A stretch of DNA of 64,000 nucleotides from Gammaproteobacteria bacterium (GCA_963662545.2 CAXXLL010000003.1:2368001-2432000), one strand, 5' to 3'. Positions 1 through 64,000 are shown, numbered from the stretch's first letter. Notes: generated from the sequence alone by a model not told the origin. Translations and numbers: made by a program.

Positions 1-1
1 C

Positions 2-3000
2 GCTGGCGTCGATGCGCAGGTCGTCGAGCGCGCCGTCCCAGTACTCGCCGTACTGGCTGCGACCGATATAGAGTACCCCGTCGTTTACCAAGGGTTCGCG
101 TGTCGTCGTACCGGCATAGACTTCGGTACCGTCGAGATAGAGCCGCACTTCATCGCTGCCGTTGTCGAAAGTCGCCGCAATGTGGTGCCAAGTATCCGTC
201 ATCAGGTTGGCGCCTGCCGTCGTGAACTCCCGCATGCCACCATCGTAGAAGCCGAAGCTGATCTCGTCGCCGTTGGTACCGAACCAGAAATTCTGATCGT
301 TACCCGAGTCGCCCTTGTTGAAGACGAGATCGTAGCCGCCGAGGCTCCCGTTGTTGACCCAGCCGAGGAGAGTGAACGTCTCGGTGAGATCGAGTGTGTC
401 GTCGTCGGGGGCACTCAGATATTCCGAACTGCCGTCGAGCACGACGCCGCCGTCGAGTTCGCCGGCGGTCCAGCCACCGCCCGTTAGCGTCGCGTCGTGG
501 CCACCTTCACTGTCGAGCGCAAGGCTGCCCGAGGTCTCGTCGAGCTTCCAGTGAGCGACGGGACCAAAGGCCGTGGCGCAGAACTGGATGTTCAAGCGCG
601 GCGCATTGGCGGCGTCGCCCTCGTAAGCTTCGGCCGTGCGTGTGCCGCTCCCGGTGACGATGATCGCGAGCGCGTTGCCGAGCGCCCAGCCCGGCCGATC
701 CACCACTTCCTGCACGAGTGTCCAGAGATCCGGCGTCGACTGCACCTCGCCGACGGTGGTCCAAGCCGCGACATTGTCCCAGGCCACCGCGGCCGACGAC
801 GTAGGACGGCTCGAAATATCGCTCGGCCCGGCGCCGAAAGCCGCGGCGTCGTCCACCGCCTCGGCGCGCAGCGTGAGTGAGGTAGCGGTGCTGTCCACTT
901 CGTCCACCGTGAAATCGATGGAGACCGCATTGATGTTCGCACCGGACGGTACCCCGATGTCGTCGAAGCGCATGCCGATCGTTTGCACGCTGGACTCGGT
1001 TACCAATTCGAGATCGGTGCTGTCGAGGTACATGCTGGTATCCGCCCGTTCCTCGGCGTCGTCGACCCCCGCCGCGATCCGCGTGTCGAACGTATAGTCG
1101 GTACACACCCCCGTTTCGACCGTCCCCCATTCGATGGCCCGCTGTACGATGAGTCGGCCATTGTTATTCAGAAACCAGTCGTAATCGGCCTCGCCAACCG
1201 GCACCAAGACGCGCCGGCCGGCTGCGGATCCGCCGCTTTCCAACTCAGCGCCCGCCTCAATGGCGATGAGACCCCCTGCGGCGCCGATCTGCGCCAGCTC
1301 CTGCGCGCCCGGCGCCAGGGTGCCGCTGACCGTGGTCGATTCCGCAACGGCCGTCTTGAACCGCAGCACTCCGGTCGGGAACACCCGGGTTATCTCGTGC
1401 GAATTGTCGATCATCGTGATCGCATCGCCCACCGGAGATCCGTAGCCCGATGCGATGCCGAGGGCTTCATTGAGCGCCCCTTTCGCGCTGACGACGCCGA
1501 TCGTCGCACCGGTAAGCTTGGTATCGACGGTGCCTGCGTCCACGGATTCAGAGACGTAGGCGACGTCGTTCGCCGCCACCGCGGCATCGAAATTGCCTTG
1601 GCTGTCGTCATCGTGGATCAAGGTGACGGTATAACCCCAGCCCTCGAAGCTAGTCTGCGCGGCCACGTCACCGAGGGTGAGATTGGAAGGATTGCCTACC
1701 ACCATCAGTACCTTGCCCGAGCCCTGCGGTGCAAGACAGGGAGTAGCGCACGCGCAAGCGTAGGTGATGGTGAGTTTGGGGTGCAGTGTGGGGTCGGCGT
1801 CATCGCTGCTGGCGAACTTGACCTCTGTTGCGGCGGCCACGGGCTCCAGGACGAGACCAAGGATGTCGACATCGCCCGATACCCATTTTTCGACCAGGGC
1901 GGCAATATCCCACTGGAAATAGCCAAGCGTGGCAGCCGGTAGCGCCGCCGTTGCAACCACCGGCAAGTTCACGTCACCGCCCGCGGTAGCCCAGGCTATG
2001 CCGGGCTCTCGCTCATTCCAGGTCGCGCCGGTTCCGGTGCCGCCGGAGTTTGTACCCTCTATCCAGTCCGCCTTGAGATGGCGAATACCGACCGTGCCGC
2101 CGAGGGCGCTGGCCGATGTCTGGTAGAGTTCGAGGATGGCGCTGACGATTCGTGCGCCGTGAGGAATGCCGGAAAGGTCGTAGTCGAGAAGGCTGCGCGC
2201 GTAGGAATTGGCGAATCGATTGCTGACGAAAAGCTCGGTGTCGGCACCGTAGTTCCAGCTCGCTTTCCATTCGTAGAGATAGGTGTCCTTGGCATCGGCC
2301 GCGCCCGGTTGCAGGATCAGCGTGCTCGACGGTTGGTAGGCCGCAGTGCCTGGTCGATCCAAGGTTCGCGTGTTGCCGCCGGCGAGCGTGCCGCTTACCT
2401 GGATGTTCGCCGGCGACGCCGGACCGGTGCCGACCACGACATCGAGGCGCGGCTGCTGGCCGGCAGCGCCTTCGCGGCTCACGTATTCGCCGTGGACACC
2501 CTCGGCCGTGGAACCCAATAGGACGCCGAAGTTCGGCTGGCCATTCACCCAGGCCTGCACCTGGGCGGTGAGGTTGACTCGCAGCCAAACAGCACTCTGA
2601 TCTTGCGGTGGGATCATGGCCAATACCGAGGCCTCGAAATTGCCGTTCATGGTTTCCCAGGTGGCCCCTGTCTCGGTCCAGTCCGCGGTAACGCGGTGCA
2701 CAGTGATGGGCCCTTCCGGGTGTTCTTCCCCTACTTCGATATAGAACCAGGCCGATGCGGAATTGATCTGCGCGCTCGCCGGGAGTGAGGAGAGGTCGAA
2801 CCGGTAGAGCGCCTGAACTATGTCGCCGGTGTCGAAGCTAATGTGTTGGTCGATACTCGCGCCATTGTTGCTCGTTACGTCGCCGCTCTCAATCCAGGCA
2901 TCTTGATCGACGGCGAGGTTATAGCTCGTGGTCGCGCCGATCCCGGTTGTCGTAGCGGTATAAGTACCGGCAGCAAGCGCCGTGGTCGGGACGACAAAGT

Positions 3001-3211
3001 CGCCGGTGCATTCACTGCCCTGTAACTGCCATTCGGCGTGGGCCAGACCGGCGTGGGTCAGGAATTCGACCTTCGTGGCCTCGGCCTCGGCGGCTACGTG
3101 TTCGACCGTCATGGGTCCTTCTAGGTTGAGCAACAGGGCGAGAGTTGCGACCACGACGAGCGCCAGCACGACCGGCATCAGCACGAAGCCGCGTGGAGAA
3201 AGCTCGTTCAC
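2..3211 (-). CDS. GspK/PilX-like pilin fused to a large adhesin region (two DNRLRE-like domains, further beta domains, LamG/ConA-like domain); 3' end outside window
   Basis: Absent from the ORF track because it has no stop in the window. Manual translation from GTG at 3211 (GTGA overlap with the upstream stop) stays open to the window edge. It reads MNELSPRGFVLMPVVLALVVVATLALL (prepilin-like, no Glu5), DQDAWI..YRFDLSSLPASAQINSA..VHRVTADWTETGATW, DAKDTYL..LDYDLSGIPHGARIVSAILELY, then PVAHWKLDETSG..WHHIAATFD..VRLYLDG..YWDGALDDLRI. Confidence 0.85.
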   Translation of the reverse strand, partial: MNELSPRGFVLMPVVLALVVVATLALLLNLEGPMTVEHVAAEAEATKVEFLTHAGLAHAEWQLQGSECTGDFVVPTTALAAGTYTATTTGIGATTSYNLAVDQDAWIESGDVTSNNGASIDQHISFDTGDIVQALYRFDLSSLPASAQINSASAWFYIEVGEEHPEGPITVHRVTADWTETGATWETMNGNFEASVLAMIPPQDQSAVWLRVNLTAQVQAWVNGQPNFGVLLGSTAEGVHGEYVSREGAAGQQPRLDVVVGTGPASPANIQVSGTLAGGNTRTLDRPGTAAYQPSSTLILQPGAADAKDTYLYEWKASWNYGADTELFVSNRFANSYARSLLDYDLSGIPHGARIVSAILELYQTSASALGGTVGIRHLKADWIEGTNSGGTGTGATWNEREPGIAWATAGGDVNLPVVATAALPAATLGYFQWDIAALVEKWVSGDVDILGLVLEPVAAATEVKFASSDDADPTLHPKLTITYACACATPCLAPQGSGKVLMVVGNPSNLTLGDVAAQTSFEGWGYTVTLIHDDDSQGNFDAAVAANDVAYVSESVDAGTVDTKLTGATIGVVSAKGALNEALGIASGYGSPVGDAITMIDNSHEITRVFPTGVLRFKTAVAESTTVSGTLAPGAQELAQIGAAGGLIAIEAGAELESGGSAAGRRVLVPVGEADYDWFLNNNGRLIVQRAIEWGTVETGVCTDYTFDTRIAAGVDDAEERADTSMYLDSTDLELVTESSVQTIGMRFDDIGVPSGANINAVSIDFTVDEVDSTATSLTLRAEAVDDAAAFGAGPSDISSRPTSSAAVAWDNVAAWTTVGEVQSTPDLWTLVQEVVDRPGWALGNALAIIVTGSGTRTAEAYEGDAANAPRLNIQFCATAFGPVAHWKLDETSGSLALDSEGGHDATLTGGGWTAGELDGGVVLDGSSEYLSAPDDDTLDLTETFTLLGWVNNGSLGGYDLVFNKGDSGNDQNFWFGTNGDEISFGFYDGGMREFTTAGANLMTDTWHHIAATFDNGSDEVRLYLDGTEVYAGTTTREPLVNDGVLYIGRSQYGEYWDGALDDLRIDAS

Positions 3212-4161
3212 AGCGCGCGTCCGACGCGGACCTGGGTGTGGACGCTCGCGGTCTCGCGGGTCGCCGGATCGGTCAGCTCGAGAATGAGGTCGACGCGCAA
3301 CGCCCGGTCGCTGCCCTGCTCGATACGTTCGACGCGCAAACGGGTGACGTTGTCGGCGATGGGCGAGACCACAAAATCAGCACCCGTGATACCGCCGATC
3401 CCAGACTCATCCCACGGCACCGCCGTGCGTTCCATGAGCGTATCGCCGACGAGGTAGAACACCAGCGGGTTGTACCAGTCGTCTAATTCGCTGCCGTCCT
3501 CGTCGTCATCGCCTGCGCCGCCCTCGTCTATAACGCCGTCGCCGTCATCATCCACGCCGCAAACGCCCGGACAACCGTCACCATTCATATCCGTGGCGTT
3601 GTCTTCGTCGATATTGTTGTCATCGTCATCGTCGACGCCGTTGATGGGGTCGTCGTTGGCAATGGTAGATTCATCATCGGAATCGCCGTTGCCTTCATCG
3701 ATGATGCCGGCGGCTAAATCGTAATTGCGGTCATTCGGCAGGTCCTCATCGATACGGCCGTCTTCGTCGTCGTCCGCGTCGGGGACGCCGTCGGCATCCA
3801 GGTCGACGTAGAGCGGCAAGGTCACTGCCAGCACGGCGGTGGCCTGGGTACTCGACCCCTCGGGCGGCGAGGCGGGGACTGTTTCTTCGCGCACGTTTTC
3901 CCGCCAGTTGGTCGCCGGCTTGTCGGCCAGCGGCAGCATCAACAGGCGCGTATGACTCACCGCGCGCACCATGCGCTCCATCGCGAAGCGGGCATCGCGG
4001 TGGATGTCGTGGACGGCGCTGGTGTTGCGCCTGGCCGAGAGCGCGCCGGACACGACCCCGCCCAAGGCGAGCAGCAGTATGCCGCCGACCGCCATGGTCG
4101 CGACCAATTCGACGAGGGTGTAGCCATTGGACCGTGGATGAGCACGGTATGCGATGTACAC
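3208..4161 (-). CDS. GspJ/PilW-like minor pilin with acidic DxDxDGxIDE repeat insert
   Basis: GYTLVELVATMAVGGILLL prepilin motif; start trimmed to GTG 4161 just after the upstream TAG; internal D-rich repeats. Confidence 0.85.
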   Translation of the reverse strand: MYIAYRAHPRSNGYTLVELVATMAVGGILLLALGGVVSGALSARRNTSAVHDIHRDARFAMERMVRAVSHTRLLMLPLADKPATNWRENVREETVPASPPEGSSTQATAVLAVTLPLYVDLDADGVPDADDDEDGRIDEDLPNDRNYDLAAGIIDEGNGDSDDESTIANDDPINGVDDDDDNNIDEDNATDMNGDGCPGVCGVDDDGDGVIDEGGAGDDDEDGSELDDWYNPLVFYLVGDTLMERTAVPWDESGIGGITGADFVVSPIADNVTRLRVERIEQGSDRALRVDLILELTDPATRETASVHTQVRVGRAL

Positions 4162-4162
4162 C

Positions 4163-4597
4163 CTACATCTGCGTGGTGAGGGTCTCGACATCATCGACCG
4201 TACCCTCCACGGCAACGCGTACCCACATCAGGCCGGTCTCGCCGCCGGTTAAAGCATTACCGTCGCTGTCCGCGTCGTCGACGTCGAAGAGCGCGAGATA
4301 GACCAGCCGCCGATCACTGCTGCCCGCTGAGTCCGAGTAACTGGTGGGAGTGAGGTAGGAACCGGCCGCGAGCGCCTCGGCGTCGAGGACGTCGAACGGC
4401 AGGGCCAGCACTTTCTCGAGTTTGGCCTGCATGGCCTGTTGGCGCGTCACCGCTCGAGCATGCACGCCGCCGGCCATGATGCCGCTGCTCAAAGCGTCGA
4501 TGGCTGGTACCAGGCTCACCGCCACCAGCACGGTGGCGACGAGGACCTCGACATAAGAGAATCCAGCGGTGTGCGCGACTCGCTTTCTGATTCTCAT
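4163..4597 (-). CDS. GspI/PilV-like minor pilin
   Basis: GFSYVEVLVATVLV prepilin motif; ATG 4597 overlaps the upstream TGA (ATGA). Confidence 0.85.
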   Translation of the reverse strand: MRIRKRVAHTAGFSYVEVLVATVLVAVSLVPAIDALSSGIMAGGVHARAVTRQQAMQAKLEKVLALPFDVLDAEALAAGSYLTPTSYSDSAGSSDRRLVYLALFDVDDADSDGNALTGGETGLMWVRVAVEGTVDDVETLTTQM

Positions 4598-5130
4598 TGA
4601 ATGGTCACGCGGCCGGTGAAGCCATGCAGGGTCACAACGCGGGCCAGGGGCCCCAGGGTCAAGGTCACATCGAACTGCTCGAGGAGCACGGTGCGCGGGT
4701 CGACACACCAGGGCGTGCCGTTGGCATCGAAATAAATGTCGCCGGGTTGGTTGCAGGTGCCGCGAAACGTCGTGGACTGGTTCACGGTGTCTACAGCCAC
4801 AAACGGTTCGGTGTTCAGATCGATGTCGTAGAGCTTTTTGCTCGCCGGTTGATAAACGTCAAAGATCAAGGTCGCGGGTGTCACCGACATGTCGGGACGC
4901 ATCACACGAATCCGCTCCTGGCCGAACTGGTGTCGAAAACCGCGTGGAATACCGAAGCGGATAGCCTCGCTGCGCGCGAAGCGCATGGCATCGGCGATCT
5001 CGAGCGCCGCTAGATCGAGACGCGAAGGGTCAGTCGAAGAGAAGTTCGGGATTACCGATAATGCGATGATCCCGATGATTGCCGTGACCAGGGTGATCTC
5101 GAGCAGCGTGAAACCGCGTTGTCTGACCAT
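4594..5130 (-). CDS. GspH/FimT-like minor pseudopilin
   Basis: RGFTLLEITLVTAIIGII; 'IADAMRFARSEAI' helix; C-terminal 'VTLHGFTGRVTIQ'. Confidence 0.88.
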   Translation of the reverse strand: MVRQRGFTLLEITLVTAIIGIIALSVIPNFSSTDPSRLDLAALEIADAMRFARSEAIRFGIPRGFRHQFGQERIRVMRPDMSVTPATLIFDVYQPASKKLYDIDLNTEPFVAVDTVNQSTTFRGTCNQPGDIYFDANGTPWCVDPRTVLLEQFDVTLTLGPLARVVTLHGFTGRVTIQ

Positions 5131-5175
5131 CGTGCATGCGCCGGAGCCCGCAGGTCGTCGCCGCGCGGACGGGGC

Positions 5176-5727
5176 CTAGCGGTCGTCGTAGCCCGAGTGA
5201 TCGGCGATGAACTGGCCGGTGAGCGTGTCGTACTTCCAGCCGCCGTTGGTCACCGATGAGGTCATGCCGAGCGCGCCCGCGGTGGAAATCAACACGGTGC
5301 TCACCGTCGTCATCGGATCGTCGGGCAAGGTGGCTTTTTTCAAATAAGGGCCGTATTTGAAAGCCGCGTCCGACTTCGTGCAGCTTTCACCGTTGACGTC
5401 GGTGTACTTCGACATCTGGTCGAGGAAGGCCTGCTCGGTCTGCAATGCACCGGTACCGGTCGCACCGCTCGGTCCGGCGGCACAGGCCGCGCCGATCGAG
5501 GTCACGTTGCCCGGATATTCACTGTGCTGCTGATAGTACAGATCAACGGACGAGCGGACGTTGGCGAGCGAAGTATCCAGGGACGAAAGCTTCGCGTCGT
5601 CGGTCGCGGCGCTGAACTGCGGCACCACGATGGCGGCGAGAATCGCGAGGATAATCACGACGATCAGGAGCTCCACCAAGGTAAAGCCCCGTTGAATACG
5701 GGATTTGACGTGTTGGAGATCGTTCAT
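5176..5727 (-). CDS. GspG-like major (pseudo)pilin
   Basis: RGFTLVELLIVVIILAILAAIVVPQF; 'VDLYYQQHSEYP'; 'YGPYLKK..LPDDPM' resembles the GspG C-terminal motif; GGAG RBS upstream. Confidence 0.9.
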   Translation of the reverse strand: MNDLQHVKSRIQRGFTLVELLIVVIILAILAAIVVPQFSAATDDAKLSSLDTSLANVRSSVDLYYQQHSEYPGNVTSIGAACAAGPSGATGTGALQTEQAFLDQMSKYTDVNGESCTKSDAAFKYGPYLKKATLPDDPMTTVSTVLISTAGALGMTSSVTNGGWKYDTLTGQFIADHSGYDDR

Positions 5728-5846
5728 TTTGCTGCTCCGTTTTCGGATCTTTCCGCTGAATGGCTGAAGGTGTTAGCGGCAGCTCCCGTGGGCTCCTTTA
5801 GCGCTATTTCGTGGTGCGCGGGGCGCGATTCGCCGGCGAAGCCCTC

Positions 5847-5891
5847 CTAACGGTCGTCGTAGTCCTGGTGGTCGGCTATGAACTGACCCGT
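5847..5891 (-). pseudogene. 3' remnant of a second major-pilin paralog
   Basis: Encodes TGQFIADHQDYDDR*, 12/14 identical to the C-terminus TGQFIADHSGYDDR* of the pilin at 5176..5727. Confidence 0.8.
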
Positions 5892-6828
5892 TGGGATACT
5901 TCGGTTCATAGGTCTTGAGGAACAGCTCGAACGCCTTCTCGGCGTCGGCCTTTGTCGCGGCCTGCCAGATCGCGTGCAGGGCTTGCTTGGCTTTGGCCTG
6001 TGCTGACTTCGGTAGGCAGTTCAGCACGTTCATCGTCTTGTGCATCCAGCAGCGTTGCTGGCGGGTCTCACCGTAGACTTCCTCCAGTGCGGCCCAGAAG
6101 CCCATGGCACCGTCCCCGATCGCCAGCTTGGGAATATTCATCCCGCGTGACTTCAATTTCAGCAACACCTCGCGCCAGCTCTGCGTGGACTCCCGCACAC
6201 CATCCTCCATCGCCAAAAAACGCTTCTCGCCTCGCTCATTGACGCCGATCACCACCAACGCACACAGCTTCGTGTGCTCCGCCCGCAGGCCACTGTAGAC
6301 ACCGTCCGCCCACACCTACACCCAGCGGTCTTGGTCCAATCGCCCCTCGCACCAGTCGCGGTATTCTTGCGCCCACACCTGCTTCAAGCGCGACACTGTG
6401 CTCGCCGACAGGCCCTTCGCCTGCGGCCCCAACAAAACTTCCAGCGCAGCGCCCATTTCGCCACTGGAAACGCCCTTCAAATACAGCCACGGCACGGCCG
6501 CCTCCAAGGTTCTTGTCTTGCGCACATACGGCGGCACCAGCGCTGAACGGAAGGTCACCGGCTCGCCGAGCTTCGAACGAACCTTCGGGATCCTCACCGT
6601 CACCGGCCCCAAGCCCGTCTGCAACTGGCGTTCCGGCAAATAGCCGTTGCGAACCACACCTGCTTTGTCGTCCACCGTGCGATGTCCTGAATACTGCGCC
6701 ATATATTCTGCCAGCTCGATTTCAACCGCTCGTTCAATCAGAGCCCGAGCACCGTTTCTCAAGACCTCCGTCAACGGATCTGGTATTCCTTCTCGACCTG
6801 ATAATTCAACAACGTTACTCTCTCTCAT
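5892..6828 (-). pseudogene. IS256-family (Mutator-like) transposase, in-frame TAG at 6316-6318 and C-terminally truncated
   Basis: VRNGYLPER..TGLGPV..PKVR, LYLKGVSSG, then after the TAG WADGVY, RESTQSWREVL, AIGDGAMGFWAAL, QRCWMHK; ORFs 6316..6828 and 5773..6315 share one frame. Confidence 0.9.
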
Positions 6829-6931
6829 GGTGGCGTATCCTCTTTGGTTGGCTTGCTGCTTGGTAACAACATTTCAACCAGATACGCCGCCTTTATTCAA
6901 CTCGCTCAAACACCAGATTCAGTTATAACTC
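5892..6931 (-). mobile_element. IS256-family insertion sequence remnant (one terminal end present, distal part deleted)
   Basis: Transposase fragments (below); end sequence GAGTTATAACTGAATCTGGTG at 6931..6911; transposase-like sequence stops abruptly at ~5892. Confidence 0.8.
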
Positions 6932-7305
6932 GTTGAAAACACGCATGGATACCTTTGCCTGAAAAACGACTTCTCAGCAAAAATTACTGCGGTAACGTCC
7001 TTGCCACTCGGGAATGAGTAGACCAGCCCCTGCAATCGCCGATGACAATCGATTGAACGGCCAACTTGCCAACAAAACCGCCTAAATTTATTCACTCATG
7101 CAATATGCAGGCTAGTGGAGTTAGGCGCAGGAAAAGACATCAATTCGATAAACGTCGACGATCCAATCGTTGGATTTATAATTGGTAACAAGGGGCTGAT
7201 GTATAACTTGACACTAGAGGGATCTAAGATGTCCAAGATCGATCCTTAGCGGCATTAAATTCTTTCCCGAATAGTTATTGTGCACTGTTCGATAGGGTAT
7301 CGAAA

Positions 7306-7914
7306 TCAGTCCTTCCAGAATTCCCACCATGAACGTTCACTCGCTCTTTCTACCGCTCGTCCGCTTCTTTGCTCTGCTTTTTGAACCTTATCCTTACGCC
7401 GGTTGCTCGGTTCACTTTCGGTGACTAAGGTTCGGCTTACGTTCTTTATAGTCCGATCAAGGACATCGGTAATTTCCTGGGTCGCAATATCGAGCAAGAC
7501 GATCTCGCCGTCAATTTCTGCGCGCTCATAGCCTTCTCTGACCGGTGGTAAACGAGATTCCAGATAAGGCGAAAGCCCTTTTTTCGCTATGCCCGGAGGT
7601 AGGGTGCCACCACGGCTCAATTTCTTGGCAATACCGGGTGGGAGGCCCTTGGGGTTCCCCTTGCCTTTATGCTTTTTTCCTTTCTTGCCCGGGCGCATCG
7701 ATTCTTGATCATGGTCATCACCGTCAATCGAACCATATTTGCTTTGATAGTAGTCGCGAATGACTTGCCGTTCGACTTCAGAAAAAACGGCCTTGCCGAA
7801 TTCCTTGAGACTCTCGCTTACCCCATCTGCGCTTGCTGCCGTCCCAATTAAAATGCAGGAAACCAGCAGGGAACCTAATAGTGTTTTCATAATTGTTGCA
7901 CCGAACAGTTTCAA
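7306..7914 (-). CDS. Exported CigR/RcnB-like protein
   Basis: Signal peptide; tandem LPPGIAKK motif (GLPPGIAKKLSRGGTLPPGIAKK); AGGAG RBS before TTG. Confidence 0.7.
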   Translation of the reverse strand: MKLFGATIMKTLLGSLLVSCILIGTAASADGVSESLKEFGKAVFSEVERQVIRDYYQSKYGSIDGDDHDQESMRPGKKGKKHKGKGNPKGLPPGIAKKLSRGGTLPPGIAKKGLSPYLESRLPPVREGYERAEIDGEIVLLDIATQEITDVLDRTIKNVSRTLVTESEPSNRRKDKVQKAEQRSGRAVERASERSWWEFWKD

Positions 7915-8187
7915 GCTTTCTTCTCCTAACGACTACCCGTCAGGGACGCGAGTAACAAAGTCACTGTGGCGGTAATTGTAGACCGTCGCTGTCAGTTTCG
8001 TCTTCACCTGGCTGATAGGAAGCTGTGGCCCCAGGCTGTTCGATAGCCTGTGAGAGCTGACCGCACCGTGTGCTCGGAAAACCCGGGGTAGAGCACACCA
8101 CCGCTTGATCAGTCGGTTATGTCCTGTCCCGGGCTAAAGTTTTTCGCGATTCGGACGCATTCAAGGAAATGTACCTAATGGCACCCT

Positions 8188-8499
8188 ATGGCTGCCGGGG
8201 AGTCGCATAAAGTGAAATCAGACGTGACGGAGCCACGCTATCGCGGTTACGACAGCGAGACGGAATTATCCTTGAACGGCTGCATTTTTCGGGCTGCAGA
8301 TCACCTTTGTTTTGTGTCGCCTGGTGAGACCGGATTTGGCTGGAATAAGGCGGAAATCTGCGATTTGAGCGACAGGATCAGGGCCAGCATCGAATTCGAC
8401 CCCTCCATGCTGGATGCTTTGCCGAATGCCGTCCGAGCCAAACTATTCGAAGGTCTGAATCTTTCCCCGGCCCCTCGACCAACAACTTCAGACTCGTAA
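8188..8499 (+). CDS. Hypothetical protein
   Basis: 103-aa ORF filling the gap and convergent with the next gene; no recognisable motif. Confidence 0.35.
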   Translation: MAAGESHKVKSDVTEPRYRGYDSETELSLNGCIFRAADHLCFVSPGETGFGWNKAEICDLSDRIRASIEFDPSMLDALPNAVRAKLFEGLNLSPAPRPTTSDS

Positions 8500-8501
8500 C
8501 G

Positions 8502-9266
8502 CTAAGCCATTTCGTCTAATTGGCGTGGACTGGTCTCCTGATCGGTGGTGACAGGCAGCGACGATAGCGATTCGTATTCACGAAGGAACTTCTCGAACGC
8601 GACACCGTTTCCGCGTGGAGCTGACAGGGCCGGGAGTATCTCGCTTGCGCCCGTCAGCGCTTCTGCGAATTCGTCCAGCAGGGACATGACGGTGTCTTGA
8701 AGGTCGCTTAGTAGTGACATGGAGAGTGTGGTAGCGCTGCTTTGGTCCAAGGTGGCTTCGAGACCTTCGTAGAACGTAGCGAAGCCTGTTTGCAGGTTGT
8801 CGAGGTATTCTCCGGTGTCACCGCCAGTGCCAGCCGTATAGGCAGCAAGCGCATCCTCTACGTTGCTGTCGAACGCTGCTTCTAATTCTCTAATGGCAGT
8901 GACTGTTGAATCTTCAAGGCCCTCAGTAGCGGCTAGCGTATCAACCCGTTCCGTGACCGCGTTGCGTAACTGCTCGGTACCTGCACTTATCTGCTCCTCG
9001 ACGGCGGCCGTTGAGAGCGATGTCAGTTCATCGTTGAACACCACGCGTAGCCTCACGTCCGCAACGCCTCTGAAATGGCCTTCTTGCAGAAGTTTGAGAA
9101 CGCCCTTTCCCGCAGGGTTGGGCTCGATCGAAGCGGCTTGTTCGTCCGCCGGCTCGACAACGGCTTTTCCACCGCTCATGCCATCAGCTGGGACCGGCGC
9201 TGATGGTGGGCGGTGGTGTGGACCAACTACCGAGATGACGTTTTGTCCGATGCCTCCAACTAGCAC
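8502..9266 (-). CDS. Hypothetical acidic helical protein
   Basis: 254-aa ORF with protein-like composition (KGVLKLLQEGHFRGVADVRLR block); AAGGT RBS-like site; sigma28-like promoter upstream. Confidence 0.7.
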   Translation of the reverse strand: MLVGGIGQNVISVVGPHHRPPSAPVPADGMSGGKAVVEPADEQAASIEPNPAGKGVLKLLQEGHFRGVADVRLRVVFNDELTSLSTAAVEEQISAGTEQLRNAVTERVDTLAATEGLEDSTVTAIRELEAAFDSNVEDALAAYTAGTGGDTGEYLDNLQTGFATFYEGLEATLDQSSATTLSMSLLSDLQDTVMSLLDEFAEALTGASEILPALSAPRGNGVAFEKFLREYESLSSLPVTTDQETSPRQLDEMA

Positions 9267-9304
9267 TGTACATCTACCTTATAGCGTAACGATGCATGAT
9301 CGGT

Positions 9305-9331
9305 ATATCGACTATGCGTCGGAGATCTTGA
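9305..9331 (-). promoter_or_regulatory. Putative sigma28 (FliA) promoter
   Basis: Minus strand TCAAG-N14-GTCGATAT, ~40 nt upstream of the 9266 start. Confidence 0.45.
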
Positions 9332-9656
9332 GGTCGCAAGTTGTCAACAATTGCGCCGATGAGTGCGCGTTGCAGGCGCGAAGCGGTACCCGCACAGCCG
9401 GAGACCCCAACCTCTGCATTATCAGAATACACCTTACCGTTACCGTCTATGCCCGATGAGGTCAGGAAGCGAACGCGCGCGTTACTAGAAATATGTCCGC
9501 TGATGTCGTACCTGATCGGTAGATAGCAAACGCGTCGGTGCTCGTCAGCAGTGCGCTGGTGATCGGCGGCTATTGCCCGGCACCTCGGTTCGAATGGTCG
9601 AGGGTTCGCTTGCCTGATATCTTTGGGCCTAAGTCCGGCTTAAAGACCAAGGTACC

Positions 9657-9779
9657 ATGGCGAAAGTCCATCGCAACTCACTCCAGCCAGGCCATCGCGT
9701 CCACTGGTACGAGATCATCGAAATCCTGGGCCAGGGCGGATTTGGCATTACCTACCTCGCGCTGGATACCAATCTGTGA
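9657..9779 (+). pseudogene. N-terminal stub of a Hanks-type Ser/Thr protein kinase
   Basis: MAKVHRNSLQPGHRVHWYEIIEILGQGGFGITYLALDTNL*: Gly-rich loop (subdomain I) then stop; AAGG upstream. Confidence 0.8.
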
Positions 9780-9832
9780 GAACGAGTCCAAATTATTACA
9801 GTTTAGGGTACCGAACGGGGGCCTAATTTAGT

Positions 9833-10010
9833 TGGCGCGCCCGGAGGGATTGATTCGCAAACAAAGTATTGTTTGCTCACCCCCTGCGGGGGCGCCTGCG
9901 CTTCGCTGCGGCGTCCAATCTCGCTTCGCGAGATTGTCGAACCGAGGACTTCAAACCAAAGCCTCCCACCACGCCAACTAAATTGGGCCCCTAACGGAGC
10001 CCAATTTAGT
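9833..10010 (-). repeat. 178-bp tRNA-linked (RtT-like) repeat unit ending in a copy of the tRNA 3' 19 nt
   Basis: tggcgcgcccggagggatt at 9833 and at 10011 (period 178); 86-nt multi-hairpin module 9852..9937 followed by cgaacc. Confidence 0.8.
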
Positions 10011-10015
10011 TGGCG
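9972..10015 (-). other. ~20-bp hairpin overlapping the tRNA 3' end (possible terminator or processing structure)
   Basis: cgccaactaaattgggcccc / ggagcccaatttagttggcg inverted repeat. Confidence 0.6.
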
Positions 10016-10087
10016 CGCCCGGAGGGATTCGAACCCCCGACCCCCTAGTTCGTAGCCAGGTACTCTATCCAACTGAGCTACGGGCGC
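10011..10087 (-). tRNA. tRNA-Arg (anticodon ACG)
   Basis: GCGCCCGTAGCTCAGTTGGATAGAGTACCTGGCTACGAACTAGGGGGTCGGGGGTTCGAATCCCTCCGGGCGCGCCA, 77 nt, full cloverleaf with CCA. Confidence 0.97.
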
Positions 10088-10159
10088 GGTTTTGCTCGCG
10101 CAGATCGACGCGAGGGCGGGGATTATCGGAGCACCGATCGAGGCTGTCAAATCATCCGA

Positions 10160-10471
10160 CGGAGGGATTATTCCGCACATCCATGTGCTCCACCCTCGCT
10201 AAGGCTCAGGCCAGCCTTCGGCTGTTCAAATTTGTTCCCGACAAATTTGTGATTCGCATACAAAGGATTGTTTGCTCACCCCTACGGGGCGCCTACACGT
10301 CGCCGCGGCGTCCACAAAATCGTCTGGAACGATTTTGAACATCACGTGCCAGCGTAATGGCCCGTAGGGCGAGCCACATGGACGTGGCGAGTAATCTCGC
10401 TTCGCGAGATTGTCGAACCCCCGACCCCCTAGTTCGTAGCCAGGTGCTTTATCCAGTGGCGTTACGGGCGC
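10160..10471 (-). pseudogene. Degenerate tRNA-Arg(ACG) copy split in the T-loop by three nested structured modules
   Basis: 10414..10471 matches tRNA nt 1-58 with 7 substitutions (D-arm broken); 10160..10169 is the 3' T-arm piece; a 244-nt insert lies between them. Confidence 0.85.
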
Positions 10472-10605
10472 GGAAAGTTGGGGGGCTAAAAGTAAATTTC
10501 CTCGAGTTACAGAATCGCTTCATGCGAATCCCGGCTTCTTGGATGTTACGCGCAGGCGTGATGAAACTACTCGGACGGCGAGGCGAAATTCCTGAGCGCA
10601 GGTGC

Positions 10606-11172
10606 TCAGCCATTAATTACATAAACCCATTCCCGCGGTGTCGTGGGTAGCGCAATTGGCGATACTCGAGCAATGTCACGAAGCGCTTTGCGTGAACATT
10701 GCGCGTGCCAACTGTTTTGAGCTTTGAGGGTTTCCGCTGCAGCCACTCCTTCCCGTTCCCGTGTAGTGATCAATGCCACGGACAACTCGACGCAGCGCTC
10801 GTAGTGTGTGTCGGAAAGCCCGGGATAGGGCGACTGAGCGTGCATATTCTGGCGCAGCCAGGCAGCAGCGACTATCACCGCGAATCCGCAAGCTATCGTC
10901 GCCGCAATCACCCAGGGTGGTGTCGTGAGGCGCTGATCGCACAATGGACAATTGTTGGCGTACACGGGTACGGGCTCTCGGCACTGGGTACAGGGTCGCG
11001 TGCGGACACTTCGGTGAGCGCGAAAAGATCGTCTGCGCCGTTCTTTCTCTTTTACGAACTCAGCCTTCCGGTAAACAGCGCCGCATTTCGGACAGGTGTC
11101 CGGCCGGTACCGGCCGTTGTCGTTCGAATGCCTTATGTAACGGCAATTGGCGCAGCGTATCCAGTCCCCCAT
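10606..11172 (-). CDS. Double zinc-ribbon membrane-anchored hypothetical protein
   Basis: Four CxxC motifs (CANC, CPKC, CTQC, CPLC) then one TM helix; 10 nt downstream of pilE. Confidence 0.7.
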   Translation of the reverse strand: MGDWIRCANCRYIRHSNDNGRYRPDTCPKCGAVYRKAEFVKEKERRRRSFRAHRSVRTRPCTQCREPVPVYANNCPLCDQRLTTPPWVIAATIACGFAVIVAAAWLRQNMHAQSPYPGLSDTHYERCVELSVALITTREREGVAAAETLKAQNSWHAQCSRKALRDIARVSPIALPTTPREWVYVING

Positions 11173-11182
11173 GGCCTGCCCT

Positions 11183-11653
11183 CTACCAGCAGCTCGTAGG
11201 ATCGCTGCCGGTCGCGCTCTTGGCGCCGCTCGAATTGATGGTCAACACAGCGCAATCCGCGTCGTCCGTCTGCGAGCCCAGCGGTGTGGCACGCATGGCA
11301 TAACAACTCGATATAGCGCAGCCCGCCGTCGGCGTATCGATAGATAGCGTGTAATATCCGTTCTCCGAGGTACTCGAAAAATCAAGTTCGGACAGAACGT
11401 CCGCGTATTCCTTGTTATTAAGGAAGAATTGCTCCTGCCGAGATAAGGCGTCCATGAGTTCTACGCGCGCATCAGAGCGCGCAGAACGTATCGCCTGGTT
11501 ACGATAGCTTGGGTATCCGATCGCCGCGAGAACTCCCACGATAACGACGACGATCATGAGTTCCATTAGCGTTACGCCGCGCTGGCTCGATCTGGCGCGT
11601 ACGATTTGATTTGAATACCCGCTGATTGAAGGTGCGACAGATCTATTTTTCAT
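11183..11653 (-). CDS. pilE: Type IV minor pilin PilE
   Basis: RGVTLMELMIVVVIVGVLAAIGYPSY; C-terminal disulfide region ending CW. Confidence 0.92.
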   Translation of the reverse strand: MKNRSVAPSISGYSNQIVRARSSQRGVTLMELMIVVVIVGVLAAIGYPSYRNQAIRSARSDARVELMDALSRQEQFFLNNKEYADVLSELDFSSTSENGYYTLSIDTPTAGCAISSCYAMRATPLGSQTDDADCAVLTINSSGAKSATGSDPTSCW

Positions 11654-14600
11654 ACCAGTACGTTCTCCATGCAGTCGTAACGTCCACTTTCTGGATGTTT
11701 TGACCGGCTTCCTGGCCCTGAACTAAAACGTAATCGTCGCCGACTGGAACCACTTCCACCGGTATGCCCCCGCTGCCGAGCGAGTCTGAGCGGTCGAGTG
11801 TCACGTATCCTTCGTCGTTCGACAGGTCATAGTTGTACACGGGTTCTGCCTTTTGCAGGGAGATCGCGTACTGCAGGCCGCTGCCCTCGCTGAGCCCGCA
11901 GGATCCGGCACCCGAGCTTGGGTAAAACGACGTGAAGAAAATAGTGCCGCCCAGGGTGATCGCGTTGGCGAGATTTTTCTCGCCGGTTGCGCCCAGGCCC
12001 AGACGCCAGCCGTATTGCGTGAGATTGTTCTGCGTCGTCGCATCACAATTGCCTGCCGTGACGCAATCAACCGTCAGATCGGCAAGCTCGTTGGGTGTCA
12101 GCGTAGTCCCCGATGGCGCTCCGGTCTGCGTAGCACGATCCTTGATCATGAAAAACCAGTTTTCGACGTCCGTGTCGAGCGGATCTTCGCGATCGCCCGA
12201 TCCGATGACCACGGCATCGAAATTTCCGCTACCGTCGCGGGTCTGAACGATATCGGGACGGTTGAAGAATCGCAGATCGTTGCTGGCCGAAGAATCGAAG
12301 TGGCGCCCGGCGTTGAGTAAAATGGTAAGCGTCCACGCGCTGCGATCGTCGCCGGGGAAGTCGCCGCGCCATACGCGCCCGCCCGTATCCCCGAAGTAAA
12401 TCCGGTCCACGATACCGTCGCCATCCGTATCGCCGGCGGCGATCTGCGCTGGGATGCTGTCGTCGAGTTCCGGATGCATGTAGGTCTTGTTCGCACTGAC
12501 ATAGGTTTCGGTCGCACCCTTCTTTGCTTTCCAAATCAGGCTCCCCGTAAGCGCGTCGACGATGAAGACCGCGTTGCCCTCGTCGTCGTCGGTACCGCTC
12601 GAGCCGTTGCGGTTAGCCGCGTCCTTGCCAAGATCACCGGTATTATCGCCTTCGTCGTCGCCGTTATAGCCGCCGCCGAAGATCAATACCGGCTGGGCGC
12701 CCGCCCCGACGTCGATCCGAGCCGTTATCGGCGTCGACCAGGTCTGACCAAGCTCCGTGAAGTTCGAGTCGGATTTGTTGACGGACCACATGAATTGCGG
12801 TGCATCGGGATCAGTAATATCGAGCGCGTAATAGGATTTACCGCCGCGGCGCAGGCCGACAAACGTATAAACCTTATCGCCGTCCGCCGGTTCGATGTTG
12901 CCATCGAGGTCGTTATCTATGGTGTAAACGACGGGCGAGCCGTCAAAACTGATCGGGTGTACCGGCGTGCCCACCTGAGCCAGGCGCAGTCGGTCCTGGT
13001 ATGCCAGTGCTTCTTCAGGAATGAACGCCCAGACCTCGGCTCCATCTTGATCGCCCGCGGTGTCCGTATTAAGGAACATATGCAGTACGCCGTCGGTGGT
13101 TGCCATCAGAACACGGATATCCGGGTTAGCGGCCGTGTACCCGCCTCTGATGCCGTAGTTGATCGGGCGCGGGCGGGAATGCAGGGGATCGCCGAGGTAC
13201 CAGCTCCGCACGGTGGTCGTATCATTGATGTCGATCGCGGTGAAGCCACGGACGAATCGCAGGTCATTGATCGCACGGTCTTGCTCCGCACTCGTCGCCG
13301 AGGCATACGGTGACGCCGACGGCGCCGGGTCCCATTTCGACGTCAGTTCGGACCACAGTGCGGTGGCGGTCGCGGAATCGCCGTTGACTTCTCTCAAACC
13401 ATCAACGACGTCGGAGGAATCTTCGGTATAGATCTGACGGGCACCGCTTTGCGCATTCAGCAGTCCCGGCGCCTGCGCGATGAATCCTGGCACGTTTTGC
13501 CCGGCGCCGCCTCGTTGAATTGACCTGCCATCGGCGCCGTCGACCTCGTCGCCCGTGGCCGCCGGCAAGGTGGCAGGATCCGTCCAGAAAGTAACCGATT
13601 CACGTTTCAAGCGCCCGTCGATATCGATGGCATTGATACCGTTGACGTCTTGCAACTCAGGATCACCTGTCGATGCGTTAGTTCCGATGACGACCTTTTT
13701 CAGATTGCCCGGCCAGAACGGCAGACCGTTCTCGTCCGCTTCAAACAGAGCCAGAAACACTTCATTGATAATCTGCGAACGATTGAAGACATTGACCGGC
13801 ACCGAGGGGGCGACGAAAGTCGTGCTGACGCTCAGAATACTGTCAAAAATCGAGTTCAATGCGTCGACTAGAGTTTCGGGATCGTCACTCAAGGACAGAG
13901 GTACGCCGGTGCCACCCGCCGTGGCGTAACCCGTGGTCGTCGTATTGATCTTGGTGGGGTCGACAACGAAATAGGACACGACATTCTGCTGCCCGTCGAT
14001 GTCCGCCACCGTGCCGAAGCTACCGTCACCGAGGTCGACGTCGTTCATGTACTGGATGACGGTATCGAAGCTGTTGGTGTTGCCCGAGAGGTTGATGCCG
14101 GCCATTCCACCGTTCGCCTTGGTGTCGGTGATGGCATTGTCGGAATCGTCTTCCTGCTGAGAGACCTGAAACATCAGGTTGATGACGTATATGCGCGTGC
14201 ATTGATTCGCCGTAGACAGCGGGCTGAGATATCTGACATTGTTGCCGCCGCCTGTTTCTATGCTCGTATCCCAGGCTAAGGCCGGGCGATCGACATCGAG
14301 GTTATTTGTATCGTTCGGACCGTCCCCGAAATCGACAAAGCCGTTGTGCCCGTTATAGACATCCTGGCCGGTAAGATAGCGGAACAGCTCGAAATACAGT
14401 TCCTTGCCCTGATATGGATGGGAATCGTTTCCCTGGGGATCGGGGATGGCGTCGAGCAGGGCAGCCAGCGTTACCTTGTCAGCATCTTCCCCCGCCGTTT
14501 GCCAGGTGCCGGGGTCGTCGCTACCGGCCTGCATCGATTCGAATCCGAACGGGATGTAGGCGCCGTTGCTGCATTTGTTACCGGGAGGAAATCCTTCGCA

Positions 14601-14969
14601 GTTGTTTTTATTGGAATGGTTCAGCATAAAACCGATTTGCACGCCACCGAGCGGATCGAAGACTTTCTTGAGAACCGCGCGCAGTATGTCGAAAAACGTA
14701 CTGGACGATCCGCTTCCCGCTGCGGACCCGTCCGTGAGATACCCGTCCGCCCTCATATCGTCGCAATAACTGCCGACGTCGCATCCTACGGTTGATCCCA
14801 AGCTTGGGCGCCAGTCGAGCACGAACATGACCAGCGGTTCGCTGCCGACAGGGACCGACGGATTGAGGTAAATGTCGGTATCGTCCGCCAAGTTCGTCGC
14901 CGGAAACCCGGCCAATAAGCACGCTGCAAATAAAAGCGAACGTAGCCGAATTATTCTTTCGTTTTTCAT
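11643..14969 (-). CDS. pilY1: Type IV pilus tip adhesin PilY1
   Basis: Signal peptide + DDTDIY; WPGNLKK, LGDPLHS, EVWAFIP, GLRRGG..YYALDITDP, LGQTWSTP, Ca-binding DTDGDGIVD; start 14969 (TGATG overlap) or 14975. Confidence 0.93.
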   Translation of the reverse strand: MKNERIIRLRSLLFAACLLAGFPATNLADDTDIYLNPSVPVGSEPLVMFVLDWRPSLGSTVGCDVGSYCDDMRADGYLTDGSAAGSGSSSTFFDILRAVLKKVFDPLGGVQIGFMLNHSNKNNCEGFPPGNKCSNGAYIPFGFESMQAGSDDPGTWQTAGEDADKVTLAALLDAIPDPQGNDSHPYQGKELYFELFRYLTGQDVYNGHNGFVDFGDGPNDTNNLDVDRPALAWDTSIETGGGNNVRYLSPLSTANQCTRIYVINLMFQVSQQEDDSDNAITDTKANGGMAGINLSGNTNSFDTVIQYMNDVDLGDGSFGTVADIDGQQNVVSYFVVDPTKINTTTTGYATAGGTGVPLSLSDDPETLVDALNSIFDSILSVSTTFVAPSVPVNVFNRSQIINEVFLALFEADENGLPFWPGNLKKVVIGTNASTGDPELQDVNGINAIDIDGRLKRESVTFWTDPATLPAATGDEVDGADGRSIQRGGAGQNVPGFIAQAPGLLNAQSGARQIYTEDSSDVVDGLREVNGDSATATALWSELTSKWDPAPSASPYASATSAEQDRAINDLRFVRGFTAIDINDTTTVRSWYLGDPLHSRPRPINYGIRGGYTAANPDIRVLMATTDGVLHMFLNTDTAGDQDGAEVWAFIPEEALAYQDRLRLAQVGTPVHPISFDGSPVVYTIDNDLDGNIEPADGDKVYTFVGLRRGGKSYYALDITDPDAPQFMWSVNKSDSNFTELGQTWSTPITARIDVGAGAQPVLIFGGGYNGDDEGDNTGDLGKDAANRNGSSGTDDDEGNAVFIVDALTGSLIWKAKKGATETYVSANKTYMHPELDDSIPAQIAAGDTDGDGIVDRIYFGDTGGRVWRGDFPGDDRSAWTLTILLNAGRHFDSSASNDLRFFNRPDIVQTRDGSGNFDAVVIGSGDREDPLDTDVENWFFMIKDRATQTGAPSGTTLTPNELADLTVDCVTAGNCDATTQNNLTQYGWRLGLGATGEKNLANAITLGGTIFFTSFYPSSGAGSCGLSEGSGLQYAISLQKAEPVYNYDLSNDEGYVTLDRSDSLGSGGIPVEVVPVGDDYVLVQGQEAGQNIQKVDVTTAWRTYWYEK

Positions 14970-15439
14970 CAACATTTCGGCCCCAGTAATAAATAACCTT
15001 GTCTAACCGACGATGCGCCCCGCCCGGTCGGAAGACGATCGATATCGGCGCCCACCCGAAAGGAAAATGCCGAGTAGGCCAGCATGCTGGTGCCCGATGC
15101 GATTCGCGGTGGCAAGCCGCAATCGATCGTGCGTTCCGCGTCGGCCGTGATCGATTCGCCGGCACTGATATCGACGGTGAAGGGTGTTCCCGTCAGCGTG
15201 ACCGATGTCACCTGGTTGAGAGGACCGGTCATCGGAAGGTTGTTGGTGTCCGAAATGGCCACGTCGACGGCGGCCTGGGCGGTTTGAAATGCATTCATTT
15301 GCTCCTCGACGTTGCGCGATATCCGCAGGCCCATCGAGGCCGAATCGACACCGGCGACGGCGATCAGAGTCAGCGAAGCCAGCATCACCAGCGCGATCAC
15401 CAGCACGGTTCCGGATTCGCGGTACACCCGTTTATTCAT
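14969..15439 (-). CDS. pilX: Type IV minor pilin PilX
   Basis: SGTVLVIALVMLASLTLIAV (no Glu5), AFQTAQAA; position in operon. Confidence 0.88.
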   Translation of the reverse strand: MNKRVYRESGTVLVIALVMLASLTLIAVAGVDSASMGLRISRNVEEQMNAFQTAQAAVDVAISDTNNLPMTGPLNQVTSVTLTGTPFTVDISAGESITADAERTIDCGLPPRIASGTSMLAYSAFSFRVGADIDRLPTGRGASSVRQGYLLLGPKC

Positions 15440-15446
15440 CTTGGCC

Positions 15447-16412
15447 TCAGTTGAGCGCGGCCAGGTTGACGGGATTGCGTAATTTCACCGTCGTGCTGAA
15501 TACGCGACGATAAAAGTTGTCGTTCGCCGCGGCAACGCTCAGATCACCCAAGGTATAGGTTTTAGCGTTAACGTATTGGGGATCGCCCGTCGCGGCACGC
15601 ACCAGGACGTAAATGCGCGCGGTGACGACCTGACCCATCTCAGCGGCCACAGGATTTGCCTTGTATTGGTTTGCGACGCCGTCCGCGTCGGTATCGAGTC
15701 CGAATTGAACGTACATCTGCTCAACGCCCTCCGCGAGGCATTCGTCGCTCGTCACTGCGCCGAATGCGAGCGCGGAGAGAAACAGGCGGCAGAGATAGGG
15801 TGTGCTGCCGTCATCCCCGATGTAATACACGAACGGCGTGTATTCCCAATCCTGATACCCCGCGGGTAACGCCGGTGTCGTTCCCGATACATATTGGATG
15901 AAACTGCCGACCGAGCCATTCGTGCGAATATAAACAACGTTGTTCTCTTGCCCTGACACCAAACCGGTTCCAACCGTATGTTTGATCGCCAATTGGTTCG
16001 TGCCCGTGCTAACGGTGCCCGTGAGCGTTCCGCAGGTCCCGCTGGTAATATCGAATTGCGTCACCGCGGGTGATCCGGTTGGGTTGTTGAATTGAACGGC
16101 TTCGGCGCCGTCGAAGAGGTCGAGGCCGCAATCTTCTCCCGCGGTCAACGCCGATGAAATCGCCGCGGGATCGAGCAGCTCGCCCCAGAACGAAATCATC
16201 CGCAGATCCCGTGAGATCATATCGACCGCGAAACGTCCGTTTTCGACCATTCGCAGGTAGCGGTCATCCTCTGCGTAACTCTTGCTCCCCTGTACGTAAA
16301 GCGCCCCGATACCACTGGTTATGAGCAGACCGAGTGTCGCCGCGACCATCAATTCGATGATCGTGACACCCGCCTGTCGGTTCCTCCTCATCTCGGTTGT
16401 CACGCGTTTCAT
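15447..16412 (-). CDS. pilW: Type IV minor pilin PilW
   Basis: AGVTIIELMVA; ENGRFA; LAEGVEQMYVQFGLDTD; RRVFSTTVKLRN. Confidence 0.92.
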   Translation of the reverse strand: MKRVTTEMRRNRQAGVTIIELMVAATLGLLITSGIGALYVQGSKSYAEDDRYLRMVENGRFAVDMISRDLRMISFWGELLDPAAISSALTAGEDCGLDLFDGAEAVQFNNPTGSPAVTQFDITSGTCGTLTGTVSTGTNQLAIKHTVGTGLVSGQENNVVYIRTNGSVGSFIQYVSGTTPALPAGYQDWEYTPFVYYIGDDGSTPYLCRLFLSALAFGAVTSDECLAEGVEQMYVQFGLDTDADGVANQYKANPVAAEMGQVVTARIYVLVRAATGDPQYVNAKTYTLGDLSVAAANDNFYRRVFSTTVKLRNPVNLAALN

Positions 16413-17017
16413 TCGATGAACGTCTCTACCAGCAGCACACGGCGAAGCACGTCTGCGTCGCCGTCACTGTCATAGCGGCCACTACCCGCGCCGCAGTTGC
16501 TGCTCGTCGGGTTGGACAAACGGGTCATGCCCCGCCACGCGAGCGTAACCGTCATGAAGCCGGGCGTCACAAGCGGACCGGTGATACAGACTGTCGGCGC
16601 GACCAGACCGCCCGTCGCCGTCGATCCGCTCGTTTCAGCGACACCCGCCAGTGCTTGCGAGAATTCGTACAAGTCATACATCGCCAGGTTTGCCGTGTCA
16701 CAAGCGGCCCCCGCACAATCGGTAGCCGTGATGCCGTCGCTGGCAGACAGCGTGATAGTGCGGCCGAGTCCGCCGTTGGTGTACACCGTCAGCTGGTCGT
16801 CATTGGCCCGGACCCGCTCGAGCAGTTCTTGTGTCATGAGGCTGGCCGTCGTGCGCTGCACGGCCTCGAAGTTCGTGCGTTTACTGATGATCTGCAGCCC
16901 CGCGATCCCCATCATCGACACCGCGAGGACGAACAGCGCGACCATGACTTCAATCAATGAGAATCCGCTGCAGCCGTTTGCACGCCGTGAACGCTGCCGG
17001 GTATCGAAACCAACCAT
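16409..17017 (-). CDS. pilV: Type IV minor pilin PilV
   Basis: GFSLIEVMVALFVLAVSMMGIAGLQ; LERVRAN; LAMYDLYEF; start trimmed to ATG 17017. Confidence 0.92.
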   Translation of the reverse strand: MVGFDTRQRSRRANGCSGFSLIEVMVALFVLAVSMMGIAGLQIISKRTNFEAVQRTTASLMTQELLERVRANDDQLTVYTNGGLGRTITLSASDGITATDCAGAACDTANLAMYDLYEFSQALAGVAETSGSTATGGLVAPTVCITGPLVTPGFMTVTLAWRGMTRLSNPTSSNCGAGSGRYDSDGDADVLRRVLLVETFIE

Positions 17018-17024
17018 GGACGAT

Positions 17025-17612
17025 TTAGCCCGTCGGGGCGCAGTTTGCCAGCGGAGACGCGAGCGTGCCCTGGTCGAGCTTCGGCCGGCCGACGAGGGCG
17101 ACGCTGATTTCACGCCCGTAGGCCTCTCCGCGGTCGTCGCACAGGGCATAGCGCGCCGCGCCGGTTTCATTCAGCGTGCCGTCGGCACGGTATACCAGGT
17201 AGTTATTGCCGGAACTGTTACTCGTGACTCCGATTTGCGACGGTGTGGCCTGGCCGACGTCGATGAGAATATCAGTGCCGAGATCAAAGTCGTCGTCGGA
17301 GTCTTCGGCAACATAGACCAGCCAACCGGTGGACCAGTCCTTGTTCGACCCGCCGCAGGTCGGTGTAGCCGCATTCGGGTTCGCGGTACGGCACAGAATG
17401 ACCCGGCTGCCGCGCTTGATCGCCTCGCTGCGAGCGAGCGCCATCGAGCCCATCATCTCCAGTGCCTGCCCGCGCATGGCGGAGTTCTTGGAAAAGGTTC
17501 CGAGGGAGGGGACCGCAACGGCGCCCAGCGCGGCCGGGATCGCCACAGTAATCATGATCTCGAGTATCGTGAAGCCTGCCTCACACGGCTTCGGTGTTCG
17601 AAAATTGCGCAT
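17025..17612 (-). CDS. fimT: Type IV minor pilin FimT/FimU
   Basis: AGFTILEIMITVAI; ALARSEAIKRG; DWSTGWLVY; AGGAG RBS before ATG 17612. Confidence 0.9.
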   Translation of the reverse strand: MRNFRTPKPCEAGFTILEIMITVAIPAALGAVAVPSLGTFSKNSAMRGQALEMMGSMALARSEAIKRGSRVILCRTANPNAATPTCGGSNKDWSTGWLVYVAEDSDDDFDLGTDILIDVGQATPSQIGVTSNSSGNNYLVYRADGTLNETGAARYALCDDRGEAYGREISVALVGRPKLDQGTLASPLANCAPTG

Positions 17613-17914
17613 TCTCCTGCACCCCGCTAGATGGCCTTGGGGATCTAATTCGGCAGATCTGCACGGACCCTTTAGGACTATATCGCCTGAAATCGGGATG
17701 CCGTTCACAATTTGCGGCCCCCGGGAAGAAAGGATTCCGGGCGGATACGCCTGCGAAGGCCATTCGGGAAGCGTCAAAGTTTCGCTTGGAAGCGTTCTTT
17801 ATGCCGCCTTGTTACCTCGCGTTTCTTTCACTGAGCTACGCGCAATGTCTTACTCGCGCAGATGCTATCTTGGCCTGTGCGCCCGCATGGTCTGGAGTTC
17901 GTACTCTGCGCCAA

Positions 17915-19510
17915 ATGAACGCTAAACCAAATTTCCTCAGAGGCACCGTCGTCGCGGTGAGTTTTGTCGCGCTTGCCGTCTTTTATCTTTTCTGGAGTTG
18001 GAGCACCGTGCTGGCGGACTTTGGCGGCGACAACGCGGTTTACTGGCTGACGGCGAATTACTGGTCGCCCTGGGGTAGCGCTATCGCACCGGCGGCGTAT
18101 TTCGCCTCGACCAGCATCTATCCCCCGCTTTATCCGATCATGCTCGCGGCACTCGGCGGCGGCGAATCGCTGATCGTCGCCCACCTCGTGTCCGCCGGAT
18201 TCATCGTGCTGGCCTTTATCGCCATCTATCGCTTCGCCATTGTTCTCGGCGTGCATTGGAGCTTGGCGCTGATCCTCGTCGTCTTGTTTGCCGGAACCCG
18301 TATCACCTTGATCGAGGCCTTGCAGATCCACAGCGAGCACCTATATCTGCTCCTTACTTATACAGCGCTGTATCTCGCGCACCATAAAGCCGATCGCCCG
18401 GCGCTCTACCTCGCGGCGGCCTGCGTGGCTGGCGCTTTTCTCACGCGCAGCTTCGGTCTGACCCTGGCCGCAAGTTTTCTCGCGTGGATTGCGATTGCTC
18501 ATTCGCGCGCCCTGCCTGCATGCGCGGCTATCGTCGGCCTGCCGGTCGTCTTGTGGAGTTCACTCCACGGCAGCAGCTCGCAGTATCTGAACTCGATGGC
18601 GGAAATCTATGGCCAGAGCGGCATCGCGATACAACTATCCGATAATTTGAATTATCTGTGGATCAAGTGGCTTTACTGTTTTGGCGAAACCGAACAGGCT
18701 GGTTTTACGACTTACGGCCCGGTCGCGATCGCCTTGATCAGTGGTTGCGGCACGCTGGTTCGGCTGCGCGCCGGCGCGCTCGACGGCTTGTACGCGCTCG
18801 CGTACCTCCTGCTGGTTGTCCTTTGGCCCTATCCCGCGGAATACGAACGGCTGCTCTACCCCATCCTGCCCTTACTGTTCGTGCACGGTCTACTCGCAGT
18901 TACGTTACTGATGCGGCGCTGGATGCCTGCCTACAGCCCCACCCACGCGGCGGTCGTTTATACGGTCTTGTTGCTCGCGACCGAGCTGCCATTCGCGCTG
19001 CTGGCGGGGAGCCGCCTCGCCGATGTACCGGACGACCCCGGTTTCGCACCTTACACCCGCACTCTCGCCTGGTTTTATGCAGACCCGGGAACGGCCATCG
19101 TGAACATCGGCTACCAGCGCGGCATCACCGAGGCCCTCACCGATATCCACGATCGCAATCGTGTCCCGACCGATGAATGCATGCTGTCGATCAAACCGTC
19201 GATCATCGCGCTATACTCGGGCCGCCGTTCCCACAGTCCGCCGTCGTCCAGCTTGTCACCGCAAGCTTTGCTGGAACAGGTGCGGGAGGGGCCCTGCAAC
19301 TATCTCTTCATGATGCAAAGCGCGAGCCCGTCCTTTCCGGAGCCATATTACCCCTACCGGCGCCTCGAACCGCACCTTGAAATCGTCGCCGCCTACGCAA
19401 ATCCAGTGGTGCACGGCAGACCGGCGGCAATGCTTGGCCGCATCGCCGAGCGACCGGCGGCGCCAGCACTGCGGTCGTCTGGCGACGGCCATGCCCGGGC
19501 GCTACACTGA
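17915..19510 (+). CDS. GT-C fold (ArnT/PMT-like) polytopic membrane glycosyltransferase
   Basis: Asp in first loop (GGDNAVY), YPPLYP, SEHLY, >10 hydrophobic segments; start trimmed to ATG 17915. Confidence 0.75.
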   Translation: MNAKPNFLRGTVVAVSFVALAVFYLFWSWSTVLADFGGDNAVYWLTANYWSPWGSAIAPAAYFASTSIYPPLYPIMLAALGGGESLIVAHLVSAGFIVLAFIAIYRFAIVLGVHWSLALILVVLFAGTRITLIEALQIHSEHLYLLLTYTALYLAHHKADRPALYLAAACVAGAFLTRSFGLTLAASFLAWIAIAHSRALPACAAIVGLPVVLWSSLHGSSSQYLNSMAEIYGQSGIAIQLSDNLNYLWIKWLYCFGETEQAGFTTYGPVAIALISGCGTLVRLRAGALDGLYALAYLLLVVLWPYPAEYERLLYPILPLLFVHGLLAVTLLMRRWMPAYSPTHAAVVYTVLLLATELPFALLAGSRLADVPDDPGFAPYTRTLAWFYADPGTAIVNIGYQRGITEALTDIHDRNRVPTDECMLSIKPSIIALYSGRRSHSPPSSSLSPQALLEQVREGPCNYLFMMQSASPSFPEPYYPYRRLEPHLEIVAAYANPVVHGRPAAMLGRIAERPAAPALRSSGDGHARALH

Positions 19511-19539
19511 TCGGCAGTCAGCTCAGCGAGAAGAAGACA

Positions 19540-20304
19540 ATGAAAAGTTCGATGGATATCAATTGCGATATGGGTGAGAGCTTCGGCAACTGGAATATGG
19601 GCAATGACGAAGGAATGATGCCGCGGATCACGACCGCCAACGTCGCCTGCGGATTTCATGCGAGCGATCCCCTGACCATGCTGGAAACAGTCAAACTCGC
19701 CAAGAAACATAAGGTCGAGGTCGGCTCTCATCCGGGACTTCCCGATCTCCTCGGCTTCGGCCGGCGCGCCATGAACATCACGCCAGAAGATGCGCATGCC
19801 TATGTCGTTTATCAAACGGGCGCGTTGCAGGCCGCGCTCAGGGTTCACGGCATGCGCCTGCACCACATCAAGCCGCACGGCGCCTTTTATTCCATCCTGC
19901 GCGCGGACGAGGCGCTGGCGGACGCGGTCGCGGACGCGATCGCGGAGATCTCCGATTCGCCCATACTGTATTGGCCGGCACCGACTGATGCCGCCATGCC
20001 GTCGGCGGCGAAGAAAAAGGGCATACGCGTCGTCGGCGAGATCTATCCGGACCTCATTTACGCGCCCGACGGCTCGCTCATCCTGCAACGCTCCAAGCAC
20101 GAAACCGACACCGAATTCGCCGCCGCACAGGTTAAGCGCTTTGTCGAAACGGGCAAGGTCGAAGCCAACGATGGTTCGCTCATTGCACTCGATGCCGAGA
20201 GCATCTGCATCCACGGCGACGGTCCGAACGCCACGGCGGTCGGCGATTCGGTGCGCGACATGCTCGAGCAAATCGGCTGCGACATCAGCCCGGTCATGGC
20301 CTGA
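19540..20304 (+). CDS. pxpA: 5-oxoprolinase subunit A (LamB/YcsF family)
   Basis: DINCDMGESFG, ANVACGFHA, HPGLPDLLGFGRR, HIKPHGA, SICIHGD. Confidence 0.88.
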   Translation: MKSSMDINCDMGESFGNWNMGNDEGMMPRITTANVACGFHASDPLTMLETVKLAKKHKVEVGSHPGLPDLLGFGRRAMNITPEDAHAYVVYQTGALQAALRVHGMRLHHIKPHGAFYSILRADEALADAVADAIAEISDSPILYWPAPTDAAMPSAAKKKGIRVVGEIYPDLIYAPDGSLILQRSKHETDTEFAAAQVKRFVETGKVEANDGSLIALDAESICIHGDGPNATAVGDSVRDMLEQIGCDISPVMA

Positions 20305-20333
20305 GCCGCGTGAAATGATCAACGGGTAACAAC

Positions 20334-21365
20334 ATGAAATTCGGATTGCTGTTCTCTCAACAAGTCCCACCGGCGAGCGAACTGTCATGGCGCGAGCCCT
20401 ACGATGACATGCTCACTTGTCTGCCGCGCGCCGAGGACCTGGGATACGAATCCTGCTTCCAGGTGTCGCATCACGCGCAGAAAGACGGATTGTGCCCGGG
20501 ACCTTTGATCGCCTGCGCAGGCGCGGCGGCAGTGACCAAGCACATGCGGATCGGCACGGGCGTTCTGCTCGTGCCGATGTATGCGCCGCTCAAACTCGCC
20601 GAAGACGTCGCCGTGCTCGACAATCTGTCGGGCGGTCGCTTCATCTTCGGCGTGGCGCCCGGCTACGTCGCCAAGGAGTTCGAGGCGCATGGGGTACCGC
20701 GTGAGGAGCGCGTCGGACGCTTCGAGGAAGCCCTCGACCTCATGACCCTGGCCTGGACCGAAGAAACCTTCTCCTTCGACGGCCGTTATTACAAGGTACC
20801 CGAGACGCAGCTGACGCCGAAACCGGCGCAATCGCCGCATCCACCGATCTGGTACGGCGTTTCCGCCAAGTCTTCGCTCAGGCGCGCGGCCAAACGGCAC
20901 GCGGTTCAAATCATGTCGCCGCGGCACGGTCCCGAGGAATTGATCGACCATTTCAAACCCTACGAGGAAGCGGCGGCGGCTGAGGGGTGGACGATTCCGG
21001 AGCGCCCCATCATCCGCTCGGTATTCATCGCAGAATCGCACGCCAAGGCTGAAGAGATCGCGGCGCCCGCGCTGAATTATCTCTTCACTGAACTCTATGG
21101 CGCAGCTTCAGCCGCAGGCGACCGAGTGCTGCGGGCGGCCGACGGCTCGGTCATCACCGACAAGAACCAGGTCGGATTCGACAATTTCAAGAACCGCTAT
21201 ATCATCGGCGACCCCGCGTTCGCCATCGAGCAACTGGAGCTCTATCGCGACGCCGTCCAGCCGACCGAGGTCGTGTGCTGGATGCATATGCCCGGCATCA
21301 GCGGCAGCGATGCGATGCGCTCGGTCGAACTCTTTGCGCGCGAAGTCATACCTCACTTCAAGTGA
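20334..21365 (+). CDS. LLM-class flavin-dependent oxidoreductase
   Basis: MKFGL, RIGTGVLL, LAEDVAVLDNLSGGRFIFGVAPGY, PKPAQSPHPPIW. Confidence 0.92.
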   Translation: MKFGLLFSQQVPPASELSWREPYDDMLTCLPRAEDLGYESCFQVSHHAQKDGLCPGPLIACAGAAAVTKHMRIGTGVLLVPMYAPLKLAEDVAVLDNLSGGRFIFGVAPGYVAKEFEAHGVPREERVGRFEEALDLMTLAWTEETFSFDGRYYKVPETQLTPKPAQSPHPPIWYGVSAKSSLRRAAKRHAVQIMSPRHGPEELIDHFKPYEEAAAAEGWTIPERPIIRSVFIAESHAKAEEIAAPALNYLFTELYGAASAAGDRVLRAADGSVITDKNQVGFDNFKNRYIIGDPAFAIEQLELYRDAVQPTEVVCWMHMPGISGSDAMRSVELFAREVIPHFK

Positions 21366-22237
21366 GCCTCGGCAAGGGCGAGCCGCCCGGTGCTGTGGCA
21401 ATGTCGGCGTGCCCCGTCTGCGGGTCGGTGCCGGATTCCTATCTGATGCCCTGGCTCCGGCGCTGCGGTGGCTGCGGTCTGCGTTCGGCCAGCCTCGAGG
21501 GGGACGTGGCGCATGGCTGGGACGATGCAGCCGAAATCGCGATGGCGCCGCTGAGGCGGGATGCCGCACGACGTCTGCTGGCAGAGCTCGCCCGGGTAAC
21601 CGTGCCCGGATCGAAGCGCCTGCTCGATGTCGGGTGCGGCCCCGGCTGGTTTCTCAAGGCCGCGCTAGAGGCGGGTTTTGCAGTCTCCGGTATCGAGCCC
21701 GACGCCCGCCTTGCCGCGCGTGGTCGCGAGGCCGGGCTCGACGTCATCACCGGCCGGTTTCCCGTTGCTGCGGGAAACACGCCCCGCGACATCATCACCT
21801 TCAACGACGTTTTCGAACACCTGCCGTCGCCGCTTGAAGCGCTGGCAGCGGTACGCGCGCAGTTGGTGACGGGTGGATTGCTGATGTTAAACCTGCCGTC
21901 GCACGCGGGACCCGTTTACCGCGCGAGCGAAATCCTCGCGCGCACCGGCATTACGCGGCCGCTGGAACGAATGTGGCAGAAAGACTTCGAAAGCCCGCAT
22001 CTTTTCTATTACGCGCCCACCGATCTCGATCGACTGATTGAGGGACGCGGTTTCGAACGCATCCGCACCTTTACCTTGCCAAGCATTTCCGTGCGGCGCT
22101 TGTGGACGCGGATCCGCGCCGATGCAAACCGCAAGCTTGCTGGTGATGTGCTGACTTACGTAGCGGCGCTCAGCGCGGTGCCAATCCTAAAGCTGCTGCC
22201 ATCGGATATCATGGTACGCATCTACCGGCGTCTTTGA
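21362..22237 (+). CDS. Class I SAM-dependent methyltransferase with N-terminal zinc ribbon
   Basis: CPVC..CGGC, LLDVGCGPGWF, DVFEHLPSP; GTGA overlap with the upstream stop. Confidence 0.85.
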   Translation: MSLGKGEPPGAVAMSACPVCGSVPDSYLMPWLRRCGGCGLRSASLEGDVAHGWDDAAEIAMAPLRRDAARRLLAELARVTVPGSKRLLDVGCGPGWFLKAALEAGFAVSGIEPDARLAARGREAGLDVITGRFPVAAGNTPRDIITFNDVFEHLPSPLEALAAVRAQLVTGGLLMLNLPSHAGPVYRASEILARTGITRPLERMWQKDFESPHLFYYAPTDLDRLIEGRGFERIRTFTLPSISVRRLWTRIRADANRKLAGDVLTYVAALSAVPILKLLPSDIMVRIYRRL

Positions 22238-22240
22238 TCG

Positions 22241-23386
22241 ATGGACAAATCCTCGCGCGTGCTCATTTCCGGTGCCGGCGTCGCCGGGCTCACTGCCGCC
22301 ATCTGGCTTGGGCGTAATGGGTTCAAACCGGTCGTCGTCGAGCAGGCCGCGGACGTGCGCGCGGACGGTTACATCGTTTCCCTTTCGCACCGTTCCTACC
22401 GCTACGCCGATGCACTCGACCTACTGCCGGAACTCGAACAACGCACCTGCGGCGTCGTGGCTTCGAGCTACCATCGCGCCGGCGGCGCCGCTTTACTCGA
22501 ACTCGACTACGCACGCCTTTTCGATGGGGTCGACGTCATCCAGATCATGCGGGATGACCTGCAGGATATCCTCTATGAGAAGGCAAAGGACCTCGCGGAG
22601 TTTCGTTTCGGCGCGAGCGTGGGTGGGATCGATCACGGCGAGCACTGCTCTCAGGTCCGCTTTACCGACGGTCGCGAGGAGGCATACGAGGTTGTGATCG
22701 GCGCGGACGGGCTACACTCGGCGATACGCCGCCTCGCGTTCGGCGATCGCGAGGTGAGCATGCGCTTCCTCCGGCTATGCTCGGCTGCCTACCCGCTGCC
22801 GAATATTTTCCATCTCGAACGCAAGTTCGAGACGCACATGGAACGCGACCGCTACATGGCAATGTTCACGACTCCCGCCGGGGGCCTCGCTTCCGTGTTC
22901 GTGTGGCGCACCGCACTCAGCGAAGCGCCGCCGCCGGCCGAGCGCCGGCAGGTGCTCCTCAACGCCTACGCCGACACGCGGGCTGCTACGCGACAGGTAC
23001 TCGAACATTGTCCCGACGATGGCGCGTTCTACATGGATCCGCTCATCCAGGTACGCATGAGTCAGTGGTATCAGAACCAGTCCGTACTGGTCGGCGATGC
23101 CGCACACTGCATGACGCTCATATCGGGACAGGGCGCGACGATGGCCTTCACCGGCGCTTGCGTGCTAAGCGAACGGCTCGTCGCGCTTCCGGCGGCAGAA
23201 GCTTTCCAAGCCTACCAGCAGGATCTTCAGACGACGGTTTTTGACGTTCAGGATCGGACCCGCAGCATGGCCCGTTGGTACGTGCCGTGCACCATCTGGC
23301 GGCAGACCCTACGCGACGCCGCCATGTGGTTGTTGCCGACGGCGTATTTCGAAAATCATTTCAAAGCCAAGTATTCGCGCGCCTGA
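22241..23386 (+). CDS. FAD-dependent monooxygenase
   Basis: VLISGAGVAGL, IGADGLHS, LVGDAAH, SGQGA. Confidence 0.9.
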   Translation: MDKSSRVLISGAGVAGLTAAIWLGRNGFKPVVVEQAADVRADGYIVSLSHRSYRYADALDLLPELEQRTCGVVASSYHRAGGAALLELDYARLFDGVDVIQIMRDDLQDILYEKAKDLAEFRFGASVGGIDHGEHCSQVRFTDGREEAYEVVIGADGLHSAIRRLAFGDREVSMRFLRLCSAAYPLPNIFHLERKFETHMERDRYMAMFTTPAGGLASVFVWRTALSEAPPPAERRQVLLNAYADTRAATRQVLEHCPDDGAFYMDPLIQVRMSQWYQNQSVLVGDAAHCMTLISGQGATMAFTGACVLSERLVALPAAEAFQAYQQDLQTTVFDVQDRTRSMARWYVPCTIWRQTLRDAAMWLLPTAYFENHFKAKYSRA

Positions 23387-23398
23387 GGTCACCGCCGA

Positions 23399-24220
23399 AT
23401 GGAGCTGACCTTCACACTGGATCTGGAGAATCATCGCGGCGGCGACGTGCGCTACCGCAACAATGCGCGGCGGATCCTCGATTTCTTCGAAGAACAGGCG
23501 ATCCACGCGACGATATTCATCGTCGGCGAACTGGTGAATGCCGAGCGGGAATTGATCACACGGGCCAACGCCGCCGGCCATGAGCTGGCGCTGCATTCCT
23601 TCCGGCATACACCGCTCACTGCCGAAAATCGGGACCGGTACGCAGTGCGGCTCACCGCGGCCAAAAAGGCGCTCGAAGATGTGAGCGGCCGACGGGTCAC
23701 GGGTTATCGGGCGCCGGTTTTCTCTCTGACGCCGGCCACGACCTGGGTGCTGCCGCTGCTCCAAGAAGCCGGCATTGAATACTCCTCGAGCGTGCTGCCG
23801 GCGCGTCACCCGCTGTACGGTTATGAGCAGGCGCCGCGCCGCGTGTTCCGCTGGCCACAGGGTCTTCTCGAGATCCCGGTTCCCCTAGCCCGTTTCGCCG
23901 GCACGGAAATTCCGTTTCTCGGCGGAATTTACCTACGCTACCTGCCGAGCGTCGTAGTGCGCGCCTACGGCGCTACCAATGGTCAGACCCTGTGGAGCTA
24001 CATCCATCCGTATGATGTCGACGCCACCGAGCCTTACTTTCGCTTCCCGGGAACGAGCTTGCTGATGAGCCTTTTGTTGTGGCGCAACCGCAAATGCACC
24101 TTGACCAAGCTCGGCCGACTTGCGGCCGGAGCTGAGATCCTGGCGCCGTTCGCCGACAGGATCGCCGCCGGAGAATTCCGCGATGCGCCGCTGTATCAAT
24201 CCGAACACCGGCTCGCGTGA
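23399..24220 (+). CDS. Polysaccharide deacetylase (XrtA/PEP-CTERM-associated type)
   Basis: FTLDLE, GHELALHSFRH, GYRAPVFSL, YSSS, GGIYLR, YIHPYD. Confidence 0.88.
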   Translation: MELTFTLDLENHRGGDVRYRNNARRILDFFEEQAIHATIFIVGELVNAERELITRANAAGHELALHSFRHTPLTAENRDRYAVRLTAAKKALEDVSGRRVTGYRAPVFSLTPATTWVLPLLQEAGIEYSSSVLPARHPLYGYEQAPRRVFRWPQGLLEIPVPLARFAGTEIPFLGGIYLRYLPSVVVRAYGATNGQTLWSYIHPYDVDATEPYFRFPGTSLLMSLLLWRNRKCTLTKLGRLAAGAEILAPFADRIAAGEFRDAPLYQSEHRLA

Positions 24221-24224
24221 CGGA

Positions 24225-24941
24225 TCACGTTGCGCAGATCGGTTTCCGCGCGATCACGATGCAAGAGGCACCTATGATGCCAGCAGCGAGGCCCATAATA
24301 TCTTTCGAGCGCCACCGCAGAACCGGGAAGCTGACTTCCTCGTGCTCGATTTCGAGCCCGGCCGCGGTCAGGTAGGTGCGCAGGTCCTCAATGCTGTGCA
24401 CGAATTGAGGAAACTCCGGCAGGCCGCGAAGTCGGTCCACGACACTCAGACAGGCGTGCGCGAGACGGTGTACCAGTGCTGCGCCATTGCGCCATACCAG
24501 CACGGCGCGGCCGCCCGGTCTGAGCACGCGCGCCGCCTCAAGCGCGAAGATCTTCAAACCCTCTGCGCGCTGTTGATTGAAGAACTGACAGCTCGTGAGT
24601 TCGTCGATGCTTTCATCTCTGAGCGGCAGCGCGAATGCGTCGGCGCGGACGACGGGAAAACCGTTGGTAAGCGCCGCTTGGCACGCATCGGCGTTAAAAT
24701 CGATCCCGAATACAACGCGACGGCCGTCGACCAGGGGACGCAACATGAGGCCCGAGCCGCACGCGATGTCCACCACGATGGATGCTTCCGGGTCCAGCAA
24801 TCCGTGCAGGACGGACTGCTCGCGCAAGAAATAGGCGCGCGTACGATAGCCGTTGGCCAAAGGGTTACGCTCGCCGAAACGCTCGCGTATATCGGCGTAG
24901 AGACGGTCAGTCCTCTTGTCAACTCGCATGCTTCTCACCAT
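24225..24941 (-). CDS. Class I SAM-dependent methyltransferase
   Basis: VVDIACGSG, ADAFALP, EAARVLRPGG. Confidence 0.85.
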   Translation of the reverse strand: MVRSMRVDKRTDRLYADIRERFGERNPLANGYRTRAYFLREQSVLHGLLDPEASIVVDIACGSGLMLRPLVDGRRVVFGIDFNADACQAALTNGFPVVRADAFALPLRDESIDELTSCQFFNQQRAEGLKIFALEAARVLRPGGRAVLVWRNGAALVHRLAHACLSVVDRLRGLPEFPQFVHSIEDLRTYLTAAGLEIEHEEVSFPVLRWRSKDIMGLAAGIIGASCIVIARKPICAT

Positions 24942-25164
24942 GGGCGCGGCGCCCCGCCGCTGCCTGGGGCCGCCCAGAATAGCAATCGCCCGTGTACGCG
25001 GCCAGAATGATATCGGCGCTCAATTCCGCAGCGAAAGTTGTTCTCAGGCAGGACGGTTATTCTTCCGTCGATCGGTCTCGGTCTGATCATATTTCCCGGG
25101 CATCCGAAGGCCATCATGCGAACGGCGCTCAGCGGTTCGTTTTCGGCCCCGTGCTGAACAAATC

Positions 25165-26187
25165 ATGAAAATTCGGCGATTGGAGGACGTCGGTACTGCT
25201 GCCTGGAACGCTGCCGTCGCCGCGGCGCCGGATGGCAGTTTTTTTCATCTGGCGGAATGGGAGCCCGTCATCCGGCAGAACTTCGGATTCGAAAGTCAAT
25301 ATCTCGCTGCCGAAGATGCGACCGGGATCATCGGTGTCCTGCCACTGTTCGTCGTCAAACGCGGGCCACTCGGGATCGCTTTGATGTCCACTCCTTTATG
25401 CGTCATCGGCGGAGCCGCCGCGCTCTACCCGGAGGCAGCCGCGTTTCTCGAAGAGGCCGCGTTAGTGCGCGCGGAAACACTCGAGGTCGATTACCTGGAG
25501 CTACGCAATGCGCAGCGATGCCTGGATGGTTGGCGCAGGCATGAGCATTTCTTCTCGTTTTCGCGGCCGATACTCGGCACCGAGGAAGCAAACTTCAAAG
25601 CCATTCCGAAAAGACAGCGAACCTATATACGAAAAGCCTTGACCTTAGGGTTAACCGCGAGCATGAATCGCGACATCGAGCCGTTCTATTCATTGTACGC
25701 AGACAGTATGCACCGCCTGGGCACGCCCGCCTATCCGAAAAAATATATTCAATCCTTGCTCACGGAATTCGGTGACCGCGTGGAAATCGTTATCGTAAAA
25801 AATCAAGCACGGCCCATCGCTGCCGCGTTGTGCTTTCATTTCAATAACCAGACCTTACCTTTTTATGGAGGTGCGAGTACTGAAGCCTATTCGACCCATG
25901 CTCATACTTTTATGCTGTGGTCAGTAGTGAAACGTGCATATGAATTAGGGTTCACCATGGCCGATTTCGGCCGCAGCATTCGCGGCACAGGGTCGTTCAA
26001 CTTCAAGAAAATCTGGGGCATGAAATCACAGCCCTTGCATTATCAAACCTATCTCGTAAGAGGGCGCGCGCATCCGATCATGGACCCCACGAGCCTTCGT
26101 TTTCGCGTATTCAGCGACACCTGGAAGCGACTGCCGCGCTTCGTCGTCGACCGATTGTCGCCGTTGGCATCGAAGCTCGTCGTCTGA
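25165..26187 (+). CDS. FemAB-like GNAT protein, XrtA/PEP-CTERM-associated type
   Basis: FFHLAEW, GVLPL, STPLCVIGG, DYLELR, LGTP, PFYGG, DFGRS..GSFNFKKIWG. Confidence 0.88.
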   Translation: MKIRRLEDVGTAAWNAAVAAAPDGSFFHLAEWEPVIRQNFGFESQYLAAEDATGIIGVLPLFVVKRGPLGIALMSTPLCVIGGAAALYPEAAAFLEEAALVRAETLEVDYLELRNAQRCLDGWRRHEHFFSFSRPILGTEEANFKAIPKRQRTYIRKALTLGLTASMNRDIEPFYSLYADSMHRLGTPAYPKKYIQSLLTEFGDRVEIVIVKNQARPIAAALCFHFNNQTLPFYGGASTEAYSTHAHTFMLWSVVKRAYELGFTMADFGRSIRGTGSFNFKKIWGMKSQPLHYQTYLVRGRAHPIMDPTSLRFRVFSDTWKRLPRFVVDRLSPLASKLVV

Positions 26188-26250
26188 ACGGCTCGGCCCG
26201 ACAGCAGAAACAATCGGTTTTGTCGCATTGGTTAAGCGTTTCGTTATTAC

Positions 26251-27246
26251 TCATTTGGCCGTCGATGCTCCGGCAGGGCGCCGGCCACTGCCGGCGAGTA
26301 GATCGGTGGCAACAACGATGAGCCAGAACAGGACGGGTGCCCCGATCAAAACGAGTCGCAGCAGGATCGCCGCCGAGGCCGCGGTGGCCGCGCCGTGGCC
26401 GTACCAAGCGAGTCCGCCGGCCAGCGAGACTTCACCGATCCCGATCCCACCCACCGTCTGCAGCGGAATGACCGCCGACAGATTGTAGATAACGGCGACG
26501 GAGACACCCTGTAAAGCGGCGAGCGCCGGTACGAACGCGAGTATCACGAGCGCGAGACCGCCGAGATTAAAACCCCACTTGGCAACCGATACCCCTGCCA
26601 GCGCAGCAAGACGCCTGCGCGTGAGCAGCGAGCGCGCAGCGCGCCGGGCCTGCAACAGGGTTCGCAGAACCTGACGGAATCCGCCACGGCGGCGTAAGGG
26701 AAGCAAGACACGTGCGATTGCGGCGAAGGCTGCCGCCAGATTCACAAGGGCGAAAAGCACGACGCAGGCTAGGACTCCGCTCAGGACGACGACGACCGAG
26801 CGATCGATAAATGGGGCTTGCGCCGCGACCGCCACCGCACCAACCGCGAATAGAATCGCGACGTCGAACAAGCGCTGCACCGAAAGGTTATTCAGCGCTT
26901 CGCCGAACGAATGCCCGAGACGCCGCTGCAACATGTGCATACCCGCGAGTTCACCCAAGCGCGCCGGCAGTGTCGCGAGACCGAAAACCCACCATGCGGT
27001 AACGATGAAGGCGTCGCGTAAGGACACCGGTCCGCGGATCATGAGTTTAATGCGCAGTGCCGAGCAAACACCCTCCAACAGCAATACGCCGACGCCCAGT
27101 AGGAGCAGCCACCACGGTATCTGCCGAGCGAGCATGAACACCGTATCGAAATCGGCGAAAAACAACACCAGGCCCAGCAGGGCGGCGCTCGCGGCGGTCG
27201 AAACCACCCATGCATACAGCCGCATTTTGACGCGCGGGCCCTTCAC
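26251..27246 (-). CDS. Lysylphosphatidylglycerol-synthase-TM / flippase-like membrane protein
   Basis: LPARLGEL, QRLFD, PLQTVGGIGIGE, LLRL; GTG start overlapping the upstream TGA (ATG 27225 is the alternative). Confidence 0.82.
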   Translation of the reverse strand: MKGPRVKMRLYAWVVSTAASAALLGLVLFFADFDTVFMLARQIPWWLLLLGVGVLLLEGVCSALRIKLMIRGPVSLRDAFIVTAWWVFGLATLPARLGELAGMHMLQRRLGHSFGEALNNLSVQRLFDVAILFAVGAVAVAAQAPFIDRSVVVVLSGVLACVVLFALVNLAAAFAAIARVLLPLRRRGGFRQVLRTLLQARRAARSLLTRRRLAALAGVSVAKWGFNLGGLALVILAFVPALAALQGVSVAVIYNLSAVIPLQTVGGIGIGEVSLAGGLAWYGHGAATAASAAILLRLVLIGAPVLFWLIVVATDLLAGSGRRPAGASTAK

Positions 27247-28622
27247 CTCGCGGTCGATTGTCGCGCGCGGATGGCGTCTACCGCGCGCACGCCGAGCGTA
27301 CCCAGGGCCAACGAAAAGACCGGTATGAAACAGATCGAGTAACGCGGGATGCTGACCGACACGCCCGCGTAGAGCGCCAGCATGAACCAGGCCGGCGCGC
27401 TCACGAGCGCGAGCAGCCGCCATTCGCCGCGGCGGTGGAGCATTACGACCATGAATGCGGTGAGTCCGGCGACGCCCCACAGCTTCGCGACAAAAACCCC
27501 ACGCCACGCGAGCGCGACCGTCACTAACGCGTGCTTGACCGGATGCCCGAAGACTTCCTCCACGAGCAGCGTCGTCGTGACGTCGCCGTCCGGTCCGACC
27601 CGGTCGGCGACCTCCCCGTACAAGTCGACGCCGCTGCTCGAATAGCTTTCGGGTCCGAAATCGAGCCTGGCAATTGACTCGGCCGGGAACAGGCGCCTGG
27701 CGACGGTATCGCCGAAATCCGGAAACCAGTAGACGAAAGCTGCGCCGAATTCGAGCGCGCTCATGCGATTGTAGGCAACCCGCTGCGCCAGCGTATAACC
27801 GGCATAAGAATCGGTCAGGGCCGCGTCACCGAACGTAGCGCGATTGCGCACGAGCCACGGACCGACCACGATCGTGCCGGCGAGGATCGCAATGACGCCC
27901 AGGCGCCACGACACCGTAGACCTTAACGCGAGCACGAGCGCGACTACGACCAGTGCATAAGCAAGGTAAACGAATTCTGGACGCGTCATGGTCAAGAGCC
28001 CCACCGACAAGCCGAGCATGATGTACCAGCGTAAGGCGCCGCGGGCCGCCATGCAGAGAGAGACAGTCAGCAGCGCGCACAGCAGGATCGAAAGGTTTTC
28101 GGTCAACAACGCATTGGCGTAATAACTGAACTGTCCGGAAAGAGCGGCGCACAGCGCCGAAGCCCACGCCCCGGCGGCTCCACCCGCCACGATCCCGCCC
28201 GCGAACCAGATCAACGCGAGAGCGGCGACCGCTATCGCCGCCTGCACGGCCCTCACCCCGTCGAACGAATACAAGCAATCGGAATCACCGGGGAGCAGGA
28301 AACACCTCAATTGCTCCGGGGGCGGTTCACCGAGATGGAATACCCCGGCGAGAAAAGCCGGATAGAGTGGCGTATTGGCGCGCGCAGGCAGCGGTGCTGC
28401 CGCATTCCCCGGCCGGGATAAGCCGAAGACGCCGTGCTGGTACAGGTTGAGAGCGTAGTCCAGGTAACGCACCGCGTCGAAACGCGGTTCCTGCCAGCGC
28501 TCGAAGACGTACTGACTCGTCACCTGGACGGTGAAGGCAACGATTAGAAACACGGCCCACTGGACGCCGCCGGGTCGAAAGCCGCGCGACGCCGAGTCTG
28601 TCCCGTTGCCCCCTACGGCCAC
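27243..28622 (-). CDS. GT-C fold (family 39/ArnT-like) glycosyltransferase
   Basis: FDAVRYLDYA, TPLYPAFLA, LLTENL, TRPE, PWLVRN, PRY; GGAG before GTG 28622. Confidence 0.82.
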   Translation of the reverse strand: MAVGGNGTDSASRGFRPGGVQWAVFLIVAFTVQVTSQYVFERWQEPRFDAVRYLDYALNLYQHGVFGLSRPGNAAAPLPARANTPLYPAFLAGVFHLGEPPPEQLRCFLLPGDSDCLYSFDGVRAVQAAIAVAALALIWFAGGIVAGGAAGAWASALCAALSGQFSYYANALLTENLSILLCALLTVSLCMAARGALRWYIMLGLSVGLLTMTRPEFVYLAYALVVVALVLALRSTVSWRLGVIAILAGTIVVGPWLVRNRATFGDAALTDSYAGYTLAQRVAYNRMSALEFGAAFVYWFPDFGDTVARRLFPAESIARLDFGPESYSSSGVDLYGEVADRVGPDGDVTTTLLVEEVFGHPVKHALVTVALAWRGVFVAKLWGVAGLTAFMVVMLHRRGEWRLLALVSAPAWFMLALYAGVSVSIPRYSICFIPVFSLALGTLGVRAVDAIRARQSTAR

Positions 28623-28650
28623 GCTCCGATGATGCCCGCTACTCAGCGGC

Positions 28651-29682
28651 TCAATCCCAATGCGCGTGCTTGCCCAGCAGCCGCCGCAACGGCACCGTCG
28701 GTTCGTTGTTGATATCGAAGTGAATCGCCGACAACAGCATCTGCACGCCGACGATGACGGGCAGCGCCGCGAGCATGACCGTGCCGGCGGTGGCAGCCAC
28801 GCTGGTGCGGATGCTCTCCAACCACTCCGTCGCGCCGAAGTAGATACCGAACGCCAGCATGGCCGGCCCGAGCAGCCATTCAACCGAGGCAACACTGAAT
28901 CCGCGCAGGAAATAATTGTAGAAAAGGCGCTTGAGGAAGTTGATCCCGTGCCGAAACGCGAATGTGACCATCGCGCGACGCAATCGAATGCCGCTGTGCT
29001 CATCGCCGTAGCGCGCGTGCATCGGGATGTCGAGAACCACGGCGCGCAGCGTGTTCAGGCGGAACAGCATGTCCGATTCGAAAAAATAGCCGTCGTCGAC
29101 GTCGTCGAGCGGCATGAGTTCGAGCACCTGCGCGTCGATCGCGGTGAATCCATTGTTTGGATCGAACAACTGCCAGTATCCCGTGGAGAGTTTACTGACG
29201 AAGGACAGTGCGGTGTTGCCGATGAGTCTCGCCAGCGGCATCGAGCCGATCCCGCTGAGGCGATAGAAACGGTTGCCCTTGGTGTAATCGGCAACATCGG
29301 AGAGGATGGGATTGAGCAGGTGGGGGATCTCGGCCGGGTCCATCTGCCCGTCGCCGTCGAGCTTGACGATGATCTCCATGCCGTCGGCGAGCGCCGCACG
29401 GTAACCCGATTTCATGGCCGCGCCGACGCCGCGGTTGTGCTCGTGGTAGAGGACGCGGACGCGCTGGTCTTCGACCTTATCCTCGATGTATCGACCGGTG
29501 CCATCGGGGCAGCCGTCGTCCACGCAATAAATCCGGGTAACCTCTTCTGGCATGGCGCTCAACACCTCGAGTATGGAGGCGCGTTCGCGATGACAGGGGA
29601 TGACGACGCCGACGGCGGCCTGGCGCGGGCTGGCGTCGGCCTGGCGGCTTGGAAACCTGACAGCTTTTGCCTGCGATATCAT
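28651..29682 (-). CDS. GT2 polyprenol-phosphate glycosyltransferase (DPM1-like) with C-terminal TM helices
   Basis: VVIPCH, VDDGCPDGT, NRGVG, KLDGDGQMDP, KGNRF, FESDML. Confidence 0.92.
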   Translation of the reverse strand: MISQAKAVRFPSRQADASPRQAAVGVVIPCHRERASILEVLSAMPEEVTRIYCVDDGCPDGTGRYIEDKVEDQRVRVLYHEHNRGVGAAMKSGYRAALADGMEIIVKLDGDGQMDPAEIPHLLNPILSDVADYTKGNRFYRLSGIGSMPLARLIGNTALSFVSKLSTGYWQLFDPNNGFTAIDAQVLELMPLDDVDDGYFFESDMLFRLNTLRAVVLDIPMHARYGDEHSGIRLRRAMVTFAFRHGINFLKRLFYNYFLRGFSVASVEWLLGPAMLAFGIYFGATEWLESIRTSVAATAGTVMLAALPVIVGVQMLLSAIHFDINNEPTVPLRRLLGKHAHWD

Positions 29683-29951
29683 GGCTCGGACTAGCGTGGT
29701 TCAGCACAGGTGCGGCGCTGACACGCGCTCTTGGTTGCGGTGCGGCGGGCGCATGCAACGATAGCATGAATCGCCGCACAGCAAGTAGATTGCCGCGACC
29801 ATTCCCCAACCAGTGATCGCCGAGGAACGACTATTTTTTTACAGCATCACACAGAGGGTACTCCAAAATATTAGTACGATTACTTTGTGTTTGCGTAATC
29901 ATTTTTTGTGTTTCTGGACGTGCATGAGCTAGCTGGTATTTCTCGCCGCGG

Positions 29952-31037
29952 TCAATAGACGATGACGCCGCGCGCGTTGACGCCTTTCTCGAGATCCTCG
30001 AAGGCCTGCGGTGCCTCGTCGAGCGAGTAGGTGCGCGTGATCAATCGGTCCAGGTCCAGCTTCTTCTGACGGTACAGATCCAGGTACAGGGGGAAATCGA
30101 CCTTGAAATTGGCACTGCCGTACATGCAGCCCTTGATCGTCTTAGCGGTGAAGGGAACGATCATCGCGTTGAACGAAAAACGATCGTCTGTGCGGCCGAC
30201 GCCGACCAGCACCGTCATGCCGTTCATGCGTGTCGATTTGAAGCACTGTTCGACCAGTTTGCCGCTGCCGACCACTTCAAATGCGTAATCGACGCCGATG
30301 CCGCCGGTCAGGCCCAGGATCTCTTTGAAGGCATCGCCTTCCCCGGGTGCGACCGTATCCGTGGCCCCGAAGAGCCTGGCCAGTTCCAGCTTCTCGGTCG
30401 AGAGATCGACGGCGATGATCTGCGCCGCGCCCGCGATCCGTGCGCCCTGGATCACATTGAGGCCGACTCCGCCGCAGCCGAACACCGCGACGGTCGAGCC
30501 CGTCTTGACTTCCGCGGTCTTGATCGCAGCGCCGACGCCGGTGGTCACGCCGCAGCCGACCAGCGCGGCCGCCTTGAAATCATAGGACTTGTCGATCGCG
30601 ACGACGCAGACCGACGGCACCACGCAGTATTCCGCCATGTTGCCGAGAAAGGACATGACCGCGATTTCCTCACCATTCAAGCGCACCCGGCTCGTGCCGT
30701 CCATCAAACCACCGTGCGGCTTATTCTTCTGGCACAGATGCGGTTCGCTTCGATTACAAAAAAAGCAATCGCCGCAGTTCGGCACGAATGAGAGCACGAC
30801 GTGATCGCCCGGCGCGACGTTCGTGACGCCTTCGCCCACCTCCTCAACGATGCCGGCGCCCTCGTGGCCCAGCACCGAAGGCAGCTTCCAGCGGATCGTG
30901 CCGTTGATGATCGAGAGATCGGAACGACAGATACCGGTCGCCTGCATCTTCACCAAGACCTCGCCCGCCTTGGGCGCATCCAAGTCTACGTCCACCACTG
31001 AAAAATCATCGATTGCGTGTGCCACTACTGCCTTCAT
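29952..31037 (-). CDS. Zn-dependent alcohol dehydrogenase (class III-like MDR)
   Basis: GICRSD, LGHEGAG, CGDCFFC..C, GCGVTTGVG, FGCGGVGL; start trimmed to MKAVV. Confidence 0.93.
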   Translation of the reverse strand: MKAVVAHAIDDFSVVDVDLDAPKAGEVLVKMQATGICRSDLSIINGTIRWKLPSVLGHEGAGIVEEVGEGVTNVAPGDHVVLSFVPNCGDCFFCNRSEPHLCQKNKPHGGLMDGTSRVRLNGEEIAVMSFLGNMAEYCVVPSVCVVAIDKSYDFKAAALVGCGVTTGVGAAIKTAEVKTGSTVAVFGCGGVGLNVIQGARIAGAAQIIAVDLSTEKLELARLFGATDTVAPGEGDAFKEILGLTGGIGVDYAFEVVGSGKLVEQCFKSTRMNGMTVLVGVGRTDDRFSFNAMIVPFTAKTIKGCMYGSANFKVDFPLYLDLYRQKKLDLDRLITRTYSLDEAPQAFEDLEKGVNARGVIVY

Positions 31038-31214
31038 GAGGGCCGATCTCCCGAAATTCATGCCAAAATTTTGTAAGGGCGCGAGGTTACCATTTCTGGC
31101 CTCGATTTGGGTCCCCAGGAGGCCACTGCCTGCGCGCGTCTCATGATGCATTCAACCGCCCGGATCTGATAGGCTTCGGGGCTGTCACCTGCCAATTAAG
31201 GGCGAGCTAGGCCA

Positions 31215-32366
31215 ATGGAATACCGGATCAAGCAACTCCTTGCTGCACTCTTCTCAATCGTCATATTCGCAAGCGCCTCCGCGGAACTGAAACCTGAGGT
31301 CACGAAGGCCGCAACCCTGCCGGACAAGCCGGGCGCCCACTGGTTCTGGGTCAACGATATAGTCTTCAATCACATGGAAGCCGGCAAAGCGTTTCTAATC
31401 GACGGCGACAGCGGGCAGATGCTCGGCATGCTGAGCGTCGGCTACTTCTTCGCATCGCTGATCCTGCCGTCGGATTACGGCACGATTTATTCGCCCGAGA
31501 TCTATTACACGCGGGGAACCCGCGGTAAGCGCGAAGACATCGTCGCCTACTATGATCCGAAAAACCTGTCACTGCTCCACGAGATCGACATTCCGCCAAA
31601 GAAATCGAGTTCGGTCTCACTCGTCGGCCACGCCAACCTGACCAGCGACGACCGCTTTTTTGCGGTCTACAACTTCACGCCCGCGCAATCCATCTCTCTG
31701 GTCGACATCGAGGCCCGGAAATTCCTCGCCGAAGTTGAAACACCGGGTTGCGCCCAGGTTTATTCGGCGGGGCCGCGTGCTTTCAACATGGTCTGCGGCG
31801 ACGGCACCATGTTGACACTCAAGCTCGATGACGACGGCAAGGTGACGGCGACTGAACAAAGCAAAAAGTTCTACGAGCCCCAGGGCGACACCATCGACGA
31901 CAAGGTCGCCCGGGTCGGCGACACCTGGTATTTCTTCACCATGGAGGGCATCGTCAAGCCCATTGACATGGCCGGTGGCAATCCGAAATTCGAAGAGGAA
32001 TGGCAGCTCTTCGGCGAAGGCGACGCCGCTTGGCGGCCCGGCGGCTATCAGTACGCGACCATCAATACCGCGCACTCGGAGCTCTACGTACTCGTTCATG
32101 AAGGCGGGAAGTGGACGCATAAGGATCCGGGTAAGGACGTTTGGGTTTACGATCTGAAAACGAACAAGCGCGTCCGCAAGATAAAACTAGACCACAAGGC
32201 CGGATCGATCGAGGTCAGCCAGGACGCGGAACCGGTGCTTTTGACCGCGTATGCCGGCTCGTCTGACGTACATATCTATGACGCGCGTTCGGGCAAATAC
32301 TTACGCGGCCTGAAAGAGATCGGGTTTTCTCCCATCCTTCTCCAATCCGTTCCGATGGTGAAATGA
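31215..32366 (+). CDS. aauB: TTQ amine dehydrogenase large subunit (AauB/MauB)
   Basis: Signal peptide; TRGTRGKREDIV, YNFTPAQS, CGDGT, WRPGGYQ, HKDPG. Confidence 0.88.
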   Translation: MEYRIKQLLAALFSIVIFASASAELKPEVTKAATLPDKPGAHWFWVNDIVFNHMEAGKAFLIDGDSGQMLGMLSVGYFFASLILPSDYGTIYSPEIYYTRGTRGKREDIVAYYDPKNLSLLHEIDIPPKKSSSVSLVGHANLTSDDRFFAVYNFTPAQSISLVDIEARKFLAEVETPGCAQVYSAGPRAFNMVCGDGTMLTLKLDDDGKVTATEQSKKFYEPQGDTIDDKVARVGDTWYFFTMEGIVKPIDMAGGNPKFEEEWQLFGEGDAAWRPGGYQYATINTAHSELYVLVHEGGKWTHKDPGKDVWVYDLKTNKRVRKIKLDHKAGSIEVSQDAEPVLLTAYAGSSDVHIYDARSGKYLRGLKEIGFSPILLQSVPMVK

Positions 32367-32381
32367 ACCGCGGCCAGTAAG

Positions 32382-32936
32382 GTGCCCGAATTGGACCCCG
32401 TCATTGTTCTCTCCGCACGCTACGGCCTGGCGCTTCTGCTGCTGTCGGCGGCGGTCGGAAAACTTCGCGGCTTAACGTATTTCCGCGGCAATCTACGGGA
32501 GTACGCCCTGCTCCCCGATCCAATCGTTCCCATGGCAGCCGTCCTCATTCCGCTGGTCGAATTGATGATCGCGGCGGCGGCCGTGAATACCGCCACGGGC
32601 GCGCACGCCATGATCGCAGGCGGCACCCTGCTCGGTGTCTATGCGTTTGCGATAGGTATCAATCTTCTGCGCGGACGCAGCGATATCGACTGCGGTTGCA
32701 CGGGACCCGCCGCACGGCAGACGCTGAACGGATGGTTGGTGCTGCGTAATATCGCTTTGATCGCGGTTGCGGCGTGCGGCGCCGCAGCGCCCGCGACGCG
32801 CCCGCTCGGCGCGCTGGACTTCGCCGTGCTACTCCTCGCTGTTGGCAGTGGTTCGGTTCTTTACGCGGCGGTCAATCAGTTGACGGCCAACGCGCCTCAC
32901 CTCGACGCGATGGACGCCTACATGGAGCAACCCTAA
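32382..32936 (+). CDS. mauE: Amine dehydrogenase maturation membrane protein (AauE/MauE)
   Basis: AVGKL, INLLRGRSDIDCGC, LVLRN. Confidence 0.9.
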   Translation: MPELDPVIVLSARYGLALLLLSAAVGKLRGLTYFRGNLREYALLPDPIVPMAAVLIPLVELMIAAAAVNTATGAHAMIAGGTLLGVYAFAIGINLLRGRSDIDCGCTGPAARQTLNGWLVLRNIALIAVAACGAAAPATRPLGALDFAVLLLAVGSGSVLYAAVNQLTANAPHLDAMDAYMEQP

Positions 32937-33565
32937 TGGAAAGCGCGCTGACCGTCTCCAATCTCATCTTGTGGATCGTCGTTATCGTGCTGGGTGTAAC
33001 CGTGCTGGCGCTGGCGCGACAGGTCGGCGTGATCTTCGAACGGATCGCACCGGCCGGAGCGCTCACGATCGGCGCCGGTCCGGGTGCCGGCGACGAAGCC
33101 CCGATCATGGATTTAGAAACCCTGGACGGAAAGCCGATACGGCTCGGCGGACCGAGTGAGGCGTCGCGCACGACCCTGATATTCTTCCTGTCGCCGACCT
33201 GCCCGATCTGCGACACCCTGCTGCCGGTGTTGCGTTCACTCAAGAAAGACGAATCGGGCTGGCTCGATATCGTCCTTGCCAGCGACGGCGAACTCGCCGA
33301 GCAACGCGCGTTCCACGAGCGCAAACGCCTTGCCGATTTTCCCTATATCGTTTCCACCCAGCTCGGGCTGACCTACCAAGTCGGTAAGCTGCCCTTCGCC
33401 GTGCTGATCGATGAGGCGGGCGTGGTCTGCGCCAAGGGGCTCACCAACAACCGTGAACACCTAGAAAGCCTGTTCGAAGCGAAGGAGCGGGGAGTATCAT
33501 CCATTCAGGAATACGTCGCCCAACAGCATGCAGGCGGCGCCGACGGCAAGCGGGACGTCGCCTGA
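32936..33565 (+). CDS. mauD: Amine dehydrogenase accessory thiol-disulfide protein (AauD/MauD)
   Basis: LARQVGVIFERIAPAGAL, FLSPTCPIC, AKGLTNNREHLESL; TAATG overlap. Confidence 0.92.
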   Translation: MESALTVSNLILWIVVIVLGVTVLALARQVGVIFERIAPAGALTIGAGPGAGDEAPIMDLETLDGKPIRLGGPSEASRTTLIFFLSPTCPICDTLLPVLRSLKKDESGWLDIVLASDGELAEQRAFHERKRLADFPYIVSTQLGLTYQVGKLPFAVLIDEAGVVCAKGLTNNREHLESLFEAKERGVSSIQEYVAQQHAGGADGKRDVA

Positions 33566-33600
33566 AGGCGGTCAATGTCTTAAATCAAGGATCTGAACTC

Positions 33601-34140
33601 ATGAAATGGTTGGATAAGTATTCGGAACTCGGCACACGGAACCTGGCGCGACACGCCGCCCGGCGCAGCTTTCTGACCCGCTTCGGGGCCGTTCTCGTCG
33701 GCGCCGCCGCCTTTCCGACCTTGCCGGTGGCCCGCGCTGATTCCCATCGGATGCCGGCACCGGATGAATCCGGGATCGAGGGCGATCCGGGCAATCCGCA
33801 AAGCTGCGATTACTGGCGTTACTGCAGCATGGACGGATTTTTGTGCTCGTGCTGTGGCGGCACGATGAATTCCTGTCCGCCGGGAACCGAGCCCTCGCCC
33901 ATTACATGGATCGGTACCTGCCGCAATCCCACCGATGGCAAGGATTACATCATTTCCTACAACGACTGCTGCGGCAAGAGCGGTTGCGGGCGGTGCTTTT
34001 GTAACACCAACGTCGGCGACGCACCGATATTCAGGCCCTCGCTCGATAACGACATCAACTGGTGCATCGGCACGAAGAGCAACGCCTATCACTGCTCCGT
34101 GGGTGCGGTCATTGGGGTCGCGACCGAAAAGAAGGCCTGA
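33601..34140 (+). CDS. aauA: TTQ amine dehydrogenase small subunit, aromatic-amine-dehydrogenase-like
   Basis: Tat signal ARRSFL; CDYWRYC, CSCCGG..CPPG, TWIGTC and NDINWC carry the two TTQ tryptophans. Confidence 0.92.
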   Translation: MKWLDKYSELGTRNLARHAARRSFLTRFGAVLVGAAAFPTLPVARADSHRMPAPDESGIEGDPGNPQSCDYWRYCSMDGFLCSCCGGTMNSCPPGTEPSPITWIGTCRNPTDGKDYIISYNDCCGKSGCGRCFCNTNVGDAPIFRPSLDNDINWCIGTKSNAYHCSVGAVIGVATEKKA

Positions 34141-34156
34141 CGGACGGGTTCTCCAG

Positions 34157-34630
34157 ATGGCGGTCCGCACCGCTTTAAGTTGTCCAGGAACGGTGGCCGG
34201 CGCGCTCCTCCTCGGCGCTTGTATCTCACTCAGCGCGGTGTCGACGGCCGCCGCCGAGGTCAATTCACCTCGTGTCGACTTCATGCTCGAATGCCAGGGC
34301 TGCCATCTGCCCGGGGGCATCGGAATAACCGAGATCGGGGTACCCCGCCTGAAGGGTCATGTGTCCAAGTTTCTGCATTCGGCCGAGGGGCGGGCGTTTC
34401 TCTTGCGCGTACCCGGCGTCGCCCAGTCCGCCCTCTCCGATGGTCGCCTGGCGGCGGTCATGAACTGGATGGTGCGGGAGTTCGATCCGGACAACCTGCC
34501 GGTCGATTTCGAAGACTATCAGGTCGATGAAGTGAGCCGGTGGCGCATACAGATCCTGCGAAACGTCAATCAGCTACGCGGCCCGATTCTCGAGGCGTCG
34601 GGATTCGATCCGAACGACGGGTATCGGTAA
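34157..34630 (+). CDS. Exported monoheme c-type cytochrome
   Basis: Signal peptide and a single CQGCH motif; GRAFLLRVPGVAQSAL. Confidence 0.85.
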   Translation: MAVRTALSCPGTVAGALLLGACISLSAVSTAAAEVNSPRVDFMLECQGCHLPGGIGITEIGVPRLKGHVSKFLHSAEGRAFLLRVPGVAQSALSDGRLAAVMNWMVREFDPDNLPVDFEDYQVDEVSRWRIQILRNVNQLRGPILEASGFDPNDGYR

Positions 34631-34647
34631 CGGTCGCCTACGGCTCG

Positions 34648-34669
34648 TTCGCCCGCAAGCGGGCTCCTA
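34648..34669 (-). repeat. Single REP (GTAG-type) element
   Basis: ttcgcccgcaagcgggctccta, same as the REP at 39258. Confidence 0.75.
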
Positions 34670-34831
34670 GTGTGCCGTCCCGTAAATATATTTCATAAGT
34701 CGCGCAGGGATTTTTGTTCCTGGCAAGGCGCGAGGACGCCGTGTAGTGGGCTCTACACTCCGACGAGCAACGCCGCCAGGGGCAAAAAGAACCAGCGAAT
34801 TGTGGAATATATTTACGGGACGGCACACTAG
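34667..34831. mobile_element. MITE with 26-bp perfect terminal inverted repeats including flanking CTAG (IS630-like ends)
   Basis: ctagtgtgccgtcccgtaaatatatt ... aatatatttacgggacggcacactag; palindromic interior; no coding capacity. Confidence 0.85.
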
Positions 34832-35406
34832 AAGACGGGCTCCGGCAAGCCCACCCTTTCCCGAAATTCATTCATCCATCGATCCGCCGACCAGTTGGCA
34901 TTGGCCTCGGTATTGCGCTCGACGACCTGCCCGGAATCGGCGAGAAAATGGAAGCATTCGTGCGCCAGGGTATGAATGGCGCATTCGGCGAGATCGGCGA
35001 AACGAAATTCCTGTTCACCGGAGACCCAGCCGCGCAGATTGCGCGTCGATTTGACGCGGCCCCAGTGCACATAGGTAAAGGGCGGAGCCTGCTCGATGTT
35101 GACGCTGGCCCGGATGCGGTAGCCGTGGTCCCAGCTCTCAGACACTGGGTCTTTGCGGTAGGGAAAATCGCAGGCCCCATGCAACAGGGTCTTGTGATTG
35201 AGCGGCAGGAGCTTGATCCAGTCAAGCCTCTTCGTGTCGTAGGCCGCGAGCTTTGCGGTGATGAAATTCAACACGTGCGGCATGCCGACTTTGTCGATGA
35301 GCCTGTACTCGGTTTCGCGCAGGAGCTCCACGTGAAATAGCTTACCCGTCACAAGGTATTTAGCCAACACAAACGTGACGAACATTTTCGCAAAGATTGA
35401 ACGCAA
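34828..35406 (-). CDS. Hypothetical protein with HExxH motif (start uncertain)
   Basis: TLAHECFHFL followed by EANAN. Confidence 0.65.
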   Translation of the reverse strand: MRSIFAKMFVTFVLAKYLVTGKLFHVELLRETEYRLIDKVGMPHVLNFITAKLAAYDTKRLDWIKLLPLNHKTLLHGACDFPYRKDPVSESWDHGYRIRASVNIEQAPPFTYVHWGRVKSTRNLRGWVSGEQEFRFADLAECAIHTLAHECFHFLADSGQVVERNTEANANWSADRWMNEFRERVGLPEPVF

Positions 35407-35553
35407 TACGAATTCAAGAATCGAAATTAGCGACCGCTAGATCTGTGAGGCCGCCCGTGGTGTTTATCGGTCGACCGTCGTAGAATTACGCGTCGAATTT
35501 ATTTATCGACACGCTGGAGAAGGTGTAGACCATCCCCAGCGAAGGAGTGGCGC

Positions 35554-37362
35554 TTGGAGCCCACCGATATCGGTAACCCCGATTACTTTCACAAAGTCGT
35601 CGATTGCCAGTGGGCCTGCCCGGCCCATACACCCGTTCCGGAATACATCCGCATGGTCGCCGACGGGCGCTACGCCGACGCCTATATGCTCAATTGGGAG
35701 TCGAACGTCTTCCCGGGCATTCTGGGGCGCACCTGCGACCGGCCTTGTGAACCGGCCTGCCGCCGCGGCCGGGTGGAAAAGGCCCCGGTCGCCATCTGTC
35801 GTTTGAAGCGCGTTGCGGCCGATTACAAGGGCGATATTACGCATCGCCTGCCGCAGCCCGCCAAGCAGAAAAACGGCCGGCGCATCGCCTGCATCGGCGC
35901 CGGGCCGGCATCACTGACCCTGGCGCGCGACCTCGCGCCGCTCGGCTACGAGGTCGTGATCTTCGACGGCGAGGATCGCGCCGGCGGCATGATTCGAAGT
36001 CAGATCCCGAAATTCCGGCTGCCCGAGGAAATCATCGACGAGGAAATCGCTTACATCCTCGACTTAGGCGTGGAATTTCGCGGCGAAGTCTGGATCGATT
36101 CGATGAAGGATATACTCGCACAGGATTATGACGCCGTTTTCGTCGGTACCGGCGCGCCGCGCGGTCGCGACCTGATAATCCCGGGTCGCGAAGAAGCGGG
36201 GAAACACATTTACATCGGCGTCGACTGGCTGTCCTCGGTTTCCTTCGAGCATATCTCATCGATCGGCAAACGCGTGATCATTCTCGGTGGCGGCAACACT
36301 GCGATGGATTGCTGCCGTTCTTCCAAGCGCCTGGGCGGCGAGGAAGTCACCGTCATCGTGCGCTCCGGATTCGACCAGATGAAAGCCTCGTCATGGGAAA
36401 AGGAGGACGCCATGCACGAGGAGATCCCGATTCTCAATTTTCTCGTGCCGAAGGAATTTCTGCACAAAAAGGGCCGGCTGACCGGCATGCGCTTCGAACC
36501 GGTACGTGCGGAATATGATGAAAACGGCCGCCGATCCCTGATTTCAACCGGCGAACCCGATCGGGAATTCGCCTGTGACGACGTGCTGATCGCCATCGGT
36601 CAGGACAACGCCGTGCCCTGGATCGAGCGCGATATCGGGATCGAATTCGACCAGTGGGACCGGCCGATCCTGAACAAGACGACACTGCAATCGACGATCC
36701 CCAATGTATTTTTCGGCGGCGACGCCGCAATCGGACCCGAAAATATCATCTGGGCAGTCGCACACGGCCACGACGCGGCGATTTCGATCGACAAGTATCT
36801 CAATGGGGATGACATCAACGTGCGCCCGCCCCCCAATGTGAATCTCATTTCACAGAAAATGGGCATCCACGAGTGGAGTTACGATAACGATATCTCCAAT
36901 GACGTTCGCTACAACGTCCCGCTCAAGGATCTCAAGCAAGCGTTAAAGAATATCAAAGTCGAAGTCGAACTCGGCTATGATCAAAAGCTTGCGCTCGCCG
37001 AAGCCGAGCGTTGCCTCAATTGCGACGTGCAGACAATATTCACCGACAAGCTCTGCATCGAGTGCGATGCCTGCGTCGACATCTGCCCGACCGATTGCAT
37101 CAACTTCACCTTTAACGGTGACGAACCGGATTTACGCGCGCGGCTTCGCGTGCCCGCCGATGACGCCTCCCAGGATTTGTACGTCTCCGGACAGCTTGCG
37201 ACCAGCCGCATCATGGTCAAGGACGAAAACATGTGCCTGCATTGCGGCCTGTGCGCAGAACGCTGTCCGACCGGCGCATGGGACATGCAAAAGTTCCTCC
37301 TGGAACCGCAGCAGGTCGGCCCAGCCTGTCGGGGCCCGGCAGCCGATTCGCGTGCTGCCTGA
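35554..37362 (+). CDS. GltD-like FAD/NAD(P)-dependent oxidoreductase with C-terminal 2x[4Fe-4S] ferredoxin domain
   Basis: CQWACP, GRTCDRPCEPAC, IGAGPAS, GGGNTAMD, CIECDACVDICP, CLHCGLCAERCP; AAGGAG RBS. Confidence 0.92.
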   Translation: MEPTDIGNPDYFHKVVDCQWACPAHTPVPEYIRMVADGRYADAYMLNWESNVFPGILGRTCDRPCEPACRRGRVEKAPVAICRLKRVAADYKGDITHRLPQPAKQKNGRRIACIGAGPASLTLARDLAPLGYEVVIFDGEDRAGGMIRSQIPKFRLPEEIIDEEIAYILDLGVEFRGEVWIDSMKDILAQDYDAVFVGTGAPRGRDLIIPGREEAGKHIYIGVDWLSSVSFEHISSIGKRVIILGGGNTAMDCCRSSKRLGGEEVTVIVRSGFDQMKASSWEKEDAMHEEIPILNFLVPKEFLHKKGRLTGMRFEPVRAEYDENGRRSLISTGEPDREFACDDVLIAIGQDNAVPWIERDIGIEFDQWDRPILNKTTLQSTIPNVFFGGDAAIGPENIIWAVAHGHDAAISIDKYLNGDDINVRPPPNVNLISQKMGIHEWSYDNDISNDVRYNVPLKDLKQALKNIKVEVELGYDQKLALAEAERCLNCDVQTIFTDKLCIECDACVDICPTDCINFTFNGDEPDLRARLRVPADDASQDLYVSGQLATSRIMVKDENMCLHCGLCAERCPTGAWDMQKFLLEPQQVGPACRGPAADSRAA

Positions 37363-37377
37363 CGGAACTTTCATTCA

Positions 37378-39219
37378 ATGAAACCCATCGCGGCGATCAA
37401 CGACTTCGTTGTCAAGTTCGCCAACGTCAACGGCTCGGGCTCGGCCTCCGCCAACGCTTTATTCGCGAAATCGATTTTGAAGATGGGGATCCCGGTCAGC
37501 CCGCGCAACATCTTCCCGTCGAACATCCAGGGGCTGCCCACCTGGTACGAAGTCCGCGTTTCCGCCGACGGTTGGCTGGGACGCCGCGGCGGCATCGATT
37601 TCATGGTCGCGATGAACCCTGAGACCTGGGACCAGGACCTCGCCGAAATCGAGCCGGGCGGATATTTGTTCTACGATTCAACAAAACCGCTGCCGCCGTC
37701 GAAATTCCGCGATGACATTCAAGTCATCGGCATGCCAGTCATGGAAATTTGCAACCAGCATTACACCGATGCGCGGCAGCGGCAGCTGTTCAAGAACATC
37801 ATTTATGTCGGCGCCTTGGCCGCCCTGCTCGACATTGATATCGAGGTGATGCAAAACCTCGTCGGCGAGCAGTTCAAGGGCAAGGAAGCGTTAATGGAAT
37901 CCAACATTCGCGCCCTGCAGACGGGGCGGGATTATGCGATTTCCAGATTAGAATGCCCGCTGGAACTGCGCGTACAACCCTGCGACACAGTCGGCGACCG
38001 AATTTTCATCGAAGGCAACAGCGCCGCCGCGCTCGGCGCGGTCTACGGCGGCGCGACGGTCGCCGCCTGGTATCCGATCACGCCATCCTCGTCGCTGGCC
38101 GAGGCCTTCGAGCGCCATTGCAAACGCTATCGGCACGATCCGGACACGGGGGCTGCGCGCTACGCGATTCTGCAGGCGGAAGATGAGCTCGCGGCCATCG
38201 GCATGGTCATCGGTGCCGGCTGGAACGGCGCACGCGCGTTCACCGCAACGTCGGGCCCCGGTATCTCTCTCATGCAGGAATTCATCGGCTTCGCATATTT
38301 CGCCGAGATCCCCGCGGTCATTTTCGACGTCCAGCGCGGCGGACCATCGACGGGCATGCCGACGCGGACCCAGCAATCAGACATCTTATTGTGTGCCTAT
38401 GCCTCGCACGGCGACACCAAGCACGTCCTTTTGTTTCCCGAAGATCCCAAGGAAGCTTTCGAGATGAGCGCGGCCGCGTTCGATCTCGCCGACCGGTTGC
38501 AGACGCCGGTGTTCGTCATGCTCGATCTCGACATCGGCATGAACGAACGCCTCACCGACCCGCTCGAATGGGACGACGGCCGGCACCTCGACCGAGGCAA
38601 GGTAATGACCCACGAGATGTTCGAGCGCGGCGAGGAATTCGCCCGTTATCTCGACGTCGAGAACGACGGGATCTCTTACCGCACCTACCCCGGCACACAC
38701 CCCACCGAAGGCGCGTATCTCACCCGCGGAACGACCAAGGACAGCTATGCCAAGTACAGTGAAGCGGGACCGGATTACGTCGAGAATATGCAGCGTTTGC
38801 TGCGCAAATTCGAAACCTCGAAGGAACTCGTGCCAGAGCCGGTCAGTATGTGGAACGAACCCCTGGCGAAATTCGGTGTGATCTTTTACGGCTCGACCTC
38901 CCCGGCTATTGCGGAAGCCTTCGAGGCCCTGAAGTCGGGGGGCATCAACGTCAATGCGCTGCGCATACGCGCGTTCCCGTTTGTCGACGAAGTGGCCGAT
39001 TTCATGGCCGCACACGAGCAGGTATTCGTCGTCGAACAAAACCGGGATGCACAAATGCGGAGTCTTTTGATCAATGAATGCAACATCGATCCGCAGAAAC
39101 TGATTTCGATACTGCATTACGACGGCACGCCGATTACGGCGCGTTTCATCGCGATGGAGATCGCCCAGCAACTCGTGTCGAGCGTCGGTAACCTGGCCCG
39201 TGGCGCTGCGACGAATTAG
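37378..39219 (+). CDS. 2-oxoacid:acceptor oxidoreductase alpha subunit
   Basis: NVNGSGS, YPITPSS, QAEDELAA, TATSGPGISLMQE, QRGGPSTGMPT. Confidence 0.95.
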   Translation: MKPIAAINDFVVKFANVNGSGSASANALFAKSILKMGIPVSPRNIFPSNIQGLPTWYEVRVSADGWLGRRGGIDFMVAMNPETWDQDLAEIEPGGYLFYDSTKPLPPSKFRDDIQVIGMPVMEICNQHYTDARQRQLFKNIIYVGALAALLDIDIEVMQNLVGEQFKGKEALMESNIRALQTGRDYAISRLECPLELRVQPCDTVGDRIFIEGNSAAALGAVYGGATVAAWYPITPSSSLAEAFERHCKRYRHDPDTGAARYAILQAEDELAAIGMVIGAGWNGARAFTATSGPGISLMQEFIGFAYFAEIPAVIFDVQRGGPSTGMPTRTQQSDILLCAYASHGDTKHVLLFPEDPKEAFEMSAAAFDLADRLQTPVFVMLDLDIGMNERLTDPLEWDDGRHLDRGKVMTHEMFERGEEFARYLDVENDGISYRTYPGTHPTEGAYLTRGTTKDSYAKYSEAGPDYVENMQRLLRKFETSKELVPEPVSMWNEPLAKFGVIFYGSTSPAIAEAFEALKSGGINVNALRIRAFPFVDEVADFMAAHEQVFVVEQNRDAQMRSLLINECNIDPQKLISILHYDGTPITARFIAMEIAQQLVSSVGNLARGAATN

Positions 39220-39256
39220 ATCGGCATTCATTTTTATGGATGTTTTGACAATTGTC

Positions 39257-39319
39257 ATTCGCCCGCAAGCGGGCTCCTACGGAAGCCTCCTCGATGCAGG
39301 AGCCCGCTTGCGGGCGAAT
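39257..39319. repeat. Inverted REP pair
   Basis: attcgcccgcaagcgggctcctac-N15-gcaggagcccgcttgcgggcgaat. Confidence 0.85.
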
Positions 39320-39375
39320 CAATACCGACTTGAAAACCTAACTGAGGCGCGAATCGCGCGTCCTATGGACCCGAC

Positions 39376-40431
39376 ATGACCTACATCACCAAGCCCGAGC
39401 TTCATCATCCCAAGCTGCCGGTTAACCAACTCGGTTATACCCGTCGCTATTATGAAGGCATGGTATCGACGCTTTGCGCCGGTTGCGGACACGATTCGAT
39501 CAGCGCTGCGATCGTTCAAGCATTTTTCGATCTCGCGATCGAGCCGCACTGCGTTGCCAAGCTCTCTGGAATCGGTTGCTCATCCAAAACCCCGACCTAT
39601 TTTCTCGGCAGCTCGCATGGGCTAAACGCCGTCCACGGCCGCATGCCTTCGGTGCTCACGGGTGCCAATCTCGCGAACCGCGACCTCATCTATCTCGGCG
39701 TGTCGGGAGACGGCGATTCGGCTTCTATTGGTCTGGGTCAGTTCGTGCATTCCTTGAGGCGCGGCGTCAATATGGTCTACATCGTCGAGAACAACGGCGT
39801 CTACGGATTGACCAAGGGTCAGTTTTCCGCGACCGCGGATACCGGTTCGAAATCCAAGCGCGGGGTGGTCAACCGCGATAGCTCGGTCGACCTCATCGGT
39901 CTCGCGCTCCAGGTCGGCGCAACGTTCGTCGCACGCAGTTTTTCAGGCGACAAGGAGCAACTCGTGCCCTTGCTCAAGGCCGCGATCGAACACTCAGGCG
40001 CCGCTTTTCTGGACGTCATCAGCCCCTGTGTTGCGTTCAACAATCACCCGGGTTCGACCAAGAGCTACGACTATGTCCGTGCGCATAACGAGGTCGTCAA
40101 TCGCCTTGATTTCATACCAAAGCGCGAAGCGATCACGGCCACATACCAAGCCGGGGCGCTCGAGGAAGTCTTGCAGCACGACGGCAGCGTTTTGAAATTC
40201 AGGAAAATCGCCGACGATTACGATCCGCAGGATCGCACCGCCGCGATGACCTACCTGCAGCACCGGGCCAAACAAGGTGAGATCGTCACGGGGCTCTTGT
40301 ACGTCGAACGCGAACCCGAAGACCTGCACACCCACCTCGGCACGGTCAAGGCGCCACTGAATTCCCTCACCGAACGCGAGTTATGCCCCGGTGTCGCGAC
40401 GCTCAATGACATCAACGACAGCTTGCGCTGA
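39376..40431 (+). CDS. 2-oxoacid:ferredoxin oxidoreductase beta subunit
   Basis: LCAGCGH, SGIGCSS, HGR, SGDGD..NNGVYGLTKGQ (TPP motif). Confidence 0.95.
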   Translation: MTYITKPELHHPKLPVNQLGYTRRYYEGMVSTLCAGCGHDSISAAIVQAFFDLAIEPHCVAKLSGIGCSSKTPTYFLGSSHGLNAVHGRMPSVLTGANLANRDLIYLGVSGDGDSASIGLGQFVHSLRRGVNMVYIVENNGVYGLTKGQFSATADTGSKSKRGVVNRDSSVDLIGLALQVGATFVARSFSGDKEQLVPLLKAAIEHSGAAFLDVISPCVAFNNHPGSTKSYDYVRAHNEVVNRLDFIPKREAITATYQAGALEEVLQHDGSVLKFRKIADDYDPQDRTAAMTYLQHRAKQGEIVTGLLYVEREPEDLHTHLGTVKAPLNSLTERELCPGVATLNDINDSLR

Positions 40432-40517
40432 CACGAGGTCAAGCTCGCCGCAGCGAGTACGCTGCCTCGCCTCCTGTCGATTGACGCTGACAGCAAGAGG
40501 GCAGTGAAAACGGCAGG

Positions 40518-41372
40518 CTAACGGCCGGCTGAGTGCTGTTCCTTAAGCGCGCGCGCTTCATCGTGGCGCCCCGCCGCTTCCATAACGCCGATAGTGGCAT
40601 CCAACCAATCCATGAATCGCGTGTGGTCACCCAGCTTGTGAAAAATTTCGGCCAAGTTGCCACTGTAGGCGATGATGCCGTCGGTGTCCTTGCGCTTGAC
40701 GCATAACTCATAGGCCGAGTACGTCCATTTCAATGCTTTTTCTTGATCGCCGAGCTTTGCATGGCAGAGCCCGAGGATGCCGTGAACGCGCGCCGCGAGC
40801 GGTTCTATGGGAGTACCGGCCCAGACCGGCGTGTCGTCGACGATCGGTTCGAGGACGGCGATCGCTTCGGCGCAACGATTCTGATCAACCAACAACTCGG
40901 CGTCGTTGTAGATCCGTCCCCAGTTCATGATCTTGTTGCGCTCGGCTCTGCCTTCCAGAAGGCCGATCAGGGTGCGATCACCCTCGCTTTCGAAGTGCGA
41001 TGCAATGGCAAACAACGCCTCCCCGTAACGCTTCATTTGTTCCTCATCGCCGCGAAATTCTTCAGGCATTCGCCGCCAGGCTTCAAAATGGTTGACCACC
41101 GTATCCTTGTATTGCCGGCAAAGCTGATCCAGTAGCTTGCGGTCATTGGCCGCGGCATCGACGAGTGCGGCGCGCAGCGCGTCGGGATCCCGGTCGTAGT
41201 GTGAAGCGCTGATGGCGTTGGGCTCGGCCAAGATGAGAACCGCGAGAAGCAGTATTTTCGCCTTATTACGATGCCACTTCGTCGGCCATGAGCTGCGTTG
41301 AAGATGAACGGGTGCTGTGACGGCGCCCGGGCTTGGTATTCGACCGTAACGCTCAAGCGGCATTCGTGTCAT
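40518..41372 (-). CDS. TPR-like helical protein (start uncertain)
   Basis: Hydrophobic signal-like stretch ILLLAVLILA; TPR-like helices (LGLCHAKLGDQEKAL, NLAEIFHKLG). Confidence 0.6.
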   Translation of the reverse strand: MTRMPLERYGRIPSPGAVTAPVHLQRSSWPTKWHRNKAKILLLAVLILAEPNAISASHYDRDPDALRAALVDAAANDRKLLDQLCRQYKDTVVNHFEAWRRMPEEFRGDEEQMKRYGEALFAIASHFESEGDRTLIGLLEGRAERNKIMNWGRIYNDAELLVDQNRCAEAIAVLEPIVDDTPVWAGTPIEPLAARVHGILGLCHAKLGDQEKALKWTYSAYELCVKRKDTDGIIAYSGNLAEIFHKLGDHTRFMDWLDATIGVMEAAGRHDEARALKEQHSAGR

Positions 41373-41685
41373 TTCGTTATCGAAAACCTGGTCGAAGCGA
41401 TGTCGTTCTTCATGGCCGCTGCAAACCGAGCGCGGATTATAGGGATCGATAACGCGAATGCAACGTTTTCGCGGCGAACGCCACAATGCGGAGGCCCCAT
41501 GTGCACCCCGGGCGGTTGGATTCGCTCTCGACGCTGGACTTTCGAATCGTTTCGCTACGTTATCCCATTTGAACCGGCGATAAGGGCCATTCAATCGCCT
41601 TCAAAATGTCGCAGTATGGTGAATTATAAATAATTAATGCGATTTCAAGAAAATTATCATGTATTTTTGACTTATTTCTCCATAA

Positions 41686-43230
41686 ATGTATTATTGCGAC
41701 ACTTTTATGAGCAATCTTGGGGTGCAGAAGGTGTTAACACTCCCGCCTGAGGTCCTAGCAAACCGCTTCACGGAATCCGGTGATTTGACCCATTGGGATA
41801 CCGCGGCTGTTCACGACCTGATCACGCGGGACGGCCCGCAACAAAGCCAGCGTTCAACTGAACGGCTCATCGAAAAATCCGCCCTCTTACCTGCTGCCGT
41901 AAAGCTCCACGAGGTCGCTGATGAGCTGGACCGTGCCCCTATAAAGAGCGTGGTGGAGAGTCTCGAGGGCGAGGCCAAACGTCGGCGGTGGCTGTCCCTA
42001 GTCCTCCAGGAGCATCGCTCGGATACCGGGGCCACCCTGCTTTTTTGCAACGACGGACGGCGCGGGCGGCGGTGGGTGTTTATTGACCCGAATTCCGCGG
42101 AACCGGAATCGCTGCTGAAAGCGCTCGATGCGCTCGCGGACGACAAGCCATTGATGATCTGGCCACACGGTTCGATCACGGAACGGATTCGCGCCCTCGC
42201 AGGGGCGCTTGGATCGCATGACATCAAGCTGCCGTCTGGGCGGCGCGTGCGCCTCGGTACCGTTGCCTATCAACACGTTTCGACGACCGCGCACGTCCCG
42301 CCGACGACGATGCGCGATCGCCAGCAGGCCGACCGCCTTTCTCATCTCGACCGCCTCGAAGCCGACAGCATTCACATCATTCGCGAAGTCATGGCGCAGG
42401 CCGAAAATCCCGTGATGCTTTATTCGGTAGGCAAGGACAGCTCCGTGATGCTGCACCTGGCGCGCAAGGCATTTTACCCAAGCGTGCCGCCGTTCCCGTT
42501 AATGCATATTGATACGCGTTGGAAATTCCAGGCGATGTATCAGTTCCGTGACCAGATGGCGCGCGACAGTGGCATGGAGCTGATCACTTACGTCAACCCG
42601 GAAGGTGTCGAGAAGAATATCAATCCGTTCGACCACGGCAGCGCCTTACACACCGACATCATGAAGACAGAGGGGCTCAAGCAAGCATTGACTCTACATG
42701 GCTTCGATGTAGCGTTTGGTGGCGCGCGACGCGACGAAGAAAAGAGTCGGGCTAAAGAACGGGTGTTCTCGTTTCGAACCTCGACCCATCGCTGGGACCC
42801 GAAAAACCAGCGCCCCGAACTATGGAATCTCTATAACGGCTACAAGAACAAGGGCGAGAGTATTCGAGTGTTCCCGTTGTCGAACTGGACCGAACTGGAT
42901 GTATGGCAGTATACCTATCGAGAGCAAATTCCGATCGTGCCACTTTACTTTGCGGCAGAAAGACCGGTCATCGAACGCGACGGGCTTCTGATTTTAGTCG
43001 ATGACGATCGCCTCCGCCTCTTCACCGACGAGCGGGTACAGATTAAGCGTGTGCGATTTCGCACCCTGGGTTGCTATCCGCTGACCGGCGCCGTCGAATC
43101 AGACGCCGATGACCTTCCCTCGATCATTCTCGAACTCCTGCAGAGTCGCACGAGTGAACGTCAGGGCAGAGCGATTGATTCAGATTCCTCCTCTTCGATG
43201 GAAAAGAAAAAGCAGGAGGGATACTTCTGA
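41686..43230 (+). CDS. cysD: Sulfate adenylyltransferase subunit 2 with ~210-aa N-terminal extension
   Basis: [54 protein letters not shown]; core begins ~42310. Confidence 0.92.
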
Positions 43231-45131
43231 TGAACGCTGCCGTTGAAACCATTCGCGAACGCGTCGACGCCTACATCGATAACCAGTCGCAGCTGGATCT
43301 GTTGCGTTTCATTACGTGTGGAAGCGTCGATGACGGCAAGAGTACGCTCATCGGCCGCATGCTGTACGAAGCACAGATGATTTTCGAGGATCAGGTGGCG
43401 TCGCTGAAAGCCGATTCCAAGCGGCACGGGACTCAGGCTGGTGAGATCGACTTTGCCTTGCTGGTAGACGGTCTGGCCGCCGAACGCGAGCAGGGCATTA
43501 CCATCGACGTGGCGTATCGGTACTTCAACACGGACCGGCGCAAGTTCATCGTGGCGGACACCCCGGGTCACGAACAATACACCCGTAATATGGTGACCGG
43601 TGCGTCGACGGCCGATGTCGCCGTCATTCTCGTCGACGCAACGCAGGGCGTACTCACGCAGACCTGCAGACACTCGTTCATCGCGTCCTTGCTCGGTATC
43701 AAGCATGTCGTACTGGCCGTGAACAAGATGGATCTGGTGAATTTCGATCGCGCGGTGTTCGACGACATCGTTGAAACGTATAGGGAGTTCTCCGATCGCC
43801 TCGATTTTAGTTCGATCACGCCGATTCCCGTGTCGGCCCTGCAGGGAGACAATGTGGTGCAACCGTCCGCACGGACACCCTGGCATTCCGGTCCAAGCTT
43901 GCTGGGATTTCTCGAGATGGTCGAAGTACGGCAATCGCAGTTAAATCACCCCTTTCGGTTTCCGGTGCAGTGGGTGAACCGGGGGAATTCGGATTTCCGT
44001 GGTTACGCAGGAACCGTCGTATCGGGCTCAATCGCCACAGGGCAGCAACTTCACGTCTTGCCGTCAGGCGAAATCGCATCGGTAGCGGATATCGTGTTGT
44101 ACCGAGACCGCCTCGACAAGGCCGTGGTCGATCAGGCGGTGACCATTACGCTCGATCGGGACGTGGACGTATCCCGCGGTGACGTACTCGTTGCTACCGA
44201 CACCCCTTGCGAAGTCTCGGACCAGTTCGACGTATCACTCGTGTGGATGAACGAGGAACCGGGCTTTGCCGGTCGCACCTATTGGTTGAAATTGGGCAAT
44301 TCCCGGCTCAACGCTACGCTTTCAGACATCAAATTCAAATACAACGTCAACACACTCGAGCAGTTGTCTTCTCATGGCTTGGAACTCAACGAAATCGGCC
44401 GCGCAACGCTGAGCCTGGACAAGGCCGTACCCTTCGAGGCTTACCGCGACTGTCGGACAATGGGTTCGTTTGTGCTGATTGATCGCTACAGCTATGCCAC
44501 CGTTGCCGCAGGCATGATCAATTTCGCGTTGCGCAGAGCGCAGAACGTACATCGGCAGGCGTTGACCGTGGACAAACGCGCGCGCGCCAAGCTGAACGGA
44601 CATCGCGGCCGGGTATTGTGGTTCACCGGATTGAGTGGTGCCGGCAAATCGACGATCGCCAATGCCCTGGAACAGGTACTGCACTCGCAAGGAATTCGCA
44701 CCTACCTCCTCGATGGTGATAACGTCCGTCACGGACTCAACAAGGACCTCGGGTTCACCGATGCCGACCGCGTCGAGAACGTGCGACGGGTTGCCGAGGT
44801 CGCCAAACTCATGGTCGATGCCGGTCTGGTCGTGTCCGTCGCCTTCATCTCACCATTCCGCTCTGAACGCGATATGGCGCGAGCGCTATTCGATGAAGGC
44901 GAATTCCTCGAGATCCATGCCGACGTTCCGCTCGAAACGGCAGAGGCGCGTGACGCCAAGGGCTTGTATAAAAAGGCGCGTAAAGGCGAGCTACCTCACT
45001 TTACCGGCATTGATAGCGCCTACGAGCCACCCGAATCTGCGGAAATCGTACTACCTACCGCTGAACTGGGCGTTGACGCATGTGTCGCGCGCATTCTGGA
45101 AGTAATGGAGCACACGAAAATCGACTCATGA
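43230..45131 (+). CDS. cysNC: Bifunctional sulfate adenylyltransferase subunit 1 / APS kinase (CysN-CysC fusion)
   Basis: [31 protein letters not shown]; [22 protein letters not shown]. Confidence 0.95.
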
Positions 45132-45361
45132 ATACAGTAACCTACGATCGGGAATCCCGTTTACGGAGCCTGCTAAAGGCCTTCTCGTGGCGTATCTTCG
45201 CGACGTTGACCACGGTGCTGATCGCCTGGGCCATTACCGGGGAAATCGATGCTGCCATCCTGATCGGCAGCGTCGAATTCGTGCTGAAGTTTTTCATCTA
45301 TTACCTGCACGAACGGGCTTGGCAACTGGTTCCGCGGGGCACAATCCGCAACTTGTTTTAG
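45128..45361 (+). CDS. DUF2061 family small membrane protein
   Basis: [18 protein letters not shown]; ATGA overlap with cysNC. Confidence 0.88.
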
Positions 45362-45813
45362 TTCAGCGGTCCGATCGCCGCGATTCTTCGCGCCATCTCG
45401 CATCTAGAGCAGATGCGATCATGGTGCGATACCAGTGCTAATTTCACAAAGGTCTTGTCATCGAAAGCTCACCTATGCCGAATCATGAGGGTCGTGATCC
45501 GTGACGCCGCGCCTGCGCCATCACGAATCGCGTCACGTCGCGATGAACCGATCGGAATATGATCCCGTGGGGGCATTGCACTGAACAACGAAGGAACCTG
45601 GCGTTTCATAAGCGACAAGCCCGAACTGCGTGAATTCTTCCGCGCGTATTTCGAAGATCGCAAAATGCAGGAAATGATCGAATGAACGGTGCCGGGGCTG
45701 ACTTATTGAACCATTGGTCCGAGTAACAGCGAGATTATTGAATCGGGAGTCTTTTTTCGGGCGTCCACACACCCCATAAGCAGAAGCGAAGCTCACCTGC
45801 CCGATGGTGGTTA

Positions 45814-45890
45814 TGGCGCGCCCAGAGGGACTCGAACCCCCGACCACCTGGTTCGAAGCCAGGTACTCTATCCAGCTGAGCTATGGGCGC
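45814..45890 (-). tRNA. tRNA-Arg (anticodon TCG)
   Basis: GCGCCCATAGCTCAGCTGGATAGAGTACCTGGCTTCGAACCAGGTGGTCGGGGGTTCGAGTCCCTCTGGGCGCGCCA, 77 nt, intact stems. Confidence 0.95.
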
Positions 45891-45980
45891 ATAGGCGGCA
45901 AGCAAGGCGTATGTTATCCGAAAATTCGATACCCCGAATTGAGGTAGAGACGACCACGGTCAATACCGTTCCACACCGCG

Positions 45981-47636
45981 CTAGTGCGCCACCGCGCCGT
46001 CGGCGCCCAGACCGGTCATGGAACGAACGTACTGCTTGTCGAACGCCGCCGACTCTTGCATCGCCCGCTGGCTGCGGTCGAGCAAGGACACCGCGACGAT
46101 CACCACGATCGCGGCCGTCATCGAAAATAATGCCGGGTATTTGTAGGGAAAGATCGCCTCCGCATTGCCCAGGACTTCAACCCAGACAGTGGGCCCCAGT
46201 ACCACAAAGGCGGTGGCCGTGATGAGGCCCACCGACCCGCCCAGTACGGCGCCGAGCGTCGTCAGCCGCCGCCAGTAGATCGAAAGAAAGAGAATGGGGA
46301 AATTGACGCTCGCGGCGACGGCGAAAGCGAGCAATACCATGTAGGCGACGTTCTGTCCCTGAAAGGCGATCCCCAGAAATACGGCGATCAAACCCAAGCC
46401 CAGCGACGCGATGCGCGATACATCTACGATTTCTCTCTCCGTCGCTCGGCCCTCGCGGATGACATTGGCGTACAGATCGTGGGCGATCGCCGAAGCTCCG
46501 GACAGCGTCAGGCCGGCGACGACTGCGAGGATGGTCGCGAAAGCAACGGCTGAGATGAAGCCCAGGAAAAAATCTCCCGCCGTCGCATGCGCCAGGTGAA
46601 TGGCCGCCATGTTGTCGCCGCCACGCAGGGCGTCACCCGTCGCCACGAGGTATGCCGGATTCTGTGATACCAAAACGACTGCCCCGAATCCGAGGATGAA
46701 CGTGAGCAGATAGAAGTAGCCGATGAGCCCCGTGGCAACGAAGACCGACTTGCGCGCTTCGCGCGCGTCGGGAACGGTAAAAAAACGCATCAGGATGTGC
46801 GGCAGGCCGGCCGTACCGAACATCAGCGCGACGCCAAGCGAAATGGCCGAGATGGGATCCGGCACCAGCCCCCCGGGAAGCAGGGCGTCGCGGCCGGCCG
46901 CATGGACGTCGATCGCTTGAGCGAATAAGGCTTCGAGCGAAAAATCTAACCGCGATAGCACTAGGAATGCGAGTATCGTCGCGCCGAACAGCAGCAGGGC
47001 CGCCTTGATGATCTGCACCCAGGTCGTTGCGATCATGCCGCCGAAACTGACGTAGACCACCATCAATACGCCGACGAGTAGAACGGCCGCGTGGTAGGGC
47101 AGGCCGAACAGAATCTGGATGAGGGTGCCCGCGCCCACGAGTTGCGCGATGAGATATAGGAGGACGACCGCAAGCGTGCCGCAGGCCGAGAGTATTCGAA
47201 TCGGTTTTGCGCTAAGCCTGTAACTCACGACGTCCGCAAAGGTGTATTTACCGAGGTTCCGCAGGCGCTCGGCGAGCAGAAAAAGCACGATCGGCCAGCC
47301 GGCAAGCGCCCCGACCGCGTAGATCAGGCCATCGAAACCGCTGGTGTAGACCAGACCCGATATGCCTAGAAACGAGGCCGCCGACATGTAGTCTCCGGCG
47401 ATCGCAAATCCGTTCTGCGTCCCGGTAATGGTGCTTCCTGCCGCGTAGTAATCCTTGGTCGTGCGAGTATGTTTGGCGGCCCACCAGGTGATCCCGAGTG
47501 TGGCAAGGACGAAGACGAGGAACATCGCGATCGCGGTAAAGTTCACCGCGCCGGCGCCCTCTTCGAGTTTCCCGGCGCCTGTGGCGGCCGCGGCGCTCGA
47601 CAAGGCGAGCCCGGCCGCGATGGCGGCTGTCTTCAT
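45981..47636 (-). CDS. actP: Cation/acetate symporter ActP (SSS family)
   Basis: [49 protein letters not shown]. Confidence 0.93.
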
Positions 47637-47652
47637 GCCGAAGGCCACGGGA

Positions 47653-47970
47653 TCAGCGGCTGCGCTCCAGGCGCTTGATGATGGCTTCGTTGTCGCGATC
47701 GAATTCGCCGTTGGCGCGATGCACGTAGATAGCAGTGAGGATGAAACCGAGCACGATGATCGAAACGCCGGCGGGGATGCCCCAGGTGATCACGGTGTCT
47801 GGTCCGAGGGGGATTGCGAAAACCCGGGGTGCGAAGGCGATCACCCCAATGAACGCGAAATAAACCGTAAACATGATTGCCGCCAGCGTCCAACTGAAGC
47901 GGCTGCGCCGGCGTTGCAAAGCCTGGAACTCCGCGTCCTCGAAGATCTTCTCGTAGAAGTCGTCCATCAT
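47653..47970 (-). CDS. yjcH: DUF485 / YjcH membrane partner of ActP
   Basis: [23 protein letters not shown]; directly upstream of actP. Confidence 0.9.
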
Positions 47971-48040
47971 CGTGAGTCGACAGTTCGATCGAACCAGTGG
48001 CCGGTTCAGTTGCGAAACGCGTTTGGCAGTTGCGGCTTTA

Positions 48041-49198
48041 TTACCAGAGCCTGGCACTCGCGAGGCGTGCGCCCGCAGCCAGGGACTCGAATTTCTTCCA
48101 CACGACCGATTCGGCCACCATCTCCCAACCGGCAAATGTGCCGAATCCGCAATCGGCGCCTGCGATCACTCGCTCTTTGTCCCCGGCGGCATCGACCGCT
48201 TCGAGGATCCGGTTGCAAATGACCTGTGGATGTTCGATGTAATTGACGGTGGAGTCGATCACTCCCGGTATGAGCAGCGTGTCCGGCGGGACGGGGCACT
48301 CCTTGAGGGCGGCATATTCGTGCTGATGGCGGGGATTGGCAAATTCGATAGAAAAAGCACCGACCCTGGCTTCCCGGATGATCGGAAAGATGTCGGCCAG
48401 CGGTACATCTCGGTCGTGCGGCCCGTCGTAGTTGCCCCAGCATACGTGTAAACGGATGCGATCAGGTGGAATATTCTCGCAAGCCTCGTTGATCGCGTCG
48501 ATGTGGATAGCAATGGCATCTTGAAATTCTTTCAGTGTGTGGTGCTGAAACATTCCATGCCATTCCATTGCGAGATCCGGGCAATCCAGTTGCAGCAGGT
48601 AGCCCCGTTCGTAGATCAGTTCGTATTCCTTCTTCATTTCTCGCCCCACGGCGCGAACGTAAGCTTCATGAGAATCGTAATACTGATTACCCATCGTAGT
48701 GCACACGATGCCAGGGCATGCGGCGGTCATGAACGGTTCGACATATTTTCCGCTCACGTCTGCGAGCGCCGCGTCGAACATGTCGCACTCGCGTTTTGCC
48801 GGCTCCAGATCGGAGTACCGAACCTCGGCGTCCGCCGCAGGCGCATCGAACACTTTCGACATCACCATGCCACGGTTTGACCAGATTTCTGCAAAATCTG
48901 GAAAATTTGCGAAATCGGTAAACGGATCGCGCGCACTGATCCCGCCGAAGCCTTCGAGTCGTTGCCCGACATAGGTTTGAAATCCAACCCGCGGTTGCTC
49001 GCCGTCGTTGATAACGTCAAGGTGCGCATCCGTCTGCTTGCGGACGCTGTTTTTGACACCCTGATCGGCGAGTTGATCGAGGCGCGCCGCGTCGACGGGG
49101 CGTCCATCCTCGGCTGCGATCAGAAGATCCGACAGCTCGCGGATCCTCGGCAGACTGCCGACGTGCGTAGTCAGAATTCGGTCTTGGCTGGATTTCAT
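48041..49198 (-). CDS. Cobalamin-independent methionine synthase II family protein (MetE C-terminal half / epoxyalkane:CoM transferase-like)
   Basis: ILTTHVGSLPR, NDGEQ, LQLDCP, HVCWGN, DCGFG. Confidence 0.88.
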   Translation of the reverse strand: MKSSQDRILTTHVGSLPRIRELSDLLIAAEDGRPVDAARLDQLADQGVKNSVRKQTDAHLDVINDGEQPRVGFQTYVGQRLEGFGGISARDPFTDFANFPDFAEIWSNRGMVMSKVFDAPAADAEVRYSDLEPAKRECDMFDAALADVSGKYVEPFMTAACPGIVCTTMGNQYYDSHEAYVRAVGREMKKEYELIYERGYLLQLDCPDLAMEWHGMFQHHTLKEFQDAIAIHIDAINEACENIPPDRIRLHVCWGNYDGPHDRDVPLADIFPIIREARVGAFSIEFANPRHQHEYAALKECPVPPDTLLIPGVIDSTVNYIEHPQVICNRILEAVDAAGDKERVIAGADCGFGTFAGWEMVAESVVWKKFESLAAGARLASARLW

Positions 49199-49331
49199 GG
49201 GTCCCCCAATCGGGGCGGCTGCCGCGGCCCCCGGCGCTTGTGAGCGCTCGTTTCCCTCTAGCGCTCGCGGTCGCTAAGTGTACACGCTCGTTACTGCCAG
49301 GCACATCACGCAGAGACCCGCCCAATGCCGA

Positions 49332-49358
49332 TAAAGCCCGGGAATTTCCGGCCGATAA
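49332..49358 (+). promoter_or_regulatory. Sigma28 (FliA) consensus promoter
   Basis: TAAA-N15-GCCGATAA exact match, 60 nt upstream of the kinase start. Confidence 0.75.
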
Positions 49359-49418
49359 AAGGGAACTGATACCGATTTGGAAACGCCCTAGCACGCGTGA
49401 AGCCCAGGAGCAAAGCCC

Positions 49419-52196
49419 TTGCCCGACCCGACGACGACCGCGCCCATCGATGACCGAATGCAGAAATCGCGGGCCGATCTTCTAGCCCGCTCGGCGCCCG
49501 GCGCCCTGCTGTTCACGATTGCGCTGACCGCCTTGATCAGCGCGGTCCTTTGGCCGCTGGTTGCGCACACGTGGATCCTCGCATGGGCACTCTACATGGG
49601 CGGCGTGAGCCTGGCGCGCTACCTGCAGATACGCTCCTATGCCGCTGCCACCGCCGACGCGGACGCTGTGCGGTCGTTCAACAAGTGGTTCGTCGTTGGC
49701 GTGCTAAGCGCAGGCGTCGGCTGGGGCGCCGCCGGCGCCTTCTTGTTTCCACCTGATGACCTCGTTTATCAAAGTTTTCTCTCCTTTATCCTCGCCGGAA
49801 TAACGGCAGCATCGGTCACGGTTTACGGTCCCGTCAAACGCGCACTGCGCCTCTTCGTGCTGGTCGCTCTCCTGCCGCTGGCCGCGAGTCATTTCGTAGG
49901 TGCCGACCAGATACACATCGTGATGGGTGCGGCCGTTACGTGTTACATGATCTTTCTTTACCATCTTGCTTCCATCATGCACGAGTCATTGATGCGGTCA
50001 CTGACCCGGCGCTTCGAAAATGAAGATCTGATCAACGAGCTTCAAGTCGCGAAACATTTAGCGGAAGACACAAATCAAAAATTGAAAGCCGAAATCTCCA
50101 TACGCAACAGGAGTGCAAGCGAACTCATGGAAGCGCGGGACAAAGCGCAGCAGGCTACTCGGGTAAAAAGCGATTTTCTCGCGACCATGAGCCACGAAAT
50201 AAGAACGCCGATGAATGGCGTGCTGGGGATGACCGAACTGTTGATGAATACCGAACTGACCGCTAAGCAGTATCGGTTCGCCGATACCATCCGGCGGTCC
50301 GGCGAAGCGCTGCTGGCCATCATCAACGATATCCTGGACTTCTCCAAAATCGAGGCGGGCAAGCTTGAAATTCAGCATACGGTGTTCGATCTGCGCCAGC
50401 TCGTCGAGGACACGATGGCCTTTTTCGCCGAATCCGCCCATCGCAAGAAGATCGAGCTCGTTACAATGTATCCGCCCGAAGAACACGCCGCCTATCGCGG
50501 TGATCCGCAACGTATTCGGCAGATCCTGATGAATCTGATCGCCAATGCGATCAAATTCACGGACCGCGGCGAGATTGTCGTCAAGGTCGCGACCCTTCAG
50601 CAAAGTGAAGAAAGCAGCACCCTTAAATTCGAGGTCGCCGATACCGGCGTCGGTATCAAGAATGACCATCAAGGACGCATCTTCGACTCGTTTCAGCAGG
50701 CCGACGGCTCGACCACCCGAAAATTCGGCGGCACAGGGCTTGGTCTCGCCATCTGCCGCCGCCTGGTTGAGTTGATGCATGGCTCGATTGGCGTAGAAAG
50801 CCGGGAGAACGTCGGTTCGACATTCTGGTTTTCGATCGAGCTCAGCACGATGCCGGAGTCGAGCATCAGCGGCCAGATCAAACCCGACCTCGATCTGAGC
50901 GGGATTCGCGTACTTGTCGTCGACGGTAACGAGACGAGTCGCGACATCCTCAAACACCAACTGAGTAACTGGGACATGAAATTCCATGCCGCGAGTTCCG
51001 CCGCGCATGCCATGAAATACTTGAAGAAGGGTGCAGATCTCGGCAAGACGTTCGATCTGACCATCATCGATCACCAGCTCCCCGACAGCGACGGCGTTGA
51101 CCTCGCGAGGCGAATCAAAAGCGATTCCGCGATCGCCGACACTCGGTTGATCATGTTGAGCTCGATCGATCAACTTGATCAGACCGGGCAATGGTATCTG
51201 GCCGGAATCGAGGTCTACATCAACAAACCCATACGCCAGGTCGAGCTCTACGACGCTGTCTCGAATGCGTTGAGCGAATGTGGACCAGGCTCGACAAGCC
51301 AGCCGCAGCGACGAACGAGCAAAAAGGCGCTCGCCGAAAAACAGAGCCACGAAATCGGTGCCCACGTACTCCTCGCGGAAGACAATCCGGTCAACAAAGA
51401 ACTGGCGAGAGCCATGCTCGAGGATCTCGGCTGCACCATCGTAGTGGTCGGCGATGGCCGCGAGGCAGTCGAAGCCATCGCCGAAGCGCCTCTGGACCGT
51501 AAACAACGGCGCTATGACGTAGTATTGATGGACTGTCAGATGCCCCGGATGGACGGCTTCGAGGCGACGCTCGCGATCCGACAGTGGGAAGCGGACAACG
51601 GCGAGGACACGCCGCTGCCCATCGTCGCCGTGACCGCCAACGCAATGGAAGGCGATCGGGACCGGTGTCTGGCCGCGGGCATGAGCGACTACCTGAGCAA
51701 ACCGTTTGGCCGGGAGCAGCTCGCCAAGATCGTCAAACGCTGGATGACGGTCGACGTCGAGATGACCCATCTCGCAAAACAGCGGGAACAAAAGAGATCC
51801 GCGTTGCCGGTACGCGAAAATTCGAGCGCCGATGTGCTGGCGGATCTCGACCATGCCGCATTGAACAATATTCGCGCTCTGCTGAGGGACGGTTCGAATG
51901 CAATACTCGCCAAAATCATCGGCATGTATCTGACCAATTCACCGATACTTCTGGGAAAGCTTCAGGAAGCCGCCGTCTCCGGCAACGGCGAATTGATGCG
52001 TGCGTCCGCGCACAGTCTTAAATCGGCCAGCGCCAACCTCGGTGCGTCCCGGCTCGCCGAATTATGCGAGGAACTCGAAGACTTTGGCCGTAATGACAAT
52101 GCAATCAGTTCGCTTGCTACCTTGGGTATCGTCGAGTTCGAGTTCGAAGCGGTCTGCAATGCCTTGAGCCTGGAGCTGGATGACAAGGCCGCTTGA
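49419..52196 (+). CDS. Membrane hybrid sensor histidine kinase (TM-HisKA-HATPase-REC-REC-HPt)
   Basis: [54 protein letters not shown]. Confidence 0.95.
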
Positions 52197-52293
52197 GGCT
52201 GAACTGATTCGCTAGGGTAGTATCCATCGCAGGCTGAACCTCTTCAGCGGCCATGGGTCCAAAGTCGCAATGCTCGCCCGCTCGCCGTCAAGA

Positions 52294-52848
52294 ATGAATG
52301 CTCTTCGCGTCGCCACCGTTGTCGGCCTTCTCGGCCTCGCAGCCGCGCTCGTGACCGCAACCGGGGCGCCTGCGCTCGGCCAACAGATCGGGATCCCGGC
52401 GCCCGAATTCACCCAAACCGAGCCCGACTCGTGGTTGAACAGCGCGCCGCTAACGCTTAGCGATCTCCAGGGCCAGGTTGTGCTGGTCGATTTCTGGACG
52501 TTTGACTGTTGGAACTGCTATCGCTCGATTCCCTGGCTGAAAGCGCTCGAAGAACGGTTCAAGGCCGATCCCTTCACGGTGATCGGTATCCATACGCCCG
52601 AGTTCGATCACGAACGCAAGCTTGGCAACGTACGCGCCAAGGTGGCCGAATTCGAACTCACCCATCCCGTCATGATCGACAATGATTTTTCATACTGGCG
52701 TGCGATGGGTAATCGGTACTGGCCGGCGTTTTACCTGATCGACAAGCAGGGCGTGGTACGTAAGGCGTTCGTCGGGGAAACCCATGTCGGGGATTCCCAG
52801 GCCCGGCGAATTCAACATGCCGTATCCGAATTGTTGACTGAAAAATAG
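52294..52848 (+). CDS. Exported redoxin/thioredoxin-like protein (DipZ C-terminal-like)
   Basis: VLVDFWTFDCWNC, GIHTPEF, NRYWPAFYLIDK. Confidence 0.88.
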   Translation: MNALRVATVVGLLGLAAALVTATGAPALGQQIGIPAPEFTQTEPDSWLNSAPLTLSDLQGQVVLVDFWTFDCWNCYRSIPWLKALEERFKADPFTVIGIHTPEFDHERKLGNVRAKVAEFELTHPVMIDNDFSYWRAMGNRYWPAFYLIDKQGVVRKAFVGETHVGDSQARRIQHAVSELLTEK

Positions 52849-53034
52849 AATCCTACGGAATTGTCCGACGCTATCGACACTGTTAGCTCGCGACGCAGGG
52901 TCCTACTACTCCGCATACTGCCCCGTATCGACGCCCGGTCGCTTGACTTGTCACCCTGGTTTGGTGACTCTCGCCCCGTTTCGCTGATCCTGCCGTAGAC
53001 GCAGGGCGTCGAATATTGCGAACACGGGAGGGCT

Positions 53035-53295
53035 AGCCCGCCTATTGCATAAAGGCGGCCGCGGCGCTCAGAGAAGTTGTTGAGCAAACAGGATTATTTA
53101 GGCCATTTGGCAATGTTCGAGCCAATCGCAACTTGTACCGCCGCTTGCGGCCTACGACGGCGCCGGCTGGTCCATGCGCGCCTGGACTCAGGTCAAGCTC
53201 TCGCCATAGCTACAGCTCAGACTCGAGCTCCAGACTGGCGTCCAGACGCTCCTGTCCTGCGCCAGCACCGCCGTCCTTCATGCAATAGGCGGGCT
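53035..53295. mobile_element. 261-bp element bounded by 16-bp perfect inverted repeats (MITE-like)
   Basis: agcccgcctattgcat (53035..53050) / atgcaataggcgggct (53280..53295); match extends imperfectly to ~26 bp. Confidence 0.7.
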
Positions 53296-53300
53296 CTCTA

Positions 53301-55004
53301 ATGACCGGACTGTTGTCCAAATCACGCATCGTCGCGAAACCCGGTTTCAATCGCTGGCTGATAGCACCCGCGGCGCTGGGTATTCACTTGTGTATTGGTT
53401 CGGTCTACGCCTGGAGCCTGTTCAACCCCGCATTGGTCAAACGAATCGGCGTCGTCACCAGTGCTGCAGACGATTGGTCGCTAAAGAGCGTTGTCTGGAT
53501 CTTCACCGTGGCGATCGTTTTCCTGGGCCTGTCCGCGGCGATCGCGGGTAAGTGGCTGGAGCAGGTCGGTCCGCGCATGGTCGGCGTCGTGTCCGCGTGT
53601 TGCTGGGGCGGCGGTTTCATCGTCGGTGGCGTCGGGATCATTACCGGACAATTGTGGCTGATCTACTTCGGCTACGGGGTGATCGGCGGCTGCGGTCTGG
53701 GTCTCGGATATGTGTCCCCGGTCGGCACGTTGATCCGCTGGTTTCCGGACCGGCGCGGCATGGCCACCGGCATCGCCATCATGGGCTTTGGCGGCGGTGC
53801 CATGCTCGGCAAGCCGATGATCGACGGCTTTCTACGCCTCTACTACGAAGCCCCTCAGTATCTCGGGACCGTCGATACCCTGAACCTCGTCACCGAAGCC
53901 GGGCGGCGCATGGCCGAAGTTGGCGGCCAGCTTCGAGAAGTCGTCGTCGTCGGCGCCAACGACACGGCGAATATGATTGTCGAAGGGCCTGCGGGCGTAT
54001 ACCTCGTCGATTCCGGTACGGTTGGCGCCGCGCAGACGTTCTTTACCCTGGGCGGCATCTATTTCGTAATCATGCTCATCGCCGCCTTTTCGTACCGCCT
54101 GCCAGCTGCCGGATGGAAGCCCGCGCATTGGGAACCACCGAGTGAAGATGCCGAGCAGAGCGCAATGATCACGCGCCACGATGTGGACATCGACCAAGCG
54201 CTGAAAACACCCCAGTTCTACCAGCTCTGGATCGTATTGTGTTTCAACGTGACCGCCGGCATCGGCGTGCTGGCGGTGGCGAAGACCATGATGACCGAGA
54301 TCTTTGGGACCACCCTTCCCGGTAGAGTCGATCTGGAGTTTGCCGCAACCTACGTGCTGATGATCAGCCTGTTCAACATGATCGGGCGCTTCCTGTGGGC
54401 GAGCGCTTCAGACTACATGGGCCGGAAGAATACCTACCATATTTTTTTCGGATTGGGGATCCTGCTCTACTGCTCGATCCCGTATTTTGCGCAGCAGGTC
54501 AGCGTAAACCCCTCTGTGGTCTGGCTGGTGGGATTCTACGCGGCGACGATGCTCATCTTCACCATGTACGGCGGCGGTTTCGCGACGATCCCCGCCTACC
54601 TCGCGGACGTCTTCGGCACGCGTTACGTCGGCGGCATCCACGGGCGCTTGTTAACCGCCTGGAGCACGGCCGGCGTGCTCGGCCCGCTGGCGATTACAAG
54701 CTTGCGTGAGAACGCCGTCACCAAAGCCCTGTCGGATCTCTCAGCCCGCGTCGAACCGGAACAGTTTCGCGCGAGCTTTGGCGCCGGCGTCGATCAGCTC
54801 GAGCAGTTGGTAGCGGCCAAGACCGTCACGATCTCGAACCTCATGGAGATTGCGCCGCCCGGCACGACAGATCCGACGTCGGGTTTGTACAACCAGACCA
54901 TGTACCTGATGGCCTTCCTGTTGTTGCTCGCTTTGATCGCTAACGCTCTGATGAAGCCGGTCAATGCGAAACATCACATGGCTGAGACGCCCGCCAACAC
55001 CTGA
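53301..55004 (+). CDS. OFA-family (oxalate/formate antiporter-like) MFS transporter
   Basis: HLCIGSVYAWS, WFPDRRGMATG..MGFGGGA, YGGGFATIPAY, HGRLLTAWS. Confidence 0.92.
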   Translation: MTGLLSKSRIVAKPGFNRWLIAPAALGIHLCIGSVYAWSLFNPALVKRIGVVTSAADDWSLKSVVWIFTVAIVFLGLSAAIAGKWLEQVGPRMVGVVSACCWGGGFIVGGVGIITGQLWLIYFGYGVIGGCGLGLGYVSPVGTLIRWFPDRRGMATGIAIMGFGGGAMLGKPMIDGFLRLYYEAPQYLGTVDTLNLVTEAGRRMAEVGGQLREVVVVGANDTANMIVEGPAGVYLVDSGTVGAAQTFFTLGGIYFVIMLIAAFSYRLPAAGWKPAHWEPPSEDAEQSAMITRHDVDIDQALKTPQFYQLWIVLCFNVTAGIGVLAVAKTMMTEIFGTTLPGRVDLEFAATYVLMISLFNMIGRFLWASASDYMGRKNTYHIFFGLGILLYCSIPYFAQQVSVNPSVVWLVGFYAATMLIFTMYGGGFATIPAYLADVFGTRYVGGIHGRLLTAWSTAGVLGPLAITSLRENAVTKALSDLSARVEPEQFRASFGAGVDQLEQLVAAKTVTISNLMEIAPPGTTDPTSGLYNQTMYLMAFLLLLALIANALMKPVNAKHHMAETPANT

Positions 55005-55271
55005 GGAACCCCCGGATCGCCAAGATCGGTCCGCCGAGGTCGGCGTCCGGGCGGTTGCTGGTAGCGCTGAAGTCTCTGAATTAGATTCAATAGTTTGCAA
55101 CGACGTCGGACACCCGCTTCGTAACACATCGTTAAATGAACCCGAATTGGTAATCCGTCACGGGCCGGCGCGGACCGCCGAACTAAGGTCCACCTCCAGA
55201 TTTATCGTCTCAGCAAGGTTCGCCGCGCGCTGGGAATACTCAGCTTCGTTAAATTTCGGGATAGACCTTCG

Positions 55272-55979
55272 ATGATAAACAAAATCAGATGCCTCGCCTT
55301 ATTGGCCGGCCTGCTCACGATGGGCAGCGCCCACGCGACGCTGTGGGACATCGTGGGCGTCCTCGGTTGCAGCAGTGGATTCTGCGCCTCCCTGTTTCAC
55401 GAATCTTCGGGCGGCAATCCGATGTCGGGAGCGAATGTCGGTGACATCACCGGCGTTTCGGGAACAACCGGCGCCTTGAATCAGTATGATGATTCGACCA
55501 AGAGTTTCGACGGCGGATTCACCCTTTCGAACGCCGGCGGCAACACCACCGTTAGAATGACCGGCAGCCTGTCCTTCGATGCCGGGACCGGCCTGATGAA
55601 TGTCGTGTCGAGCCTGAAGACGATCTTTGACGTAACCCCCTTGTATTCGGCGACGCCTGGATTTACGCCGCCTGAAGGCGATACGCTCTTTTTCGACCTG
55701 GGATGGCAGTGTTGCGGTGGAACCGATTTCGACCCAAATTCGTTCAAGGTATCGGGCTCTCCCTTTCCCGTCGGCGGCATGGTGATGACGATCTGGGGCG
55801 CCAATGGCTGGGACGGCAGCGGCTGGCCGGGTTCTAATCTGGGCGTCGATCTGAGACTGTTGCTGGTCGAAAATCCGACCCAGCCGCCGAGCACCGGCGT
55901 CCCCGAGCCCAGCAGCCTGGCCTTGATGGCCCTCGGCATGGCAGGCATCGGTCTGCAACGCTTCCGCGTGCGGGTTTGA
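55272..55979 (+). CDS. PEP-CTERM sorting-domain surface protein
   Basis: Signal peptide (SAHA); C-terminal VPEPSSLALMALGMAGIGLQRFRVRV. Confidence 0.92.
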   Translation: MINKIRCLALLAGLLTMGSAHATLWDIVGVLGCSSGFCASLFHESSGGNPMSGANVGDITGVSGTTGALNQYDDSTKSFDGGFTLSNAGGNTTVRMTGSLSFDAGTGLMNVVSSLKTIFDVTPLYSATPGFTPPEGDTLFFDLGWQCCGGTDFDPNSFKVSGSPFPVGGMVMTIWGANGWDGSGWPGSNLGVDLRLLLVENPTQPPSTGVPEPSSLALMALGMAGIGLQRFRVRV

Positions 55980-55998
55980 CCCGGCACGGAATCGTCCC

Positions 55999-56039
55999 GG
56001 TGGGTCGCGCGTACGGCGCGCGGCCCGTCAACTTTTTTT
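55999..56039 (+). terminator. Rho-independent terminator
   Basis: gggtcgcgcg-tacgg-cgcgcggccc hairpin followed by a T7 run. Confidence 0.65.
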
Positions 56040-56109
56040 GTAGCCCAGAATTCTCATTATCCTCCCGCGGCGCGCGCCTTTTCGCTCGCCCGCCGATGCG
56101 ATCCCGCGG

Positions 56110-56964
56110 TCAAGGGGAACCCGCCCCCGGCACCTCGACCCGGCAGGTTTCAACCCGGGCTTTCTTCGCGCCGGACGCGACCTCTTCGATTTCGCCTTCG
56201 TAAGTCAACGCGAACAGGGTGCGGCCGTCCGCGCCACCCAGATTGCAGGCCACCGCGCGCTTGCCCGGGACTTCGATACGATGGGAGACGTCCCCGCCCT
56301 CCATGACGCGAATGAATTCACCGCTCATGAAGCAGGCGACCCAGATCGCACCCTCCTGGTCGAGGCAGATGCCGTCCGGTGTCCGCTCACCGAGGTCGGC
56401 CCATACGCGCCGGTTCGTCAGGCGGCCGTCGCCCGCGCGGTCGAATGCTGTCAGCACGTTGCCGAAGGTCTCGGCACAGATCAGCGTTTTACCGTCGCCG
56501 GTAATGACGGTGCCGTTCGGAAAATTCATATCGGACGCAGCGATCCGAATCGCACGCTCCGGCGTGACCAGAACCAGGTTGGCGAGGGCCGGATCGGCGC
56601 CGTTCATGAGATCGAACCCGAAATTTCCGACGTAGATATTGCCGTCGCCATCGACGATCGAGTCATTGATATCCGCCGACACCAGCGACGACAGATCAGC
56701 ATAGTCCGAGAGCACGCCTTCGCCATCGACTTTCACCAGCTTACGGTCGCCCATTGAAACCACCACGAGGGTTCCATCCGGGAGAAAATTGAGGCCTGAG
56801 GGGCGCTCCGGAATTTCTGCGATGACCGTGCGCTCGCCCGCCTCGGTAAGCGTGTAAATGGTGTGTCCCCACATGTCCGACACCCACAATTTGCCATCGT
56901 GCCAGCGCGGCCCTTCGAGAAAAACAAAACCTTCGGCCAGTATTTCGAGCTCGGCGTTGCCCAT
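56110..56964 (-). CDS. SMP-30/gluconolactonase/LRE family protein
   Basis: FLEGPRW, NDSIVD, FPNG, PDGICLD. Confidence 0.92.
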   Translation of the reverse strand: MGNAELEILAEGFVFLEGPRWHDGKLWVSDMWGHTIYTLTEAGERTVIAEIPERPSGLNFLPDGTLVVVSMGDRKLVKVDGEGVLSDYADLSSLVSADINDSIVDGDGNIYVGNFGFDLMNGADPALANLVLVTPERAIRIAASDMNFPNGTVITGDGKTLICAETFGNVLTAFDRAGDGRLTNRRVWADLGERTPDGICLDQEGAIWVACFMSGEFIRVMEGGDVSHRIEVPGKRAVACNLGGADGRTLFALTYEGEIEEVASGAKKARVETCRVEVPGAGSP

Positions 56965-56979
56965 AATTCCTCCTCGTGG

Positions 56980-57357
56980 TCAATCGTCATCCAGGCCGAA
57001 CAGCTGATCGAGTTCGGCGCGTCCGGCATCCCCGTCTGTTGCGGCGGTAGAATCCGATTCGGTACCGAACAGTAGGTCGAGTTCGGCTCGCGACCTGGTG
57101 GCTTCGTCGTTCGACTTCGCCCGGTAGGCGTTCGGCGATGGCTTGAAATAATCGCAGAAGTTCGCGCGTATCTTGTTCGTTACCTGGGCGGCGATGGGCT
57201 CGTCACACGCGTCCGCAACCGAAGGGTTATAGAACACGCACAGCTTGCATACATGCAGGTCTGCGTCGCACTCACCGCACACTTCCTCGCGCTGCAACGG
57301 GAAAAGATCGTCGTCAAGATCCGCACCGCAGCGCCAACATGAGATCACACCATCCAC
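56980..57357 (-). CDS. Cys-rich conserved hypothetical protein
   Basis: CWRC, CGECDADLHVCKLC, RANFCDYF. Confidence 0.75.
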   Translation of the reverse strand: MDGVISCWRCGADLDDDLFPLQREEVCGECDADLHVCKLCVFYNPSVADACDEPIAAQVTNKIRANFCDYFKPSPNAYRAKSNDEATRSRAELDLLFGTESDSTAATDGDAGRAELDQLFGLDDD

Positions 57358-57364
57358 GAGATTT

Positions 57365-58624
57365 TCAATAGCGGTCCAATGAGTATTCCGCAAGATTCAT
57401 TTCGCCGGTGCCCAAAGCGATCCGATCGGCGACCAATTTACCGGCACCGGGGGCCATCGTCCATCCGAGATGTCCGTGTCCAGTGTTGACGAACAGCCCT
57501 TCAACCGGCGTGTCCCCCATGATCCCCACGCCATCGGGGGTCATCGGCCTGAACCCCGTCCAGTGCGCCGATTGCCTGCGGTCGATCTTTTTTGCACCCC
57601 CGGGATAGACGCGACGCACCAGTTCGTAGAGATTTTCTATCCGCCCGGGCGTCAAGGCATCATCGAATCCAGCGAACTCGGCGGTGCCGGCAACGCGCAG
57701 GCGATCACCGAGGGGACACATGGCGGCATGAAAATGATCGTCGATGACCGGGATCTGGGGCTTCGACGTCCAGTCGGACAGGGGTAGGGTGATAGAGTAC
57801 CCCTTGACCGGCTGCACCGGGAGTTTTACCCCGACGCCTGCGGCCAGGCGCGTGCTGTGACTGCCGGCTGCAAGGACACAGGACTCGGCCGATATCACCT
57901 CAGCGTCGACGATCAAAGCGCGGAATTGACCATTCGTAACGAGGAGTTCGGACACCTCGGATTCGAGCATAAACGAGACACCGTCGTCGGTGCACCGTTG
58001 CATCAACTCGCGGCAGAATTTGTGCGCATCACCCGACACGTCGTCCGGGAAATGGATGCCTCCACTGAGTTCGCTCTCAATCCCTTGCAGCGCGGGTTCG
58101 AGCGACGCGACTTCCGATCGGGTTAGCGTAGTATAGCGAACATCCCATTGGCGACAGCGCTCCGCGATGGCGACAGCATTGTCGAGCTCTTTTTCGGTGC
58201 GGAATATCTTGAGCGTGCCCAGATCGGCACGGTCGAAGTCAAAATTAAGCGAGGCGTAATGCTCGTTGAGTACTGACAATGAATAATCAGCGAGCCGGGT
58301 GTTTTTTTCGAGGTTAGAGTAGAAAATCCGCTCGCTGGAATTTCTGAAGAACGCGAACGACCAGGCCAGCATGCGCGGCAGGGCACGCGGCCTGATCAGG
58401 AGCGCGGAATCTTCGCGTCCCAACATCTTAAGCGCGTCCCATAGCACCCCGGGCGCATTCCAGGGGCTCGCCTGGCTGGCGTGCAGCATGCCCCCATTGG
58501 CAAAGCTCGTTTCTAGTCCGGCGCCGGGTTGACGATCGATCACTAGGACTTCTGCGCCGTGTTGGCGTAGAAAATACGCTGTGGTCAGGCCCAGCAAGCC
58601 GGCGCCGATTACGACGGTACGCAT
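57365..58624 (-). CDS. dadA: D-amino acid dehydrogenase
   Basis: IGAGLLG, ETSFANGG, PVKGYSIT, RVAGTAE, WTGFRPMTPDG, NTGHGHLGWT. Confidence 0.9.
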   Translation of the reverse strand: MRTVVIGAGLLGLTTAYFLRQHGAEVLVIDRQPGAGLETSFANGGMLHASQASPWNAPGVLWDALKMLGREDSALLIRPRALPRMLAWSFAFFRNSSERIFYSNLEKNTRLADYSLSVLNEHYASLNFDFDRADLGTLKIFRTEKELDNAVAIAERCRQWDVRYTTLTRSEVASLEPALQGIESELSGGIHFPDDVSGDAHKFCRELMQRCTDDGVSFMLESEVSELLVTNGQFRALIVDAEVISAESCVLAAGSHSTRLAAGVGVKLPVQPVKGYSITLPLSDWTSKPQIPVIDDHFHAAMCPLGDRLRVAGTAEFAGFDDALTPGRIENLYELVRRVYPGGAKKIDRRQSAHWTGFRPMTPDGVGIMGDTPVEGLFVNTGHGHLGWTMAPGAGKLVADRIALGTGEMNLAEYSLDRY

Positions 58625-58713
58625 CCGCGAAGATTCCTGGTCATTCAGTTAGCCCGTATCTTCGCTATCGACCCCAATATTTGCAATCACCTGCGGCCGC
58701 ACCGGCCGTGTAG

Positions 58714-60624
58714 TCATTCGCTCCTGGTCGTGATGCGCACGCCGGAAAATCCCGCGATTCCGGGTTGGGCGAACCCCAGCGCTTCTTCGTAATTTTCGTC
58801 GAGCAGGTTATCGACGCGTAGGAATAATCGAACGTGCCGATTCACTTGATATCCCGCCGAAACTCCAACCGAGGCAGTTCCGCCAAGGGGTACGCGTGAG
58901 CGTGGAAAGCTTGAAAAATCAAAATCGTCCCGATTGCCGACGATGTTGACGCGCAAATTGATATCGCCGCGCCCATCGAATACGAAATAGCTGGCGTCAA
59001 TAGAACCCTGGTGGGTTGGAATGCGCACCTTGGTGAGCCGTGGGCCGTCGAGTAAATCCGTAGCCTTGACGTAGGTGTAGCCGCCAGTCGCTTCAAATGC
59101 GTCGCCGACCCTGGCTCGAACGCTGATCTCGATTCCGCGCCGCCGCGTGATCCCAGGCAGATTGATCGCGGTGAACGCCCCGCCACCCGCGGAGAAGAAG
59201 CCGTTGATCTCTTTCTCGGTACGCTCATTAAAGTAACTCACGTCCAGAAGGCTGGCGAACGGCTCGAAGCGCTGCCGAAAACTGACCTCCCAACCCGTCG
59301 ATTTTTCCGGTTGCAGGCCGGCATTACCAATAAACGTGATCCCGAAACCCGGACTGAAGCCGAATCGCTCGAAAAACGTCGGATCCTTTTGGCCGGTGCC
59401 GTAGACGAGTGTAATCCGTCCGAGATCGAACGGCATATCGTAGGCACCCGCCGCCCGGAATGTGGTAACGTTTTTGAAATCACTATTACGGTCGTAGCGC
59501 ACACTGGCGCTTACGCCAAACGCATCGAACCAGCGTGAAGCATATTCTACAACGTAGCCCGTGACGTCGAGGTTGCGGCCGAATCCCCGCTGGTTGAATT
59601 CCTCCAATTCGTGATCCAGCGCGAATACTAGCGCATGATCATCAACCCACCAGCCTTCGGTCCTGAACCGCCAGGTCGATTGATAACTGAACGCATACTT
59701 GTCGCCGCTTAGGCTGCTGTCGAGAAACGCTGCGGGATCGAACGAACTGTTTTTCGTAGACGTCCAGCGCCCATAGAGTTGCTGCATCCACACCCCGTCC
59801 CATAACGCCAGGGTCAGTCCCGCACTCGCATAACTCTGATTGGTATCCGAGACACCCGCTGAGTCGATCGGCAGGCTGGTTACGAAATCGAAACTGTCTA
59901 TCTGGGAATTGGTGCTGGTATGGCGGATACTGGCATCGAGTCTTAATGCGTCATTAAGCTGTAAGCGACTTTTGATGTTAACGGTTTGCTGGTGATAAGC
60001 ATCGTCTTCATCGCCTTCGCGTGAGATATTGGTTCCGCCCGTATCGGTACGATTCACTGCGGCTCTTACCGACAGTTTGTCGATACTCCCACCGACGCTC
60101 GCGCTGATCCGGTTGGTCGCGAAACTGCCGCCTTCGAGCACGAAATCCGCCGAGAACGCCTCGTCTCCACCGCGCGTGATGATATTGATGACGCCCGCCA
60201 CGGCTTCGCTTCCCCACAGTGAACTGTGCGGGCCGCGGACGATTTCGATTCGCTCGATATTATCGCTCGTAAGACTGGCGAAATCGAAACCATCGGTCGT
60301 CGACAGATCGTTCGCTTCAATACCATCGATAAGGACGAGCACGTGGTTCGCTTCCGCGCCGCGTACGCGTATCTGGGTCATCTTTCCGACGCCGCCCGAG
60401 TTGCTGACTGCCAGGCCCGGCACAGTACGCAGTAAATCGGAGACGAAAGTGATGTGCCGTCTTTCAATTTCGGCGCGGGTGATGACCGAAACGGAACTCG
60501 TCACCTCGGCGATGGATTGCGGCATACGCGAGGCCGTGACGATCATGGTTTCGAGATATTCCCGCTCGCCGGCAGACGCGACGACCGCTGCCAAGGTGGC
60601 TACGAAAAGACAGATAATGGGCAT
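58714..60624 (-). CDS. btuB: TonB-dependent receptor, probable cobalamin transporter BtuB
   Basis: TonB box ETMIVTASR, plug RGAEANHVLVLIDG, IERIEIVRGP, NLLDENY; cobalamin riboswitch upstream. Confidence 0.88.
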   Translation of the reverse strand: MPIICLFVATLAAVVASAGEREYLETMIVTASRMPQSIAEVTSSVSVITRAEIERRHITFVSDLLRTVPGLAVSNSGGVGKMTQIRVRGAEANHVLVLIDGIEANDLSTTDGFDFASLTSDNIERIEIVRGPHSSLWGSEAVAGVINIITRGGDEAFSADFVLEGGSFATNRISASVGGSIDKLSVRAAVNRTDTGGTNISREGDEDDAYHQQTVNIKSRLQLNDALRLDASIRHTSTNSQIDSFDFVTSLPIDSAGVSDTNQSYASAGLTLALWDGVWMQQLYGRWTSTKNSSFDPAAFLDSSLSGDKYAFSYQSTWRFRTEGWWVDDHALVFALDHELEEFNQRGFGRNLDVTGYVVEYASRWFDAFGVSASVRYDRNSDFKNVTTFRAAGAYDMPFDLGRITLVYGTGQKDPTFFERFGFSPGFGITFIGNAGLQPEKSTGWEVSFRQRFEPFASLLDVSYFNERTEKEINGFFSAGGGAFTAINLPGITRRRGIEISVRARVGDAFEATGGYTYVKATDLLDGPRLTKVRIPTHQGSIDASYFVFDGRGDINLRVNIVGNRDDFDFSSFPRSRVPLGGTASVGVSAGYQVNRHVRLFLRVDNLLDENYEEALGFAQPGIAGFSGVRITTRSE

Positions 60625-60777
60625 GTCAGACTCCCGCTGCGACCCACACCCGGGTAGCAGTTAACGGCTGATCGCCGCGGAACGGGAAACGTGCGGAAAA
60701 TCTGACGGGAGATTTCGCGCCGACTCGACCCACCGCGATTCGGTTGAGGAAACCGCTCCAGGGTTTCCCAATCAGCG

Positions 60778-60990
60778 CGCGGCCGGTCTCCGGACTCGCG
60801 AGTGACGAGGATTAGAATCTCGCCGCAATCTCCGCCTTCCCGTGCCGAGGCACAGTGGCATATCGAAGATTGTTTACTCGCCTACCGTTGCGGGGGCAGC
60901 GCCGGATTTGCATCGATTGTAAAAATCGTGCGCACCGGCTTCCCGTTTAACCCGTCCGCGGGATTCGCGGACAGGAACCTGCACGCCAGG
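60778..60990 (-). ncRNA. Cobalamin (AdoCbl) riboswitch
   Basis: Minus strand AGGTTCC..TTAAACGGGAAGCCGGTG..AAATCCGGCGCTGCCCCCGCAACGGT..GCCACTG..GGGAAGGC..AGTCCGGAGACCGGCC; boundaries approximate. Confidence 0.92.
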
Positions 60991-61279
60991 TTAAGTAACA
61001 GGCTAACGGACGCGTTTCGCGATCACAAGCGCCTAGCTCGCAGCCTGCGGATTTTCAAATAAGGATCGAGCGGTTGGATTTCACCGCGGCCCCGGTTATT
61101 CACCCGGGGCTCTGCCGTTTAGCGGGCGCTCATACCTGGTGGAATGCTCGCGGCCCGGAACAGAAGTTCAGGCCGCACTACATTCATATAACGGTTACAG
61201 ACTGTCGGAAAACGCCATTCTTGAACAGCCTGCCAACCCGTTGCACGCGTTTCGCCCGCGCTCCGTCGTTGCCGACTTA

Positions 61280-61615
61280 TCAGGCGACGACGTCCTTGAT
61301 GGCTTTCATGGCCGTGGCGCGCACCGAGAGGCTGGCCGGCCGTGCGTCCACCTTGACCATTTCACCCGTGAACGGGTTGCGCGCCATGCCGGCCTTACGT
61401 GCGGCCTTTTGTGCGCGGCGAAATTTCACGCCGAGGTCAGGGACCGTAAATTCACCTGACCCCTTCTTCACCAAGTGCCTGGCAGCAAGATCCTTTGTCG
61501 CTAAAAATACGGCTTGCACTTCTTTTTTGGTCAGACCCGTTTCTTCTGAAAGCGCGCTCAGGATCTGCGACTTGGTTTGCTTGTCGTTAATGGCGCGTGG
61601 TTTAGCTTGGCTCAT
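61280..61615 (-). CDS. HU-family histone-like DNA-binding protein
   Basis: TKSQIL..ETGLTKKEV, ARNPFTGE, KAIKD. Confidence 0.88.
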   Translation of the reverse strand: MSQAKPRAINDKQTKSQILSALSEETGLTKKEVQAVFLATKDLAARHLVKKGSGEFTVPDLGVKFRRAQKAARKAGMARNPFTGEMVKVDARPASLSVRATAMKAIKDVVA

Positions 61616-61922
61616 AGTTTCTCCCTTACCAGGTGGTAGCGTTATTCTCCCAGCGAAGTCCGTGGTTCGATCCTTCGCAAATACAAGTTCGTCGCTGACG
61701 CCTAATCATCGAAGCAGATTTCTCCAGTGAACTCGATGCGTCTGTCCCCAAAGTTCACGGCCCTCTTTCGCGCGATGCGTTCGATGGCCAAACCGATCAG
61801 GATGGTACCGGCGCCGCAGGTCTGAATCGACCGCGTTAATATAATGCCCGCCACGAAAATTGGAAGCCTTGACACGCAGAAATATGGATTTATTCGCGAA
61901 GAAATGTTGAATCCCGTGCATC

Positions 61923-63533
61923 TCAATCGGGCCGGGCGTCGTCCCCATCGAACCTGACCCTCCCCAACATTGTCAGAACTGTACCCTTGGTTGCGGTTTT
62001 ATCCCACATGCTTACCTCGACGACTTCAAGTCGATCCTTAATTCGCTCATAGGGATACATCGGGGGAAATTCATGTCCCGGCCACTGCGTGGCGGCCATC
62101 ATGAAGACATAGGGGCAATCCCGAAGCCGCGCAAAAAAACGCTCGTCGTTGGTCGAAACACCCGCAAGCGGCTGGCCGCGCCTGCGGCCGTACAGCGGAA
62201 TATAGGAATAGGCCGCGGACGATACGCAGGCTCCGGCCGGTAGATGCTCGTCGATTCCGCGCATAGCATCAAGCACGCGCGTCACGCCGTTCATCACGGC
62301 CGTTGCCCGGAGGGGTGTATCGTACATATACCATTGCGGGGAGCGCACGAAATTTTCGGCTGCGGTGCCCTCCGATGCGATCACCTGCCGCACCATGACG
62401 AGCGTGCTTGGCGCGAGCACCAGCATGATGATTACGATCTGAGCCATGCCTGCTACCTGGCGGATCGAGGGTGCGCAATAGCTAGCCAGAAAATTGACGC
62501 CGACATAACTGTAGAACAGAAAGATCGGGAGCAGAACCTGCAGGAACCGGCGCATATGATCGGGGTACGGCCACACGGCGATGAGCGCGAGATAAAAGGC
62601 GAGGTAGAGGCTTTCGATTTCAAAACGCCGCGCCCGTAAGATCCAGCCGACAAAGAACAGCAACGACAACAATCCCACTGCATAGCTTGCATGCGGCGTC
62701 CCGATCAAATCGAAGCCGCGAACGAGTCCTAGCCAAATGGCCGGCAGATTAATTGCGAGCTGATCCGCCAGGTAGGCAAAAGTCGCCGGTAGGGATTCCC
62801 GTGCCACAGAATCGATGTAGCTCGACTCCATGCCGTTGATGGTTTTCACGAGAGTCCATGCCGTGATCGGCACCAATGCCAGGATCAGGATTGTCAACCG
62901 TTTGCTACGGGTCGCATCAGACAGCCAATGGATCAGCAGAGCCGCGATGCTGGTAATGCCGACCATTCTTACCAGCGCGCTCATCCCGATCAGAACCGCG
63001 CCGATGGCGTGCGCCGGAGACCCGGCCCGTTCGACTCGCCACAATGTGAACCCTGCGAACACCATAGCCACGTACAGCGGTTCGCTCTGTATCGAAATAG
63101 CCGTGAGCATGGTCGCGGGCGACAAGGCAAAAATCAACGTGATGCCCAGCGCTTCCGCCAGCAACAATCGTTGCGTCCGCAGCCACAGGTACACAGCACA
63201 AACGGCGCCCGCCGACATGCATGATGTCGCTGCATAGCTCGCCACCGGATAGTCACTGCCGCCACCCATGAACGCCAGCAACAGCGGATAGAGCGGCGGA
63301 AAAGTGAAATCGTAGAACATCGAAACGCCTAACTCATGAAGCGCCGGCCGGTACGGCGAGAGATAGTCCGCAATCGTGAGGTAGACACCGGAGTCCGTGA
63401 TATTTCCGATATATCCGTCCCGGACCGACAACCAGGTGTAGAAAACGGCGGAGAGCAAGAACAGGGGACCCGCTTCGATCAAACACTGGCGTGCCGTCAA
63501 CGCCGCGCCGTTCGCAGGTTGGTTAGACCACAT
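61923..63533 (-). CDS. GT-C fold membrane glycosyltransferase, paralog of 17915..19510
   Basis: TDSGVY, FPPLYP, SEPLY, WPYP, CPYVFMM..YPYER; start trimmed to ATG 63533. Confidence 0.75.
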   Translation of the reverse strand: MWSNQPANGAALTARQCLIEAGPLFLLSAVFYTWLSVRDGYIGNITDSGVYLTIADYLSPYRPALHELGVSMFYDFTFPPLYPLLLAFMGGGSDYPVASYAATSCMSAGAVCAVYLWLRTQRLLLAEALGITLIFALSPATMLTAISIQSEPLYVAMVFAGFTLWRVERAGSPAHAIGAVLIGMSALVRMVGITSIAALLIHWLSDATRSKRLTILILALVPITAWTLVKTINGMESSYIDSVARESLPATFAYLADQLAINLPAIWLGLVRGFDLIGTPHASYAVGLLSLLFFVGWILRARRFEIESLYLAFYLALIAVWPYPDHMRRFLQVLLPIFLFYSYVGVNFLASYCAPSIRQVAGMAQIVIIMLVLAPSTLVMVRQVIASEGTAAENFVRSPQWYMYDTPLRATAVMNGVTRVLDAMRGIDEHLPAGACVSSAAYSYIPLYGRRRGQPLAGVSTNDERFFARLRDCPYVFMMAATQWPGHEFPPMYPYERIKDRLEVVEVSMWDKTATKGTVLTMLGRVRFDGDDARPD

Positions 63534-63562
63534 ATTGCACCGGAATTCTACCGCGTCTATGT

Positions 63563-64000
63563 TCAGCAGGTTTTCAAAGCCTGGTCGATCGCTTCCAGCG
63601 CCGTCAAAGCGCCGGATACGATCCGGTGGCTTACATGGTCGGACAGATCGGTCCGATCCGGGTTTATTTCGACCGTTATGCAACCCCTCGTGGTCGCTTC
63701 GGCGACGGGGCTGTAAATGTAGGGGAAACCAGCGGTCGTACCGATGGCAAATAGTACGTCGAAGCCGCGATCAATTTCGCGTTCGTAGGTTTTCGTCGCC
63801 GCACTCGGCAAGCTTTCTCCGAAAAGAACGACATCGGGTCGCACCAGGCCGTCGCATTTGTCGCACCTCGGCGGCATTGCGAGCAGCTCGAAATCCTCGA
63901 CATCGAATGCTGCCCGACAATCACAACAGAACAGATGTCGCAAATTGCCGTGCAGCTCGATGACGTTGGCGCTGCCGGCCGCTTGATGAAACCCGTCGAC
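63563..64000 (-). CDS. cobB: NAD-dependent protein deacylase (sirtuin), 5' part outside window
   Basis: VDGFHQAAGSANVIELHGN, CCDC..CDKC, RPDVVLFGE, IGTT, EINP. Confidence 0.9.
   Translation of the reverse strand, partial: VDGFHQAAGSANVIELHGNLRHLFCCDCRAAFDVEDFELLAMPPRCDKCDGLVRPDVVLFGESLPSAATKTYEREIDRGFDVLFAIGTTAGFPYIYSPVAEATTRGCITVEINPDRTDLSDHVSHRIVSGALTALEAIDQALKTC

Follow-up and report, generated by a model that had tools for sequence, protein, structure and literature searches.

The tRNA-linked repeats (TLRs) of Escherichia coli, known since 1978, are the closest described relatives of the sequences reported here. As set out in the portions of Stenum et al. [quoted passage not shown] The same portions give Egan & Landy 1978 and Rudd 1999 as sources for TLRs, the 178-bp unit being from Egan & Landy (cited in PMC8144298), and report that stable RNAs and modules are co-transcribed in E. 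coli and that rrA, rrB, and rrF yield short-lived sRNAs binding Hfq and CsrA in vitro. PMC8144298 nowhere uses the word “mobile”, and no explanation of TLR origin was found in the partly accessible literature that uses the term “tRNA-linked repeats”; Rudd 1999 and Bösl & Kersten 1991 lie outside that search and may bear on earlier mobility proposals. The locus described below offers a concrete, testable origin for these repeats.

The window, that is, the whole 64,000-nt stretch of gammaproteobacterial DNA analyzed, holds four related modules (A, C, and two copies of B; Table 1), located 74-227 nt away from a functional tRNA-Arg(ACG) gene. The original prediction, made from the window sequence, described them as structured insertions splitting the T-loop of a degenerate tRNA-Arg copy and each other. 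With the modules removed in silico, positions 10161-10169 (GGAGGGATT) and 10414-10471 join into a sequence matching the tRNA-Arg gene at 64 of 77 positions. The split in the T-loop by A and B is confirmed; the degenerate copy (10161-10471) retains 9 nt of the 3′ part of the tRNA and 58 nt of the 5′ part. On the plus strand, A and B stand between ...GGGATT and CGAACC..., with C reversed within B. The near identity of B, once C is taken out, to the copy at 9852-9937 had been noted correctly (Table 1), as had the relation of A to C, the two being identical at 58 of 81 positions when C is reverse complemented. The insertion site of C, read on its own strand, is ...GAGAT^T... (^ marks the point of insertion), and the B copy at 9852-9937 is uninterrupted there. 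In tRNA-sense orientation the modules begin with ACAA and finish in ..GAAT(C), again as noted, and no target duplication is seen at them. The exact position of each boundary is uncertain by 1 nt, since one T may belong to the module or to its flank. At least three insertion events are required, as had been proposed: B entering the T-loop, A joining it at that site, and C entering B.

Table 1. Features of the tRNA-Arg(ACG) locus. Positions are counted from the first base of the window; R1 and R2 are covariance models (see text).
Feature	Position	Strand	Basis
Displaced tRNA-Arg 3′-end copy, 19 nt at 9833-9851 plus 7 nt of duplicated trailer	9826..9851	-	Sequence
Module B copy 1, 86 nt, four hairpins	9852..9937	+	R1 55.6 bits; R2 33.8 bits; fold z -6.0
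Spacer of the 178-bp unit	9938..10010	-	Read by eye
tRNA-Arg(ACG), functional	10011..10087	-	ARAGORN; Rfam tRNA 64 bits
T-stem 3′ strand (GGAGGGATT) of upstream degenerate tRNA-Arg copy, which lacks the acceptor 3′ strand	10161..10169	-	Sequence
Module A, 81 nt, same T-loop position, left of B	10170..10250	+	R1 76.3 bits; R2 79.5 bits, E 5e-18; fold z -4.9
Module B copy 2, 5′ part (hairpins 1-3)	10251..10313	+	With 10393-10413, 77/86 identical to 9852-9937
Module C, 79 nt, A-like, inverted, inside B just ahead of the last hairpin of B	10314..10392	-	R1 67.5 bits; R2 66.7 bits; fold z -5.2
Module B copy 2, 3′ part (hairpin 4, end ...GATTGT)	10393..10413	+	21/21 identical to 9917-9937
Degenerate tRNA-Arg copy, 5′ 58 nt (T-loop remainder, T-stem, anticodon and D arms, acceptor 5′ strand)	10414..10471	-	Sequence comparison

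The chance that this arrangement is an assembly artefact, or that the modules resemble each other by accident, is negligible. Logan contigs from four runs of four studies, one run being possibly the source of the window itself, tile positions 9600-10700 with 0-1 differences, and a 222-nt contig piece (10221-10442) spans the A/B1, B1/C, C/B2, and B2/pseudo-tRNA junctions in three of the four runs. Since the junctions of the nested blocks are all bridged by independent contigs, from three studies, the arrangement is not an assembly chimera, and no sign of one is seen in the contigs of the four runs. An accidental resemblance is contradicted by R2 E-values of 5e-18 to 5e-3. Neither polymorphism nor an excision product is seen in the Logan contigs of the four runs (contigs only), a point that counts against movement. 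The three joints reported in the run contigs all fall in repeated sequence and carry no information.

A, B, C, and 22 further copies from the same genome (25 copies) align to a single architecture of four hairpins and 65-86 nt: a short 5′ tail, hairpin 1, a CACCC-loop-GGG hairpin, hairpin 3, GTYCAAA, hairpin 4, and an end in ...TTTGT, without terminal inverted repeats (TIRs) and without target duplication. Over 21 pairs in the 25 copies, 94.4% of the cells are paired vs 74.2% in shuffles, and the covariation score is 0.56 vs 0.18, a value reached by none of 500 shuffles; controls with slid partners give a pairing of only 36-48%, and 14 pairs have changes on both sides. As single strands, the modules fold with z-scores of -4.9 to -6.0 relative to shuffles. 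Among the 25 copies, 12 stem mismatches are G:T and 5 are A:C, numbers too small to tell which strand folds. Two covariance models, R1 and R2, were employed, the second being built from 105 copies of other genomes and species only. R2 gives exactly four matches in the 64-kb window, namely A, C (E 7e-15), positions 9873-9937 of the first B copy (E 1e-6), and the split B (18.9 bits, E 0.005). Rfam contains no family for the modules, either at gathering threshold or at E up to 10, and the RtT RNA (RF00391) is absent among the matches to window positions 9700-10600 at E up to 10. Weak below-threshold Rfam matches on the modules, AaHKsRNA22 and SOX2OT_exon4, are both likely due to chance.

In E. 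coli K-12, R2 has three matches at 68.9 bits (E 1.5e-13): rrA, rrB, and rrF, which lie between terminators T1 and T2 of rrnA, rrnB, and rrnD, each shortly after the 5S gene. At rrnB the module between T1 and T2 splits a partial copy of the 5S 3′ end: ...GAGTAGG[module]ACTGCCAGGCAT. The E. coli RtT repeats (178 bp, tyrT-tyrV) are each built as GGTTCG[module-like]ATCC...CCA plus trailer, with decayed cores (R1 11 bits, fold z -1.1). In exonuclease-enriched “mobilome” data of E. coli, coverage of the tyrT-rttR region rose under stress (bioRxiv 10.1101/2024.07.17.603846). Given the R2 matches to rrA, rrB, and rrF and the shared anatomy with RtT, the modules therefore belong to the already named TLR family of E. 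coli, an identity absent from the original prediction. Both the known TLRs and the modules of this locus lie beside a tRNA or 5S gene with an 18-19-bp 3′-end copy (19/19 nt here), both form a 178-bp unit, the RtT site is GGTTCG^(A)ATCC, and the cores are homologous by R2 (68.9 bits for rrA/rrB/rrF and 79.5 bits for module A). Unlike the TLRs as described in PMC8144298, the core here is also found solitary in IS91-type genes, in MITEs, and in intergenic DNA, and nested in itself. Evidence for the TLR core as a discrete insertion element seems to be new.

R1 identifies at least 66 module copies in the 5.58-Mb genome, which is a lower bound because 150 of 2582 first-look candidates were scored. 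Thirteen of them are no more than 300 nt from a tRNA gene, where chance would give 0.4. The remaining 53, not linked to tRNA genes, comprise 23 that interrupt or directly adjoin an IS91-type (Pfam Y2_Tnp) transposase gene or a fragment of one, 16 short “T-type” copies, mostly inside a TIR-flanked repeat (MITE-1) and often two to three in tandem, two in a second TIR-MITE (MITE-2), one at an orphan T-loop-like site, and 11 elsewhere. The tRNA-linked copies split partial tRNA copies at the T-loop (Arg, Pro, Ser(TGA), and Gln), and at tRNA-Ser(CGA) there are three 176-bp tandem units in which the module splits the anticodon loop. Of the 50 tRNA genes, only 2 have their last 17 nt repeated less than 700 nt away, and all three such repeats adjoin a module. 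MITE-1 and MITE-2 are true TIR-MITE families that carry modules as passengers.

A close examination of these sites identified the core as a discrete insertion element with fixed ends, a T^TC target, and empty sites. The empty copy of MITE-2 at C3:439397-439578 reads ...ggctggcgt^tcgcga..., and in two other copies a 72-nt module stands precisely at ^, without duplication or loss of any base. An intact 516-aa IS91-type gene (C3:2498999-2500549) is uninterrupted at no fewer than five positions that are occupied in other copies; the position in the R-F^H-G motif is filled in 11 copies, and most positions are Phe codons. A MITE-1 copy without a module is present at about C2:411,410-411,500, and the B copy at 9852-9937 serves as the empty counterpart for module C. 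In G002, a genome of the same genus, the homologous 3′ flank of tRNA-Arg(ACG) is joined straight to the intact tRNA, with no module on either side. Empty sites had been asked for in the original prediction, and they are available for the IS91-type genes, both MITE families, module B, and this tRNA-Arg ortholog. The apparent orthologous empty sites of solitary modules at two loci are insertions of the carrier TIR-MITEs, not of the module, and were discarded. Around the window locus, synteny stops at the tRNA even in comparisons inside the genus.

In every precise case the junction can be written, with a floating terminal T, as N-T^[module ...TTG]^T-C. The insertion is oriented and exact, between T and TC, with both sides of the cut constrained; in 78 of 104 distinct copies the ...TTGT end is followed directly by C, then mostly by G or A, and then by A. 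The best target, T^TCGA(A), is the core of the tRNA T-loop, and since TTCGAA is palindromic, modules occur in T-loops in both orientations: the cut is GGT^TCGA when module and tRNA are co-oriented, and falls at the equivalent position of the other strand when they are opposed. Further targets include the anticodon loop, IS91-type transposase genes, the two MITE families, and the 3′ end of 5S rRNA in E. coli, and what all the targets share is only about 3-5 nt. It had been proposed that the modules insert 5′ of AATC. Sites preceding AATC fit the looser T^TC rule and are therefore just one of two site classes, the actual rule being insertion between T and TC. The proposal that the core of the RtT-like repeat is itself mobile and directed to T-loop-like sequence stands as far as a discrete, non-autonomous unit with site and orientation specificity is concerned, on the strength of filled and empty pairs in unrelated contexts, but a T-loop as such is not required. 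The central idea, a mobile, site-specific, non-autonomous RtT-like core, is in this sense supported and sharpened.

The same element is widespread. The proposed covariance-model scan of related genomes gives R1 matches in 24 of 40, made up of 17/24 genomes of the same family and 7/16 of other families of the class. Among species genomes, the core pattern is found in 89 stretches, mostly of diverse Gammaproteobacteria with a few MAGs labeled otherwise, and R1 confirms 103 full-length copies there, in 80 loci, in addition to two that are cut at the end of a locus. Nineteen of the 103 are at most 300 nt from a tRNA gene, and four are in IS91-type genes; genes of this family carry modules in other genera too (L033, L036, and L037), some at the positions seen here and some at additional ones. 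In 16 of 20 loci from six other genomes (five without a Y2 match), a tRNA gene of varied identity is present, and the module lies within a partial copy running from the T-arm to CCA, with the trailer duplicated as well. Considering all sets together, 37 of 55 tRNA-linked copies are downstream and 18 upstream of the gene. An array similar to the 3 × 176 bp one at tRNA-Ser(CGA) exists in another genus (L039).

Comparison with G002 also shows how the tRNA gene has been rearranged. The window has 178 extra bases (9852-10029) in the T-loop, consisting of module B (86 nt) and a 92-nt part that ends in a fresh copy of the tRNA 3′ end, so that the ancestral flank is now on the displaced 3′ fragment. 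This fragment (9833-9851) is identical to 10011-10029 at 19 of 19 nt and adjoins the first B copy, which is inserted between GGGAT(T) and (T)CGAACC with the element strand antisense to the tRNA. In the spacer (9938-10010), CGAACC is left over from the T-loop; the rest is an inverted, degenerate repeat of the tRNA 3′ end together with the trailer hairpin that follows the live tRNA. Such a duplicated 18-19-nt stable-RNA 3′ end could be taken as the trace of RNA-mediated spread, in which transcripts of tRNA or rRNA operons containing a module are reverse transcribed and the copy is integrated, and the co-transcription of modules with stable RNAs in E. coli, as given in the portions of PMC8144298 used here, is in line with this. 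The duplicated segment, however, includes the untranscribed or trimmed trailer past CCA, and insertions hit either strand of the T-loop as well as non-tRNA DNA with exact boundaries, which makes spread through RNA highly improbable.

GGA in hairpin loops is the binding signature of CsrA/RsmA, and it is found in the modules on one strand. On the ACAA strand, 135 of 198 distinct copies carry GGA(Y) in the loop of hairpin 1 (89 of them as CA(N)GGATG), 165 carry GGA in that of hairpin 4, and 126 do so in both, vs only 13 and 7 GGA loops on the opposite strand. B-type copies are without a GGA loop in hairpin 1. In 41 of the 55 tRNA-linked copies, the GGA strand runs in the same direction as the tRNA. 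The strand-specific loops match the binding of CsrA by RrB in vitro (PMC8144298, in the portions used here), and by analogy the element RNA may therefore bind CsrA; the loops might otherwise be read by the mobilizing protein. As in CsrB/RsmZ, the GGA triplets are in hairpin loops, two per module and on one strand; the modules differ from these RNAs in having only two sites each, a variable orientation to host transcription, and a dispersal as insertion elements.

These loops also bear on a reading in which stable-RNA operons use the module chiefly as a functional RNA domain, CsrA/RsmA-binding or associated with processing or termination, and in which it spreads by duplication, unequal crossing-over, and gene conversion instead of transposition. 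The co-occurrence of GGA in both hairpins, the binding of CsrA and Hfq by RrB in vitro (PMC8144298, same portions), the preferred orientation of the tRNA-linked copies, and tandem arrays such as those at tRNA-Ser(CGA) and in L039 all speak for such a domain. Against it stand the exact T^TC insertions, each with an empty counterpart, in transposase genes, two MITE families, and another module. Moreover, the non-GGA strand is the transcript sense in 14 of the 55 tRNA-linked copies and in most copies within Y2 genes, and hairpin 1 of the B type has no GGA loop. As the main explanation an RNA domain is thus unlikely. The two readings are compatible, and both can be true of a mobile element whose RNA binds CsrA.

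The traits of the insertions were compared with those of known mobile elements. Elements of the IS200/IS605 type, moved by “peel and paste” through an HUH Y1 enzyme, have no TIR, cause no duplication, carry end hairpins, and insert in one orientation beside a short specific sequence. The module is the same in all of these respects, with hairpins at both ends and a fixed short motif at the site, and differs in that no Y1 partner bearing its ends was found and in showing no lagging-strand bias: the copies divide 37 vs 29 of 66 between replication strands, with replichores taken from a GC skew whose profile is partly noisy and with copies that are not independent. Compared with IS608-type ends, the cut of the module is constrained on both sides and its 3′ hairpin reaches the very end. 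REP/BIME and REPIN sequences are short, structured, mostly extragenic repeats of Gammaproteobacteria for which mobilization in trans by a domesticated Y1 transposase (RAYT) has been proposed. The module is likewise a short, structured gammaproteobacterial repeat, but it has four distinct hairpins rather than one palindrome or inverted pair and is not clustered at RAYT-like genes. IS91/ISCR elements and Helitrons (HUH Y2) insert at short motifs without duplication, have a 3′-end hairpin, and can capture flanking DNA by read-through. The module shares the insertion without duplication, at GT^TC in several cases, and the 3′-end hairpin, and read-through capture would explain the 178-bp unit; its ends are unlike those of the two IS91-type elements compared, and modules interrupt Y2 genes rather than flank them. 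A classical MITE moved by a DDE transposase was rejected for lack of TIRs and target duplication, and an IS91-derived miniature because the module ends are unlike the ends of the IS91-type elements examined. The absence of TIRs and duplication, the end hairpins, and the oriented insertion at a short motif are HUH-like traits and count in favor of an HUH-type enzyme.

A search for that enzyme in the genome gave the following. None of the modules is within 2 kb of any of the seven Y1 genes, the nearest being at least 2.4 kb away and in a Y2 fragment, and a RAYT-like Y1 gene just outside the window has flanking repeats of its own that are different. The ends of a 2.8-kb IS91-type IS (three copies) and of a 1752-bp IS in G004 are unlike the module ends. 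A search with half modules for an autonomous element returned no orphan halves bracketing a gene; it found eight orphan sites resembling hairpin 4, of which the best-looking (C2:408344) has neither a partner end nor a gene. By ORF inspection at eight loci in seven other genomes, no neighboring gene is common to the modules and no recombinase gene is linked to them.

Co-occurrence in the 40 relatives, which are kin and thus not independent and include small genomes lacking everything, is as follows. Y1 genes are present in 19/24 module-positive vs 6/16 module-negative relatives and IS110 genes in 11/24 vs 3/16. For Y2 the figures are 15/24 vs 0/16, with nine positives having no detectable Y2, and are partly circular because modules sit inside Y2 genes. 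None of the three distributions is decisive: Y1 and IS110 genes, for which co-occurrence had been suggested, are more common among module-positive relatives, and one such relative has neither Y1 nor Y2 nor IS110.

Another kind of site-specific recombinase could in principle move the module or the 178-bp unit, either an IS110-type DEDD enzyme with its guide RNA or a tyrosine integrase acting at the T-loop. T-loops are classic integrase sites, and IS110 elements insert in an oriented manner without duplication, both of which resemble what is seen here; like an integrative island, the 178-bp unit brings its own substitute for the tRNA 3′ end, and the genome itself has IS110 genes. The solitary insertions, on the other hand, show no core duplication, the shared target is only about 3-5 nt, IS110 is missing from 13 of the 24 module-positive relatives, and the loci inspected show no linkage between modules and a recombinase gene. 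We regard a recombinase of this kind as improbable.

The explanation that we consider reasonably probable is that A, C, and both copies of B are TLR-family, T^TC-inserting, non-autonomous elements whose movement, in single-stranded form, depends on an HUH-type enzyme provided in trans; it is this HUH-type mechanism that we favor. The element would always insert the same way round, exactly where the two T's of 5′-T^TC-3′ meet, with a preference for T^TCGA(A). The left T would be retained after insertion, making the same site usable again, and a site that is reusable in this way would account for both the tandem pile-ups (A beside B, and the T-type arrays) and the nesting of C in B. The enzyme itself may be IS200/IS605-like or IS91-like. 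Movement as single-stranded DNA, which we infer from the HUH-like traits, would fit the targets: T-arms and anticodon arms that can fold as single strands, with either strand being hit, and IS91-type elements that replicate as rolling circles. In stable-RNA genes, the surviving insertions would be those that bring along a copy of the 3′ part of the gene.

The 178-bp unit can be accommodated by one further step, offered as a model. If the cut at the right end were skipped and the next T-loop GGGAT^T used in its place, the excised DNA would be the module plus CGAACC...TGGCGCGCCCGGAGGGAT(T). Insertion of such a unit into the GGGAT^T of an intact tRNA would repair the gene and displace its old 3′ end, exactly as is seen in the comparison with G002.

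More broadly, a mobile core would explain why TLRs carry the 3′ end of the neighboring tRNA or 5S gene, why tandem units measure 176-178 bp, why pseudo-tRNA fragments pile up beside tRNA genes, and why assemblies break at such loci. Tentatively, and with a modest chance of being right, TLR cores could be seen as widespread miniature single-stranded DNA transposons of Gammaproteobacteria that home to T^TCGA, survive by means of “self-healing” units of about 178 bp, prefer elements with a single-stranded DNA stage such as IS91-type elements and MITEs, and carry two CsrA-type GGA hairpins. Such a class of transposons, if real, is apparently unrecognized as such in the literature searched, and it would link a selfish element to the growth-rate-coupled Csr regulation. 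The enzyme, if found, would represent a new target-specific system for inserting single-stranded DNA. Copies of the element are also present in everyday laboratory material: the standard rrnB T1-T2 terminator cassette, part of countless cloning vectors, holds one with CsrA-type hairpins. The rrB-type module is found in 3945 of 5426 E. coli genomes, at 1-9 places, and some of the extra places are vector-derived or plasmid-borne.

In the window's own genome (G000), modules are carried by two families of repeats flanked by terminal inverted repeats, MITE-1 and MITE-2, of which both filled copies and copies without a module (empty) are found (table below). MITE-2 is a TIR-MITE of ~180 bp with 17-bp terminal inverted repeats, in which the module is a passenger. 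Since it is missing at the orthologous site of the same-genus relative G002, yet found at other G002 loci, the carrier has moved recently. MITE-1, the second such repeat, contains one to three tandem modules of the short T-type (64-68 nt). A separate ~100-nt repeat at G000 C2:385562-385664 (positions 663-765 of locus L170) adjoins a module; it has at least six copies in G002 and is probably the right portion of a MITE-2-like element.

Besides the intact IS91-family transposase gene, G000 holds a "graveyard" of ~20 further Y2_Tnp matches. Many of its IS91-family fragments are split by modules, at Phe codons and at a minimum of five positions, and module-interrupted genes of this family are present in other genera too. 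The 2.8-kb IS91-like element encodes a 406-aa Y2 gene, and one of its copies is enclosed by an inverted tRNA-Ser(TGA) pair (G000 C3:5883-5972 and 20983-21072), both members of which adjoin a pseudo-tRNA containing a B-like module. The RAYT-like Y1 gene beside the window has AT-rich inverted repeats of its own on either side (L006 1176-1193 and 1942-1991 for the arms), which show no relation to the modules.

Features of the window, its genome and other genomes
Feature	Location	Strand	Remarks
MITE-2, empty	G000 C3:439397-439578		
MITE-2, filled	G000 C3:1759169-1759423, C3:2841962-2842215		
MITE-1, filled (examples)	G000 C3:821100-821345, C2:2528575-2528708, C2:1819549-1819748		
MITE-1, empty	G000 near C2:411410-411500		
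IS91-family transposase gene	G000 C3:2498999-2500549		intact, 516 aa
Y2_Tnp matches (examples)	G000 C3:2046947-2048017, C3:2694494-2710099, C2:717981-725054		
IS91-like element, 2.8 kb	G000 C3:6584-9421, C3:920803-923640, C2:623520-627523		three near-identical copies
RAYT-like Y1 gene	L006 (G000 C3:2364822-2368160), ORF 1213-1872	-	219 aa; directly upstream of window
Three tandem modules	L039 (G023:C4) 1501-1901		adjoin tRNA-Ser(CGA) 1957-2046
rrB, rrA, rrF modules	E. coli K-12 NC_000913: 4171838-4171912, 4040718-4040792, 3423267-3423341		L165-L168
Cobalamin riboswitch	window 60764-60998	-	114.5 bits

The tandem array of L039, from a genus other than that of G000, has a module spacing of 164 nt and parallels, at tRNA-Ser(CGA), the array of G000 (C3:2338086-2338600, 3 x 176 bp); the single L039 module inspected sits within an anticodon-loop copy. 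In E. coli K-12, the spacer between terminators T1 and T2 of the rrn operons (rrB, rrA, rrF) is itself a well-preserved module, interrupting a partly duplicated 5S rRNA 3' end. Among 5426 complete E. coli genomes, 3945 contain an rrB-type copy, each at 1-9 places, with 28 places being plasmid-borne. Three window modules give weak, sub-threshold Rfam matches (9839-9947, 10238-10345, 10306-10403; E 0.13-1.5) to Aggregatibacter sRNA 22, which might be a distant relative in the module family.
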